64,000 nucleotides of DNA from an uncultured Verrucomicrobiae bacterium. GTDB taxonomy: Bacteria; Chlamydiota; Chlamydiia; Chlamydiales; Rhabdochlamydiaceae. The translations under genes were made by a program, and so were the position numbers. The notes beneath the pieces were generated by a model, which did not search any database, was not told the DNA's origin, and worked only from the letters and a program-made list of their open reading frames with translations. This document shows, in pieces, positions 1-64,000 of this stretch (the stretch's first letter is position 1; each line of letters starts with the position of its first letter). The DNA lies in the NCBI GenBank assembly GCA_963758735.1, contig CAVWWT010000004.1, positions 166,579 through 230,578 of the forward strand, given 5' to 3'.

Positions 1-1045
1 GGGCCGGATCATAAGAGGTAGAGACGTTGAAGTTGACTGTTTCATCTTTGCTGTGGCGCAAGATATCGAGAAAATAGACAGGGTTAAAGGCAATTTCCAG
101 TTTTTCTCCGGCATAATTGACCGGCATGTTGACTTTCCCTTCTCCGATTTCACCGGAAGTTGCAGAAAGATGGAGAGCCCCTGTCGTGAAAGAGAATTTC
201 ACGGAACTGCTGCTATCGGCGGTAAAAAGAGAAACCTGGCGGAGCAGGGACATCAATTCTTCACGGTGCAGAGCGATCGCTTGCTCTTTTTTCTCAGGGA
301 TGACACGGCTGACATCGGGAAATTCTCCTGAGAGCAGTTTGCTGATCAGGGTCGTCGATTTGAGCTCGAGCGCGATCTTATCTGCCATGAGTGTGATTGT
401 AGCGGACTCTTCTTCCTTAGTATCTAGGAGTCTGACCATCTCATCGACAGCTTTTAGCGGGACGATAGAAGAGTTGTTAAACTCGGAAGGAAGGTCAACC
501 GAGGAGTGCGTTTTTGCAAGGCGTTTTCCATCGGTTGCTATGAATGTCGCAATCTGATTTGCATTTTGAAGGAGAACACCGTTGATTACCTGGCGATTAT
601 CGTCACGGGCCGCTGCGAAGGCGGATTTTGTGAGCAGTTCTTTAAGAGGGGCCGCAGCAATTGAAAATTGCGTCCCTTCGGAGAGGTCTGGCAAAGAGGG
701 GAATTCGCTTTTGTGCATGCCGTGGATTTTGAAGTGGGAAGTGCCTGCGTTGATGGTTGCAATCTCGGGAGAGAGAGTGTGGATCTCAACTTGGGGCGCA
801 GTGAGTTCGCGAACGAGCTGGAAAAATTTTTTCGCAGGAAGGGCGATCGATCCTTCTTCCTGAACTTTGGCCGGGGCATAGACGCGCATGCTGACCATGA
901 GATCTGTAGCGCTGACGATGAGCTGGTCATCGATGGCTTCAATCAGGACATTTGCAAGGATGGGGATTGCGGGCTTGGAGGGAACGACGTTTTGAATTTT
1001 GCCGATAAGGGCGACGAGCTCTGCTCGTGAGATAATAAATTTCAT
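1..1045 (-). CDS. dnaN: DNA polymerase III beta sliding clamp (3' end runs off the window)
   Basis: Missing from the ORF track. Manual translation from ATG 1045 gives MKFIISRAELVALIGKIQNVVP...SATDL...ATDGKRLA...KLLSGEFPDVSRVIP...AFNPVYFLDILRHSKDE. Confidence 0.95.
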   Translation of the reverse strand, partial: MKFIISRAELVALIGKIQNVVPSKPAIPILANVLIEAIDDQLIVSATDLMVSMRVYAPAKVQEEGSIALPAKKFFQLVRELTAPQVEIHTLSPEIATINAGTSHFKIHGMHKSEFPSLPDLSEGTQFSIAAAPLKELLTKSAFAAARDDNRQVINGVLLQNANQIATFIATDGKRLAKTHSSVDLPSEFNNSSIVPLKAVDEMVRLLDTKEEESATITLMADKIALELKSTTLISKLLSGEFPDVSRVIPEKKEQAIALHREELMSLLRQVSLFTADSSSSVKFSFTTGALHLSATSGEIGEGKVNMPVNYAGEKLEIAFNPVYFLDILRHSKDETVNFNVSTSYDPA

Positions 1046-1123
1046 GGGATCTAAGCCTCCGAATTTTGTCGTTTTAGAATTACACAATACGAGAGTAGAA
1101 TTCAAGGATCAAGAGAGATCTGC

Positions 1124-1154
1124 TATACCCAAGTTGTCTCAAAATTTGGGTATA
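1124..1154. repeat. Short TATA-bounded palindrome (ERIC-like ends TATACCC...GGGTATA)
   Basis: TATACCCAA-N13-TTGGGTATA. Related copies at 1238-1260, 40477-40502, 46666-46697 and the arms of 40564-40730. Confidence 0.8.
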
Positions 1155-1189
1155 CAGGTTAACAAGAACGCAACTCGTGCAGTGAGCAT

Positions 1190-1241
1190 TATAGAGTGAT
1201 TCCGGTCCTAATAGGTGCCATTGAACCGGAACCACTTTATA
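1190..1241. repeat. TATA-bounded palindromic repeat family B, copy 1
   Basis: TATAGAGTGATTCCGGTCCTAATAGGTGCCATTGAACCGGAACCACTTTATA aligns with 14850-14897. Confidence 0.8.
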
Positions 1242-1260
1242 CCCAAGAAACCTCAAAATT

Positions 1261-3624
1261 TTATTCAACTAGGGTAACCTTCTGACAAGAGGTTACAGGA
1301 GTAATGGTCCCGGTCTCCATCAATTGGCCAGCGTTACCTGTGGACGTCTGAAAATTAAATGTGCCTGCTGTCTGCTGCAGCAAATAGGAGTTTGGGAACA
1401 GATTAGTGGTATTGGAATTCAGACTTAAGCAGGTGGTCCCTGTACCTGTTTGCGAGACATTGACGGCGTTGCCTGCAAATCCCTGGAATGTGTTCGCACT
1501 GATGTTCAGCCTAAGATTGCTTGAGCCGGTGTTGACAGCCCTTATTCCATCTATACTTTGAACGCTAAAAGAGTTGTTTTTTACATTGAAGGAGGATGGT
1601 AGAGCGGTTGCTGTATTGGCTATAGAAACGCCATACGTGCCACCAACAAATGTGTTATTAGAAACTTCTAAGGAGGAAAAATTGCCTGAAGCTGAAGCGC
1701 TAAGGGTCAACCCCGCTTTTGTACCAGTAGTAGTGAATGTATTATTCGTGATACTGCCGGTCAGTGTCGACGTGCCAAAGACGTCCAGATAAACCTGCTG
1801 ACCCCCCGAATTAAAGGAGTTGCGGCTGATAGTGGTTGTCATGGTAGAGGCCCCATCCAGGAAGGCGGAAAATGGAACTTCAATCACGTTGAAGGAATTA
1901 TCGATTAAAGCGAAGCCGAAGGTGGTTCCATTTGATTCAATATATACCGGATAGTATGGGGAATCTATTTGGTTGTTTGAAACGATGAATGTATGGGCAA
2001 CATTAGGCGTTGTATTTGAACAACCGATTCCCAGACCGTATTCTCCGCTCCCAATCATGTTGTTGCCTGAAAAAAGGAAAGTGTTGTTTGATCCCTCAAC
2101 GTAGTTTACGAACATAACGTAGTCGCTTGCTCCACCATTATTATCGAGTAAATTATTTTTCAAGGAATAAGTCGCATTGGATACAGGCAAAGTATTATTG
2201 ATATACACGCAATAGTTTTCGTTCATGATCGTATTGTTAGACAGGCTCGCTGTCCCGGTGACATTATCCCATTCAACACCATTGTATGGGCTAGCCCCGG
2301 AGCCCTGAATGAAGTTTCGAGTTGCAGCCGTATTGTTCACGGCATTGCCATAAATCCCATGGCCGTTCAGGTTCTGAATATAAAGGCCTGACACCAAATT
2401 ATCATTTGCGAGCGTCACAACATTACCGCTTGAATTCGTCAGCAGGGGAAGGTTTCCTGAAGCTTGGGGGGAGATAGTGATCGTCCCCGCTGTCGTCCCC
2501 AGCCGATGGCTTGTCGTTGCGCCCAGCAACCTCTGCCCGTTTTGCAGCGTGATTCCGCTAGACATCCCCGTACTCGTCGAATCTCCCGGGAAGACGTAGA
2601 TGATATCCCCAGGCCCAGAAGCATTTTGCGCAGCGAGCAGAGTGTTAAACGGAGATTTAAAGGTTCCCGCAGAGTGGCTGGTGTTGTCGACAAACCAGAA
2701 TACGTAAGGGTCGTTAGTACTTGGATTAATAGCAACCGAATGCCTGCGGTGTTTATTGAGGACGATGATCTCATCCCGGATGACGGGTTGGATCATTCTC
2801 ATGTCGAGTTTTTCTGCAGCGTAGCAAGTGGTTTGGCAGTGTCTATTTTTGGCCTTCACCACAGTTCTGGGGCCAAAGGGAAGACTGAAGAAGATCTGTC
2901 CCTGACCGATGCCGTGGAACACATTGTCATAAGATCCGCTCACTTCAAGGCCGATGTATTCTTTCCACATGCCAAAAACGCGCGCTTTGCCGCCCCAGGC
3001 ATGAGGTCCGATCTGTCCATCAAAATAATAGGGTCCCGCACCTGCAAAAAAGTTGAAGTCGCGGGTGCTAAAGTGAGCTCCTGCCTCTGCATCGGCGCCT
3101 TTCATCGTAAACTCATATTTTCGGCTCAGGATCAAGCTGTTTCCTTTAAAGTGACTAAAACGGGTGTGGTAGGGATGGCTGATTTTATCACCTACAGGCA
3201 AATACCCATTGATGCGGAAATCCCATCTCACCCCTAAAGATTCCAACCCTAAACCAACCTGGTTGTATGCTTTTCTGTCATTGCGATAATCATAGTAGGC
3301 ATTGATTCCATAGGCCCTGCAACCCCATCTCCACCTTGCTCCGAGACCTGCATTTGCTGCGAATTTCGCATTGTTGAAGACATGGCCGCGAAGATCCAGA
3401 AAAGGCAGGAAAGACATGCGCTCCTGATCGGGTGCGAAAAAGGCTTCGAGGGTCGTGTATCCTTGATGGTAACCAACTCCTTTGCCTTCAATATGGCGTG
3501 CAGAGACGCGCATGTGTTTCGGGCCCGTGCCGCATGATGGCGACTTTTGCGAGTCCGCATAGCCAATTGAAGTAAAGCAAACCAGTGACAGAAAGAGCGA
3601 CATTTTGAATGATGCCTTGGACAT
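1261..3624 (-). CDS. Inverse autotransporter-like protein: signal peptide, N-terminal beta-barrel, Asn/Thr/Gly-rich right-handed beta-helix passenger
   Basis: Signal peptide, then FLDLRGH..ANAGLGAR..YGINAYYDYR..QVGLGLE..WDFRINGYLPVG (intimin/invasin-type barrel). FVDN..GTFKSPFNTLLAAQNASGPGDIIYV opens the beta-helix. Confidence 0.8.
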   Translation of the reverse strand: MSKASFKMSLFLSLVCFTSIGYADSQKSPSCGTGPKHMRVSARHIEGKGVGYHQGYTTLEAFFAPDQERMSFLPFLDLRGHVFNNAKFAANAGLGARWRWGCRAYGINAYYDYRNDRKAYNQVGLGLESLGVRWDFRINGYLPVGDKISHPYHTRFSHFKGNSLILSRKYEFTMKGADAEAGAHFSTRDFNFFAGAGPYYFDGQIGPHAWGGKARVFGMWKEYIGLEVSGSYDNVFHGIGQGQIFFSLPFGPRTVVKAKNRHCQTTCYAAEKLDMRMIQPVIRDEIIVLNKHRRHSVAINPSTNDPYVFWFVDNTSHSAGTFKSPFNTLLAAQNASGPGDIIYVFPGDSTSTGMSSGITLQNGQRLLGATTSHRLGTTAGTITISPQASGNLPLLTNSSGNVVTLANDNLVSGLYIQNLNGHGIYGNAVNNTAATRNFIQGSGASPYNGVEWDNVTGTASLSNNTIMNENYCVYINNTLPVSNATYSLKNNLLDNNGGASDYVMFVNYVEGSNNTFLFSGNNMIGSGEYGLGIGCSNTTPNVAHTFIVSNNQIDSPYYPVYIESNGTTFGFALIDNSFNVIEVPFSAFLDGASTMTTTISRNSFNSGGQQVYLDVFGTSTLTGSITNNTFTTTGTKAGLTLSASASGNFSSLEVSNNTFVGGTYGVSIANTATALPSSFNVKNNSFSVQSIDGIRAVNTGSSNLRLNISANTFQGFAGNAVNVSQTGTGTTCLSLNSNTTNLFPNSYLLQQTAGTFNFQTSTGNAGQLMETGTITPVTSCQKVTLVE

Positions 3625-3779
3625 GAGCGACCTCTTTTTTTGTGTAAAATAGTAAGTGATAATACTTTTTTATTTTTGAGGCAAGGAAAGTTTTTTTTGA
3701 ATTAGAAGCGGTAAGTTGGACCCAAAACTTGGCCGAAAGGCAAGATTGAAAACTGCCGAAAATGGATTACGGCTAATAC

Positions 3780-4247
3780 CTAAGACTGGTTCTTCATCGC
3801 GCGATCGATGTCGCGCTTTTGCTCTCTTTCTTTAAGGGCTGAGCGCTTGTCGTAGGTGCGTTTGCCTTTAGCGACTGCAACCTTTACTTTGACGTAGCCG
3901 TTTTTTAGATACATCCCGAGAGGAATCAGGGTGAGCCCTTTTTCCTGAGAGAGGGATTTAAGTTTTAGGATTTCTCTTTTATGCAAGAGAAGCTTGCGCT
4001 CACGGCGATCTTCATGGTTATGGATACTGCCGAATTTATAGGGAGCAATGGAGGCATTTTTAAGAAGGACATCGCCGGAATCTGTGACGAGTACATAGGC
4101 GTCTTGGAGGCTTCCGCCATGGTTGCGAAGAGACTTAATCTCTGTGCCAAGCAAGGCGATCCCAGCTTCGTAAGTGTCGAGGATTTCGTAATCGTGGGTA
4201 GCCCTGCGGTTCGAGACTAGATCAGAGTCGCTTTTCTTTTTTGACAT
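3780..4247 (-). CDS. smpB: SsrA-binding protein
   Basis: NRRATHDYEILDTYEAGIALLGTEIKSLR..RKLLLHKREI..GKRTYDKR. Start set at ATG 4247. Confidence 0.97.
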   Translation of the reverse strand: MSKKKSDSDLVSNRRATHDYEILDTYEAGIALLGTEIKSLRNHGGSLQDAYVLVTDSGDVLLKNASIAPYKFGSIHNHEDRRERKLLLHKREILKLKSLSQEKGLTLIPLGMYLKNGYVKVKVAVAKGKRTYDKRSALKEREQKRDIDRAMKNQS

Positions 4248-4252
4248 AGCAT

Positions 4253-5689
4253 TTATCTGCCGAAGAGGGATTGTCCAAAGGGTGTGACGCAAAAAACGTC
4301 TTTGCCGTCGAGCTTTCCAACAGCTGTCACGCCAATTTCAAACAGCCACTCTAGTACAGTTGCTTTTATCAAGGCAAGCTCTTCTTCACTGTAGGTGGGC
4401 AAGGTGTATTTCCAAGTCTTGCCCTGGCGCTTCAACATGATGATGGAGTCTTCTCCTAAAGGAGCAATGACACCTTTGAGAAAATCGTCGAAATAGACCC
4501 ATCCGGAATTTAGAACGCGGAGGATGCTCTTTTCAGCTTCGCGCAGGTTTCGGTCAGTGATGATATCTGCCGGGATTTCAGGAGAAATGAGGCGATTTAA
4601 TGGATGGCGGTAGAGGAAAAGGGCTCTGTTTTCCAGGCGCATATCGAGAAAATCATTGGCGCTCTCCAGTGCATATAACCTATCATCGACGACATCGGCA
4701 AGTTTGAGTTGACGCAACTTAGAGATCAATTCATGAACGTGACCCGAAAACGCAGGATCGTTTTCGTCAAAGTCTTCCATTTTTGAAGCAAGAGCTGTCA
4801 TGATGGATTTTTGAGGAAGCGACCTTTTATTCTTGTCTACCGTTAGAGAAAAAGGGGATTTCTTCGCCAGGTTTAAGACGAGGCTTAAATCCTGGATATA
4901 AGCAAAATCCTGCGAGCGCCTCCTCTTAATTTTGCTGGTGTTGGAAATGGAGTGGGCTTCTGTACTATGGAGGAAAATCGCGTACTCGCGCCATTCATGC
5001 AAAGGAGTAACGATCTCTTTCCATTCTTCACCTACTTTCTCGTACCCGAGACAGCACGCAAAATGGAACTCGAGCTGAAGCATGTAGTATTCGAATTGCT
5101 CATGCGATATCTTGTATTTTTTGATCAGGTCCTGTCCGTAGACTTTGAGATCGGGAGATTGATAAACATCATCGATGATCCCGGTAAGGATAGGATCAGA
5201 GAAGTTAAGCTCCATGAGATAGCGCTGGAAGATTTGCGGTGTGAAGAGGTACTTTTCTATGAGGGAATCAAAGATGTTGTTCGAAGTTCTTGGGATCGAA
5301 TACCAGATCGGAAGAACGTGGATGGGGACCTTGCGCAAAAAGCTTTGCAGGAACTCCATTCCGGGTTTGAAATCTGGATCGAACTTCAAAGTTTGAGCTT
5401 CGAAATATTTTCGCATCTCTTTATCGACAACAATCGAATCGTCGTCAAATACAAAGAGTCCCGTTTTACTAATTTTTTCAAGAATTGGCAAAATCTCATT
5501 TTCGTCGAGATCAATGCTTTTTGCAAGTTTGCGAATGGGGATTTTTATAGAACTAAATAAAATTTCCTCTAATACATTGATGTCTGTAGGAGTGAATTGG
5601 GCCATTGCCAGGCGATTTTCTATATCCTGCTTATAGTTATAGTCTTCTAGTGTGATTTTATTCTTTCTGAGAGAATTTATCTCGCCCAT
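4253..5689 (-). CDS. Hypothetical protein, possible N-terminal winged helix
   Basis: 478-aa ORF ending 5 nt before smpB. N-terminal VLEEILFSSIKIPIRKLAKSIDLDENEILPILEKI is HTH-like. Confidence 0.75.
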   Translation of the reverse strand: MGEINSLRKNKITLEDYNYKQDIENRLAMAQFTPTDINVLEEILFSSIKIPIRKLAKSIDLDENEILPILEKISKTGLFVFDDDSIVVDKEMRKYFEAQTLKFDPDFKPGMEFLQSFLRKVPIHVLPIWYSIPRTSNNIFDSLIEKYLFTPQIFQRYLMELNFSDPILTGIIDDVYQSPDLKVYGQDLIKKYKISHEQFEYYMLQLEFHFACCLGYEKVGEEWKEIVTPLHEWREYAIFLHSTEAHSISNTSKIKRRRSQDFAYIQDLSLVLNLAKKSPFSLTVDKNKRSLPQKSIMTALASKMEDFDENDPAFSGHVHELISKLRQLKLADVVDDRLYALESANDFLDMRLENRALFLYRHPLNRLISPEIPADIITDRNLREAEKSILRVLNSGWVYFDDFLKGVIAPLGEDSIIMLKRQGKTWKYTLPTYSEEELALIKATVLEWLFEIGVTAVGKLDGKDVFCVTPFGQSLFGR

Positions 5690-5875
5690 GCTTTAAAACC
5701 TTAAAAAATGCAAAAACAACTCTTGATTACGTATGAGAATAGCTGCTTCTGCGATTTGTGACAAGGAGGCATTTTCAAAATGGTATTTAAAACTTTAAAT
5801 ATTCAGTTGCGCTTATCTAAATACGCTGCTGGACAAAAGAAAAGGGAATGAGGTAGAATTTTTTTCTCTAATACA

Positions 5876-5986
5876 TGAACCTATCCGCAAAGTCTAGGCT
5901 GTGGATTTTTTCGCTTAGTTAAGTAGGGCAAGAACGGAGCGGAAAAGACGCAAAAAGCCATTGCCTAGACTTTGCGGATAGGTTCA
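5876..5986. repeat. 24-bp perfect inverted repeat around a 63-bp spacer upstream of leuS (MITE-like)
   Basis: TGAACCTATCCGCAAAGTCTAGGC (5876-5899) and its exact reverse complement (5963-5986). Confidence 0.85.
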
Positions 5987-6020
5987 ACGTAATAACTAAC
6001 TTGGAATATTGTTTAAAATT

Positions 6021-8600
6021 ATGGAAAAACAGAAATACGATCATCAGCGCATCGAACAAAAATGGCAGAGAATCTGGGAAGATAGAGAGCTGTTCAAAGC
6101 AGTCGCAGACCCTTCGCGCCCCAAGTATTACATTCTGGACATGTTTCCTTATCCTTCTGGTGCGGGTCTTCATGTAGGACATGTCACAGGTTACACTGCC
6201 ACAGACATTCTCGCCCGTTACAAAAGACAAAAAGGTTTCAATGTTTTACATCCCATGGGATGGGATAGTTTCGGCCTGCCGGCAGAGCAATATGCCATCC
6301 GAACGGGAACGCATCCAGCAATAACTACTGAAAAAAACATCAGCACCTATCGCAGGCAGCTTAAATCTTTAGGATTCAGCTATGACTGGAGCCGGGAAAT
6401 TGCAACTTCTGATCCCAAATACTATAAATGGACGCAGTGGATCTTCACAAAGCTCTATGAAAAGGGGATGGCGTATGAGGCAGAAGTTTTGGTCAACTAT
6501 TGCCCTGCCCTTGGAACTGTGCTCGCCAATGAAGAAGTTGAAGATGGCAAATCGAAAGAAGGGGGATATCCCGTCGAGCGAAGACCTCTTCGCCAATGGA
6601 TTTTGAGGATCACGGCTTATGCCGATAGGCTTCTTGAAGACCTCGACCTGATCGACTGGCCGGACCACTTGAAAAAATTGCAGACAAATTGGATTGGACG
6701 CAGCGAAGGCGCAAAAATCCATTTTACCGAAAATTCCACGAAAAAAAGCTTTTCCGTTTTCACTACATGTCCCAACACCTTATTCGGGGTGACATATGTT
6801 GTGCTAGCGCCTGAACATCCTTTGATCTCAGAGATCACTAGTCCTGAGCAGAAAGAAGAAGTAGAATCTTACAGGAAAAAAGTCGCTTCGAAAAGTGATA
6901 TGGAGCGAACCGATTTGAGCAAAGAGAAAACAGGTGTCTGGACCGGAGCGTATGCCAAAAATCCTGTTAATGACAAATTGATCCCCATTTGGGTTGCCGA
7001 CTATGTGCTAATTGGGTACGGAACCGGCGCTGTGATGGGCGTCCCTGCTCACGATGAGCGCGATTTTGCGTTTGCCAAAAAATTTGATCTAGAGATTATC
7101 CCGGTAATTTCTCCGGATGTAGAAGCGCATCCGGACAAGATTCCAGACGGACTAAAGGCTGAAGACATCAAAATTGAAGTCTTAAGCGGGAACCGTTGCT
7201 GGGTAGAGAGCGGATTTGCGATTAACAGCTCTCATGGGACATGTTCTATCGACGGTCAGAAAGTTGAAGATGCGAAAAAAAACATTGTTTCCTGGCTTGA
7301 AAACCAAAAAGCCGGAGAGCGCACAGTGAATTACAAACTTAGAGATTGGCTATTCTCCAGACAGCGCTATTGGGGAGAGCCGTTCCCAATTCTTCATTTT
7401 GAAGACGGTTCCAAGCGCGTTCTCGATATCGATGAACTGCCTCTTTGCCCGCCGGAGCTTTCCGATTTCAAACCGTCGGGATCAGGAGATAGCCCTCTTG
7501 CCAAAGTTAAGGACTGGGTGGAAATCATCGACCTTAAAACTGGAAAGAGCGCAAAACGGGAAACAAACACGATGCCGCAATGGGCAGGGTCCTGCTGGTA
7601 CTATTTGCGTTTTTGCGATCCCTTTAATGAAAAAGAAGCCTGGAATAAGGATGTAGAGAGCTATTGGATGCCGGTCGACATGTATGTGGGCGGTGTAGAG
7701 CATGCCGTTCTCCATCTTCTTTACGCCAGATTCTGGCACAAGGTGCTTTTTGACTGCGGATTTGTAAGTACGCTTGAGCCTTTTCAAACCTTGCGCAACC
7801 AAGGGCTTGTCGTTGCAAGATCCTACCAACATCCAAATGGCGGATATGTCCCATCGGAAGAAGTGCAGGAAAAAAACGGAGCATTTTTTCAGATCGGAAC
7901 GGATGAAGAGCTGCGTAGCCAAATTGAAAAGATGTCGAAGTCCAAACTCAATGGAGTGACACCTGATGACATGGTCGAAAATTTCGGCGCAGACTCTTTA
8001 AGAATGTACGAAATGTTCATGGGGCCGTTTGATAAAGAGAAGGTTTGGAACACTGATGCCGTTAGCGGATGCAGACGTTTCTTGAACCGCTTTTATGATC
8101 TCGTCATGTCGGACAAAGTGTGTGATAAAGAGACAGAAGAGGCGCTGAAACTCGGTCATAAGCTCGTCTTTAATGTGGAAAAAGACATCGAAGCGATGCA
8201 GTTTAACACAGCCATTGCCAAGATGATGGAGTTTATCAACGCCTTTTCACCGCTTCCCGAATATCCTAGAAGCGTTCTTAAGATGCTAACACAGGTACTC
8301 TATCCTTTCGCTCCTCACATTGCAGAAGAGGCTTGGGAGCATCTCGGCGAGAAAGAAAGCGTCACTTATGCGCCTTTCCCTACCGTTATCCCGCAGTATC
8401 TTGTCGATGAAACGGTCCTCTATGTCGTTCAAGTCAACGGCAAGGTGAGAGGAAAATGGATGCTGCCCAAAGATAAGCCGGAAGGGGAGTTGCTTGAATT
8501 CATCAAGACACAAGAGAGCATGGTTAAATATCTCACAGGCCCGATCTCGAAGGTTGTCTATGTTCCCAATAAACTTTTGAGCATTGTGTGCGATGTTTAG
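6021..8600 (+). CDS. leuS: Leucine--tRNA ligase
   Basis: MFPYPSGAGLHVGH (HIGH) and KMSKS motifs. Start set at ATG 6021. Confidence 0.98.
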   Translation: MEKQKYDHQRIEQKWQRIWEDRELFKAVADPSRPKYYILDMFPYPSGAGLHVGHVTGYTATDILARYKRQKGFNVLHPMGWDSFGLPAEQYAIRTGTHPAITTEKNISTYRRQLKSLGFSYDWSREIATSDPKYYKWTQWIFTKLYEKGMAYEAEVLVNYCPALGTVLANEEVEDGKSKEGGYPVERRPLRQWILRITAYADRLLEDLDLIDWPDHLKKLQTNWIGRSEGAKIHFTENSTKKSFSVFTTCPNTLFGVTYVVLAPEHPLISEITSPEQKEEVESYRKKVASKSDMERTDLSKEKTGVWTGAYAKNPVNDKLIPIWVADYVLIGYGTGAVMGVPAHDERDFAFAKKFDLEIIPVISPDVEAHPDKIPDGLKAEDIKIEVLSGNRCWVESGFAINSSHGTCSIDGQKVEDAKKNIVSWLENQKAGERTVNYKLRDWLFSRQRYWGEPFPILHFEDGSKRVLDIDELPLCPPELSDFKPSGSGDSPLAKVKDWVEIIDLKTGKSAKRETNTMPQWAGSCWYYLRFCDPFNEKEAWNKDVESYWMPVDMYVGGVEHAVLHLLYARFWHKVLFDCGFVSTLEPFQTLRNQGLVVARSYQHPNGGYVPSEEVQEKNGAFFQIGTDEELRSQIEKMSKSKLNGVTPDDMVENFGADSLRMYEMFMGPFDKEKVWNTDAVSGCRRFLNRFYDLVMSDKVCDKETEEALKLGHKLVFNVEKDIEAMQFNTAIAKMMEFINAFSPLPEYPRSVLKMLTQVLYPFAPHIAEEAWEHLGEKESVTYAPFPTVIPQYLVDETVLYVVQVNGKVRGKWMLPKDKPEGELLEFIKTQESMVKYLTGPISKVVYVPNKLLSIVCDV

Positions 8601-9867
8601 TCTCTTTTACAATCTTCTTTTGTTTGTCCTAGCGATCATTACGCTTCCAAAATTGCTATGGCAATGGTTTGTTTTAGGAAAGTATCGCGAATCCCTAAGT
8701 CAGCGCTTAGGGATTCATCTTCCCTCTTTTAATCCTAAAAAAGGACAAGAGGTGATTTGGATCCACGCCGTTTCGATGGGGGAGACAAGGGCGATCATTC
8801 CTCTTTTTCGGATGATCCAAGAATCCCGCCCTGACGCTGCAATTGTCCTCTCAACGACAACAGAGACGGGAAATGCAGAAGCCAAACGGAGCATGCCGGA
8901 TGCGGACGCGCATTTTTTTCTTCCCTTGGATTTTTCCTGGATGGTCCGCAGATTGATGGATCGCATCCGCCCAACCACTTTAATTCTGTGCGAGAGCGAC
9001 TTCTGGTACCATCTCTTGAAGCTATCGAAGGAAAGGGGAGTCAAGGTAGCTCTTGTAAATGGCAAGGTCTCTGAACGCTCTTCTAACAGGTTTAAAAGGT
9101 TTAAGTGTTTTACAACGCGCATTTTCTCCAATTTCGACATCCTTTGCGTGCAGAGCAAGTGCTATCGAGATCGTTTTCTTTCTATGGGAATTCCTCAGGA
9201 AAAACTTTTTGTGACGGGAAACCTCAAATTCGATGCTCCCGCAAAAAAAATGGATCCCAGTGAACTGCAAAAGCTGCGCGCGTCGCTAAAAATCGCTCCC
9301 ACAGATCGCGTCGTGGTCATCGGATCTACCCATGCGCAAGAAGAAGACCTAATGCTTTCTGTCGTAGACCAGGTCCAAAAAAAAATACCCAACATAAAAG
9401 TCCTTATCGTTCCACGCCACCCTGAAAGGTTTGATGAAGTTGCAAAGCTCATCAAAGAGAGGGGATTTGAGATTTCTCGGTTCTCAGAAGGTGTTACGAG
9501 AGAACAACCAATCATTCTTATTGATGCCATGGGCAAGCTTTCCGAGTGCTACCAGATCGCAGATGTTGCCATCGTTTGCGGCAGCTATGTTTCTCATATT
9601 GGAGGGCATAATATTTTTGAGCCCGTCCAGTTCGGAGTACCTGTCTTCTTTGGTCCGCACCTTTACGGGCAGCCCGACCTTAAAGATCTGGTCCTGACTG
9701 CTCAAGCCGGAAAACAGGTGGCAATCGAAGACCTTCCCCAAGCCCTGGTCGCGATCTTAGAAAGTCCACTGATGCATCAGCAGTATGCTGATGCCTGCAA
9801 AACCCTCTCCATTTCCGTCCAGGGAGTGACGGAACGCACCTTCAGATTTATTTTTCCTTCCTACTGA
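8593..9867 (+). CDS. waaA: 3-deoxy-D-manno-octulosonic acid transferase
   Basis: WIHAVSMGE, TTTETG, PLDF, ESDFW, TGNLKFD, GSTH, VPRHPERF, GGHNIFEP. Overlaps the leuS stop. Confidence 0.96.
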   Translation: MFSLFYNLLLFVLAIITLPKLLWQWFVLGKYRESLSQRLGIHLPSFNPKKGQEVIWIHAVSMGETRAIIPLFRMIQESRPDAAIVLSTTTETGNAEAKRSMPDADAHFFLPLDFSWMVRRLMDRIRPTTLILCESDFWYHLLKLSKERGVKVALVNGKVSERSSNRFKRFKCFTTRIFSNFDILCVQSKCYRDRFLSMGIPQEKLFVTGNLKFDAPAKKMDPSELQKLRASLKIAPTDRVVVIGSTHAQEEDLMLSVVDQVQKKIPNIKVLIVPRHPERFDEVAKLIKERGFEISRFSEGVTREQPIILIDAMGKLSECYQIADVAIVCGSYVSHIGGHNIFEPVQFGVPVFFGPHLYGQPDLKDLVLTAQAGKQVAIEDLPQALVAILESPLMHQQYADACKTLSISVQGVTERTFRFIFPSY

Positions 9868-9946
9868 AATAGAGTAATTTCAGAATAATCATTGAGATTA
9901 AATCCCTCTGTATCATAAACTCCTGCTTTCGTTAAAAAACACCTAT

Positions 9947-10019
9947 CGCGGGGTGGAGCAGTGGTTAGCTCGTTGGGCTCATAACCCAAAGGCCGGAGGT
10001 TCGAATCCTTCCCCCGCTA
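9947..10019 (+). tRNA. tRNA-Met(CAT), initiator type
   Basis: Cloverleaf with CAT anticodon, three consecutive G-C pairs in the anticodon stem, C1 mismatch and TTCGAAT T-loop. CCA not encoded. Confidence 0.95.
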
Positions 10020-10032
10020 TTTTTTTCTTTTC

Positions 10033-19035: not shown

Positions 19036-19785
19036 TTAACCCTTAAGTCTTTTATTCAGCTCGGAGAGCTTTAGGTATTTATAGAAAGCAGTATGCCCAT
19101 TATAAAGGGAGATAATAAACCCTTCTTTACCTCCTAGAAAGCCTTTTTTTAACAGATAGCTTTTAATGAAGGCAAAGCTGCCGTGGCTAATGGCTTTTCC
19201 TAAAGAGGAGGACTTTTTACCCTTGTGCTGCTCGGCAAAAAGGGTGGAATAAGCTTGCATCTTGGATAAAAAATCTCCCATCGTGCGGTAGGGAGTGTGG
19301 ATCATCGGAGAGGCGAGGGGAGTGACTATTAAGTCCTTAACGTCGATTTTTTCATGGACGGCGTCGTTTGTAAATCGCGCGGTATTGCGGTTATAGAGGC
19401 GAACAACGGGATCGGGGTACCAGCCACCGCACCAACGTATCCATTTGCCGTTGTAATAGTTATGTCTTTCAATTTGATAGGCGTTTTTGGGATCGAGCTG
19501 TAAATTGAGGATCTCTTCTACAAGTTCTGGGGTTAAGACCTCGTCGCTATCGACAGAGAGGATCCAGTCGTGGGTAGCAAGGGAGGATGCTACGTTGTGC
19601 GTGGGTCCAAATCCAATAAATTGACCCGAAATGATTTTCACATTAGGAAATTTTTGGGCAAGCTCAAACGTGCGATCAGTAGAACCTGAATCATAGACGA
19701 TAACTTCAGAAAATTTTTGAAGAGACGCTAATGTCGCGGCTAAACTTTCCTGGCTGTTTTTAGTAAGAACTGTGACGCTTATCAT
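19036..19785 (-). CDS. Glycosyltransferase family 2 (LPS core beta-1,4-glucosyltransferase-like)
   Basis: VYDSGSTDRT, WILSVDSDE, GGWYPDPVVRLY, VHE. Confidence 0.92.
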   Translation of the reverse strand: MISVTVLTKNSQESLAATLASLQKFSEVIVYDSGSTDRTFELAQKFPNVKIISGQFIGFGPTHNVASSLATHDWILSVDSDEVLTPELVEEILNLQLDPKNAYQIERHNYYNGKWIRWCGGWYPDPVVRLYNRNTARFTNDAVHEKIDVKDLIVTPLASPMIHTPYRTMGDFLSKMQAYSTLFAEQHKGKKSSSLGKAISHGSFAFIKSYLLKKGFLGGKEGFIISLYNGHTAFYKYLKLSELNKRLKG

Positions 19786-19850
19786 AGACTTCAAGATAGC
19801 AAAAATGGGTTTAGGAGGGAAATAGCAAAATAAGGTATATTTGCCTTTTT

Positions 19851-19918
19851 AACTGGACTTTGGCCATTGGAGGCCAATAGACGTGAAAGCAGTGCCCTCC
19901 AATGGCCAAAGTCCAGTT
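19851..19918. repeat. 23-bp perfect inverted repeat between divergent genes, abutting the RBS of the IMPDH/GMPR gene
   Basis: AACTGGACTTTGGCCATTGGAGG / CCTCCAATGGCCAAAGTCCAGTT with a 22-nt loop containing CGTGAAAGC. Confidence 0.85.
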
Positions 19919-19932
19919 TAAGGGAGATTTAA

Positions 19933-20961
19933 ATGTCGATTAGAAAAGCTTATACTTTTGATGATGTGGCGCTAGTGCCGCAGTTCAATAATGTTCCTTC
20001 GCGTACCGAGCCGTGCTTAGAGACTTGGCTGACAAAAAATCGAAAGATGCAGATCCCGGTTATTTGTTCCAACATGGATACGGCAATTAGCGAAGAGCTT
20101 GCTGAGATCCTTTTGCAAGAGGGATCAATTCCCATTTTCCATCGCTTTACGAATATGGAAGTTCAGGAGCGTTGGGTGAAGAAATACAAAGATAGAACGT
20201 TCATTTCTTGCGGCATTCTAAAGATTGATGAAACGCGCAAATTGCTCGATTTGGGAGCGTTAGGAACATGCATCGACGTTGCGCATGGTCATTCCGATAA
20301 GATGTTTCGTTACATTCAAGAATTGAAGCGCACGCATCCCGATAAAGAGGTGATCGCCGGTAATGTATGCACAGCGATGGCCTATCACGATCTTGTCAAT
20401 GCAGGCGCTGATGCTGTTAAAGTGGGCGTCGGACCTGGCGCTGCCTGCACAACGCGTATGGTCACAGGCTTTGGGGTGCCGCAGCTTACAGCCATTTACG
20501 ATTGCGCAAAAGTTGCTGAAAAACTAAGGGTCCCACTGATTGCAGATGGCGGAATCCGCAATAGCAGAGATGTCGTTTTAGCCTTGGCGGCAGGAGCTAG
20601 CACCGTGATGGTAGGCAGCCTTTTCGCAATGACTAAAGAGAGTGCAGCTGTCAAGCGCAAATCGGAAACCTCTCCATCAGGACTAGAAGCCAAATTCCGC
20701 GGCCAGGCAAGTGAAGACTTTCAAAACGATTTCTACGGCGGATTAAAAGATAAAACAGTGGCTGAGGGGATTGATTTCTGGGGACCGGTAACCGGGAGCG
20801 CGAAAGAGCTTTTAGACAAACTCCTCGGGGGACTGCGCAGCGGTTTGACTTATGGAGGCGCACGCAGCATCAAGGAACTGCAGAGAAAAGCGGAATTTGT
20901 CGAAGTGACAGCAAGCTATATGCATGAAAGCCGTCCGAGACCTGAAGGGAGCAAAGAATAA
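19933..20961 (+). CDS. IMP dehydrogenase/GMP reductase family protein without CBS domains
   Basis: [56 protein letters not shown]. guaB versus guaC cannot be resolved by eye. Confidence 0.92.
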
Positions 20962-20962
20962 T

Positions 20963-22222
20963 ATGGACTCTAGCTTGCAGGATTACATCTCTCATCTTTC
21001 ATCAGAGCTCAGTTTTGCTCGATCGCAGAAGATTTACGATGCTGTTCATGGGTTCATCCGCTTTAATGAATTAGAGCGGATGCTTATCGATTCTGAGCCT
21101 TTCCAACGCCTGCACCAAATCCATCAACTCGGAATTGCCTTTATCGTGTATCCCGGGGCAACGCATACCCGTTTTGAGCATTCGCTCGGATGCATGGAAC
21201 TTGCGACGCGGATTTTTGAAAGGATCACATCGAAAAAGTTCTCCCTTCCAGATAGCAATTATTGGCTCCAGATCATTCGCCTAAGTGCACTTTGTCATGA
21301 TTTGGGACATTTGCCTTTCTCCCACGATGCGGAAAAAGAGCTGCTCAGCGGAGCCGGTCATGAAGAGTGGACTAAAAAAGCGATTCAAAGCGAGCAGTTC
21401 CTTCCAATTTGGGCTAAGATTGAACAGCATTATCACAAAGACGATGTGGTGAGTGACGTTCTCAAGATGGCAATCGGCGAGAAGAAGTTGAAAGAGATGG
21501 GTGTTTCTCTCACATTTTCACCTGTTGAGAGCGTCTTGTCGCAGGTCGTCACCGGTGACTTTTTTGGCGCCGACAGGATCGACTATCTTCTTCGCGATGC
21601 TCAATGCACAGGAGTGTCATACGGCCTATTTGATTACCATCAGTTGATTGAAATGCTCTGTGTCGTTGATTTTGAGGGCAAGCTGCAGCTTGGCATTGAA
21701 GAAAATGGGATCGAATCCTGTGAAGCTCTTCTTTTGGCGCGCCATTTTATGCATAAAAGAGTTTATCAGTACTCTTCCGTTAAAGCTTATAAGTATCATT
21801 TGGCCCGTTTCATGCAGAACTTTTATGAAGCTGGCGATTACTTAAACAGCTTAGAGGGATACCTTTCTTTAAGCGATAGCGAGATCCTCTCGGCTCTTAG
21901 AAAAGCTGCCAAAGACAAATCAGCTCCCGGACATGCGGATGCGGACGCACTCATGAGAAGAGAAAAGAGGTTCAAAGCCGTCTATATGAAAGAAGGGGAG
22001 TGGGAAGAACTAACAGCTAAACACGGCATTCCAACAGGTGCATTTCATTTGGAGCCGGCCCATTCTAAAACAGAGCATGTGGGCTTAAAGTTCCCCGTTC
22101 AGACGCGTTCCGGTCTAGTGGCCCCTGCCTCTGAGTGCTCCAAAATCACCATGCCTGTTAGTTTGGGTAGATGGGCTTATCTCGCGCCGGAATATGAAAA
22201 AGCTTGGACTCGGGGCAGTTAA
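20963..22222 (+). CDS. HD-domain phosphohydrolase (SAMHD1/dGTPase-like)
   Basis: FQRLHQIHQLG..VYPGATHTRFEHSLG, ALCHDLGHLPFSH, DRIDYLLRD. Confidence 0.92.
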   Translation: MDSSLQDYISHLSSELSFARSQKIYDAVHGFIRFNELERMLIDSEPFQRLHQIHQLGIAFIVYPGATHTRFEHSLGCMELATRIFERITSKKFSLPDSNYWLQIIRLSALCHDLGHLPFSHDAEKELLSGAGHEEWTKKAIQSEQFLPIWAKIEQHYHKDDVVSDVLKMAIGEKKLKEMGVSLTFSPVESVLSQVVTGDFFGADRIDYLLRDAQCTGVSYGLFDYHQLIEMLCVVDFEGKLQLGIEENGIESCEALLLARHFMHKRVYQYSSVKAYKYHLARFMQNFYEAGDYLNSLEGYLSLSDSEILSALRKAAKDKSAPGHADADALMRREKRFKAVYMKEGEWEELTAKHGIPTGAFHLEPAHSKTEHVGLKFPVQTRSGLVAPASECSKITMPVSLGRWAYLAPEYEKAWTRGS

Positions 22223-23502
22223 TGGGAGTCATTAGGAATGAACTAGCTTCGTTCTCGACAAAGGAGCGATTGTTTATCCTTTTTGCAATGCTTTGCGGGT
22301 TTTTTATTTCTTCAGAGTATGCGATTGTTCGTCCTGTGAGCAATTCCATCTTCCTCACTGCCTATGGATCGGGTGCATTTCCCTACGCCTGGCTTGGAAT
22401 CGTTCCGCTCAATCTTCTTGTTGTCGCCCTTTATAATAAATACCTTCCAAGGCTTGGCTGCTTTAAAATGTTAGTGGCCATCGCAGTCCTTGTGATCGCA
22501 GTAAATCTTTTTTGTTCCTTCTTTTTAAATCAGGTCTCCTGGCTGCCCTTTGTCTTCTTTCTTTGGAAAGAAGTTTACATCATGCTCATGTTCCAGCAGC
22601 TATGGTCTGTCATTCACTCGACAATTTCGTTTTCCAGGGCAAAATATCTCTATGGGTTTTTCTTCGGAATAGGGGCTTTGGGCTCTTCTGTAGGAAGTAT
22701 TCTTCCCGGGTATTTCGCCATAAAAATGGGATCGGAATCGTTACTCGGGTTTACTCTCCCCATTTATTTTCTTCTTGCTGGCTCCTATTATCTAGCCTTG
22801 AGGCAAACCAAAGAGGGAATTGGGATGAGGCTCGATGATGACAAGCAGCGGACATCTCTCAACGCGTTCACTCATGGTCTCAAGATGATTGGGGCGTCTC
22901 GCTACCTCACCTTCATTTTACTCATTGTTGTTTTGATGCAGCTTTCCTCAACATTGATTGAGTTCCAATTCAATACGATCCTTGAAAAAACGATTTTGGA
23001 AAAGGATGCGAGAACGGAATTTACGGGGAGGCTCTTTGGGGTTGTCCACGGAGTGACGATTGCGCTCCAGCTTTTTGGCAGCTTTATCCTCATCCACTAT
23101 CTCGGGGTCAAGCGCAGCCACATCCTGATCCCTTTTGTGCTCTGTCTGAACAGCATCGCCTACTTGTTCTTCCCACTTTTTGGGGTGATGTCGTTTGCCT
23201 ATGTCTCGATTAAAAGCTGTGATTTTTCTCTATTTGGCATCATCAAAGAAGTCCTCTACATCCCTCTTAAGCCGGATGAGAAGTTTAGGGCTAAATCCAT
23301 CATCGACGTCTTTGCTTACCGCTCTTCCAAAGCTGTCGGCTCTCTTTTAATCCTTGGGCTGCAAGTCGCCCTTGGCAGCGCTTCTCTTCCTATTGTTAAC
23401 TGGGCGAGCATCGCGCTTTTTGCCTTGTGGATTACGATCGTGTTTGCCCTTTTCAAAGATCCCATGTCTGAGAAGGTTCCCGCAACCAGTGCTCCTCTCT
23501 AA
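22222..23502 (+). CDS. NTT/TLC (Npt1/Npt2-like) nucleotide transporter
   Basis: Multi-TM protein with EYAIVRP, LWSVI, KEVLYIPL..DEKFRAKSIIDVF.YRSSKA. TAATG overlap with the HD gene. Confidence 0.88.
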   Translation: MGVIRNELASFSTKERLFILFAMLCGFFISSEYAIVRPVSNSIFLTAYGSGAFPYAWLGIVPLNLLVVALYNKYLPRLGCFKMLVAIAVLVIAVNLFCSFFLNQVSWLPFVFFLWKEVYIMLMFQQLWSVIHSTISFSRAKYLYGFFFGIGALGSSVGSILPGYFAIKMGSESLLGFTLPIYFLLAGSYYLALRQTKEGIGMRLDDDKQRTSLNAFTHGLKMIGASRYLTFILLIVVLMQLSSTLIEFQFNTILEKTILEKDARTEFTGRLFGVVHGVTIALQLFGSFILIHYLGVKRSHILIPFVLCLNSIAYLFFPLFGVMSFAYVSIKSCDFSLFGIIKEVLYIPLKPDEKFRAKSIIDVFAYRSSKAVGSLLILGLQVALGSASLPIVNWASIALFALWITIVFALFKDPMSEKVPATSAPL

Positions 23503-23579
23503 CATCTACTCATAAGTTGACAAAGAGTTAAGCAAATAAGTATATCTCGCTTATCTTGTCTCTGAATTGAGTAGTCTTT

Positions 23580-24281
23580 ATGAGAAAAGTCCTACTTTCT
23601 CTGATTGCCCTCTTTTTTTGCGTTTCTCTTTTTGCAGTTCCGAAGGCCATTGTATTTGACTTTGGCAGCGTCATGACGAGCCCTTCTCTAAAAAAACGAG
23701 AAGCTGCTGCCCATTTTATTCAAGAGACCTTCCACTTCACTCCGGAAGAATATGAAAACGTGAACAGGGAAATGCAACTCTGTATAGTACAGGGATCAAC
23801 GCATGAGGATTTTTGGGTCTCCTATGCAAAAAGTAAAGGAATAGAACTGCCCGCTGATTGGACGAAATCCCTACATTCGGTGATGTGGGACTTTCTTGGG
23901 GTCAACCTGCAGATGTATGCGCTTGTCCATCGTTTGAAGGAGCAAAAAATCCGCGTTGGAATGCTTTCCAATACAACGGACTATCGCTCCAAATTGATTC
24001 GCAGCTTTGGCCTTTATGAACCTTTTGAGCCTTGCCTTCTCTCTTGCGAAATGGGGATTAGGAAACCAGACCTTGAAGCCTATAGGCTGCTGCTTGAAAA
24101 GCTTGAGCTCCCGGCAAACGAGGTCGTGTTTGTGGATGACAAGATTGCAAACATCGAAGCTGCAAATCAATTGGGAATTGATGGCATTTTTTTTGATTCC
24201 GAAGAGCAATTTAAATTAGAGCTCATTAAAAGAGGTTTCTTGGGTATAGAAGGAGGCCTTGCAATTTCACATCTACTGTGA
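23580..24281 (+). CDS. HAD-family phosphatase with N-terminal signal peptide
   Basis: VFDFGSV, MLSNT, RKPDLEAY, VFVDDKIANIEAA. Confidence 0.88.
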   Translation: MRKVLLSLIALFFCVSLFAVPKAIVFDFGSVMTSPSLKKREAAAHFIQETFHFTPEEYENVNREMQLCIVQGSTHEDFWVSYAKSKGIELPADWTKSLHSVMWDFLGVNLQMYALVHRLKEQKIRVGMLSNTTDYRSKLIRSFGLYEPFEPCLLSCEMGIRKPDLEAYRLLLEKLELPANEVVFVDDKIANIEAANQLGIDGIFFDSEEQFKLELIKRGFLGIEGGLAISHLL

Positions 24282-24311
24282 TATATCGAAGCATAGCCAA
24301 AAAAGGAAAGC

Positions 24312-25985
24312 ATGGACCGCATTGACCTCGACTTGAAACCTTCAGAAATCCTCAATAACCCACTCTACAATAAAGGCACAGCTTTCACCCAAGAGGAGAG
24401 GGATTCACTCGGGCTAAATGGCTTGCTTCCTTTTCACGTATCGACTTTGCAGCAGCAGGTGGAGAGGCGCTATGAAAACTTTAAAGAAAGAAAAGACGAC
24501 CTCGCCAGATATATTTTTCTATCCTCTCTTCAGAACCGCAATGAGATACTCTTTTACCGCCTAGTATTTGAGCACATCGCAGAAATGCTTCCGTTGATCT
24601 ACACCCCAACAGTTGGGGATGTTTCGATGCATTTCAGCATCTTGTATCGTCAGCATCGAGGAATCTACCTCTCTTATCCATTACAGGATAAAATCGACAC
24701 AATCATTAAAAATCTTCCCAATGAAAACATCGAGGTCATCGTTGTGACAGACGGGGAGAGGATACTTGGCCTTGGCGATGTTGGTGTTGGAGGAATGGCC
24801 ATTCCACAGGGAAAACTTGCGCTTTATACCCTTTTTGGGGGGATCCATCCGGGAAAAGTACTTCCTGTTATGCTGGATGTCGGCACAAATAATCAAAAGC
24901 TTTTGGACGATCCTCTTTATATCGGGTGGAGACAGCCCAGGATCACCGGCGCTAAATACGATGAATTTATCGATGTTTTTGTAAAAAGTGTAAAAAAACG
25001 GTTCCCCAAAGTACTCCTGCAGTGGGAAGATTTTGCAAAACCCCATGCCCGGCCGCTGCTTGAAAGATATCAGGATGAGATCTGTTCCTTTAATGACGAT
25101 ATTCAGGGGACAGCAGCTGTTGCGCTCGCTGCAATTATCGGCGCCATCAAACAATCCCATGGAAAACTCTCCGATCAGAAAATTGTGATGTTCGGAGGAG
25201 GGTCGGCAGGGCTTGGTATTGCCGGCTTAATATTACAGGCCATGAAGCTCGAAGGGTGTTCTGAAAACCAAGCCCTGCAAAACTTTTACATCATCGACAT
25301 TCACGGACTTGTCCATTCTGGACAATCCCAAGTCGATGAAGAGCAGAAGAAATTTGCGAGAGTGCATTCTGAAGTAGAGAAGTGGCAATTGCCGGGCGCT
25401 GATAAAATTACCCTTTTTGACGTCGTCAAACATGCAAAACCTACAATCCTCATCGGGGTATCTGCGCAGCCCAACGTTTTTATGGAAGAAGTGGTAAAAA
25501 TGATGGCAGCTCACGTTAAGCGCCCCATTATTTTCCCACTCTCTAATCCTACTTCCCGATGCGAAGCAACACCAGAAAATCTAATTCGCTGGACGGAGGG
25601 GAGAGCGATCATTGCCACGGGCACCCGTTTTGCTCCCGTTAGCCATCTCGGAAAAACCTATCCCATTCCTCAGTGCAACAACGTTTACATCTTCCCGGGC
25701 GTGGGACTGGGAGTTGTGGCTTGCGGATCGCCGAAGGTCACTGAAAAGATGTTCATCAAGGCAGCGGATGTTTTGAGCGATCATGCCCCCATCCTGAATG
25801 ATCCTCAAGGAAGCATTTTCCCCGACCTGGAATCCCTTCGTAAAATTAGCCGAGAAATTGCCATTGCTGTCTGCAAAGTTGCTGCCGATGAGGGGCTAGT
25901 CTCCAAAGCTTCCAAAGAAGAGACCGAGCGCCTGGTCGATAGGCATATGTGGCTTCCCGATTATCCTATCTATCGAAGAAAATAG
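24312..25985 (+). CDS. maeA: NAD-dependent malic enzyme
   Basis: NKGTAFT, YTPTVG, VTDGERILGLGD, QWEDF, FNDDIQGTAAV, PLSNPT, QCNNVYIFPGVGLG. Confidence 0.95.
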   Translation: MDRIDLDLKPSEILNNPLYNKGTAFTQEERDSLGLNGLLPFHVSTLQQQVERRYENFKERKDDLARYIFLSSLQNRNEILFYRLVFEHIAEMLPLIYTPTVGDVSMHFSILYRQHRGIYLSYPLQDKIDTIIKNLPNENIEVIVVTDGERILGLGDVGVGGMAIPQGKLALYTLFGGIHPGKVLPVMLDVGTNNQKLLDDPLYIGWRQPRITGAKYDEFIDVFVKSVKKRFPKVLLQWEDFAKPHARPLLERYQDEICSFNDDIQGTAAVALAAIIGAIKQSHGKLSDQKIVMFGGGSAGLGIAGLILQAMKLEGCSENQALQNFYIIDIHGLVHSGQSQVDEEQKKFARVHSEVEKWQLPGADKITLFDVVKHAKPTILIGVSAQPNVFMEEVVKMMAAHVKRPIIFPLSNPTSRCEATPENLIRWTEGRAIIATGTRFAPVSHLGKTYPIPQCNNVYIFPGVGLGVVACGSPKVTEKMFIKAADVLSDHAPILNDPQGSIFPDLESLRKISREIAIAVCKVAADEGLVSKASKEETERLVDRHMWLPDYPIYRRK

Positions 25986-26140
25986 TCCTAAGTCGTTTAT
26001 TATCAATCTATTAGTTATTTCCTTGTTATTGTTTCCCAGATAAACAGTAAAGTTTATAATTTAACTTAGAATTCAATTGAATTATATTAGTATAAACAAT
26101 ATAATAATTAACATGGTAAATAAAAATACAGGAGATAAAT

Positions 26141-27679
26141 ATGTCAATTAATAACAACTCAATCACAGATAATAAAAACTTCAATAGGATGATCAATTTG
26201 GCTCTTGGGGGCTACGAAGAATCTGCCATTCGAGTGTTAAATCTATGCGATCTAAGTGAAGAACAGAAGGCGGTTATCGAACGGATTATAAAAAAACAAA
26301 ACATAAAAGATTACACACCTTCTGAGATAAAGCAAAAAATCATTAAAAAGTTGGACTCATTGTCGGTTTCTGAATCTAAGGACCTGATGCTTTCCAAAAA
26401 AAGTACTTCTTCCTGTTCTGAGACCACGCTAATTAGCGGCAATGAACATAGCGCCATGATTTTCTCCTCTTTCCCTAAAGAGCTGGTTTTCACAATCTTG
26501 GCGAATCTTCCTGTAAAGAATGCACAGATGCTCGGCCTGACCTGCAGGACAATGTATACAGCCGCACGCGATAACTATCTTTGGAGGTTTTTATGCCAGA
26601 GAGATTTTCAGATTATCCCTTGCAAAGATGATTCTTCCTTAGAACTCTATCGCAGGTATTCTTTCAACCTTCCAAATGGAGTGTATGCTTCGAAAACTTT
26701 CAAGGGGCACACGAACGATGTGGCTTCTTTCCTTATTCATGATGGCATGCTCTATTCCGTCTCCTTTGACAATACAATCAAAATCTGGAGTTTGGATGGT
26801 GTTTGCACAAAGACATGTGAAGTAGGAGATTCTACGGCTTGTTCCATTGCCATTGATAATGGGATGCTGTATTTAGGTTGTGACGAGGGTGAGATACAGA
26901 TTTGGAATTTAGAAACCATGAAATGTGAAAAGACTGTTGAAGGTCATAAAGATCGGGTTACTTGTTTAATCATTAGTGATGGCAAACTCTATTCATCTTC
27001 AACTGATCAAAAGTCCCCAATGAAGATTTGGGATTTAAAAACAATGGAGTGCTCGCATACCCTTACAGGATCTTTAGGCGGAATTCGCGCTTTTGTTCTT
27101 AGCGGCAGTAAAATCATAACTAACTCTGCAAGTCAGCGTATCCAAGTTTGGGATTTGAGTATCGGAGAAAATCGTTCGGGCTCTTTTATAGGGCATACTC
27201 AGCGTGTTCTCTCTTTTCTGATTTATGAAAATCAACTTATTTCAGCTTCACGGGATGGAATGATCAAGATCTGGGATTTAGATTCTTTGCAATGTTTAGA
27301 TTTTCTCGCAGGTCATTGTGGTAGAGTTAAGTCTCTGGTCTTATCCGGAAAATACCTTATTTCAGGATCGATGGATTCCACAATCAAAATCTGGGATTTA
27401 AAGACGAAGCAATGCTTGGTCACGCTGGAAGGGCATGAGGACCTCATCATCAAAGACCTCAAATTGAATAATGGCAAAGTTTATGCATCTATTGGCAATG
27501 ACATCAAGTGTTTCGATTTCACAGCAAAGGATGAAATCATCATAGAGGAAATTGAGTCTGAGATTGAAATCGCAGACAATCTAATCACCGACCTTGACAA
27601 AGAAAATATTCATCATCCAAAGAAAATTGCCGAGCAGCGTTTAAGCAGGATGCGAAAATCTTCGAATGACATCACTTAA
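26141..27679 (+). CDS. F-box plus WD40-repeat eukaryote-like effector
   Basis: F-box FPKELVFTILANL..LGLTCR..ARDNYLW, followed by ~7 GH...W[D/S/N] repeats. Confidence 0.92.
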   Translation: MSINNNSITDNKNFNRMINLALGGYEESAIRVLNLCDLSEEQKAVIERIIKKQNIKDYTPSEIKQKIIKKLDSLSVSESKDLMLSKKSTSSCSETTLISGNEHSAMIFSSFPKELVFTILANLPVKNAQMLGLTCRTMYTAARDNYLWRFLCQRDFQIIPCKDDSSLELYRRYSFNLPNGVYASKTFKGHTNDVASFLIHDGMLYSVSFDNTIKIWSLDGVCTKTCEVGDSTACSIAIDNGMLYLGCDEGEIQIWNLETMKCEKTVEGHKDRVTCLIISDGKLYSSSTDQKSPMKIWDLKTMECSHTLTGSLGGIRAFVLSGSKIITNSASQRIQVWDLSIGENRSGSFIGHTQRVLSFLIYENQLISASRDGMIKIWDLDSLQCLDFLAGHCGRVKSLVLSGKYLISGSMDSTIKIWDLKTKQCLVTLEGHEDLIIKDLKLNNGKVYASIGNDIKCFDFTAKDEIIIEEIESEIEIADNLITDLDKENIHHPKKIAEQRLSRMRKSSNDIT

Positions 27680-27789
27680 GCTAAAAGAACTCTCAAAGCT
27701 TTTTCATATTCGGGTTCCTGGGTAATCCCGGGAACCTGTTCTGTATAAACTACCACAACAACAGTTCTTGCACATATGCCTGCTAGAGG
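27676..27789 (-). pseudogene. Diverged 3'-terminal fragment of tpx
   Basis: Translates [37 protein letters not shown] versus Tpx [45 protein letters not shown]. Confidence 0.9.
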
Positions 27790-27882
27790 ATTGATCTGCG
27801 GCCTGCGCGGAAGCTCCCAAGGTCGATGACCGTAAATGAGTCTATATTATTGATATTGAACTGTTTAGGATCGATCAAAGCC

Positions 27883-28051
27883 TAGTACTCAGTCAATAAA
27901 TTTTTTGGCATTTGGGCTAACGTGAAGGCTCCCGCGGCTGAGATTCCCGCAAGTGGGCCCTATGTTCTCAAATATGGACCCACTTGCGGGAACTCAACCC
28001 CGGGGCTTGTGTTGTAGCCCAAATGCCAAAAACTTTATCAACTAGGTACTA
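27883..28051. mobile_element. Modular palindromic MITE-like element, copy 1 (arm type A)
   Basis: 36-nt arms 27883-27918 and 28016-28051 around a 97-nt core, TA at both ends. Confidence 0.85.
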
Positions 28052-28196
28052 GGGCTTTGATACGGTCGAAAGCCGATTCTTGAATTTTTCTTTATTTATT
28101 AAAATAATTCAATATATTTATTTTTTTGTTGAATTATAATACACAAAAAGTTAAAATATTATTATAAAACCGATTAATTCAACATAGGAGATAACA

Positions 28197-29120
28197 ATGT
28201 CAATAAATTTTAATATATCAAATGGTATTACAAAAGAAGCCAATCAAGGAATTGCGGTCCTTCCCAAGGATGTAATAACGAATATCATTTCTTTCTGCGA
28301 TCCTCAAACTGAAATGGTTGCCGCATCTCTAGTCTGTCATAAGTGGAATGCAATCAGCATTCCTGAGGCCTGTATCTATCAGTTGCAACGCAAAGAATAT
28401 CTTCATGTGGAAGAAGTTTTCCTATATCAGAATAGGCTCGGGGACAAATTTGATGATTGGGATTGTGTTTTTAAGCATTGCAGGGGCTTGAAGGAATTAG
28501 AATGTTCTTCTGTTTTTCGTTACCGAGTTTCTGGTGCCGAACAAGTAGAAATTATATCTATCATTCAATCTGTCAGTAAACATTGTCTCGATCTCACAAG
28601 GATCAACTTCGCCCATTGTTTTGCGGTTGGAGATGAAACACTGGCTGCTCTAGCACAATATCTTCCAACTCTAACTCATGTCAACTTAGGAGCCTGTAGG
28701 TATTCGGAAGATGGAATCGAAATGTTAGTAAAAGGGTGTCCGAATCTGATTTCAATCAATATGTTCGAAAATGGCATCGGTGATGAGGCAATTATGCACA
28801 TCGCGAACCATTGCCCCATGCTTGAGAAATTAAATCTTTTTAGTACTCATGGATATGCAGATGGGAAACCTATTACCGATGCATCTATCCTATTGTTGTC
28901 GAGTAAGTGCACAGCGCTTGCTCAATTAATCCTATCGGATGCTCAAATCACGAATAACAGTTTGCAATCCCTGGCAAAGCATTGCAAAAACTTGAGCTAC
29001 TTCTTCTATTTTAATTGCCCTTTACTTAAAAAAAGGGGACTCAATGCTCTTAAGTGGCAACTGTCTAAATTGACGATTTCAAATAATATAACTGACTCTA
29101 AAATGATCAGGTTTGTCTAA
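28197..29120 (+). CDS. F-box plus leucine-rich repeat (FBXL/AMN1-like) effector
   Basis: LPKDVITNIISF..SLVCHKW. Cys-containing LRRs such as CPNLISINM..IGDEAIMHIANHCPMLEKLNL. Confidence 0.9.
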   Translation: MSINFNISNGITKEANQGIAVLPKDVITNIISFCDPQTEMVAASLVCHKWNAISIPEACIYQLQRKEYLHVEEVFLYQNRLGDKFDDWDCVFKHCRGLKELECSSVFRYRVSGAEQVEIISIIQSVSKHCLDLTRINFAHCFAVGDETLAALAQYLPTLTHVNLGACRYSEDGIEMLVKGCPNLISINMFENGIGDEAIMHIANHCPMLEKLNLFSTHGYADGKPITDASILLLSSKCTALAQLILSDAQITNNSLQSLAKHCKNLSYFFYFNCPLLKKRGLNALKWQLSKLTISNNITDSKMIRFV

Positions 29121-29628
29121 AAAGAGCCTTCAGCGCCATTTCATAATCGGGTTCCTGAGCAATCTCGGGAACCTGTTCTGTATAAACTACCAGGTCCTTC
29201 TCATCGATCACAACAACAGCTCTTGCGCAAATGCCGGCAAGAGGTCCATTTTCTATGAGCACACCATAGGCTTTTGCAAAATCTTTGGAGCGCATCATGG
29301 AAAGGGGAATGATGTTTTCGACATTTTCCGCAGCGCACATCCTTTTTTGTGCAAAAGGGAGATCGGCAGAGATGACGAGTGCCACCACTTCGGGATGTTT
29401 TTTAATTTCTTCATTGAATTTCTTAGTCGAAAGGGAACATGTAGGCGTGTCGAGGCTTGGAACAATCGATAGGAGTTTCCTTTTGCCTGCATAATCTTTA
29501 AGGGACATGTCTTTCAGGGTGCCATCTGTGAGTAGGAAGTCGGGCGCTTTGGATCCGATAGGGGGAAGATTTCCATTTGTACGGATCGGATTCCCTTTCA
29601 AAGTGATGTCTGCCATTTCTGTCTCCAT
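29107..29628 (-). CDS. tpx: Thiol peroxidase (atypical 2-Cys peroxiredoxin)
   Basis: SIVPSLDTPTC, ISADLPFAQKRMC, ARAVVVID, EPDY. Confidence 0.96.
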   Translation of the reverse strand: METEMADITLKGNPIRTNGNLPPIGSKAPDFLLTDGTLKDMSLKDYAGKRKLLSIVPSLDTPTCSLSTKKFNEEIKKHPEVVALVISADLPFAQKRMCAAENVENIIPLSMMRSKDFAKAYGVLIENGPLAGICARAVVVIDEKDLVVYTEQVPEIAQEPDYEMALKALFRQT

Positions 29629-29744
29629 GTTAATAACCCGATCATATCAAAATTTCTACTTACCTGAAAACGTTTGATTTAAATTTAAAGATTGGATTAA
29701 GCTCCTGTGGACTTTTTAGCCAGAATCGATTTTTAGGAGGATGG

Positions 29745-30317
29745 GTGAAAGAACAATATTCAAGTACATGCGAGACTGCAGCTTTTAGGGTGCAATTTTG
29801 GTTCGGAAGAGATAAGGCCAACTTACTTCATCTGAGATATACAGAATCCCAATCTCAGGAATTTTCCAAAAAGTACAAATGCAATCTCGTCTCTTCCTTC
29901 CGGGTTCCTTCTCAAATCGATCAGCTACCGCTTCAGAATTTTGTCTTCTCAAAACAAAAAAGGCATGTTAAAACGCGCTATGTAACAGCGGGTAAACCCG
30001 AGGAATCAATTGGAATCGCAATTGATTCGTCCCATTGCTGTGCGAGCCAAAAAAACTTCAATGATATCGCTCCGGAATGTGTTCTTTCGCCTGCAAGGGT
30101 CGCCTACAGCAAACTTAAGGAACACTTTTTCGCTTCTAAAAGGCTGAGGAGCATTTCCAATTACCAGAATCCTGGGCCCAAACGACATGATGTCACTCCC
30201 ATTAAGACTCAAACTGTGGAAGAGTTGTCCCAAAAACCTCAGTTTCAAGAATGGGGAATATTCAAGGAAGAGCGCCAATTCCAAATTTGCAGAGTTATTA
30301 AGTATTTAACCGATTAG
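29745..30317 (+). CDS. Hypothetical protein
   Basis: 190-aa GTG-start ORF filling the gap between tpx and the methyltransferase; no motif recognised. Confidence 0.4.
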   Translation: MKEQYSSTCETAAFRVQFWFGRDKANLLHLRYTESQSQEFSKKYKCNLVSSFRVPSQIDQLPLQNFVFSKQKRHVKTRYVTAGKPEESIGIAIDSSHCCASQKNFNDIAPECVLSPARVAYSKLKEHFFASKRLRSISNYQNPGPKRHDVTPIKTQTVEELSQKPQFQEWGIFKEERQFQICRVIKYLTD

Positions 30318-31063
30318 TCTCGGCGCTTCGCAATTCCTAAATAACCCGTGCTTAAGTTTGGGCTGAATTTGAATTCGAGCCGTTTATCTACTTTTCTGGT
30401 CGCTAGACTTTTCCAAAAGGCCTTGGAAGCGATTTTTGGACTTAGCCCTTGCATTTCTATTACAGGTAGACCTGATGCTTCGCACCAGTTTTTAAGCTCA
30501 GAGGGTTTAATGAAGTAGGAATGAACATGCATATTCGCAGGGGTGTTGGGAACACACCACTCAACGCCTTTAATAACAATCAGCCAACTTAAGAGATTGC
30601 GATTAAATGTGTGAAAGAAAAAGAGTCCGTTTGGTCTGAGCAAGCGCGCAGCTTCGCGGATGATTTGTGCCGGCATTTCTACGTGTTCTAGAAAATCCAT
30701 TGCGCATACGACATCAAAACTCTGATCCGAAAAGGGCAATGCAAAGGCGTCGATTTGCATGTACTTCACAGATTTTGTGGTGTCTCGAAGTGCTGCGACC
30801 CCCAAACTTTTTGCAGACAGGTCAATCCCGGTCAGGCGGTGGCCATCAACAGCTAGCGCATTGGTTAAAAATCCTGCGCCGCAACCGATATCCAGGATAT
30901 CAGCAGAAGGTCCGACAAGGCTTCGGATCCTCTCCTGGATCCATGGATTTCGCGCCAAGTTCTCTGCGCGCAACAAGGCAATGGGATGGAGCTCATCATC
31001 ATACCACCCCTCTCCCAATTCTTCATAAAATGCGTTATTTACTCGGGGAGCTTGTCCTTCCAT
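30314..31063 (-). CDS. UbiG-like SAM-dependent O-methyltransferase
   Basis: ILDIGCGAGFL, GIDLS, FDVVCAMDFLEHV, LRPNGLFFFHTFNR. Third gene of the PKS operon. Confidence 0.88.
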   Translation of the reverse strand: MEGQAPRVNNAFYEELGEGWYDDELHPIALLRAENLARNPWIQERIRSLVGPSADILDIGCGAGFLTNALAVDGHRLTGIDLSAKSLGVAALRDTTKSVKYMQIDAFALPFSDQSFDVVCAMDFLEHVEMPAQIIREAARLLRPNGLFFFHTFNRNLLSWLIVIKGVEWCVPNTPANMHVHSYFIKPSELKNWCEASGLPVIEMQGLSPKIASKAFWKSLATRKVDKRLEFKFSPNLSTGYLGIAKRRD

Positions 31064-31539
31064 ATGAAATTCCAGTAGATGATTTGATAGGTTAAAAAAA
31101 CAGCGATACAAGCGTTCTGCCAGAGTAGCATTAGCCGCAATGCATCAGAGTAGGGGATTAGGCTTTGCAGCCATGAAGGGGAAGTTGCGCCCTGAATAAT
31201 AGGCCATAACAGACCTGCAGATGTCAGGACAATAGGATGATTGAGAAAAAGCAGCGCATGGAGCCATTGTTCAGATGCCGGGCAGCAGTCTTTATGCACA
31301 AACTCATCTTTTGTCACAAAGATGCAGGAAAAAATCGCAAGTCCGATATAGACCTTTAAAAAAAGTGCGGAGTAAGGAACAAAAAGGACAAAGGAAAAAC
31401 ATCCAAGAACAGTCAAAGTATCCAGGGGATGGCCAATCCTTTCCCATTTGGGAAGCCCGCGTCTGACATGGAAATAAAACTCATCAAACGTGATGACCAG
31501 CATTTGAATTACAAAGGGAAGCAGGAGTAAGAATTGCAA
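31039..31539 (-). CDS. Multi-TM membrane protein in the type III PKS operon
   Basis: AAGGAG RBS and TTG start. FDEFYFH..RGLPKWERIGHPLD, TKDEFVH, EQWLH; about four hydrophobic helices. Confidence 0.75.
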   Translation of the reverse strand: MQFLLLLPFVIQMLVITFDEFYFHVRRGLPKWERIGHPLDTLTVLGCFSFVLFVPYSALFLKVYIGLAIFSCIFVTKDEFVHKDCCPASEQWLHALLFLNHPIVLTSAGLLWPIIQGATSPSWLQSLIPYSDALRLMLLWQNACIAVFLTYQIIYWNFIWKDKLPE

Positions 31540-31543
31540 GGTT

Positions 31544-32683
31544 TTATGCTCCTTTCTCGAACAGCCCGCCGGCAACGCTTAGCCCAGGACCAAATGCCAA
31601 ACTGATAATGCGCGCTTTCTTCGGCACTTGCGGATCTTTTAACATTCTCTCCCAGATGTGGGGCAGAGTTGCAGAGGACATATTGCCATAATACTTTAAT
31701 ACATGAACAGAATGATCGATCTGGTGCGTTTGCAGCCCGAGCAACTCTTTGATTTGAGCTAAAATCTTTGGACCTCCGGGGTGGATAGCAAAGAAGGAAT
31801 CCCGTATCAGCTCTTCCGGGCTTAAGTTTGCAAGCTGAGCTAAACGCTCAATATAGCCTTTGATTGCCCTCGAAATAAATACAGGCACTTCCCTGGATAA
31901 GGTCATGCTAAGTCCTTTATCCTCGCAGCGCCACGTCATGCAATGAGAGGAATCGGGAATGGTCTCTTCATGCAAGCTTAAAATTTTTAAATGGGGCTCA
32001 TGAGGTCTATCTGCTGTGACGGAGTATTTGATAAATCCATCTGCAAAGAGGCTTTGCACAACTAACTGTTCCGTGCTGTGGCGCAAGGGATGCATGTGCA
32101 AGCTGCAAACTTCCGTGTGGACGATATCTACAGGTTTTGCGGTGGGTGAAGACAATGCCGTATAGCCTGACGCAATGCGGATAGCGGGGATCGAGCTGTA
32201 GCATCCCATGTGATAGGCATGAGTCACAGTGGTTTTTTCTCCTGCATTGCGCAATGAAACGAGCTTTTGGGCAGGGCTTGGAGCGACATAACCTGTACAG
32301 GTCGCATGAATGATATGGGCAGGTAAGTTCTTATCGTCAGGATAGAAACGCTCAAATATTCGAGTCACTTCCCTATCAAAAAAATGGCTTTTCTCAGCAA
32401 AACCATGTCCATGCGGAGTTTCTTTAACAGGGTAGATCTCCATCTTTGACCAATCCTGTTGTAATAGATCGCTGATGTGGATCCCTTTGCTCTGGATCCT
32501 GTCTTTTCCGAGTCCCAGCCCAGCCATTTTTTCCTGAATTTGAGCGCGAAAGGTTCCAAAATCCTTATTTTCAAAGGCTTGCGCAGCGTGCGCATGGGCA
32601 TCTGCAATCCAATCTAGAATTTTTTCCTGTTCAAATTCGTGGTGGGGCCGGATATGGCGAAAGTTGCTTAAACAACAGGGCAT
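31544..32683 (-). CDS. Type III polyketide synthase (chalcone synthase-like)
   Basis: Cys-His-Asn triad in HMGCY, IHPGGPKIL, YGNMSSAT; also LFADG and AFGPGLS. Confidence 0.93.
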   Translation of the reverse strand: MPCCLSNFRHIRPHHEFEQEKILDWIADAHAHAAQAFENKDFGTFRAQIQEKMAGLGLGKDRIQSKGIHISDLLQQDWSKMEIYPVKETPHGHGFAEKSHFFDREVTRIFERFYPDDKNLPAHIIHATCTGYVAPSPAQKLVSLRNAGEKTTVTHAYHMGCYSSIPAIRIASGYTALSSPTAKPVDIVHTEVCSLHMHPLRHSTEQLVVQSLFADGFIKYSVTADRPHEPHLKILSLHEETIPDSSHCMTWRCEDKGLSMTLSREVPVFISRAIKGYIERLAQLANLSPEELIRDSFFAIHPGGPKILAQIKELLGLQTHQIDHSVHVLKYYGNMSSATLPHIWERMLKDPQVPKKARIISLAFGPGLSVAGGLFEKGA

Positions 32684-32700
32684 CGATAAATCCTTTGTTT

Positions 32701-33519
32701 CTAAATAATTAGGGTTAGACCTGTAAGCGCGAGGACAACTGCAAAAATTTTGCGTACTTTTCCAGGGTCAATCTCATGGCAAAGTTTAGCGCCGTAAGGT
32801 GCCGTAAAAAATGCCGCTGCACCGATGATTAAAAAAGCAGGGATGTTGATCAATCCTACTGTATCCATGACTGGAACCTCTCCCAATCCCAAGATCAGAT
32901 AAGAAATTGTGCCACAGATTGTCGTAACGAGGGTTGTGGCAGCCGATGTGCCGATTGCAACCTTGTCTTTCATCTTGAACCCCGTCAGCATGGGAACCGT
33001 CATGCTGCCGCCGCCAATCCCAAGCAAATTGGATAGGGCTCCAATAGAGCAGCTAAACATATTTAAGAGAAGGGGAGAGGGGAGTTTATGTGTTTTTATC
33101 GATGTTGTCTTTTGTGTGTAAAATTTTACAGCCAGCAAGATGAGGAAAAATCCAAAGAAGATCTCAAGGATGACTGTTGAAAGCCAAATAGCTACGATAG
33201 CCCCAATCAGAGAGCCAATGATCACTCCCGGAACCAGTTTTTTGAATACATCCCAGTTAACCCCTTTTCTCTTGTTGTGAGCTATTGTTGCAGCAAGCGT
33301 GTTGAAGATCATCGCAGCAAGGGACGTCGCGATTGCCATGTGCATCAGATAGGCCTGAGGGTACCCGAGATATTTAAAGAGGATAAGCAGGCAAGGGACA
33401 GTAATCACCCCGCCTCCAATCCCAAGCAATCCCCCTAGGACCCCTGAGACGAGTCCTACAACGACATAGGCAATGTAAACAATCAGAAGTCCCACAATAC
33501 TCCAAGCAATAGAAACCAC
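32701..33519 (-). CDS. Sulfite exporter TauE/SafE family protein
   Basis: GLLGIGGGVITVP, ATSLA, LGIGGGSMTVP, GAKL. Confidence 0.9.
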   Translation of the reverse strand: MVSIAWSIVGLLIVYIAYVVVGLVSGVLGGLLGIGGGVITVPCLLILFKYLGYPQAYLMHMAIATSLAAMIFNTLAATIAHNKRKGVNWDVFKKLVPGVIIGSLIGAIVAIWLSTVILEIFFGFFLILLAVKFYTQKTTSIKTHKLPSPLLLNMFSCSIGALSNLLGIGGGSMTVPMLTGFKMKDKVAIGTSAATTLVTTICGTISYLILGLGEVPVMDTVGLINIPAFLIIGAAAFFTAPYGAKLCHEIDPGKVRKIFAVVLALTGLTLII

Positions 33520-33662
33520 ATACTATAAGCGGGATAAAAAAAACACTATCAAAATGATCCTCTCTTGTGGCATTGCTAAGGTTATGCCGTGCCGAGCGTG
33601 TACTTTTTTATTTGCTTTTTCCGTCTTTCTCAAGGAAAATGCCAGAAATCTCATTATAGGTA

Positions 33663-34220
33663 GTGATGGACGTCCCAAAAATCACGTTTAGAAAAGCAGT
33701 CAAAGCGGACAAGAAACTGGTTCATGAATGGTTGGATAAGCCTCATATCAAAGAGTATTGGGATGCGAGCAAGAAGATGCGGGAAAATTTTGATTCCTAC
33801 CTGAAAGAGAGCAAACCCTTCTTGGATTTTTGGATCTGCTCTTTGGATAAAGAGCCTTTTGGCCTGATCAAGGCATCGGATGCCACAGAACCGGATCACG
33901 ATGAAGAAAGGGAGCTCGATTATTTTATACCCTGGACGGAGCTCGAAGGAGTGACTCTCCTTGTTGATTTTGCAATCGGCGAAGAATCTTTTCTGGGTAA
34001 AGGGCTCTCTTCTGAGACATTAAAACAATTTGCTAAAATCCAGGAACCCTCCGTTACAGCTTTTCTTGCTGATCCGGAAGCAAAAAATGAAAGAGCCGTA
34101 CATGTCTTTGAAAAGGCGGGATTTGCCAGAATCACCACTTTTATTAGAGGTAAAGGCTTCTTCAAAGGAAAACCACACTATCTTTTAAAACTAAAGATCA
34201 TGCATAATACTTCCGAATAA
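33663..34220 (+). CDS. GNAT acetyltransferase (AAC(6')-Ib/IucB-like)
   Basis: WLDKPHIKEYW, DFAIGEESFLGKGL, DPEAKNERAVHVFEKAGF. Confidence 0.85.
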   Translation: MMDVPKITFRKAVKADKKLVHEWLDKPHIKEYWDASKKMRENFDSYLKESKPFLDFWICSLDKEPFGLIKASDATEPDHDEERELDYFIPWTELEGVTLLVDFAIGEESFLGKGLSSETLKQFAKIQEPSVTAFLADPEAKNERAVHVFEKAGFARITTFIRGKGFFKGKPHYLLKLKIMHNTSE

Positions 34221-34234
34221 TTAGGAACACATTT

Positions 34235-35989
34235 ATGCATCTAACCTCTTTTATCTGGAAATTTGTAAAGATCCAGCGATGGAAGTTTTTCTTTATTTTC
34301 CTTCTCTCACTCGTTTGGTCGCTTGAGACTGTATTCATGCCTTATATCCTTCGACTTGCGGTGGATACTTTTACCGCGTATGATAGCGACCGAGGAGCTG
34401 CACTGTCTCATTTGAAATGGATTTTAATGTCCGGTGTCTCCCTCTGGGTTCTTGTGGAGTCTGGTTTTCGCACCAGAGATTTTTTGCAGGCGAGAGCTTT
34501 CCCAAAAATAGAAGCAGATATCCGTTTAGCGATGTTTGATCATATTCAACACCACTCGCCGAAGTATTTTAATGAGCATTTCGCAGGAAGTCTGTCCAAT
34601 AAAATTAGCGATATGGTTACCCAGGCGACTTTGATCCTTACAAATTTGACGACTTTCATTCCTACTTTGGCAGGCAGTATTTTATCCCTTTTATTCTTCT
34701 TCCGGGTAAGCCCCCTTTTTGCGCTCATTTTAGGCGTCTGGATTGTACTGCATTTCTCCGTTTGTTTTGCCTTTGCGCCAAAATGCGTAAAATATTCCGA
34801 TATCCATGGAGAAGCGCGTACCTCTCTTACCGGAAAAATTGTCGACAGTCTGACCAATAATTTTGCAGTCAACCTTTTCTGCCGTTTTCAGTATGAGAAG
34901 GCGCGCATCACACCTTGGCAAAAAGAGGAGCAGGAGAAAGGTTATAGGGCTAAGCGTTATACCGCACAGATGTTCTTGGTCCTTTCCCTCCTATTTCTTA
35001 TAGGAATGGTTTCCTTAAATGGCCTAGCCATTTTTTATTGGATGCAAGGCAAAATAACAACCGGGGAAATCATTCAAATCTTTAATACAATTATGGGTGT
35101 GACCTTCCTCATCTGGTTTTCCGGCATGGCTATCCCTCAGTTTCTCGAATCCATCGGCATTGCGACCCAGGCGCTCAACGTGATGCAAGACCCCCAAGAT
35201 GTCATAGATCCTCCCCATGCGGCGCCTCTTGCGATCAGAAAAGGTGAAATCGTCTTTGAAAATGTCTCCTTCCACTACGGAAAAAAGAAGCTGTTCGACA
35301 GCAAAAATGTCCATATCAGGGGAGGGGAGAAGGTGGGTCTTGTAGGTTACTCGGGAGCCGGGAAATCGACCTTTGTCAACCTGATTCTACGCTTTTTTGA
35401 TGTTGAGAAAGGGAAGATTTTGATCGATGGCCAGGATATTGCTGGCGTCACTCTTGAGTCTTTGCGCAACCAGGTAGCGCTGATTCCCCAAGAGCCCTTG
35501 CTCTTCCACCGCTCTCTTGAGGATAATATCCAATATGGGCGGATAGATGCCTCTAAAGATGAAGTGATCCAAGTCGCAAAACTTGCGCACTGCGATGAGT
35601 TCATCAAAAAATGCCCAGACGGCTATGCAACTCTAGTAGGGGAGAGGGGAACCAAACTATCTGGCGGTGAAAGGCAGAGAATTGCCATCGCTCGTGCGAT
35701 GCTTGCAGCTCCTCCTATTCTCATTCTCGATGAGGCCACGTCTGCACTCGACTCCGTCACAGAGAAGTACATCCAGGAGAGTTTGGAAAAACTCATGGAA
35801 AATCGGACGACGATTGTGATTGCGCACCGCCTATCCACACTTGCTAAAATGGACCGCATTTTAGTGTTCGATCAAGGCAAAATCGTCGAAGAGGGGAGCC
35901 ATCTGGAACTGCTAGCTAAGAGTTCGCACTATGCCCACATGTGGCAGCTTCAGGCAGGTGGCTTTTTGCCCAGCGGCCCTCAAGCATGA
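34235..35989 (+). CDS. ABC exporter, fused permease/ATPase
   Basis: TM domain, GYSGAGKST, LSGGERQR, ILDEATSALD, IAHRLST. Confidence 0.95.
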   Translation: MHLTSFIWKFVKIQRWKFFFIFLLSLVWSLETVFMPYILRLAVDTFTAYDSDRGAALSHLKWILMSGVSLWVLVESGFRTRDFLQARAFPKIEADIRLAMFDHIQHHSPKYFNEHFAGSLSNKISDMVTQATLILTNLTTFIPTLAGSILSLLFFFRVSPLFALILGVWIVLHFSVCFAFAPKCVKYSDIHGEARTSLTGKIVDSLTNNFAVNLFCRFQYEKARITPWQKEEQEKGYRAKRYTAQMFLVLSLLFLIGMVSLNGLAIFYWMQGKITTGEIIQIFNTIMGVTFLIWFSGMAIPQFLESIGIATQALNVMQDPQDVIDPPHAAPLAIRKGEIVFENVSFHYGKKKLFDSKNVHIRGGEKVGLVGYSGAGKSTFVNLILRFFDVEKGKILIDGQDIAGVTLESLRNQVALIPQEPLLFHRSLEDNIQYGRIDASKDEVIQVAKLAHCDEFIKKCPDGYATLVGERGTKLSGGERQRIAIARAMLAAPPILILDEATSALDSVTEKYIQESLEKLMENRTTIVIAHRLSTLAKMDRILVFDQGKIVEEGSHLELLAKSSHYAHMWQLQAGGFLPSGPQA

Positions 35990-36075
35990 TAGGCTGGCAA
36001 CTCTCCATCTAACAATTTTCGGCTTGAAAACAAATTTGTTGTCGAAAACCAAACGGCGTAATAAAATGAAAGAAT

Positions 36076-36139
36076 AAATGGGTCGGGACTACCCAACCGG
36101 CGTTAGGCTCCAAGGGAAACCTTGGGGCCTTTCGCTTTC
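36076..36139 (-). ncRNA. Candidate DUF3800-associated structured RNA at the gene's 3' end
   Basis: Minus strand GAAAGCGAAAGGCCCCAAGG-TTTC-CCTTGGAGCCTAACGCCG-GTTGGG-TAGT-CCCGAC-CCATTT: two hairpins plus GCG/CGC pairing. Confidence 0.55.
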
Positions 36140-36895
36140 TAGGGGAAATACAACCGGACCAGGTAAGCCGGTCTTAGTTTTCATATTCTGATAGAACTTA
36201 TTTTCTAAGATCTTTAATGCCCTATTAGGCTGCTCAGTTCTCAATACAGACAATCCTGAAGGACGGGCCACCATATCGGCAAATTGAAGACCTTCGGAGT
36301 TCGTTTTTTTGTCGGCTATGATAACGCTGAATGGGAGTGCGGCTTGAAATGAATTATTACCATCACAGACCCGTTGAAATTCCTTCTCTAATGCAAGATC
36401 CTCTGTTCGTCCACGGGCTTCGAAAACAATGTGCGTTATTTGATTCTCCTGTCCATGAAGTTGCATAAATTGATATATCTATTCCAAGCCAAGACGCATT
36501 GCTAGGTGATAGATGTGAATGGATTCTAAATCTAGGTTTCCTTTTTTCATTGCATACTTGTCTATGACAATTGGAATCAGTATAAAATCTGTTTTGGCAA
36601 TAAGGCTAGATAACTTTTCAAAAAACAACTCTCTCGGTTCCCTGCTTAATAGCTTAAAAAGCCCTTCTTTTTTTCGAATCTCATGCTCATGTAAAATGAT
36701 CATATCATGCCCAAAAGTTACAAACTTGAGCATACGCAAAGCTGGTGTAACAATATGTGAGTAGTATTCCTTGCGAAAAATACAGAATGAAAGAACGAAA
36801 ATGGGGTAATATGGGTTGATGTTCCCAAGGCTGTGATCTCCGCTCTCATCAACATATACAATGTATTCGCCGTATTCGGTGGGTGAGTTCTCCAT
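36089..36895 (-). pseudogene. DUF3800 family protein interrupted by one in-frame TAG (36479-36481)
   Basis: YVDESGD..PIFVL..LHEHEIRK, then GLE*IYQFMQ continues in frame into VFEARG..GLQFADMVARP. Confidence 0.85.
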
Positions 36896-37039
36896 TAAAT
36901 TATTTCCAATATTTTATTTGAGATGGAACTCTACCTACTTGATTAAATAATTTCTACTTGTAATTTTGTGAAATCTGCAGAAGTCGCTGTTTAGAGTGCG
37001 TAAAAGAAGGTTGTTCCTTTGAGCATCCATAGTTCAAAA

Positions 37040-37978
37040 TTATTTCTGAACCTGGAGCACTATTTTGCCTTTAGTGTGACCTTTTTCGATTTCTTCGATA
37101 GCAAGAGCTGCCTGATCTAGGGGCATTTGCTTAATAGTTGGAAGCTTTGCTTTTCCAAGCTCAAATAGTCGCGTAATTTGTTCAAGCTGTTTACCATTTG
37201 GTTGGACAAAAAGATATTCTGCGCGGACCCTAAATTTTTGTGCTAAATCGCTATCTGGTTTCTCCAGAATGCTGACAATCCTGCCGCTCGGCTTTAAAAC
37301 CTCAAAACTCTGCCGATAGACATCTCCTACGATTGTGTCGAGAACGACATCAATATTGGATATCCGCTCAACAAAATTGTCCTTTTTGTAATCGATGACC
37401 TCATCCGCTCCTAATTGTTTCACATATTCCGATTTGGCTGAACTTGCTGTCGTAACCACCCTTGCACCATGAAATTTTGCCCATTGGATCGCATAACTTC
37501 CGACACCGCCGGCGCCTCCATGGATGAGTACCTGCTCGCCGGGTTGCAAATTCGCCTTTTCAAAAAGCGCTTGCCAGGCAGTAAGTCCTGCAAGGGGAAC
37601 CGCGGCTGCTTCGGTCATGGATAGGTTTTTTGGGATTTGCGCTCCATCAACTGCTGGAAAAGTAAAATACTCCGCCCAGCTTCCCCATTGCAAGTGAGGT
37701 TTACGGCAGAAGACATAGACTTTGTCTCCTTTTTTAAATGTTGTGACACCCTTTCCCAAGGTATGGACGATGCCTGATGCTTCCCATCCCAAAATGAGGG
37801 GAAATTGATGGGGCATGCGCGATTGCAATAACCCTTTTGCGATTTTTGCATCGACTGGATTCACTCCGGCATAGGCAACTGAGATACAGACCTCCCCAAC
37901 CCCCACTTCGGGCTGAGGGACTTCCCCGATCTCGATATTGCCAGGATAAATAAAAGATTTGATGTGCGCTGCTTTCAT
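37040..37978 (-). CDS. NADP-dependent quinone oxidoreductase/zeta-crystallin-like MDR
   Basis: AGVNPVD, ILGWEASG, AAAVPLAGLTAWQAL, GGAGGVG, GKIVL. Confidence 0.92.
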   Translation of the reverse strand: MKAAHIKSFIYPGNIEIGEVPQPEVGVGEVCISVAYAGVNPVDAKIAKGLLQSRMPHQFPLILGWEASGIVHTLGKGVTTFKKGDKVYVFCRKPHLQWGSWAEYFTFPAVDGAQIPKNLSMTEAAAVPLAGLTAWQALFEKANLQPGEQVLIHGGAGGVGSYAIQWAKFHGARVVTTASSAKSEYVKQLGADEVIDYKKDNFVERISNIDVVLDTIVGDVYRQSFEVLKPSGRIVSILEKPDSDLAQKFRVRAEYLFVQPNGKQLEQITRLFELGKAKLPTIKQMPLDQAALAIEEIEKGHTKGKIVLQVQK

Positions 37979-37999
37979 AACGCTCTTATACCAAAATTA

Positions 38000-38038
38000 C
38001 AATGCCCAGACAAAAGATTTAAATTTGTCTGGGCATTG
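38000..38038. terminator. 15-bp hairpin between the NTT stop and the oxidoreductase start
   Basis: CAATGCCCAGACAAA / TTTGTCTGGGCATTG. Confidence 0.55.
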
Positions 38039-38050
38039 GACCGATTTTTC

Positions 38051-39457
38051 CTAGCAGATCACAGTGTTGTTGTGGATCGCCTTGCGGAAAGACCTCCCCA
38101 AGAAAATGGCGATGACAAGCCAGGCGCCTAGCAGCGGGAAGCAAAGGGCTCCGCTTAACATTAAATAGTGCGACTTGCCCGCAAGCGCTCCGAATGCCGA
38201 TTGCAAAGGAGCAAGCGACATGTTAAAAGTTGAGCCCGCCTGTTTAGAGGTACGTGAGCCAAATGTCTCAATCCAGGCCTGAGCCTTAAATTTCACATCA
38301 GGCGTCGTAGGAATGTAGAGCTGTTTTAAAGCCGGACCGTTAAGCGCATAATTAATGGCCTTTGAGCCCACCATAAGCGCAAATAGGAAAGAGAGGGAGT
38401 TTAAAGTTAAAAATCCTAAAAGTGCCCCCGCAACGATGACAGGCATTGCAGCGAGTGCCACACCCACCCCTAAGAAACGGGTAACGTTGCTGATCCCCAA
38501 AAGCAAACAGGATAAAGAGACAATGCTCACACTTGAGGCATAAATGCTCAGGTAGTTACTGAGAGCCACGCCTGAATAAGCCGTACTTGCCGAAATTTTG
38601 AAGTTGAAATCAAAAATCGTGACCACAACCTCATAAATGAAGTTGGCCGCAAAAATCCCAAGAAGATACCGATGCTTAAGTAGAAGCTTAAGGCCTTCAA
38701 AAAACCCAGGCTCTTGTTTCCTTTCTACCTCAGCTTCGTTTTTTCCATGAAATGAGGCGAGCAGGGGAGCAGGGGTAGCTCTTAAAAAGTACTTAACAAG
38801 AGGAATGATCGTCAAAACGAGCGCCGATAATATCAACATCGATACGGCATCGGTACCAAGGTGCAAACGGTGCGGCAATCCTCCAACGCTATAGGGGAGA
38901 AGAATCCCTCCGATCTGCCCGATCGCTACAACAAGGGGAAACCCTCTTTTTGCTGAAGCTGCAATGGTTGTATCTGTGGCAAAAGCCCAAAAAAGAGCGA
39001 TGACCAAAGATCCAAAGCTCTCAACAAAGACATAGAAAACATAGCCCGTAACCTTAGTCGCTATCAGAAATAGGGAAGAGCGGCTCGCAATCTCTCCTGC
39101 GGGAGCCTGAAACATCAACATCAATCCGCTAAAGACGAGCAGAGAGACCCCATAGAAAACGGGCAATATCAAAAGCATTTTCTCTCTAGAGGTCTTCTCG
39201 AGTAACTTCGTATAAAAAATTACTAGCGGCAAAAGACAGATCACAGATGCCGTTTTTGCAAACGGGAGCTGGAGTTTGTCCACCAGCTGGATAAAAACAG
39301 CGTCTTTGAGAGGGCGCAAGGTCCAATAAACCCCGATGATGAGCGCAAAAATCAGCCCCATCCTAAGAAATTTCTTAAACTCTTCTTTTTCAAAATTACC
39401 AAAGTTAAATCGACAGATCCATTGAAAGAATCGCAATACCCTACTCGTCTTCTCCAT
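38051..39457 (-). CDS. NTT/TLC (Npt1/Npt2-like) nucleotide transporter
   Basis: YWTLRPLKDAVF, YVFVESFGSL..LFWAFA, SKAINYALNGP.LKQLYIPT..VKFKAQAWIETFGSR. Confidence 0.92.
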   Translation of the reverse strand: MEKTSRVLRFFQWICRFNFGNFEKEEFKKFLRMGLIFALIIGVYWTLRPLKDAVFIQLVDKLQLPFAKTASVICLLPLVIFYTKLLEKTSREKMLLILPVFYGVSLLVFSGLMLMFQAPAGEIASRSSLFLIATKVTGYVFYVFVESFGSLVIALFWAFATDTTIAASAKRGFPLVVAIGQIGGILLPYSVGGLPHRLHLGTDAVSMLILSALVLTIIPLVKYFLRATPAPLLASFHGKNEAEVERKQEPGFFEGLKLLLKHRYLLGIFAANFIYEVVVTIFDFNFKISASTAYSGVALSNYLSIYASSVSIVSLSCLLLGISNVTRFLGVGVALAAMPVIVAGALLGFLTLNSLSFLFALMVGSKAINYALNGPALKQLYIPTTPDVKFKAQAWIETFGSRTSKQAGSTFNMSLAPLQSAFGALAGKSHYLMLSGALCFPLLGAWLVIAIFLGRSFRKAIHNNTVIC

Positions 39458-39531
39458 AAATTAGACTCCTTTTAAAATTTCACAATAACTAATTGTCTTT
39501 TATTTGTCTTCTTTATATAATCGATAATTAA

Positions 39532-39548
39532 AATCGAAAAAATCGATT
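39532..39548. promoter_or_regulatory. LysR-type T-N11-A dyad box
   Basis: AATCGA-AAAAA-TCGATT, a perfect dyad between divergent NTT and LysR genes. Confidence 0.65.
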
Positions 39549-39555
39549 TGAGAAA

Positions 39556-40443
39556 ATGGAAGGCTTTATGAAAGAATCCACGCTATTGTCCGAGGAAATG
39601 TTTTTGCAAAAGATTGAAAGCTCTCTAAAAAACTTGCGCGTGGCTGATTTGGAAGTTTTCATCACAGCGGCCCATTTAAAAAGCTTAGGCCAGTCCGCAT
39701 CCTTGCATCATTTGAGCCAAAGCGCTGCGAGCTCTGTCATTCAGCGGGTAGAGACCGCCTTTGGAATCCCTTTGTGCACCCATGAAAAGCGCCAGTTCCG
39801 ATTAACACGAGAGGGGCAAATCCTTTTCCCAAGGTTAGAGAATTGGGTCAAACAGCTTCGGGACCTCATCATTTCAAAAGATCAGATCCCCATACGCCTT
39901 GTCACAACTCACGCCATTGCGCAAATTGCCGTGCCCGAGCTCCTCTCAATCGATTATATCGACTTTAAACAGATGCGGCCCGACCACGCCTACGCCGCAA
40001 TTTTGCATGATGAGGCGGATATCGCCCTTGTGCTCGACAATGCCCCCTGGAAAAACGTGATTGCCACTGAAATTGGCAAAGGGCACTTTCAGCTCTATTC
40101 GAGTGATAAGGACTGTCCTCTTAAACCGGTCTTATTGCCCGAGGACCAGATGGAGGTTCTTTTTCTTCAGCAAAACTGGCAACAGGTCCACGGGTACTCG
40201 CTTCCCGTAAAATCCCGCATACCCAGCTGGTCGCTTATCGCCAGCATCTGCTCCAACTCTAAAGAGGTGGGCTTTCTTCCCGATTTTCTAGCTAAAAAAT
40301 CCCATTTGCATCCTGTAGAGTGGCAACCGGCCCCATCCGAGTACCGCGTGCTTGCCATCTACCGTAATACTGGGCAACACATGCAGGATCGGTTTGACCT
40401 ACTTACGCGTACATTGCGCCAAGTGTTTACAAATGATCCTTAG
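39556..40443 (+). CDS. LysR family transcriptional regulator
   Basis: LEVFITAA..SLGQSA..HLSQSAASSVIQRVETAFG..L....RQFRLTREG. Confidence 0.9.
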   Translation: MEGFMKESTLLSEEMFLQKIESSLKNLRVADLEVFITAAHLKSLGQSASLHHLSQSAASSVIQRVETAFGIPLCTHEKRQFRLTREGQILFPRLENWVKQLRDLIISKDQIPIRLVTTHAIAQIAVPELLSIDYIDFKQMRPDHAYAAILHDEADIALVLDNAPWKNVIATEIGKGHFQLYSSDKDCPLKPVLLPEDQMEVLFLQQNWQQVHGYSLPVKSRIPSWSLIASICSNSKEVGFLPDFLAKKSHLHPVEWQPAPSEYRVLAIYRNTGQHMQDRFDLLTRTLRQVFTNDP

Positions 40444-40476
40444 CCTGTTCAACATATACAGCTGACGCTGCAAAGT

Positions 40477-40502
40477 TATACCCAAGTTGTCTGAAAATTT
40501 GG
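40477..40502. repeat. Solo TATACCCAAGTTGTC arm
   Basis: Matches 1124-1149 at all but one position. Confidence 0.75.
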
Positions 40503-40523
40503 CCGCAATCGTGATCAGACTAT

Positions 40524-40565
40524 TAGTGGGTAAGGGATTGGGTTCCACCAATCCCTTACCCACTA
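40524..40565. repeat. 18-bp perfect TA-bounded hairpin
   Basis: TAGTGGGTAAGGGATTGG-GTTCCA-CCAATCCCTTACCCACTA. Shares its last TA with the next element. Confidence 0.85.
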
Positions 40566-40730
40566 TACCGAAATTGTTTCAAAAATTGGGTCCCAGGCTG
40601 CGTGAAAGCTCCCGCGGTTGAGTTCCCGCAAGTGGATCCATATTTGAGAACATAGGATCCACTTGCGGGAATCTCAACCCCGGGGCTTTGACGCAGCCTA
40701 GGACCCAATTTTTGAAACAATTTCGGTATA
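40564..40730. mobile_element. Modular palindromic MITE-like element, copy 2 (arm type B)
   Basis: 36-nt arms 40564-40599 and 40695-40730 around a 95-nt core. Confidence 0.88.
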
Positions 40731-40785
40731 TCTCAACAAAATCAACGATGGAAACGATAAGGATTTTTTTCTTATTTTTTCATCA

Positions 40786-41685
40786 TTATATCGTTATTTT
40801 GTTTCCATCATTGTCTTGTTGGGGCTGCCGTGGACTTTGCTGGAGTCCTGGCTGATTTTGAACCATTTCTAGAAGATGCTTTAAATCAAAATAATGAATT
40901 TTAAAACCGTGCTTGAGATATTCATAGGAATTCATAAAATCGACTATTTGAACAGAAAAACTATTATTTCTATTCCACAGATCGCATATTAACGGTTGCT
41001 GTTTAGAATTATATCCGCAAAAGAATCCTACATGCCTGCCTATTGGTTGTCTCGCACCGCAATCCTCGTTATGCCAAAAATATAATAGATCTCCAACTTT
41101 TAGACTGTTATCGGAGAAATTTGCCTCAGGAAGATTTAAAGGCTTTGGAAAATATTCGCGAATTAGGGTGCTTATGCGAGCTTGCATCTCTCTGAAAGAT
41201 TGATTATTGTCAGACTTGTACTCATTTAATTCCTTTGTCAAAACGTAAGCCACAAAATTAACACAATCTAATATTTCACATTTATGGTCTGTTGAATCTG
41301 ATGAAATCTGATGCGAAGCTAGTTCTTTTATATCTTTACTTGCTAAAAATGCTTTTAAATCGAACAGGTCTCGACAGGAAGGATAGATTTTTTCCAGAAC
41401 CTCGTCGGTCGACCTCACGTCGTAATAGATGCATTGTGTATAAAAAGTAGCCTTGGAGCCTCGCTGAACATCCCATTTGTGTAGACCGAAGTGAGATGTT
41501 GCAAAAAATATTTTTCCGGTTTTATCAGCGCAGTATAAAAGACTACTCCATATAAAATTACCCAATTCTTGTTCAAACGATTTCTTCACATTTTCGCGAA
41601 ATTTCATCTCTGATTCGATTTGAGGCGCGTCCGCATGTTGGGCTGCTCTCAAATGGCTAGGACTAATTGCTTTAATCTCAATCAT
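40786..41685 (-). CDS. Hypothetical protein with NlpC/P60-like Cys-His catalytic motifs
   Basis: LDCVNFV, KVGDLLYF, HVGFF parallel DCSGFV, GDLVFF, HVGIY. Confidence 0.65.
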   Translation of the reverse strand: MIEIKAISPSHLRAAQHADAPQIESEMKFRENVKKSFEQELGNFIWSSLLYCADKTGKIFFATSHFGLHKWDVQRGSKATFYTQCIYYDVRSTDEVLEKIYPSCRDLFDLKAFLASKDIKELASHQISSDSTDHKCEILDCVNFVAYVLTKELNEYKSDNNQSFREMQARISTLIREYFPKPLNLPEANFSDNSLKVGDLLYFWHNEDCGARQPIGRHVGFFCGYNSKQQPLICDLWNRNNSFSVQIVDFMNSYEYLKHGFKIHYFDLKHLLEMVQNQPGLQQSPRQPQQDNDGNKITI

Positions 41686-41974
41686 AATTCACCTATATAT
41701 TGGTTATTATACATGTTGTACTAATAAAACATATATACACTATACTAATTAAATGAATTAATTAGAAGTTTTTTATTAAAATAATAAAGCTTTTTTTTTA
41801 AAATGTAACCACCTAATTATCAATTACTTTTGCTTTTCAGTGGTGACACTTCAAAAAAACGCCTACATTAAAAATATAGTTATTAATAAAATATAAAATT
41901 TAATGTTATAACGATCGCCAAATCACTGCAAATATTTTTTTAAATTAAAGATATATAAAATATGAGGAAAAACA

Positions 41975-42310
41975 ATGATTCCAAGTATACGACTAACAAG
42001 CGCTAGTTCAAGTAACGAAGAGTGCTCTTTATTAGCCTTGCCAAAAGAGCAGTTCCAATCTATTTGTTCATGTGTGACTTCTTTTATCGTACCTGCAAAT
42101 GAGAACAATGTAGCTAAACCAAGAATTAGGAACTTTGCTCTCCTAACGATGGGAATGACCTTGACCCAAGTAGCGAGTCGGCCCAAACACTTCCATTTAG
42201 TCTGCTTTGTTAAGCCTTGCCCAAAGGGACAAGGCTTTCCTATTTTTTTAGAACTACAATTTCTCTTCGTTTTTAAGAATCTGAAAAATTCGTTTCTTAA
42301 GCCAAGGTAA
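41975..42310 (+). CDS. Short F-box-like remnant (probably truncated)
   Basis: GAGG RBS, polar N-terminus and SLLALPKEQFQSICS..IRNFALLT; no downstream effector domain. Confidence 0.3.
   Translation: MIPSIRLTSASSSNEECSLLALPKEQFQSICSCVTSFIVPANENNVAKPRIRNFALLTMGMTLTQVASRPKHFHLVCFVKPCPKGQGFPIFLELQFLFVFKNLKNSFLKPR
42212..42249. terminator. Intrinsic terminator-like hairpin between convergent genes
   Basis: AAGCCTTG-CCC-AAA-GGG-A-CAAGGCTT followed by a T run. Confidence 0.6.
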
Positions 42311-42407
42311 ATCGATCGATTTTTCGTTAAATTGCAGGAAGTAATCCCCAATCGCTTTGTTCAAAATCAGGCCTATGTTTGTGTACCATGTGTTATCCCA
42401 TAACACC

Positions 42408-43594
42408 CTCTGTACTGGACAAAAAAATAAGTTGATGACAAAGGCTCGCTGAAGAGCGATCATATCTCGTTGTTATTCAAGCATCGAGGTACAATGAAAC
42501 ACATCAGCGAGTTGCAAGCAACTTTATCCAATTTCTTTGATTGGCACAAGTCTCGTCTTAACTGCCTAGTGCAGATTCTCCAAGCCCTTTTCGCCGTTAG
42601 AACAGTCAATCTTACTCAGATTGCCGCGGCCTTCAAGACTTCTGTAAAGGAGGAGTCTTCTTATCGTAGAGTCTGTCGATTTTTCACCGGATTCTCATTC
42701 GACATAAGCACCATCGTTCTATTGGTTCTTCGCCTATTTCCCCTTGGAGACAAATACACCTTAATCCTCGATCGCACGAATTGGAAGTGGGGGAAATACC
42801 CCATCAATATCCTGGTACTCTCAGTAGCCTACTTAGGCATCAGCATTCCCATCTTTTGGGTCGTGCTGGACCTCGAGGGAACTTCTTGCGTTGAGGATCG
42901 AGTTGCAATTTTGAAACGGGCCATTCAGCAACTGGGAGTCGAAAAAATCGCAGTCCTTCTTGCTGACCGAGAATTTATTGGGACAGAATGGTTCGAATTC
43001 CTGATCGCAAACAAGATCCCCTTTGTGATCAGAATCAAAAAAAATTCCCATCTGAAAACCAAGGAAGGACACACAATCGCGGCAGGGATGTTGCGCAAAT
43101 ATCTCGGGAGAAAAAAGGTTATCAACTACCCCACCATTCTGTGGGGTCATTCTCTCTATGTTTCTGTTGAACGAAGAAGAGGTGCCAAGGAGCAGATGAT
43201 CGTTGTCTCCAATGTCGAGTTCGTGAATCCATTGGCGTTGTATCGAAGGCGTTGGGAAATAGAAACCTTGTTCGGGTGTCTAAAGGGCCGGGGATTTCGC
43301 ATGGAAGACACCCACATGGTAGACGCAGATAAAATCGAAAAACTGTTGTTTGTATTGGTGATCGGGTTTTGTTGGGCTTACCGAACTGGAGATATCAAAG
43401 CTCAGGAGGCCCCCATAGAGGTCAAGGCCCACGGAAGAAAGGCCCGGAGTTTATTCCGAGAGGGGCTGAACTGGATACGAAGGGCAATTTTTGGGGATAT
43501 GGGTCTGAGAGAATTTAGGCGGTTGTTGTCGTGTTTTATGTGTTCACAACCAAGGACTTGCGCTGCATGAAACTATTTTTTGTCCAGTACAAAG
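42408..43594 (+). mobile_element. IS4-family insertion sequence, 1187 bp
   Basis: TIRs CT(C/T)TGTACTGGACAAAAAA; 9-bp TSD CATAACACC at 42399-42407 and 43595-43603. Confidence 0.95.
42494..43570 (+). CDS. IS4-family DDE transposase (intact)
   Basis: LILDRTNWK, LLADREFIG, YRRRWEIETLF (YREK motif). Confidence 0.95.
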   Translation: MKHISELQATLSNFFDWHKSRLNCLVQILQALFAVRTVNLTQIAAAFKTSVKEESSYRRVCRFFTGFSFDISTIVLLVLRLFPLGDKYTLILDRTNWKWGKYPINILVLSVAYLGISIPIFWVVLDLEGTSCVEDRVAILKRAIQQLGVEKIAVLLADREFIGTEWFEFLIANKIPFVIRIKKNSHLKTKEGHTIAAGMLRKYLGRKKVINYPTILWGHSLYVSVERRRGAKEQMIVVSNVEFVNPLALYRRRWEIETLFGCLKGRGFRMEDTHMVDADKIEKLLFVLVIGFCWAYRTGDIKAQEAPIEVKAHGRKARSLFREGLNWIRRAIFGDMGLREFRRLLSCFMCSQPRTCAA

Positions 43595-44503
43595 CATAAC
43601 ACCAGATGGGTGTAGAGGGGGATATAGTCATGTGGATTGTCAGAGATGATGTAGGGAAACTCTATTAATTTATGGACCAGGTCCTTTCTGACAAAGGTGA
43701 TGTTTCCCGTGTAGGCAACTGGAATATAGCCCTTCTTTAGCCCCAGCTCAATTGCTGAGATAAAACTGCATCCGCAAGCTACTCTCGAAGGACACCATAG
43801 TTTTAATAGATCGATATTATATTCCTTTGAGGGTACCCCCGGAAGCTCTTCAAAGACGGGGTCTCTATAGGAGTTTGTTTCTATGATAACGATTTTAGGC
43901 TCAAATTCAGTAAGGTTCTCCCATACGAAATAATCATCGTAGTCGATATCAATGGACAAGACATCGAGATCGCGTGGTAATTTTCCCTTTTTTAGCCAAG
44001 CATTGAGATCGTATTTTTTGTCATTGTGCACAACGGCGCCATAGATCGCTTGCACTTGGGGATAGGGTTTGTAATTTTCAGAGCATTTTACAAAGCGTGA
44101 GCTATCGGGTTCGATTGCAATCCCTGAAAAATTGTAATTTTTAATCAGATTATACGTGTTGCTACAGGTAATACCATCGGATGCGCCGAATTCGCAAAAG
44201 GTCCCATTTTCTATTCCTAGCTCTTTAAGGATTTGCTCAAGAATCCCATCCTCACCATTTTGAGAATAGATGTTCTTGCAATATTTATGATAGGTGTCGC
44301 TAGGGACAGCAAACTTATATTCCAATCTTGAGTCCGAAGGATAAAATGCTAGCTCATTCAGATAGTTGTCCGGGTAACAACTACTTGATATGAAAACAGC
44401 AGCTAAAACAATATAAACTTTTCTCATCCAAATCTTTACCATATTCAAAATCCTTAGGTTGTGTGTATACTTTGTCATTCATTTGGAGCTTTAGAAATCG
44501 CGG

Positions 44504-45373
44504 GTGAAGCTAGTACCACTTTTTATAATTTTTTCTACTTTCCCCCTCCTTTTCTTCAATGTTGACAAAATTAGAGCCGAATCAGAGTTTAAAAGCGAAT
44601 ATTTTAATGTGCACGGGGATGAAATGAACAATGAATGGCTAGACGGCATTAAAAGCACGACACCAGTTGAGGGGAGAATCGAAACAAAGGACGCTGATGG
44701 CGCACCAATCACATTGGAATGGAAAAAAGCGGGTATCCTTTCACCTGATCTTGCCCATTTCAAAAAGACAATAAGCGAACTTGCAAGCGAAGAGCTATCT
44801 CGCAGTGAATTGCAATTTTTGCGCACATATCCAGAAGCCGTTTCCCAAGAACTTTTCCTTAAGTCCTGTGCACCGCTTTTAGAATGCGGCCCAGAAAATG
44901 CCGACTGGGATGCAATTAAGGAAAAAATCCAAGAAACCATCAAACAGTTCTACTTGATGGACCTCACGAAATTCGCCCCTGAGATCATTGCTCCTCTTTT
45001 GGACGATATTTACATCTTCGCAACCCTCAAAAATCAAGATGAGTTGCTCGGATTCATTTTATTTTCAGTGACCCCGGCGCTTACCCAAGGCAACATCAAA
45101 CTCATCAATCTGGTTGTCAGATCAACAAAGAGCCATCTCGGTTTGGAAAAAATTCTCCTAAACTCCATTTTCAAACTTCTCCCGCAGACAACTAGGATCT
45201 TTGTTTATACAAGACCAAGCAATGAAACCGCTATTCAGATGTACCATTCCTTCGGTTTTACCGAGGATACCAATCCCTTCCAGGATCCCAATCATAAGGT
45301 CAATGCCAAATACCTAACCTCTTTCGACTATAAAACTAATACATCCACGTTATTACAAGGTTCCCCCTTATGA
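44504..45373 (+). CDS. Signal-peptide protein with C-terminal GNAT-like domain
   Basis: Hydrophobic N-terminus; LINLVV..HLGLEKILL..TRPSNETAIQMYHSFGF. Confidence 0.7.
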   Translation: MKLVPLFIIFSTFPLLFFNVDKIRAESEFKSEYFNVHGDEMNNEWLDGIKSTTPVEGRIETKDADGAPITLEWKKAGILSPDLAHFKKTISELASEELSRSELQFLRTYPEAVSQELFLKSCAPLLECGPENADWDAIKEKIQETIKQFYLMDLTKFAPEIIAPLLDDIYIFATLKNQDELLGFILFSVTPALTQGNIKLINLVVRSTKSHLGLEKILLNSIFKLLPQTTRIFVYTRPSNETAIQMYHSFGFTEDTNPFQDPNHKVNAKYLTSFDYKTNTSTLLQGSPL

Positions 45374-45876
45374 CAGATGCAAAAGTAACGATTAGGCAAG
45401 CAATGGTGGAAGACGCTCCTTTCATCGCGAAAGCCGAGCAGGAGATTGCTAATGAACCCGGTTTTTTTTGCTCTTTGCCGTCAGAACTTAGCGAAGAAAA
45501 GGTCAAGCAGACCATCGAGTCGATACAAGGCATCTACCTCGTTGCTGAAAAGGGCGCCCACATTGTTGGCCACGCTTTTTTAGAGCGCCTGCCGCTACAA
45601 TCGATTTCCCATGTGGCCCAACTGACTATTGTCGTGCACAAAGGATATCAGGAGAAGGGGATAGGGTCTATGCTTATGGAAAGACTCATAGAATGGGCCA
45701 AACGCTCCAAAGTGGTTGAGAAAATCGAACTGAACGTCCGAGCCTCCAATTCTCGAGCGATCGCTCTTTACAAAAAGATGGAATTCCACGAAGAGGGGAG
45801 GCTAAAAAGACGAGTCAAAGCAGGAGACCGGTATCTCGACGATATCCTTATGGCACTTCAGATTAATAGGACCTAA
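45370..45876 (+). CDS. GNAT N-acetyltransferase
   Basis: IVVHKGYQEKGIGSMLM, IELNVRASNSRAIALYKKMEF. Confidence 0.92.
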   Translation: MTDAKVTIRQAMVEDAPFIAKAEQEIANEPGFFCSLPSELSEEKVKQTIESIQGIYLVAEKGAHIVGHAFLERLPLQSISHVAQLTIVVHKGYQEKGIGSMLMERLIEWAKRSKVVEKIELNVRASNSRAIALYKKMEFHEEGRLKRRVKAGDRYLDDILMALQINRT

Positions 45877-46111
45877 AAACCACCCGCCATCCATTCGCCT
45901 TGAATTGAAAGGGGCGATTTCACCATTTTTTGGTAAAAAAAAGATTACTATTATCGATTTTTCATTATTGTGGAATTATTCAATTGATTCTCAATAGTTT
46001 ACGTAATATAAAATAATCATTGATAAATTATTTACTTTATACTATAATGAATAACTAAGAGATCTGAGTATTTTAATTAATTATTTAAAAATAAAAAAAA
46101 AGGTGGAAATA

Positions 46112-46663
46112 ATGAACCCAGTCAAACAAATAACAAACCACGTTAGAATTGCAAACCCTAATGCAGCCGATTTCGAAGGCCCGATATGGGGCCTACCGGA
46201 TGAGACAATTGAATGCATTTCCTCTTGCATTATCCTTGCCGCCAACTGGAAAAGTGGTTTCCAATGCATTCAAAAAGAGAAGCAACAAGATCTCATTGAA
46301 TTCGTAACGATACCGAAAGGATTCACTCTTAAACAGCTGCAAAATGACACACAATTAGCCCAGCTGCTAAAAGATAAACTGCAAGTGGATGACAAGTTCG
46401 CAAGGATTGCTACGGACCACTCAGAGAAGCTTTTACCTTGGAGGGATCTTGCATCTTTTGCGGGAACATGCAAACGTATTTATTCGATTGTAAATTCTAA
46501 GGTCTATTCTGATCTTTCAATAATGAAGGTGAGAGAGTTTACAAATGGACAGATTTGTTTATTTAACCTTCTTAAACTCAAAGCCGAGTGTACATCCGAT
46601 CTCCTCGCATTAGATATACAGGCTCGCGTGGAAGCGACTAGAAGCTCTTGCTCGATCCAGTGA
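46112..46663 (+). CDS. Hypothetical effector with a split F-box-like motif
   Basis: IWGLPDETIECI ... WRDLASFAGTCKRIYSIV separated by a long insert; AT-rich upstream region. Confidence 0.5.
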   Translation: MNPVKQITNHVRIANPNAADFEGPIWGLPDETIECISSCIILAANWKSGFQCIQKEKQQDLIEFVTIPKGFTLKQLQNDTQLAQLLKDKLQVDDKFARIATDHSEKLLPWRDLASFAGTCKRIYSIVNSKVYSDLSIMKVREFTNGQICLFNLLKLKAECTSDLLALDIQARVEATRSSCSIQ

Positions 46664-46665
46664 TC

Positions 46666-46697
46666 TACTCAAGTTGTCTCAAAAGTTGGGCATACAG
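46666..46697. repeat. Degenerate copy of the 1124-1157 palindrome
   Basis: TACTCAAGTTGTCTCAAAAGTTGGGCATACAG versus TACCCAAGTTGTCTCAAAATTTGGGTATACAG. Confidence 0.75.
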
Positions 46698-46834
46698 ACA
46701 TCGTTGGATGGGTGATACTACCTGGTGTCGGTCCCTGGCCAGCCCTCTATTAACGTCTGATAATTGATCTTATGTTGTGGCTAGGACCAGAGACAATAGC
46801 GCTTTCAAAGTCATAAGCTTTTAATAGTTTTTCA

Positions 46835-47371
46835 TCAGCCTTGGAACAATCTTCGGACACTGCTGGCATCAACATTTCCATCGGGAAAGATTTCAAAGAA
46901 GTACTTCAGCTGCCACCCTTGAGTTTTTTTAGCCTGCTTATTCTCTGCGATATCCCAAGACGGATAGATACGCATCGCCCGCTTTCCACCTTTTCCTTCC
47001 TTCGAAATGATCCCTTTCTCAAATAAAACGGCTTTAGGGAAGACAAACTGCCCAAAGCGATCGCCGGCTCTAACGCTGATGACGAAAAGGTCAATGGGAT
47101 CGGCCAGGTCATGAGGTAAAATGACCCCATCTCCAATGCGCTTCCATAGGGTGACAAATTGACCCATCTTTGTAGGTGTGATCTTTCCGACTCGAAACTT
47201 GATCCGTTTGCCATTCATTTCGAACACACAGGCTCCGTATTCCTCGCTTTCAGGCTCTTTCTGCAGATTCTCGCATAAGAAGCCGCAAGGTCCATAAATA
47301 AGCTCTTTTGCCGCGAGAAGGTCAGAAGGAAAGATATTGTCTGTTTTTATATAGGGATTCATCAGCGACAT
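46835..47371 (-). CDS. MepB family protein
   Basis: ESEEYGAC.F..NGK.IKFRVGKITPTKMGQFVTLWKR..GKRAMRIYPSWD. Confidence 0.88.
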   Translation of the reverse strand: MSLMNPYIKTDNIFPSDLLAAKELIYGPCGFLCENLQKEPESEEYGACVFEMNGKRIKFRVGKITPTKMGQFVTLWKRIGDGVILPHDLADPIDLFVISVRAGDRFGQFVFPKAVLFEKGIISKEGKGGKRAMRIYPSWDIAENKQAKKTQGWQLKYFFEIFPDGNVDASSVRRLFQG

Positions 47372-47722
47372 TCCTCAAGCTGAGCTTGCAATGCTCTGAT
47401 CTGCTTCTTTGTCAGACGCAGTCTGTATTGAAATGATTTACGAACTAACATGCTTAAAGGGTATACCTTTGTCTTGAATGAGTCAACGAATATAGAAGCT
47501 GAAATATTCTCAGGCTTAGAGGACTTGGGTCCATCTCGGCCGTAAACGACCGAGTTTTCTCACGTCCGGGGGACAAATAAATCTCCCATTTATGATGTGG
47601 CGCAATTTATGACATGACTGTGGATTTTACTTCAGTAAATTTCCCAAGACATCGCTATTGCTTTTAATTTTCAGGCAAGCTACAAGATTTGCGTCTTTCA
47701 AACTCTAGAAGGGAGAATTTTT

Positions 47723-48100
47723 ATGAGTTTTAGTCATATTGGCGGCGCAGCCCCGTTTGGATCCAATCCATTCAGCAATTTTTTTATCTTCTCGACCCAG
47801 CCTAAAACTATTCCTGTGCTCAGTGAAAAAGAGGTGGAATATTTGAATAAGCTCATTGAGCTTGACTTAGACTCAATTCTCGACCAGGGTGCTGGCGAAA
47901 AAGCGTGCAAAGATCTCGGCCAGGAAATCTTCGACCATTTCAAGTACGAAGCAAATGGCGACAGCTATGCAGGGAAAAAAGCGCTGCAAAATATCGCGGA
48001 CTCACTTCCTTCAAAATGTGAGGATGGTCGTTTGCGCAAGGAATATGTCGCTAGAGCCTGGGACAGAGTCGGCGATAGTGAGTGGTTTTGGATGCATTAA
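47723..48100 (+). CDS. Small helical hypothetical protein, paralog of 18680-19033
   Basis: GGGAG RBS; C-terminal ARAWDRVGDSEWFW. Confidence 0.7.
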   Translation: MSFSHIGGAAPFGSNPFSNFFIFSTQPKTIPVLSEKEVEYLNKLIELDLDSILDQGAGEKACKDLGQEIFDHFKYEANGDSYAGKKALQNIADSLPSKCEDGRLRKEYVARAWDRVGDSEWFWMH

Positions 48101-48759
48101 TTTCCGTATTGATCCGCATTCTCAATTGTTGTCTGGAGTTCTGTCGGCTGCAAAGACTCGATGTCGATCAATGTTACTTTGAAGGTTTCTTTGAATTCTT
48201 TTTTGGGGACGAAAAGGACGCGGTTAAAAACAGAGTAGGCAGCGACGACTTCTTGCTTCACAGATTTTGCGCTTAAGTCTTTTTTAAGATTTTTGTGATG
48301 AATCATAACCCTAATTCCGTCAATAGTGCTTGGAATCATTAGAGGCCAAAAAAAGAAGCTGGCAATCTTATAGCCGATTGAACGAGGGATAGCAGATTTG
48401 GTGACCTTAAAGGCCACTTTGCTCGCCTCTACTCTCGGAAGGTCTATAGAACTCGGACACAGGGAATACTCATTAGAAGTGTTGTTTTGGATGCTGAGCT
48501 GGAGAGGCTGGATGCCGCGGCTGATCAGGTCGTGTCCAAAATTGCGCTTGCTCTCGTCCGGGGTCATTGCCTTGGCGTGAACGACGACTCGAATCTCTTT
48601 CAATGAAAAACTGGGCAGCAATTCTGTTGCAACCGATTTTAAAGTATGTATTTGATGACTTTCAAAACCTGTGGTTAGCAGAAATATGCCGGCAAGCGCT
48701 GCAAGCCCTAAATGTAGGTGTTTTTTGAGCGATAAGATTTTTTTCATAGCCAACTCCAT
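48097..48759 (-). CDS. Hypothetical exported/membrane protein
   Basis: N-terminal hydrophobic segment and internal IASFFFWPLMIP segment. Confidence 0.65.
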   Translation of the reverse strand: MELAMKKILSLKKHLHLGLAALAGIFLLTTGFESHQIHTLKSVATELLPSFSLKEIRVVVHAKAMTPDESKRNFGHDLISRGIQPLQLSIQNNTSNEYSLCPSSIDLPRVEASKVAFKVTKSAIPRSIGYKIASFFFWPLMIPSTIDGIRVMIHHKNLKKDLSAKSVKQEVVAAYSVFNRVLFVPKKEFKETFKVTLIDIESLQPTELQTTIENADQYGN

Positions 48760-48848
48760 TTTGTTAAAAGTTGAGCTAGAATACCTTAATTAGAGTTAAT
48801 TAAACAGACATAAATTATGTTAATATTAAAAGTGATTGTTAATTAATT

Positions 48849-49124
48849 TTAATTTTTAGAATTTCTGTTTTTAATAACAATTTCCATTAATTGTTCAAGA
48901 TTTTCCTGAGCTTCCCGCATTGTTGCAAACTCCTGGCGCTGAGTGACTCTTTGACAGCGCTCATCCTCAAAGACAACAGCTTCCCAGTGCTCCTTTGGCA
49001 GGGTCTCACTAAAATTGACTACCTTCATCACGACAAGATGCTCAAAATCTTTCAAATAATAATAATCACCATTGCGGCTATCACAGACCCATGAGTAGCC
49101 GCTAATATCTTTTCCCTCGTGCAT
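48849..49124 (-). CDS. Small hypothetical protein
   Basis: GGGGAG RBS before ATG 49124; 91 aa; no motif recognised. Confidence 0.4.
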   Translation of the reverse strand: MHEGKDISGYSWVCDSRNGDYYYLKDFEHLVVMKVVNFSETLPKEHWEAVVFEDERCQRVTQRQEFATMREAQENLEQLMEIVIKNRNSKN

Positions 49125-49158
49125 TTTCTCCCCTTTTTGTTTATAATTTTTACACACT

Positions 49159-50064
49159 ATGCCAACGACAATTTTTAAACCTGAATTTTTACTTACTCCT
49201 TCTTCCCTGAACCGGTTTATGTCCGGATATGAGGAGGTTGCTGCTATTTTGAGCCGCGCTCCTGGGCCTGCTACCGTGCATGGCCATGCTTGGAGCAATT
49301 CCTGTATCGACCTAAATGAAATCTACTTTCATGTGTCAGGTTTCTTCTTAAGCTTGGGAAGCTATCTCTTGCACTTCTGTAGTATGACCGACCTTTCAAA
49401 AAAGATGTGGGTGCAGTCACGCCATACCATAAATGACGCCACGGCCATCAAAACGGACAAGATTTTTCAGAATAACCTTTTGGCAAAATCGGTCAACACT
49501 CATCGATTGGATAGAGCTGATTATTTTCTACAGCCCTCAATAAGGACCTCCCTGGCGACGCATCCATCCGGTGGGATGGTGAATTTTTTTCATGCAGGTG
49601 GGATCTGCAGAGGGATGTGCCATTGGTTTATTCATCTCTATTTCAAGAGCAGAGGGCAGTTTTCCAATACAGATGAGCATTTTAGATCCGTAGGGCAGCA
49701 ATTCATGCAAGGAGCTCCTGACCAGGCTGCTTTATTGCAATCTCTTGATCTTCCACCCACATACTCTCTTCTACATCTGAATGTTCGAGCCGATTATTCC
49801 AAGGTGAAAGTGAAAGATAAAACGAATGAACAAATCATGCGCGGCCTTCTCTGTCAGCCTCCAGGTGTTTATGGGATTTACACTTCATCCCACCAGGTAG
49901 TGTTTATTAAAATTGATGAATCGAGACAGTATCTCTTCGATCCAAACATTGGAGTTATAAAAGTGACCTCTCTCCTTCTATTTGACCAGGCTATGCAAAA
50001 TTACATTGACACCCATGATCCCGAAAAAGATATTATCGTAGACCTCTACACCCCAACAATATGA
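49159..50064 (+). CDS. YopT/AvrPphB-like (C58) cysteine protease, candidate effector
   Basis: GICRGMCHW, SHQVVF, FDPNIG. His-to-Asp spacing is 16 residues. Confidence 0.75.
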   Translation: MPTTIFKPEFLLTPSSLNRFMSGYEEVAAILSRAPGPATVHGHAWSNSCIDLNEIYFHVSGFFLSLGSYLLHFCSMTDLSKKMWVQSRHTINDATAIKTDKIFQNNLLAKSVNTHRLDRADYFLQPSIRTSLATHPSGGMVNFFHAGGICRGMCHWFIHLYFKSRGQFSNTDEHFRSVGQQFMQGAPDQAALLQSLDLPPTYSLLHLNVRADYSKVKVKDKTNEQIMRGLLCQPPGVYGIYTSSHQVVFIKIDESRQYLFDPNIGVIKVTSLLLFDQAMQNYIDTHDPEKDIIVDLYTPTI

Positions 50065-51074
50065 AAAAATCAGCTCTTATAAAAATTGCTCCAGAGACGA
50101 CTTTGCACTCCCGCGTGCATCCTTTGCGCTCTTTTGGCCCCAAATGCTATGTCAAAAGGGAAGATGAGCTGGGATTTGGGATCAGTGGAAGCAAAATTCG
50201 CAAATACCTCTCTTTTGTCCCCTCTTTTTTGGAGCAAAAGCCCGATGAGGCCATCATCATCGGCAGCGCATACTCTAACCATGTCCTCTCTATTGTTCAG
50301 CTTTTCAAGGAACATGGAGTCAAACCCATTTTGTTTCTCCTGGGCGATCCCAAATGCAAACTGCAGGGAAATCTTCTTTATACCGCACTCATAGCTGGAA
50401 TGAACAACATTCATTGGGTCTCTCAGAAAAAATGGGAAGAAATTGATAAAATTGCAGAGGACTTCTCAAAAGAGAGAGCTAAAGCCGGTGTTCGGGCCCT
50501 CGTGGTCCCCAAAGGAGCTAATTGCAAAGATGCCTTGCCGGGAGCTCTTACGTTTGCTCTCGACATTCTCCGCAACGAGGAGCAATTGGGGATAGAATTC
50601 GATCATCTTTTCATTGATTCGGGCACAGGCCTCACCTCCTGCGCCCTTTTGCTAGCTTTTGCTTATTTAAGTAAAAAAACTTTTGTCCATATTGTTCAGG
50701 TGGCTGGGGATAAAGAGGAGTTCGCTCGAACGCTGGAAAAGAGAAAAACCGATCTCGAGGCCCTCCTTGGCCAGCCCCTCCCCTCCCCTTCTTTGTTTAA
50801 GCTCCATACTCCTAGGACAGCAGCCGGCTTTGGATCTGTCAATGCGACCATTTTACAGACGGTCGCAGAGATCGCAAGCCTTGAGGGATTCCTTACCGAC
50901 CCCGTCTTCACCGCCAAATTGTTTTATGAAGGGAGGGTTGTCCTTGCCGAGGAAAGCCTCATTGGAAATATCTTATTTGTCCATTCGGGTGGAGGGCTAG
51001 GGCTTACGGGCTTTCAGGACAAAATGGCAAAGATCGCCTCTAATGATATAGCAATAAAACGAAAAAAGCTGTAG
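50061..51074 (+). CDS. PLP-dependent D-cysteine desulfhydrase/ACC deaminase family protein
   Basis: YVKREDELGFGISGSKIRK, SNHV, SGTGLTS, LTDPVFTAK, VHSGG. Confidence 0.88.
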   Translation: MKKSALIKIAPETTLHSRVHPLRSFGPKCYVKREDELGFGISGSKIRKYLSFVPSFLEQKPDEAIIIGSAYSNHVLSIVQLFKEHGVKPILFLLGDPKCKLQGNLLYTALIAGMNNIHWVSQKKWEEIDKIAEDFSKERAKAGVRALVVPKGANCKDALPGALTFALDILRNEEQLGIEFDHLFIDSGTGLTSCALLLAFAYLSKKTFVHIVQVAGDKEEFARTLEKRKTDLEALLGQPLPSPSLFKLHTPRTAAGFGSVNATILQTVAEIASLEGFLTDPVFTAKLFYEGRVVLAEESLIGNILFVHSGGGLGLTGFQDKMAKIASNDIAIKRKKL

Positions 51075-51106
51075 ACTGCGCGAGTTATTTATACGGAGAT
51101 TAATTA

Positions 51107-52399
51107 ATGGCAGCGCGCAAGAAAAAGCAAACCCCCTGGAAAGTTTTCATCGCAATCCTTTTAGGGATGGTCATCGGTTCCATGACCCAGCAGGGGTCCA
51201 CCCTCTTTGGCATCGATCTGTTTGCCTTTGCTTTTCCCGTTTACAGCCTTCTCGGTAAAGTTTTTATTAACGCTCTGACCTTGGTCGTCGTTCCCCTCGT
51301 CTCTTCTTCGATTATTACGGGGATTGCCAGGATTGGCAACGATAGCTCTTTTGGCCGTCTTGGCGCTAAAATTTTTGCGTTTTATTTGGGCACCAGCTTG
51401 ATTGCAATTTTAGTCGGACTGTTCTGCGTGAACCTGTTAAACCCAGGTGCGATGATCAATCCCGATACGATTGCAGGATCTGTGAATGGCGCTGATGTTC
51501 AAAAATATCTTGCAACGGAAGAAACCGCCCGATTTAGCGATATCCTCCTACAAATTGTGCCTTCCAATATCGTCGATACCTTTGGCAGAGGCCAAATGCT
51601 TGGGCTGATCTTCTTCAGCTTGATCTTTGGATACTGCCTCTCAAAGATCGAATCGGAAAGCGGCTCTATACTGAAGGGGTTTTGGCAAGGGCTTTTTAAC
51701 GCCATGATCCAGTTCACTCAAGTCATTATGAAATGCCTTCCTGTCGGGGTGTTTTTTCTAGTGGCAAAGGTGTTTGCGGAGACCGGATTTAATTCACTTC
51801 AATCGCTCGGCATGTTCACGATAACCGTTCTTCTCGGTCTTGCCCTATTTATCTTCGTCGCTCTTCCTGTTCTGCTTAAAATCATTGGGAATGTCAGACC
51901 CGGCCGCCATTTCAAAGCGATGGGACCTGCACTCATCACCGCTTTTTCAACGAGTTCCTCCTCGGCAACGCTCCCCATCACAATTGAATGCGTTGAAAAA
52001 AGGGCAGGCGTTTCAAACAAGATCTGCAGCCTTGTGGTCCCCCTTGGAACATCGATCAACATGTCGGGGTCCGCTCTTTATGAATGTGTGGCTGCCATAT
52101 TTGTAGCTCAAGCTTACGGGATCGAACTTACTGTAAGTACCCAATGCATCATCGTCCTTCTCTCGCTGATCACATCGATCGGAGTTGCAGGAATCCCTTC
52201 AGCTTCGCTTGTAGCGATCATCGCTATTTTGAAAACCATCGGTCTTCCCATCGAGGGGATCGGGCTTTTTGTCGCTGTGGATAGAGTGCTCGATATGTGC
52301 CGCACCACTGTAAACGTTTTTAGCGATAGCTGCTGCGCTATCCTCGTCGCTAGATCAGAAGGAGAAAAAAATGTTCTTGCAAAAGATGTTATGGAGTAA
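51107..52399 (+). CDS. Dicarboxylate/amino acid:cation symporter (DAACS)
   Basis: AFSTSSSSATLP, VPLGTSINMSGSAL, VAGIPSA, DRVLDMCRTTVNV.SD. Confidence 0.95.
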   Translation: MAARKKKQTPWKVFIAILLGMVIGSMTQQGSTLFGIDLFAFAFPVYSLLGKVFINALTLVVVPLVSSSIITGIARIGNDSSFGRLGAKIFAFYLGTSLIAILVGLFCVNLLNPGAMINPDTIAGSVNGADVQKYLATEETARFSDILLQIVPSNIVDTFGRGQMLGLIFFSLIFGYCLSKIESESGSILKGFWQGLFNAMIQFTQVIMKCLPVGVFFLVAKVFAETGFNSLQSLGMFTITVLLGLALFIFVALPVLLKIIGNVRPGRHFKAMGPALITAFSTSSSSATLPITIECVEKRAGVSNKICSLVVPLGTSINMSGSALYECVAAIFVAQAYGIELTVSTQCIIVLLSLITSIGVAGIPSASLVAIIAILKTIGLPIEGIGLFVAVDRVLDMCRTTVNVFSDSCCAILVARSEGEKNVLAKDVME

Positions 52400-52679
52400 G
52401 CAAGCAGCGTTTTTATTGCTGTTTGGAAATATGGCGTTTGCTGCTTTGCCGCCGCTTGCGCAAAGTAACAGGGAGATTCAGGCTATTTTAGCAGCGCCGG
52501 AAACCTACTATCTGCTCGGCGGGGCCGAAAGGATCGATCAAATTATTCGCTGTGAAAAAGGGTATTTGCTCTTGACCAAGAGTAAAGAGCTTCTCGTCGA
52601 CATTTGTTATATACACACGGGAAAAATTGGGCCCGCTGAATTTGAACTAAAATTCCACGAGCCCGTTGAGGCTGATTAG
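52386..52679 (+). CDS. Small exported hypothetical protein
   Basis: Signal peptide ending AFA-A; its stop TAG is the first TA(G) of the palindromic element. Confidence 0.6.
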   Translation: MLWSKQAAFLLLFGNMAFAALPPLAQSNREIQAILAAPETYYLLGGAERIDQIIRCEKGYLLLTKSKELLVDICYIHTGKIGPAEFELKFHEPVEAD

Positions 52680-52844
52680 GGAGTGTACTCAAAAGCTTTC
52701 ACTGTTTGGGCTAGCGTGAAAGCTTCCGCGGTAGAGTCCCCGCAAGTGGGTCCTATGTTTCAAAATATGGACCCACTTGCGGGGATCTCAACCCCGGAAC
52801 TTTGACGCAGTCCAAATAGCGAAATCTTTTGAGTACGCTCCCTA
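52677..52844. mobile_element. Modular palindromic MITE-like element, copy 3 (arm type C)
   Basis: 36-nt arms 52677-52712 and 52809-52844 around a 96-nt core. Confidence 0.88.
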
Positions 52845-53645
52845 GTTCTCAAGTTTTAAGAGGTGGAGCGCTTGCTCATCGCTTAATATTTTATGGAAAT
52901 GATCGAGCTGAAGTTGTGCAATTTTCGGATTAAAGGATTTTACCTTTTCGTCGGCTCCACCATAACGAATCCCCACAAAGTCAATTCCGAGCTTCTCTAC
53001 TGCTGCTTCGATATTTTCAATATGGCTTAATTTGTCGTCGATGACGACGATACGGTTCGGCAGTTTTTTCAATTTTTTCAAATAAGCATTGAGGGCCGGG
53101 CCTTTATCAATTCCGTTGCCTGTGAAAATGATCCCATTTTTGAACAATGTCCCTTTCAGCTCTTTAAAGACCAAATCCCCTTCCACAAGGGATGTCTTGC
53201 TAAAATCGATATGCAAAGGAGCTATCTGCTCGAGAGTTCGCTCAGATAGGGCCGGCGAGCGTTTAGTAAGCCCAATCATGGGAACATTTTGCTTCTGCAT
53301 TTTTGCAAGTAGATCGGCAATAATAGGTTCGACAAGTTGCATTTCTGTTCGGTCTAAAATTTGGCTGTAAACGGGCACAAGCTTTGCGATTGCCTCGTCG
53401 ACACTCAAACCTTCCGTTTTTAAGCAGTGATCTAAATGGTGGGAAAACCATTGGTCTGATCCAAGATGTTGCGCAGTTTCAATAAGTGTATTATCAAGAT
53501 CGAAGACATAGAGAGTGTCTTTTTCGAGATAGGTAAATGCATGTGCAAAATCGTTAGTTTCTGTGATGAGCGCTTCGCCTTTTGAAAAGGGGCAAAGAGC
53601 GACAGTGCACAGAGTTAATAAATAAAATAGGGACTTTCCTTTCAT
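52842..53645 (-). CDS. DUF2608 (HAD-like) protein with signal peptide
   Basis: VFDLDNTL..LGSDQWF, GLTKR, VVIDDKLSHI. Start set at ATG 53645. Confidence 0.85.
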   Translation of the reverse strand: MKGKSLFYLLTLCTVALCPFSKGEALITETNDFAHAFTYLEKDTLYVFDLDNTLIETAQHLGSDQWFSHHLDHCLKTEGLSVDEAIAKLVPVYSQILDRTEMQLVEPIIADLLAKMQKQNVPMIGLTKRSPALSERTLEQIAPLHIDFSKTSLVEGDLVFKELKGTLFKNGIIFTGNGIDKGPALNAYLKKLKKLPNRIVVIDDKLSHIENIEAAVEKLGIDFVGIRYGGADEKVKSFNPKIAQLQLDHFHKILSDEQALHLLKLEN

Positions 53646-53680
53646 TAGATTCCTTAGGTGAGGGAGCTTGTAACTTGTTC

Positions 53681-53847
53681 TAGGGAGCGTACTCAAAAGA
53701 TTTCATTGTTTGGGGTGCGTCAAAGCCCCGGGGTTGAGATCCCCGCAAGTGGGTCCTATGTCTCAAAATATGGACCCACTTGCGGGAACCGGGCCGCGGG
53801 AGCTTTCACGCAGCCCAAACTGCGAAATCTTTTGAGTACGCTCCCAA
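53681..53847. mobile_element. Modular palindromic MITE-like element, copy 4 (arm type C, core reversed)
   Basis: 36-nt arms 53681-53716 and 53812-53847 around a 95-nt core; overlaps the 3' end of aroDE. Confidence 0.88.
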
Positions 53848-55291
53848 GTATAATTTCAAAGACTTTATCTGCATTAATTGTTTCAGGAAACCAAATGCGC
53901 TGCTGCTCTAAAGCCTGGTAGACGAACATTTCGTATCCGTAAACAATCTGGCAATTTTTTTTCAAAGCTTTTACCAAAAAAGGGGTATTTTTAGGAATGT
54001 AAACGATATCCATGACTATCTTGCCAGGAAGGATCCACTGTTCTTCAATGAGGTCGCTCTCGGGTGTGCAATTAACAAGGATATCGTACCCTTTTTCAGA
54101 AACCTCTTTAATCAGTTCGAGACCTCCGCCCTGACAATCTAGGGTATCTGCAATCTCAAGCGCTTTTTCGGGAGTGCGATTGATAAGGGTCACAAATGCT
54201 CCCCTCTGAGTCGCTTCAAAAGCAATCGATTTGGCAGATCCGCCAGCGCCGATGATCACAACATGTCTTCCAAAAACGAGGGCTTTCTTTTCGATCGCAT
54301 CCAGCGCCCCAGTGCCATCGGTGTTATATCCGGTCATTTGATGATTGCTCACTCGAATCGTGTTACATGCCCCGATGACTTTAGTTTGTATCGAAGTTTG
54401 GGAGAGCATGGGAAGAACGCTCTCTTTTAGCGGCATGGTGACGCTGAATCCTTTAAAGGGAAGTTCTACAACTTTTGTGATGAAAGTCTGGAGTTCTTCT
54501 TTTGTAACGCGCACCTTGACATAGACGGCATTGATGTCGGCATCTGTAAAAACAGCGTTGTGAATCACGGCTCCTAGGCTTTTAGTGACGGGATCACCAA
54601 TCAAGGCGTAAATTTCTGTTTCTCGGTTCAATTTGCCAAATCGGTAAAGCTCTTGCATTTCACGCGCTGTGATTTGCCCCGGAGCTGTAGAGTCCTCTGC
54701 AAATAGTGGTGCATAAGTCAAATAGGAACCTACAACGGGGGCTAAGATCCGCGTGATCTGTCCTTCTTCCCCCATGGCGATACCGATAAAATTCTTCTCT
54801 TGCGAGTGGTTCTTCATGAATGAGAGAACTTTAAGCGCGTCAATGCAAGAATTTGCAGTCACTGCAATTTTATAGAAATGAGCGTTGGGAGTTTTGACTT
54901 TTCTAAAAACCTCTTCCAAATCGTCCGGCGTGTTCGAGAAATCGTGATAAGAGCTTATAAAAGAAATGTTCGGATAGGTTTCAAAAAGCCTTTTTCTGTA
55001 CTCCACTGGGACGTCATATTCTAGATCTACATAGGCAGGCCCTAGCTTGCAAAGAGCTTCCAGGCGATCTAAGCGCTCCATTTCTGTCCCGGAAAAGCGC
55101 CCCCCCTGATCATTTCTCCTAACGGTGAGCATGACAGGTTTTTCATACCCTTTGATAAAGGATTTGAGAGCTTCTTCATCGATATGCTCAAAATAATCAA
55201 GGCGGACCTCGACCCCATCGATATAGGGCTTTTGCGATGTGATCGTTTCGGAATTAGGGCTTGTAATCACCCCGAAAAGAAGTGTACTCAT
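53756..55291 (-). CDS. aroDE: Bifunctional type I 3-dehydroquinate dehydratase/shikimate dehydrogenase
   Basis: DGVEVRLD, SSYHDF, APGQ; then SLGAVIHN, FSVTMPLKE, ACNT, NTDG, IGAGGSA, GYEMFVYQA. Confidence 0.93.
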   Translation of the reverse strand: MSTLLFGVITSPNSETITSQKPYIDGVEVRLDYFEHIDEEALKSFIKGYEKPVMLTVRRNDQGGRFSGTEMERLDRLEALCKLGPAYVDLEYDVPVEYRKRLFETYPNISFISSYHDFSNTPDDLEEVFRKVKTPNAHFYKIAVTANSCIDALKVLSFMKNHSQEKNFIGIAMGEEGQITRILAPVVGSYLTYAPLFAEDSTAPGQITAREMQELYRFGKLNRETEIYALIGDPVTKSLGAVIHNAVFTDADINAVYVKVRVTKEELQTFITKVVELPFKGFSVTMPLKESVLPMLSQTSIQTKVIGACNTIRVSNHQMTGYNTDGTGALDAIEKKALVFGRHVVIIGAGGSAKSIAFEATQRGAFVTLINRTPEKALEIADTLDCQGGGLELIKEVSEKGYDILVNCTPESDLIEEQWILPGKIVMDIVYIPKNTPFLVKALKKNCQIVYGYEMFVYQALEQQRIWFPETINADKVFEIILGSVLKRFRSLGCVKAPAARFPQVGPYFET

Positions 55292-55330
55292 AGATTTAAC
55301 CCACAAAGAATCAATATTTTAAGTTAATAT

Positions 55331-55359
55331 TTGACATGATGTTTTCATTATGATACAAT
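55331..55359 (+). promoter_or_regulatory. Sigma70/sigma66-type promoter of the aromatic operon
   Basis: TTGACA-17 nt-TACAAT with an extended TGn element. Confidence 0.85.
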
Positions 55360-55391
55360 AAGTCTATAAAACAAAGGCAAATGAAGTTTTT

Positions 55392-55523
55392 ATGAAAACT
55401 ACAGTCAGTACCACATCCGGTCTTGACGCGATAAACGGAGTAAAACACTCCGCTATATCTTGCTGCGCCTTTTTTTATTCTTATTCTTTCTATTTTGGCG
55501 CTAAAACGCCAATATTTATTTAA
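55392..55523 (+). CDS. Phe/Tyr-rich leader peptide (putative attenuator)
   Basis: MKTTVSTTSGLDAINGVKHSAISCCAFFYSYSFYFGAKTPIFI*; 7 of 9 consecutive codons are Phe or Tyr. Confidence 0.65.
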   Translation: MKTTVSTTSGLDAINGVKHSAISCCAFFYSYSFYFGAKTPIFI

Positions 55524-55663
55524 CACCACTTACATCTATTTAGTTTCCCTTCAGACTGCAAAAGAGCGGTGAAAGCCCCTCTTAGAAACTGGAATTCGAG
55601 AATATTATTTCTTGTATCCAGATTTTATGAAGAACGTTAAATATATATTATAGAAAGGTGATT

Positions 55664-56677
55664 ATGTTAATTAAGTTACAGCAAAATTTAACCGAAGAAC
55701 TTTTAGGCCAGCTAATTGGCAAACTGAACTCTCATGGAGTCCATCATTGCATCTCTCGGAGTGAATCAGAGCTTGTCTTAGGCCTGGAAAAAGCGCCTTC
55801 AACAGAGGTTCTGAGTGATTTGAACTCTCTTGGCTGCATTTCAGAACTTATTCCGGTGAGCACACCCTGGAAGCTCGCGTCCAAGACATTCAAGAAAGAA
55901 AAAACGGAAATTACCGTAAAAGGGGTCACAATCGGCGGCAATTCTGTCATTATGATGGCAGGTCCGTGCGCTATCGAGAGCGAAGAGCAGCTTCGCGAGA
56001 TTGCGAAGCAACTAATAATTGCCAAAGTGAAGGTGTTTAGAGCATCCGCATTCAAACCGCGCACCTCGCCCTACAGTTTTCAAGGAATGGGTGTAGAAGG
56101 TTTGAAGCTCCATAAAAAATTACAAGAAGAGCATGGGATGCTGATCGAATCCGAGGTGATGGACGTGCGCGATGTTAAGATTGCTGCCGAATACGTCGAT
56201 ATCCTGAGAATTGGCGCCCGAAATATGCAGAACTTCGACTTGCTTAAAGAAGTGGGCAAATGCGGCAAACCCGTCATTCTCAAAAGAGGAATTTCTGCAA
56301 CGGTAGAAGAATGGCTAATGAGCGCCGAATACATCATGGCGCATGGCAATCATGAGGTGATCTTATGCGAACGGGGTATCCGCACGTTCGAAAATTCGAC
56401 GCGGAGCACGCTGGATTTAAGCAGTGTTGCTGTCGCAAAGCTTCTCACGCATCTGCCGATCATTGTCGATCCCAGCCATGCTGCCGGGCGCAAAGACATC
56501 ATTCCTGCTCTTTGCAAGGCATCTGTCGCAATTGGCGCAGATGGACTTCTCGTCGAAGTGCATCATAGCCCTAAAGATGCTAAGTGCGACGGAAAGCAGG
56601 CATTGCTTCCCTCCGAAATAGGAACGCTCTCTCACGAGCTTGATAACATCGCAAAAGCGATGGGAAGGTCTTTATGA
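55664..56677 (+). CDS. aroF: DAHP synthase type I-beta with N-terminal regulatory domain
   Basis: AGPCAIES, KPRTSPYSFQG, IGARNMQNF, CERG, DPSH. RBS AGAAAGGTG. Confidence 0.95.
   Translation: MLIKLQQNLTEELLGQLIGKLNSHGVHHCISRSESELVLGLEKAPSTEVLSDLNSLGCISELIPVSTPWKLASKTFKKEKTEITVKGVTIGGNSVIMMAGPCAIESEEQLREIAKQLIIAKVKVFRASAFKPRTSPYSFQGMGVEGLKLHKKLQEEHGMLIESEVMDVRDVKIAAEYVDILRIGARNMQNFDLLKEVGKCGKPVILKRGISATVEEWLMSAEYIMAHGNHEVILCERGIRTFENSTRSTLDLSSVAVAKLLTHLPIIVDPSHAAGRKDIIPALCKASVAIGADGLLVEVHHSPKDAKCDGKQALLPSEIGTLSHELDNIAKAMGRSL

Positions 56678-64000: not shown

Follow-up and report, generated by a model that had tools for sequence, protein, structure and literature searches.

MITE families are normally defined by conserved ends around interiors that are free to vary, and the reason why many MITEs are long palindromes is still unsettled. 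The RUP elements of pneumococcus, which are mobilized in trans by IS630-Spn1, are short and non-coding, have IS630-like ends, duplicate TA and carry an interior unrelated to that of the IS. The chlamydial elements described here resemble RUP and other bacterial IS630-derived MITEs in these features, by description and not by sequence. Unlike RUP, which has one end type, they combine one body with at least 12 end types in one genome, and many more across the phylum, at a fixed geometry; the entire element is palindromic and contains an invariant, asymmetric collar. The Correia/NEMIS elements of Neisseria are ~100–155 bp long and TA-flanked, form a long hairpin, have end subtypes in all left/right combinations, occur as internal deletions and often lie at gene ends. 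The chlamydial elements are similar in size, TA flanks, hairpin, end combinations, deletion variants and gene-end placement. However, Correia end subtypes differ by a few bases, whereas chlamydial ends are less than 50% identical and map to different ISs; sequence similarity between the two was neither expected nor found.

More distant systems share individual features. Plant Stowaway MITEs and mariner-like transposases offer the same arrangement in which only terminal repeats and the TA target are common to MITE and autonomous element, again with strong secondary-structure potential, and a 2009 study in Science by Yang and colleagues is reported to have found that internal MITE sequence tunes transposition efficiency. 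Stowaway elements are eukaryotic, however, and their families are defined by ends with varied interiors, the reverse of the chlamydial pattern. BIMEs/REP and BOX are likewise repeats made of interchangeable modules, but they have neither a TA duplication nor IS630-type ends, and REPs are imperfect palindromes of 20–40 nt with a GTAG or CGTC head that depend on RAYT (Y1). Rickettsia palindromic elements (RPE) are 100–150-bp palindromes of an obligate intracellular host and are tolerated at or inside gene ends, as the chlamydial elements are, but they lack terminal repeats, target duplication, a known transposase partner and modular ends. In the literature searched we came across no account of chlamydial MITEs, and chlamydiae are absent from a 2024 review of prokaryotic MITEs, as are modular or chimeric elements. 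The kind of element is well known (an IS630-type MITE); what is new is one chassis with many end types at fixed geometry, together with a conserved asymmetric collar. The usual pattern is reversed, with the interior as the conserved, exchangeable unit and the ends as the variable part, in an invariant geometry and with a collar asymmetry kept over several chlamydial families.

The window, the 64,000-nt stretch of DNA that was analysed, belongs to a 2.23-Mb genome of 45% G+C in four contigs (G000). It contains four near-palindromes of 167–169 nt, and we could verify the first-pass annotation of a shared ~95-nt hairpin core carrying three arm sequence types among them. From the outside inwards, each copy consists of TA, a 36-nt arm, the collar, an inner stem of 22–23 nt and a 15-nt AT-rich apex. 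The features are as follows.

40564–40730, no strand assigned: full-length copy of arm type B (putative MITE), 167 nt counted from TA to TA
40564–40599, + strand: left arm of the 40564 copy, 36 nt, starting with the TA target duplication; the TIR proper is the outer ~26 nt
40600–40617, + strand: x-side collar GCGTGAAAGCTCCCGCGG of the 40564 copy, with the extra T and the CGCGG variant
40618–40677, + strand: inner stem–loop module of the 40564 copy, allele 1, comprising a 22-nt stem, the 15-nt AT-rich apex ATATTTGAGAACATA and a 23-nt stem
40678–40694, + strand: y-side collar CCCCGGGGCTTTGACGC of the 40564 copy
40695–40730, + strand: right arm of the 40564 copy, 36 nt, reverse complement of the left arm, with TA at its end
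27883–28051, no strand assigned: full-length copy, 169 nt, with a left arm of subtype A and a right arm of subtype A2; the left collar is x-type and the right collar of the GCAACACAAGC type
52677–52845, no strand assigned: full-length copy of arm type C, 169 nt, whose terminal TAG and CTA are the stop codons of two convergent flanking ORFs
53681–53849, no strand assigned: full-length copy of arm type C, 169 nt, with its collar pair inverted relative to the 52677 copy and overlapping the 3′ end of ORF 53756–55306 (−)
1124–1154, no strand assigned: 31-nt mini-palindrome from a B3-type element, left TIR plus the last 9 nt of the right TIR
40477–40506, + strand: solitary, unpartnered arm of B3 type, located 58 nt upstream of the 40564 copy
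46664–46694, no strand assigned: degenerate B3-type mini-palindrome, 31 nt

The 40564 copy folds into one long hairpin (DNA fold −82.8 kcal/mol, z = −19 against shuffled controls), and its opposite strand, folded as RNA, is also far more stable than shuffled controls. It is identical at 165 of 167 nt to a copy at C4:431085 of G000 that lies in unrelated flanks. The arm length of 36 nt, measured from the terminal TA to the collar, holds for all eight window arms. The annotation that each arm pairs with its own partner is generally correct, except that the 27883 copy joins unlike subtypes (TAGTACTCAGTCAAT.. on the left and TAGTACCTAGTTGAT.. on the right) that are 87% complementary. The collar sequence given for the core likewise needs amending in two copies: the right collar of the 27883 copy is CTTGTGTTGT and not CTTTGACGC, and the collar pair of the 53681 copy runs the opposite way. 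The right end of the 53681 copy has no TA (it reads ..CCCAAG). The solitary arms in the window had been taken for type B; all three (1124–1154, 40477–40506 and 46664–46694) are instead of subtype B3 (TATACCCAAGTTGTCTC..), which is not the arm type of the 40564 copy, and they are 70–86% alike. Just downstream of the 27883 copy, gene 28197–29120 has weak F-box-like and LRR Pfam matches, typical of eukaryote-directed proteins in amoeba symbionts.

Searches of G000 returned 46 loci with the core (BLAST), 76 arm pairs with the arm sequences and 105 loci with a profile (nhmmer). The profile loci include 58 full-length copies and 24 shorter palindromic derivatives, on three contigs, and together make up ~0.6% of the genome. 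Full-length copies measure 162–169 nt regardless of sequence type, and the presence of stops in all frames and of covarying stems rules out a conserved ORF. We distinguish at least ten inner-stem alleles, two collar-flank variants (GCGT[G/C]A and GCAA[G/C]AC) and at least 12 arm types, among them, beyond the three already annotated, TATACCCAAGTTGTCTC.., TATACCGAAAATGATTC.., TATACCAATCACAGG.., TATACTGCGGTGCG.., TAGTGCTCCGTC.., TATAGTCGATTAA.. and TATACCAAATATC... When half-elements are aligned on the invariant collar anchor AAGC, the terminal TA lies 41–44 nt outside the anchor in every arm type of G000. At both ends, TA lies 40–45 nt outside the anchor in 49 of 54 full-length copies, an arrangement with a chance expectation of ~6%; the fixed arm length seen in the window therefore extends genome-wide, with no wide variation found.

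All arm types are equal in length, start with TA, pass from an A-rich to a T-rich centre at nucleotides ~15–25 and have a GGCT-like inner end. This bipartite, A/T-centred layout is what an IS630-type binding site would be expected to look like. Only in a loose sense are the arms one diverged TIR family: all look IS630-type, yet they form at least 12 sequence types in G000, and single-linkage clustering at 70% identity divides the outer 26 nt, among the listed matches of a wider collar-pair search, into ~40 groups, a few of the divisions reflecting alignment register alone. Left and right arms of full-length copies are 78–100% complementary (median 94%).

Shorter forms of the elements measure 80, 95–101 and 114 nt. 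In those that can be read, the junction still contains several bases of the lost inner module (GCGT-CGAACC, GGGG-TTTA-GCAT), and these forms look like deletions between short repeats rather than empty precursors. In addition, 31-nt mini-palindromes TATACCCAAGTTGTCTCAAAATTTGGGTATA occur in the window at 1124–1154 and 46664–46694 and ~25 more times on the + strand of G000. In each of them a left B3 end passes, through a TTGG microhomology, into the final 9 nt of the right end; either hairpin-stimulated deletion has occurred repeatedly, or a mini-element has spread. Two inverted copies of the TATACCAAATATC.. arm type, ~5.5 kb apart (C4:474-677 and C4:6199-6401), each occupy the centre of an additional inverted repeat of 18 nt, AATTTTGCTTGCTTGGAG, which represents a target that was itself palindromic or else part of a composite structure. 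Two identical B3 copies 7.9 kb apart (C2:873940-874106 and C2:881843-882009) share at least ten identical flank bases on each side, which looks like a segmental duplication rather than two insertions.

Arms and core are almost freely reassorted and are inherited nearly independently. In comparisons among the 54 full-length copies, core identity reaches at least 90% in 35 pairs whose arms are less than 55% identical, and arm identity reaches at least 80% in 61 pairs whose cores are only 55–80% identical. The elements are thus conserved inside and variable at the ends, the reverse of ordinary MITEs, as the first-pass annotation had described them. Across 222 half-elements from seven genomes, the pairwise identities of the arm block and the inner-stem block are hardly correlated (r = 0.05–0.14), whereas the correlation is 0.37–0.59 within arms and 0.56 within the stem; linkage decays across positions ~31–42, the arm/collar junction. 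Left/right chimeras are also found: A/B2 (C4:627358), B3/A (C4:765091), A2/C, C/B2 and several 80-nt forms. Sequences of the arm's innermost ~10 nt, such as CATTTGGGCT, recur in otherwise unrelated arm types, so what really varies is the outer ~26 nt, roughly the stretch that IS ends match.

These data bear on pure vertical divergence, whereby the ends of one ancient MITE would have drifted along with their transposases around a constrained body, with no exchange at all. A shared arm length, TA start, A-rich/T-rich centre and GGCT-like inner end are what such a history would leave, as is an architecture constant over several chlamydial families. We nevertheless strongly disfavour it: the body is not universally constrained, given its ten or more inner-stem alleles; the same allele is found in four unrelated arm types, and one arm type carries different alleles; and neither the uncorrelated arm and stem identities nor the chimeras fit descent without exchange.

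The collar is the sole long invariant stretch of the element and has the highest information content in the alignment. One half reads AAGC-T-CCCGCGG and the other AAGC-CCCGGGG, and 106 of 111 full-length copies from seven genomes keep AAGC-T-... in one half and AAGC-... in the other. In the main families, CGCGG also stands opposite CGGGG, with G opposite G two bases before the anchor, and both the extra T and the G/C difference are found again in the distant B3 family. The inner module with its apex occurs in both orientations relative to this asymmetric collar (29 versus 13); its orientation is mostly constant within an arm family, although one family of G011 has both.

Covariation of the core had been suggested as a test: 46 of 50 stem pairs covary between subfamilies, and 88% of cells are Watson–Crick compared with ~40% when the partner column is shifted. 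Private substitutions in seven young subfamilies behave differently, with 37 on one arm only and two mirrored (0.06 expected). Covariation between subfamilies combined with one-armed private changes suggests that pairing is enforced when a lineage propagates and not at each resident copy, which would give the hairpin a part in propagation rather than in host function locus by locus.

The same counts bear on how the arms became inverted. A half element comprising one end and half a core might be converted to a full palindrome by hairpin-primed or template-switch synthesis, which would make a new end type symmetric in one step and with equal lengths; the two mirrored substitutions, against 0.06 expected, are in its favour. 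With 37 of 39 private changes one-armed, arms within a copy only 94% identical at the median (minimum 78%), chimeras that stay uncorrected and an asymmetry of collar and apex that whole-element copying would erase but that survives in nearly all copies, we regard such fold-back synthesis as scarcely credible. The first-pass proposal of a mechanism that writes inverted arms of fixed length finds no support in these observations either.

A different function for the hairpin would be that of an RNA or DNA signal selected by the host (terminator, RNase III site, small RNA or nucleoid protein site), to which the ends would be incidental. The hairpin is very stable on either strand, about 12 of 54 copies genome-wide abut gene 3′ ends, and G–T mismatches slightly exceed A–C mismatches on the x-left strand (174 versus 132), although the copies are related and this excess is a hint only. 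However, the share of copies in divergent, tandem and convergent spacers roughly follows the length of these spacers, and the orientation of the copies shows no bias with respect to transcription (12 versus 11) and a weak one with respect to replication direction (31 versus 19). Promoter and terminator scans of the elements gave no signal above shuffles. Rfam placed just two tRNAs of the window above threshold, and the element matched only generic microRNA-hairpin models, far below threshold. Private mutations, moreover, are not compensated locus by locus. A host-selected signal is very unlikely in our view; the absence of transcription bias and the spacer-proportional placement agree with a hairpin that acts at the level of propagation.

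We next considered the origin of the ends. The sole match to a DDE_3 (IS630-type) transposase in G000 is an 80-aa remnant (locus L007, C1:122113-122743), which adjoins two full-length MITEs of two further arm types. Intact IS630-type copies are present in related genomes, where comparison of copies delimited ISs of 1122 bp (G016), 1126 bp (G001) and 1233 bp (G002). The complete transposases of G016 and G001 have DDE_3 and HTH_33/HTH_23 domains, and the IS of G002 has a 243-residue ORF with DDE_3 alone. The ISs of G016 and G001 start and end with TATA and that of G002 with CTAG, both consistent with TA duplication. Counted by hand, the B3 arm matches the right end of the G016 IS at 23 of 26 nt and the left end at 19 of 26, and the A2 arm matches the G002 IS at 20 of 26 nt at both ends. 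A further IS, that of G036, resembles at its ends the TATACCGAACGTG.. arms found in G010 and G017. A matching IS can thus be named for two, perhaps three, of the 12 or more arm types, which do not include the window's types B and C. The proposal that one core is carried by several transposase specificities is essentially right, in that B3 and A2 match the ends of different IS630-family elements and arms and core are nearly unlinked.

The collar motif is absent from all IS loci examined, and nowhere in the DNA searched do a forward and a reverse collar stand at an IS-like distance (>130 nt). The body is therefore not an internal-deletion remnant of these ISs, and we rejected a type I MITE, whose interior would be that of its IS. 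Other transposon classes were also set aside. An origin as REP/BIME with RAYT does not suit elements of 167 nt that end in TA, and the sole PF01797 match in G000 is a frameshifted IS605-type tnpA that is not flanked by elements; an IS1595-derived MITE was rejected as G000 has no PF12762 (DDE_Tnp_IS1595) match. Of the transposon families suggested as sources of the arms, IS630 was thus recovered, for B3 and A2, while G000 has neither an IS1595 transposase nor an intact RAYT. The decayed IS605-type element itself (C2:670613-671210) consists of the frameshifted Y1 tnpA and a tnpB stub of ~80 residues and lies ~1.1 kb from a type-D MITE; we found no link between it and the MITEs.

Insertion is documented by comparison of orthologous sites. 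The type-B copy at C4:77706-77872 of G000 occupies a tiny intergenic spacer and is absent between the same two genes in four congeneric genomes (G015, G006, G017 and G009), in which the flanking genes are contiguous. The empty junction reads ..AATA in G015 and G017; the spacer itself is not conserved and gives no exact pre-insertion sequence for G000. This is the one clean empty site found, as seven other loci examined by joining their flanks gave rearranged or gene-bearing intervals. For the 40564 copy we found no empty site, synteny downstream of the LysR gene being lost in the two closest genomes. In G011 (L125, C71:19300-19700), the same spacer as that of the C4:77706-77872 copy holds a different small palindromic insert (TATACTGAGGTCGGCTTGAAACT...); this short spacer looks like an insertion hot spot. 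At two other elements of G000 (C2:672116-672279 and C4:358155-358321), five relatives (G015, G009, G017, G011 and G006) have 1.2–3.4 kb extra between the same genes, and G000 may have undergone a deletion ending at the element.

Because the elements are TA-flanked, have an orthologous empty site and have two arm types that match the ends of intact IS630-family ISs lacking the core, we interpret them, with a probability of about 0.7, as non-autonomous MITEs of the IS630/Tc1-mariner type whose interior is unrelated to their presumed helpers and whose ends and core are reshuffled among subfamilies at the conserved collar. Near-identical copies in unrelated flanks, together with the empty site, support mobility. 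G000 has no intact cognate transposase, and genomes rich in intact IS630 copies (G001, G002 and G016) have few such MITEs, and vice versa; current mobility in G000 is therefore unproven.

In the mechanism that we propose, IS630-family transposases would move the elements in trans by cut-and-paste into TA, and all subfamilies would derive from one ancestral architecture. Homologous recombination, gene conversion or template switching would allow subfamilies resident in the same genome to swap their ends, their collar flanks and their inner hairpins, and the conserved collar, together with the semi-conserved GGGCT at the inner end of the arm, would anchor the exchange. Recombination within the invariant collar appears the likeliest route of arm/core reassortment, a mechanism that we read from the pattern of alleles rather than from exchange events caught in progress. 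If exchange always takes place at homologous positions, the constant geometry (36-nt arm, ~167 nt in total) follows without a writing mechanism, and near-palindromic collars would let a donor core be copied either way round, which would account for flipped cores. The hairpin body would be kept by selection on propagation, since amplification would need a pairing-competent body and two matching ends, and not by repair or by selection at each locus. Against exchange stands the collar homology of 14–18 nt, which is shorter than RecA-dependent recombination normally needs. Nor does this model predict the collar asymmetry; selection for pairing alone would not keep it.

Nested insertion instead of recombination could also have brought the shared core into each arm family, and flipped cores would agree with this, if the inner hairpin, and perhaps each layer, were itself a small mobile palindrome that inserts into the centres of other palindromic MITEs. 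Self-complementary motifs at the layer boundaries (CCGCGG/CCCCGGGG, and AATCGATT in the B3 family) could then be duplicated targets, and shorter elements without inner layers do exist. Yet the readable short forms keep bases of the inner module, which marks them as products of deletion rather than empty targets; at each of the 46 core loci the inner hairpin is accompanied by a collar on one side at least; and the inner module has neither TA ends nor a partner transposase. We consider this nested origin improbable.

The elements extend well beyond G000. Of 18 congeneric genomes searched, 13 have matches to the type-B element, as do four further families of the order, and exact matching of the correctly spaced collar pair picked out at least 114 DNA stretches. 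Among the listed collar-pair matches, record titles name Parachlamydiaceae, Protochlamydia, Parachlamydia, Rhabdochlamydiaceae, Waddliaceae and unclassified Chlamydiae. Some element-carrying records are titled Verrucomicrobiae, Acidobacteriota and, in one case, an archaeon; these look like mislabelled chlamydial MAGs. Arms in this phylum-wide sample were measured by gapped alignment, since the collar junction can have a 1-nt indel. Among the listed matches, the arms end 40–45 nt from the anchor in 73 elements, and the TA offset is 42–43 in 70 of 102; the geometry of G000 is thus found again in Parachlamydiaceae, Rhabdochlamydiaceae and Waddliaceae.

Bodies are 90–98% identical, with identities of up to 0.96–0.98, between genomes whose flanking genes are 69–78% identical, and, of 70 between-genome pairs with ends at least 90% identical, 58 have bodies less than 80% identical. 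Such sharing across species would reflect either movement of elements between species or strong constraint on both modules. Cross-species conservation of the body is not predicted by a model of MITEs plus exchange. It would be expected if the hairpin body were an active propagation module, a universal MITE chassis onto which pairs of IS630-type ends are grafted and so become highly mobile; the body should then be better conserved than the ends, reassorted among the 12 or more end types and shared at 90–98% across species. The AT-rich apex and long pairing would allow a cruciform or single-strand hairpin to form, by which the two ends of so short a transposon would be synapsed in advance, and the asymmetric collar (G·G mismatch, 5 bp, T bulge and C·C mismatch) would be read by a host or transposase factor. 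We offer this extension tentatively and think it rather unlikely. If the body does promote transposition, the elements would provide a compact, testable system for the role of the non-terminal part of a MITE and for switching between transposases.

Two further resemblances were considered and dismissed. A tRNA-like origin had been considered for alleles containing GGTTCGA, which on inspection by eye have no T-arm pairing, and collar and apex carry none of the defining motifs of parS, dif or attC (GTTRRRY/RYYYAAC, adjacent half-sites).

The elements also affect assembly and annotation. When flanking genes were followed by exact protein, Logan short-read contigs of the same species stopped ~27–28 nt inside elements; these repeats break short-read assemblies of environmental chlamydiae. 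They also give neighbouring genes stop codons and C-terminal tails, which is relevant to annotators. In the window, the TAG at 52677–52679, at the start of the 52677 copy, stops ORF 52371–52679 (+), and the CTA at 52842–52844, at the end of that copy, is the stop of ORF 52842–53696 (−). ORF 53756–55306 (−) extends ~31 codons into the 53681 copy (53756–53849). Elsewhere in G000, a type-C copy (C4:532196-532362) lies inside a 6.7-kb open frame (C4:526554-533300, −). Since the modal net insertion, 165 nt, is divisible by three, such copies may be tolerated in frame as Rickettsia palindromic elements are.

Follow-up and report, generated by a model that had tools for sequence, protein, structure and literature searches.

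Introduction

The pheL-pheA and pheM-pheST attenuators of Escherichia coli are built from a short leader open reading frame (ORF) with a run of cognate codons, respond to phenylalanine only and act through a terminator/antiterminator switch. ermC is governed by translational attenuation, the mechanism described below for mycobacteria, with antibiotics as the signal. In Chlamydiota, few regulatory devices are known to us, and for amino-acid supply essentially only the tryptophan circuitry of Chlamydia has, to our knowledge, been described.

Mycobacterial polycysteine leader ORFs of the Ms5788A type were shown experimentally to be cysteine-responsive translational attenuators, in which a ribosome stalled in the tract frees the Shine-Dalgarno (SD) sequence, the downstream genes follow by polarity and a terminator is unnecessary (bioRxiv 10.1101/834739). 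In Corynebacterium glutamicum, the aroR leader with Phe-Tyr-Phe lies upstream of aroF, and stalling of the ribosome raises expression (Neshat et al. 2014, summarised in PMC11802643); according to that summary, aroR is a transcription attenuator which responds to limitation of Phe and not of Tyr (PMC11802643). Acholeplasma carries an uncharacterised upstream ORF (uORF) motif, uORFC-13-1, ahead of aroF (Brewer et al. 2021, PMC8632094), and TrpL leaders have been predicted for the trpRBA operon of Chlamydia (PMC3937554; PMC7755916).

The chlamydial leader analysed here, which precedes an operon for aromatic amino-acid synthesis, resembles the mycobacterial polycysteine leaders in that its codon tract is predicted to sequester the SD sequence of the next gene, which stalling would free. 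It differs from them in the use of Phe/Tyr codons instead of Cys codons, in that most of the chlamydial leaders do not belong to leaderless mRNAs, in having no sequence relationship to them and in a mechanism that is predicted only; only the chlamydial leaders have a conserved C-rich motif, a pair of hairpins within the ORF and an invariant GC hairpin that immediately follows the tract. With aroR, as far as the summary describes it, the likeness lies in a Phe-Tyr-Phe leader ahead of a DAHP synthase operon, the chlamydial tracts ending in an invariant Phe-Tyr-Phe; unlike aroR, and in a comparison of features rather than of homology, the chlamydial run is longer (5–9 Phe/Tyr codons) and is not accompanied by a conserved terminator. 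With uORFC-13-1 it shares an aromatic-codon uORF before the same class of DAHP synthase, the Acholeplasmataceae enzymes being 47–53% identical to the one studied here. The Acholeplasma leaders, in contrast, have a smaller length (MFQTFAYYYYYQM, MLTYQTVSYTYYYFR) and a clear intrinsic terminator behind them, and a comparison by eye gave no similarity in sequence or structure, the two Acholeplasmataceae loci L066 and L078 differing in peptide and having a terminator.

The short ORF with cognate codons and, presumably, the use of ribosome stalling as a sensor of charged tRNA are common to the chlamydial leader and to pheL and pheM. Unlike these, the chlamydial element has no match to the Rfam Phe_leader family at E values up to 10, combines Phe and Tyr codons, and yielded no terminator/antiterminator switch; by function it is a leader-peptide attenuator, and it is not a member of Rfam Phe_leader. 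The predicted TrpL leaders of Chlamydia differ in their Trp codons, their operon and their family (Chlamydiaceae), and are unrelated in sequence. Concerning leader-peptide control in Chlamydiota, only these predicted Trp leaders and no Phe/Tyr leader were found in the searchable literature, in agreement with a preliminary description of the locus, whose author knew of none.

Genomic setting and related loci

The window, i.e. the whole stretch of 64,000 nucleotides that was analysed, belongs to a genome of 2.23 Mb in 4 contigs with 45% GC. By its 16S rRNA the genome fits Chlamydiota, with 1–2 differences at the 5' end and at the signature primer sites of Chlamydiales. Within the window, an intergenic leader region of 372 nt (55292–55663) separates two divergent genes: aroDE, a dehydroquinase/shikimate dehydrogenase fusion on the minus strand (53756–55291), and an aroG-type DAHP synthase gene on the plus strand (55664–56677; DAHP_synth_1 with an N-terminal extension, as assigned by Pfam). 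The latter is the first gene of an operon in the order DAHP synthase, chorismate mutase (CM_2), prephenate dehydratase plus ACT domain (PDT+ACT; PheA), prephenate dehydrogenase (PDH; TyrA), class I/II aminotransferase and dehydroquinate (DHQ) synthase (AroB), all of which were confirmed by Pfam.

Related loci were collected by a DNA search of 40 relatives and by searches with proteins and patterns, which covered 100 genomes from the family and 400 from the order. In total 28 loci were obtained (numbered with the prefix L), of which 25 are non-redundant, from the families f1, f5, f10, f24, f33 and f43 and from one MAG without family assignment. A homologue search with the DAHP synthase enzyme returned distant lineages only, close relatives being absent from its result. 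Folding was thermodynamic and not co-transcriptional throughout.

Promoter and leader ORF

A sigma-70-type promoter is present on the plus strand at 55331–55359, with TTGACA at 55331–55336, a 17-nt spacer and TACAAT at 55354–55359. It matches the consensus in 11 of 12 positions and carries a TG before the -10 hexamer, in keeping with the near-consensus promoter noted in the preliminary description, and TTGACA / TATAAT-like hexamers were seen on inspection at the equivalent relative place in related loci. Transcription is predicted to start at about 55366, upstream of a purine tract, AAAGG (55373–55377, plus strand), which is the SD-like sequence of the leader itself.

The leader peptide ORF of 43 codons and a stop (MKTTVSTTSGLDAINGVKHSAISCCAFFYSYSFYFGAKTPIFI) extends from 55392 to 55523 on the plus strand, with the stop codon at 55521–55523 and a C-terminal end that reads FFYSYSFYF-GA. 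The sensing tract at 55470–55496 (plus strand; TTT TTT TAT TCT TAT TCT TTC TAT TTT) encodes F F Y S Y S F Y F, that is 4 Phe, 3 Tyr and 2 Ser codons. Both the ORF and the aromatic operon behind it are thus as they had been described. The mini-ORF MKFL* (ATG AAG TTT TTA TGA, 55381–55395, plus strand), which overlaps the main ATG as ATGA and may deliver ribosomes to it, had also been pointed out; it is present in the window and only partly conserved in relatives. An ATG, TTG or GTG located 3–5 nt past the AAGG tract is common among them, in no fixed frame relative to the main ORF; in L003, L006, L010, L026, L027 and L028 the upstream start overlaps or is in frame.

The whole leader folds far better than its shuffled versions (z = -5.2). 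In the ribosome-free fold, 55366–55378 pairs with 55467–55478, the 5' part of the Phe/Tyr tract, by way of two helices formed by the SD-like tract (55366–55371 with 55473–55478, and 55373–55378 with 55467–55472; P 0.69–0.87), and the relatives show the same complementarity between the SD-like tract of the leader and the Phe/Tyr tract (AAGAAGGCA / UGCCGUUCUU). A cmscan search against Rfam over 54800–56200 on both strands, with E up to 10, returned four chance-level matches to unrelated families and no Phe_leader (RF01859), T-box or other leader.

Conservation of the Phe/Tyr codons

The preliminary description cautioned that T-rich DNA yields Phe and Tyr codons by chance, and for the run alone this caution holds. 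A six-frame count over 2.2 Mb gave 20 clusters genome-wide that are free of stops and in which 7 or more of 9 codons are Phe or Tyr, and because the genome carries 20 equally rich runs, a Phe/Tyr run by itself proves nothing. Those of the other 19 clusters that were inspected turned out to be out-of-frame parts of genes or T runs and were rejected as leader ORFs. The chance of one such cluster on the correct strand of this 372-nt leader is about 0.002.

The weight of the argument is carried by the related loci. All 28 loci possess an ATG-started ORF of approximately 25–50 codons that ends in (F/Y)n-F-Y-F-Gly-(Ala/Val/Ser/Cys), with an N-terminal part that diverges freely, as can be seen from the examples MKTQVTTTSGLDAIHGANSVGLCRSYFSSFYFYFGA, MTKQHSNQILAGAKPATVAAVYFYFYFGA and MSKNARITSSISAQLAPAYSFYFFYFGA. 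With an ATG placed 15 or more codons upstream within an open frame as the criterion, the leader frame was found in 25/25 non-redundant loci as against 1/25 in each other sense frame, and the in-frame Phe/Tyr codons, whose conservation had been proposed as a check, are conserved throughout these loci together with the run. ATG-started antisense ORFs cross the tract in 9/25 and 8/25 loci in two frames and in 1/25 (7 codons) in the third, and with this lack of conservation antisense coding was rejected. An alternative LFLFW frame leading from the tract to the ribosome binding site (RBS), considered as a case of hungry-codon frameshifting, is open to the end in 4 loci only and was treated as chance.

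The manner in which the codons vary is that of a translated sequence. According to the codon table of the 25 loci, TAT alternates with TAC and TTT with TTC at positions -4 to -9, TCN and AGC codons are both used for Ser, and the last three codons of the tract (TTC-TAT-TTT) are invariant even at the nucleotide level. Phe and Tyr codons are both retained in every locus, and alignment gaps within the run measure 3, 6, 9, 12 and 21 nt, all multiples of three. The first gene after the leader is usually aroG; it is a chorismate mutase gene in L162, an IlvE-like aminotransferase gene followed by aroG in L163 and L164, and a gene for an unknown protein in L131, the leader being retained in two relatives that lost aroG. 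Judged from these sequence comparisons, the ORF is a genuine, conserved leader of Phe/Tyr codons, with the hallmarks of translation and of a regulatory tie to Phe/Tyr synthesis. Conservation across six or more chlamydial families makes a ribosome-based sensor very probable; it would raise operon expression when Phe or Tyr is short, and sensing of both amino acids is plausible.

Conserved hairpins and the C-rich motif

Two hairpins lie inside the ORF on the plus strand. P1 (GUCAG.ACC / GGU.UUGAC) occupies 55404–55427 with P 0.94–0.99 and carries the motif ACAUCC in its loop, while P2 (CGGAGU / ACUCCG) occupies 55436–55452, 17 nt upstream of the Phe/Tyr run, with P 0.99. In P1, 5 of 8 pairs were found changed on both sides among the loci and in P2, 5 of 6; both-side changes affect 10 of the 20 pairs of the stated structure. 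The covariation score of P1 and P2 is 0.209 versus 0.121 in shuffles (0/500 as high), with slid-partner controls at 0.06–0.11, a score that is somewhat favoured because the first sequence served to define the structure. RNAalifold on a MAFFT alignment did not recover the hairpins, owing to misalignment, and the pairs were counted on the stated structure instead. Hairpins of differing sequence occur at the place of P2 in most loci, and P2 with the U-rich tract behind it may be a candidate RNA polymerase pause or synchronising hairpin.

A third hairpin, designated e (UUGGCG-CUAAAA-CGCCAA; 55495–55512, plus strand), begins inside the last Phe codon and is formed by TTGGCG at 55495–55500 with CGCCAA at 55507–55512. 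This is one of the pairings listed in the preliminary description, and it recurs as a hairpin directly after the run in 25/25 loci, with energies of -6.7 to -12.1 kcal/mol. The leader stop codon falls in its loop in 17/28 loci, and L010 and L034 carry the double change GGCU/AGCC in it.

The C-rich motif f (CACCACUUACAUCU; 55524–55537, plus strand) is conserved in the alignment and duplicates the motif carried by the P1 loop. Across loci it takes the form CUUACAUCC or AUCAGAUCC and is placed after the stop codon, with a spacer of variable length (80–206 nt) between it and the RBS. The stretch 55524–55556 has 11 C and 2 G in 33 nt, so that the C-rich, G-poor character ascribed earlier to the sequence after the stop is borne out. 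No consistent pairing partner for motif f was found across loci, and for this reason it is probably single-stranded. A role for motif f as an anti-SD sequence was discarded, as it pairs with the RBS in some genus-level relatives only. The rrn leader of the genome (UCUCUUAACAUC) resembles motif f, and lambda nutR is strikingly like L018; a boxA/Nus site was nevertheless rejected, since families with the rrn boxA UAUUUUGACAGUAG carry the motif f CUAUCAGAUCC and there is no tracking of the two across lineages.

Conservation of this kind also raises the question of whether an amino-acid sensor is needed at all. The region could instead be a structured RNA, a DNA operator (palindrome TTGGCGCC-N4-GGCGCCAA) or the gene of a small hydrophobic protein, with the Phe/Tyr codons as a by-product of a U-rich anti-SD tract. 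In line with this, nucleotide conservation in the last 14 nt of the tract and in hairpin e exceeds what coding needs, the double change in L010 and L034 preserves the RNA hairpin and the DNA palindrome alike, and U-rich anti-SD tracts read Phe/Tyr/Ser in one frame. However, such a reading is at odds with an ATG-started frame that is kept in 25/25 loci while the N-terminal sequence diverges freely, with the synonymous TAT/TAC and TTT/TTC changes and the two kinds of Ser codons, and with gaps in multiples of three. It also fits poorly with the link to Phe/Tyr biosynthesis genes whatever the first gene is, and with the independent recurrence of Phe/Tyr leaders before this enzyme in other phyla. 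We regard it as very improbable.

Predicted sequestration of the aroG Shine-Dalgarno sequence

The aroG SD sequence (AAAGGUGA; 55654–55661, plus strand) takes part in a predicted long-range pairing. In the predicted fold of the window, the tract segment CUUUCUAU (55486–55493) pairs with AUAGAAAG (55650–55657) in the aroG SD region with P 0.97. The second and third segments of this long-range helix (AUAU and UAUUUAAC; 55512–55524, plus strand), which contain the leader stop, pair with 55636–55648 with P 0.82 and 0.99. The 3' strand of the helix accordingly comprises 55636–55648 and 55650–55657 on the plus strand, and hairpin e is a branch between the two parts. The mean unpaired probability of the SD in the window is 0.15 for the native leader versus 0.33 for dinucleotide-shuffled leaders; across the 25 loci it is 0.18 versus 0.35, and in 19/25 loci the native value was equalled or undercut by no more than 1 of 12 shuffles.

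Pairing of the Phe/Tyr tract with the RBS is found in 12 other loci, as duplexes of 13–22 bp with -11 to -20.5 kcal/mol, for example UUCUAUUUCUAUUUU with AAAAUAGGAAUAGAA in L161, AGCUAUUCUUUUUAU with AUAAAGGAAUAGCU in L167, and 20 consecutive pairs in L029. Tracts paired with their own RBS reach -10.96 kcal/mol versus -8.89 kcal/mol for cross-locus pairs (0/5000 permutations), where, as in the shuffle counts above, kinship among the loci makes the counts overstate independence. L161, L162 and L167, which belong to one genus, have three different and mutually fitting tract-RBS pairs. Pairing of U-rich codons with purine-rich RBSs is due in part to composition, and the window's own duplex is not locus-specific (rank 12 of 28). 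The recurrence of SD sequestration, with the Phe/Tyr tract itself as the sequestering strand in the window and 12 other loci, suggests that this is probably the recurring read-out and speaks for attenuation at the level of translation, from which Rho polarity may follow.

The effect of a stalled ribosome was modelled as a constraint of 28 nt (its footprint) in the fold. In silico, the accessibility of the SD in the window is 0.15 in the free RNA, 0.40–0.59 with a ribosome on the tract and 0.18 with a ribosome at the stop codon. Opening of the SD from the tract and not from the stop codon is the polarity expected for a biosynthetic operon. Masking of the tract is predicted to open the SD in 10/25 loci, namely the window and 9 others, with no opening predicted for 15/25. 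In most long leaders of the window's genus (L002, L004, L006, L007, L009, L011, L012, L018), it is the stretch immediately behind hairpin e, or else motif f, that holds the SD, and folding and pairing analysis found no relay from stalling to the SD in these long leaders.

We consider the chances somewhat better than even that the element is a Phe/Tyr sensor read by the ribosome, which would control the aromatic operon mainly at the initiation of aroG translation. Transcription would begin near 55366, and ribosomes would translate the 43-codon leader at 55392–55523. In RNA free of ribosomes, the Phe/Tyr tract and the stretch after hairpin e would pair with the purine-rich SD region of aroG, leading to poor initiation. 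When charged tRNA-Phe or tRNA-Tyr is scarce, a ribosome would presumably stall within 55470–55496 and keep this strand single-stranded, so that the SD would be freed and expression would, by the expected sign of the response, go up. Rho might additionally shorten the untranslated aroG mRNA, a polarity that is likely to be a secondary effect, and the hairpin with U tract at 55589–55628, discussed below, might, in this sub-lineage, contribute a further transcriptional step, either constitutive or auxiliary. The translational model does not account for the strictness with which hairpin e and motif f are conserved.

Possible transcriptional read-outs

An intrinsic or Rho-dependent terminator, switched by a set of alternative pairings, had been proposed in the preliminary description, and in this form the proposal was not supported: no antiterminator was found, the GCGCC/GGCGC pairing is specific to the window and the terminator-like hairpin with its U tract is convincing in 3–4/25 loci only. 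The pairing of GCGCC (55465–55469) with GGCGC (55497–55501), said to enclose the control codons, does exist in the sequence, but it is kept in no relative and is probably non-functional. AGTTTC (55542–55547) and GAAACT (55585–55590) are complementary segments, as had been claimed. Folding, which had been named as a further check, gave the structured leader (z = -5.2) and the SD-tract helix (P 0.97) and no terminator/antiterminator switched by stalling.

The remaining pairing, CTGGA..CGAGAA / TTCTTG..TCCAG, forms a terminator-like hairpin at 55589–55621 on the plus strand (-10.8 kcal/mol), with ATTTTAT at 55622–55628; it is present as described, though convincing in only 3–4/25 loci. Classical transcription attenuation would use it as the output of the Phe/Tyr leader peptide, by way of the hairpin and AUUUUAU or of hairpin e and a U-rich tail, together with an antiterminator that depends on stalling. 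The position of the hairpin, whose U tract ends 42 nt before the aroG ATG, is consistent with this, and so are hairpins at the same place in L002, L004, L006 and L007, which differ in sequence and keep the fold. P2 with the U-rich tract behind it resembles the pause hairpin that synchronised attenuators need, and hairpin e was flagged as terminator-like by a scan. Clear terminators are found in the leaders before homologous DAHP synthase genes of Acholeplasmataceae, Clostridium and Synergistaceae (PMC8632094), the bacterial cases that were inspected.

Against these points, neither arm of the 55589–55621 hairpin finds a complement among the segments that a stalled ribosome would free, the hairpin forms in the free and in the stalled models, and folding and a pairing search found no antiterminator for it in the window. 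Hairpin and U tract occur together in the window, L004, L007 and weakly L002, where they end 42–45 nt (36 nt in L002) before the start codon, whereas 16/25 loci have none. Hairpin e, for its part, cannot tell the two states apart, as it lies under a ribosome at the last Phe/Tyr codons just as under one at the stop, and in many loci no U-rich tail follows it; on both grounds it was rejected as a regulated terminator. Classical attenuation is, in our assessment, rather unlikely here.

Rho-dependent attenuation in the manner of tnaC or mgtL would make the C-rich, G-poor stretch after the stop, including motif f, a Rho loading site to which access is set by the position of the ribosome or by an alternative fold. 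The composition of 55524–55556 and the conservation of motif f as a probably single-stranded element agree with such a site, the genome encodes rho, and the leader stop lies 2–10 nt before motif f in six loci, the window included. However, a ribosome stalled at 55470–55496 does not cover motif f, which lies 28–40 nt further on, and folding yielded no structure in which stalling would conceal motif f. If only terminating ribosomes masked the site, the polarity would be reversed. Rho acting merely on untranslated aroG mRNA is already part of the translational explanation, and we hold a dedicated Rho switch to be unlikely.

Wider relevance

A more far-reaching version of the translational reading, which we offer tentatively and would not expect to hold in full, is that of an old and modular regulator of chlamydiae whose sensing codons serve as the anti-Shine-Dalgarno sequence themselves. 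It would be purely translational and would have moved between first genes, its codon choice being re-tuned to each RBS. Hairpin e and the repeated AUCA(C/G)AUCC would then form a second layer, a relay or the site of a trans-acting factor, explaining the long leaders in which masking of the tract fails to open the SD.

Should a conserved cis-acting sensor of Phe/Tyr be borne out, environmental chlamydiae would tune their own aromatic amino-acid synthesis to the supply inside the host, and the leader could serve as a compact reporter of the Phe/Tyr available to the symbiont. The case is well supported by comparison and enlarges the small group of amino-acid leaders which seemingly act on translation initiation and not on termination. 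Phe/Tyr leaders before this class of DAHP synthase recur across very distant lineages: aromatic-rich small ORFs also precede the homologous genes in Clostridium, Acholeplasmataceae, Synergistaceae, Oscillospiraceae and DPANN archaea.

Association of the leader with genes other than aroG

In two genomes of the window's own genus (G001 and G002), aroG has been lost, yet the leader, the hairpin that directly follows its Phe/Tyr codon run (hairpin e) and the C-rich motif 3' of it (motif f) are retained, at loci L008 (G001:C1:626640-629849) and L155 (G002:C3), respectively. Besides aroG, the genome G001 also lacks pheA, tyrA and the aminotransferase gene, and its leader now adjoins a remnant of the aroG 3'-end and chorismate mutase. 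A leader of the same kind, MNTVCKQQLLSAKAYSFCFFFYFGV, precedes a 387-aa ORF (L131:1596-2759) in genome G283 of family f33; this ORF is devoid of a Pfam match and may serve an unrecognised function in the aromatic pathway or in transport.

The genome under study encodes a second DAHP synthase paralogue outside the window (G000:C4:113068-114045; 44% identity), located directly 3' of trpB-trpA with 4 nt between the trpA stop and the gene, and this copy is not preceded by a Phe/Tyr leader.

Small ORFs in distant lineages

Outside chlamydiae, small ORFs rich in Phe/Tyr/Trp were also observed upstream of homologous DAHP synthase genes (45-57% identity), at loci L052, L053, L066, L078, L083, L100, L106, L113, L125 and L129, which belong to Woesearchaeota, Nanoarchaeota, Acholeplasmataceae, Clostridium, Synergistaceae and Oscillospiraceae. 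The woesearchaeotal peptide terminates in FAYFFYYFG, closely resembling the chlamydial FYFYFGA.

Additional features of the leaders and their surroundings

Most leaders carry two copies of a motif that is rich in pyrimidines and roughly 10 nt long (AUCA[C/G]AUC[C/U]G or CUUACAUCC), the first in the loop of the P1 hairpin within the leader ORF (55411-55420) and the second immediately 3' of the leader stop (55524-55537), with equivalent positions in L002-L051; no consistent pairing partner for the repeated motif was found among the leaders. The aro leader of L018 (CCUCUUACAUUC ... ACCCUGAAAAAGGGU) closely resembles the boxA-boxB of lambda nutR. The genome's own rrn leaders (G000:C2 ~270160 and C4 ~572310) have UUUCUCUUAACAUCAGAAGUG, and the same place in other chlamydial families is occupied by UAUUUUGACAGUAG.

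At L011, L012, L029 and L034, an alternative LFLFW frame is open from the Phe/Tyr run to 3-16 nt off the downstream start codon, which may reflect chance in G/A-poor RNA or may provide a path for frameshifted ribosomes to the RBS.

Two copies of a repeated element, with the peptide reading ...RERTQKISLFG.RQS.GVEIPASGS..., lie on either side of the gene at 52842-53696 (52760-52852, minus strand; 53658-53921, plus strand), and the last residues of AroDE are derived from one of them.
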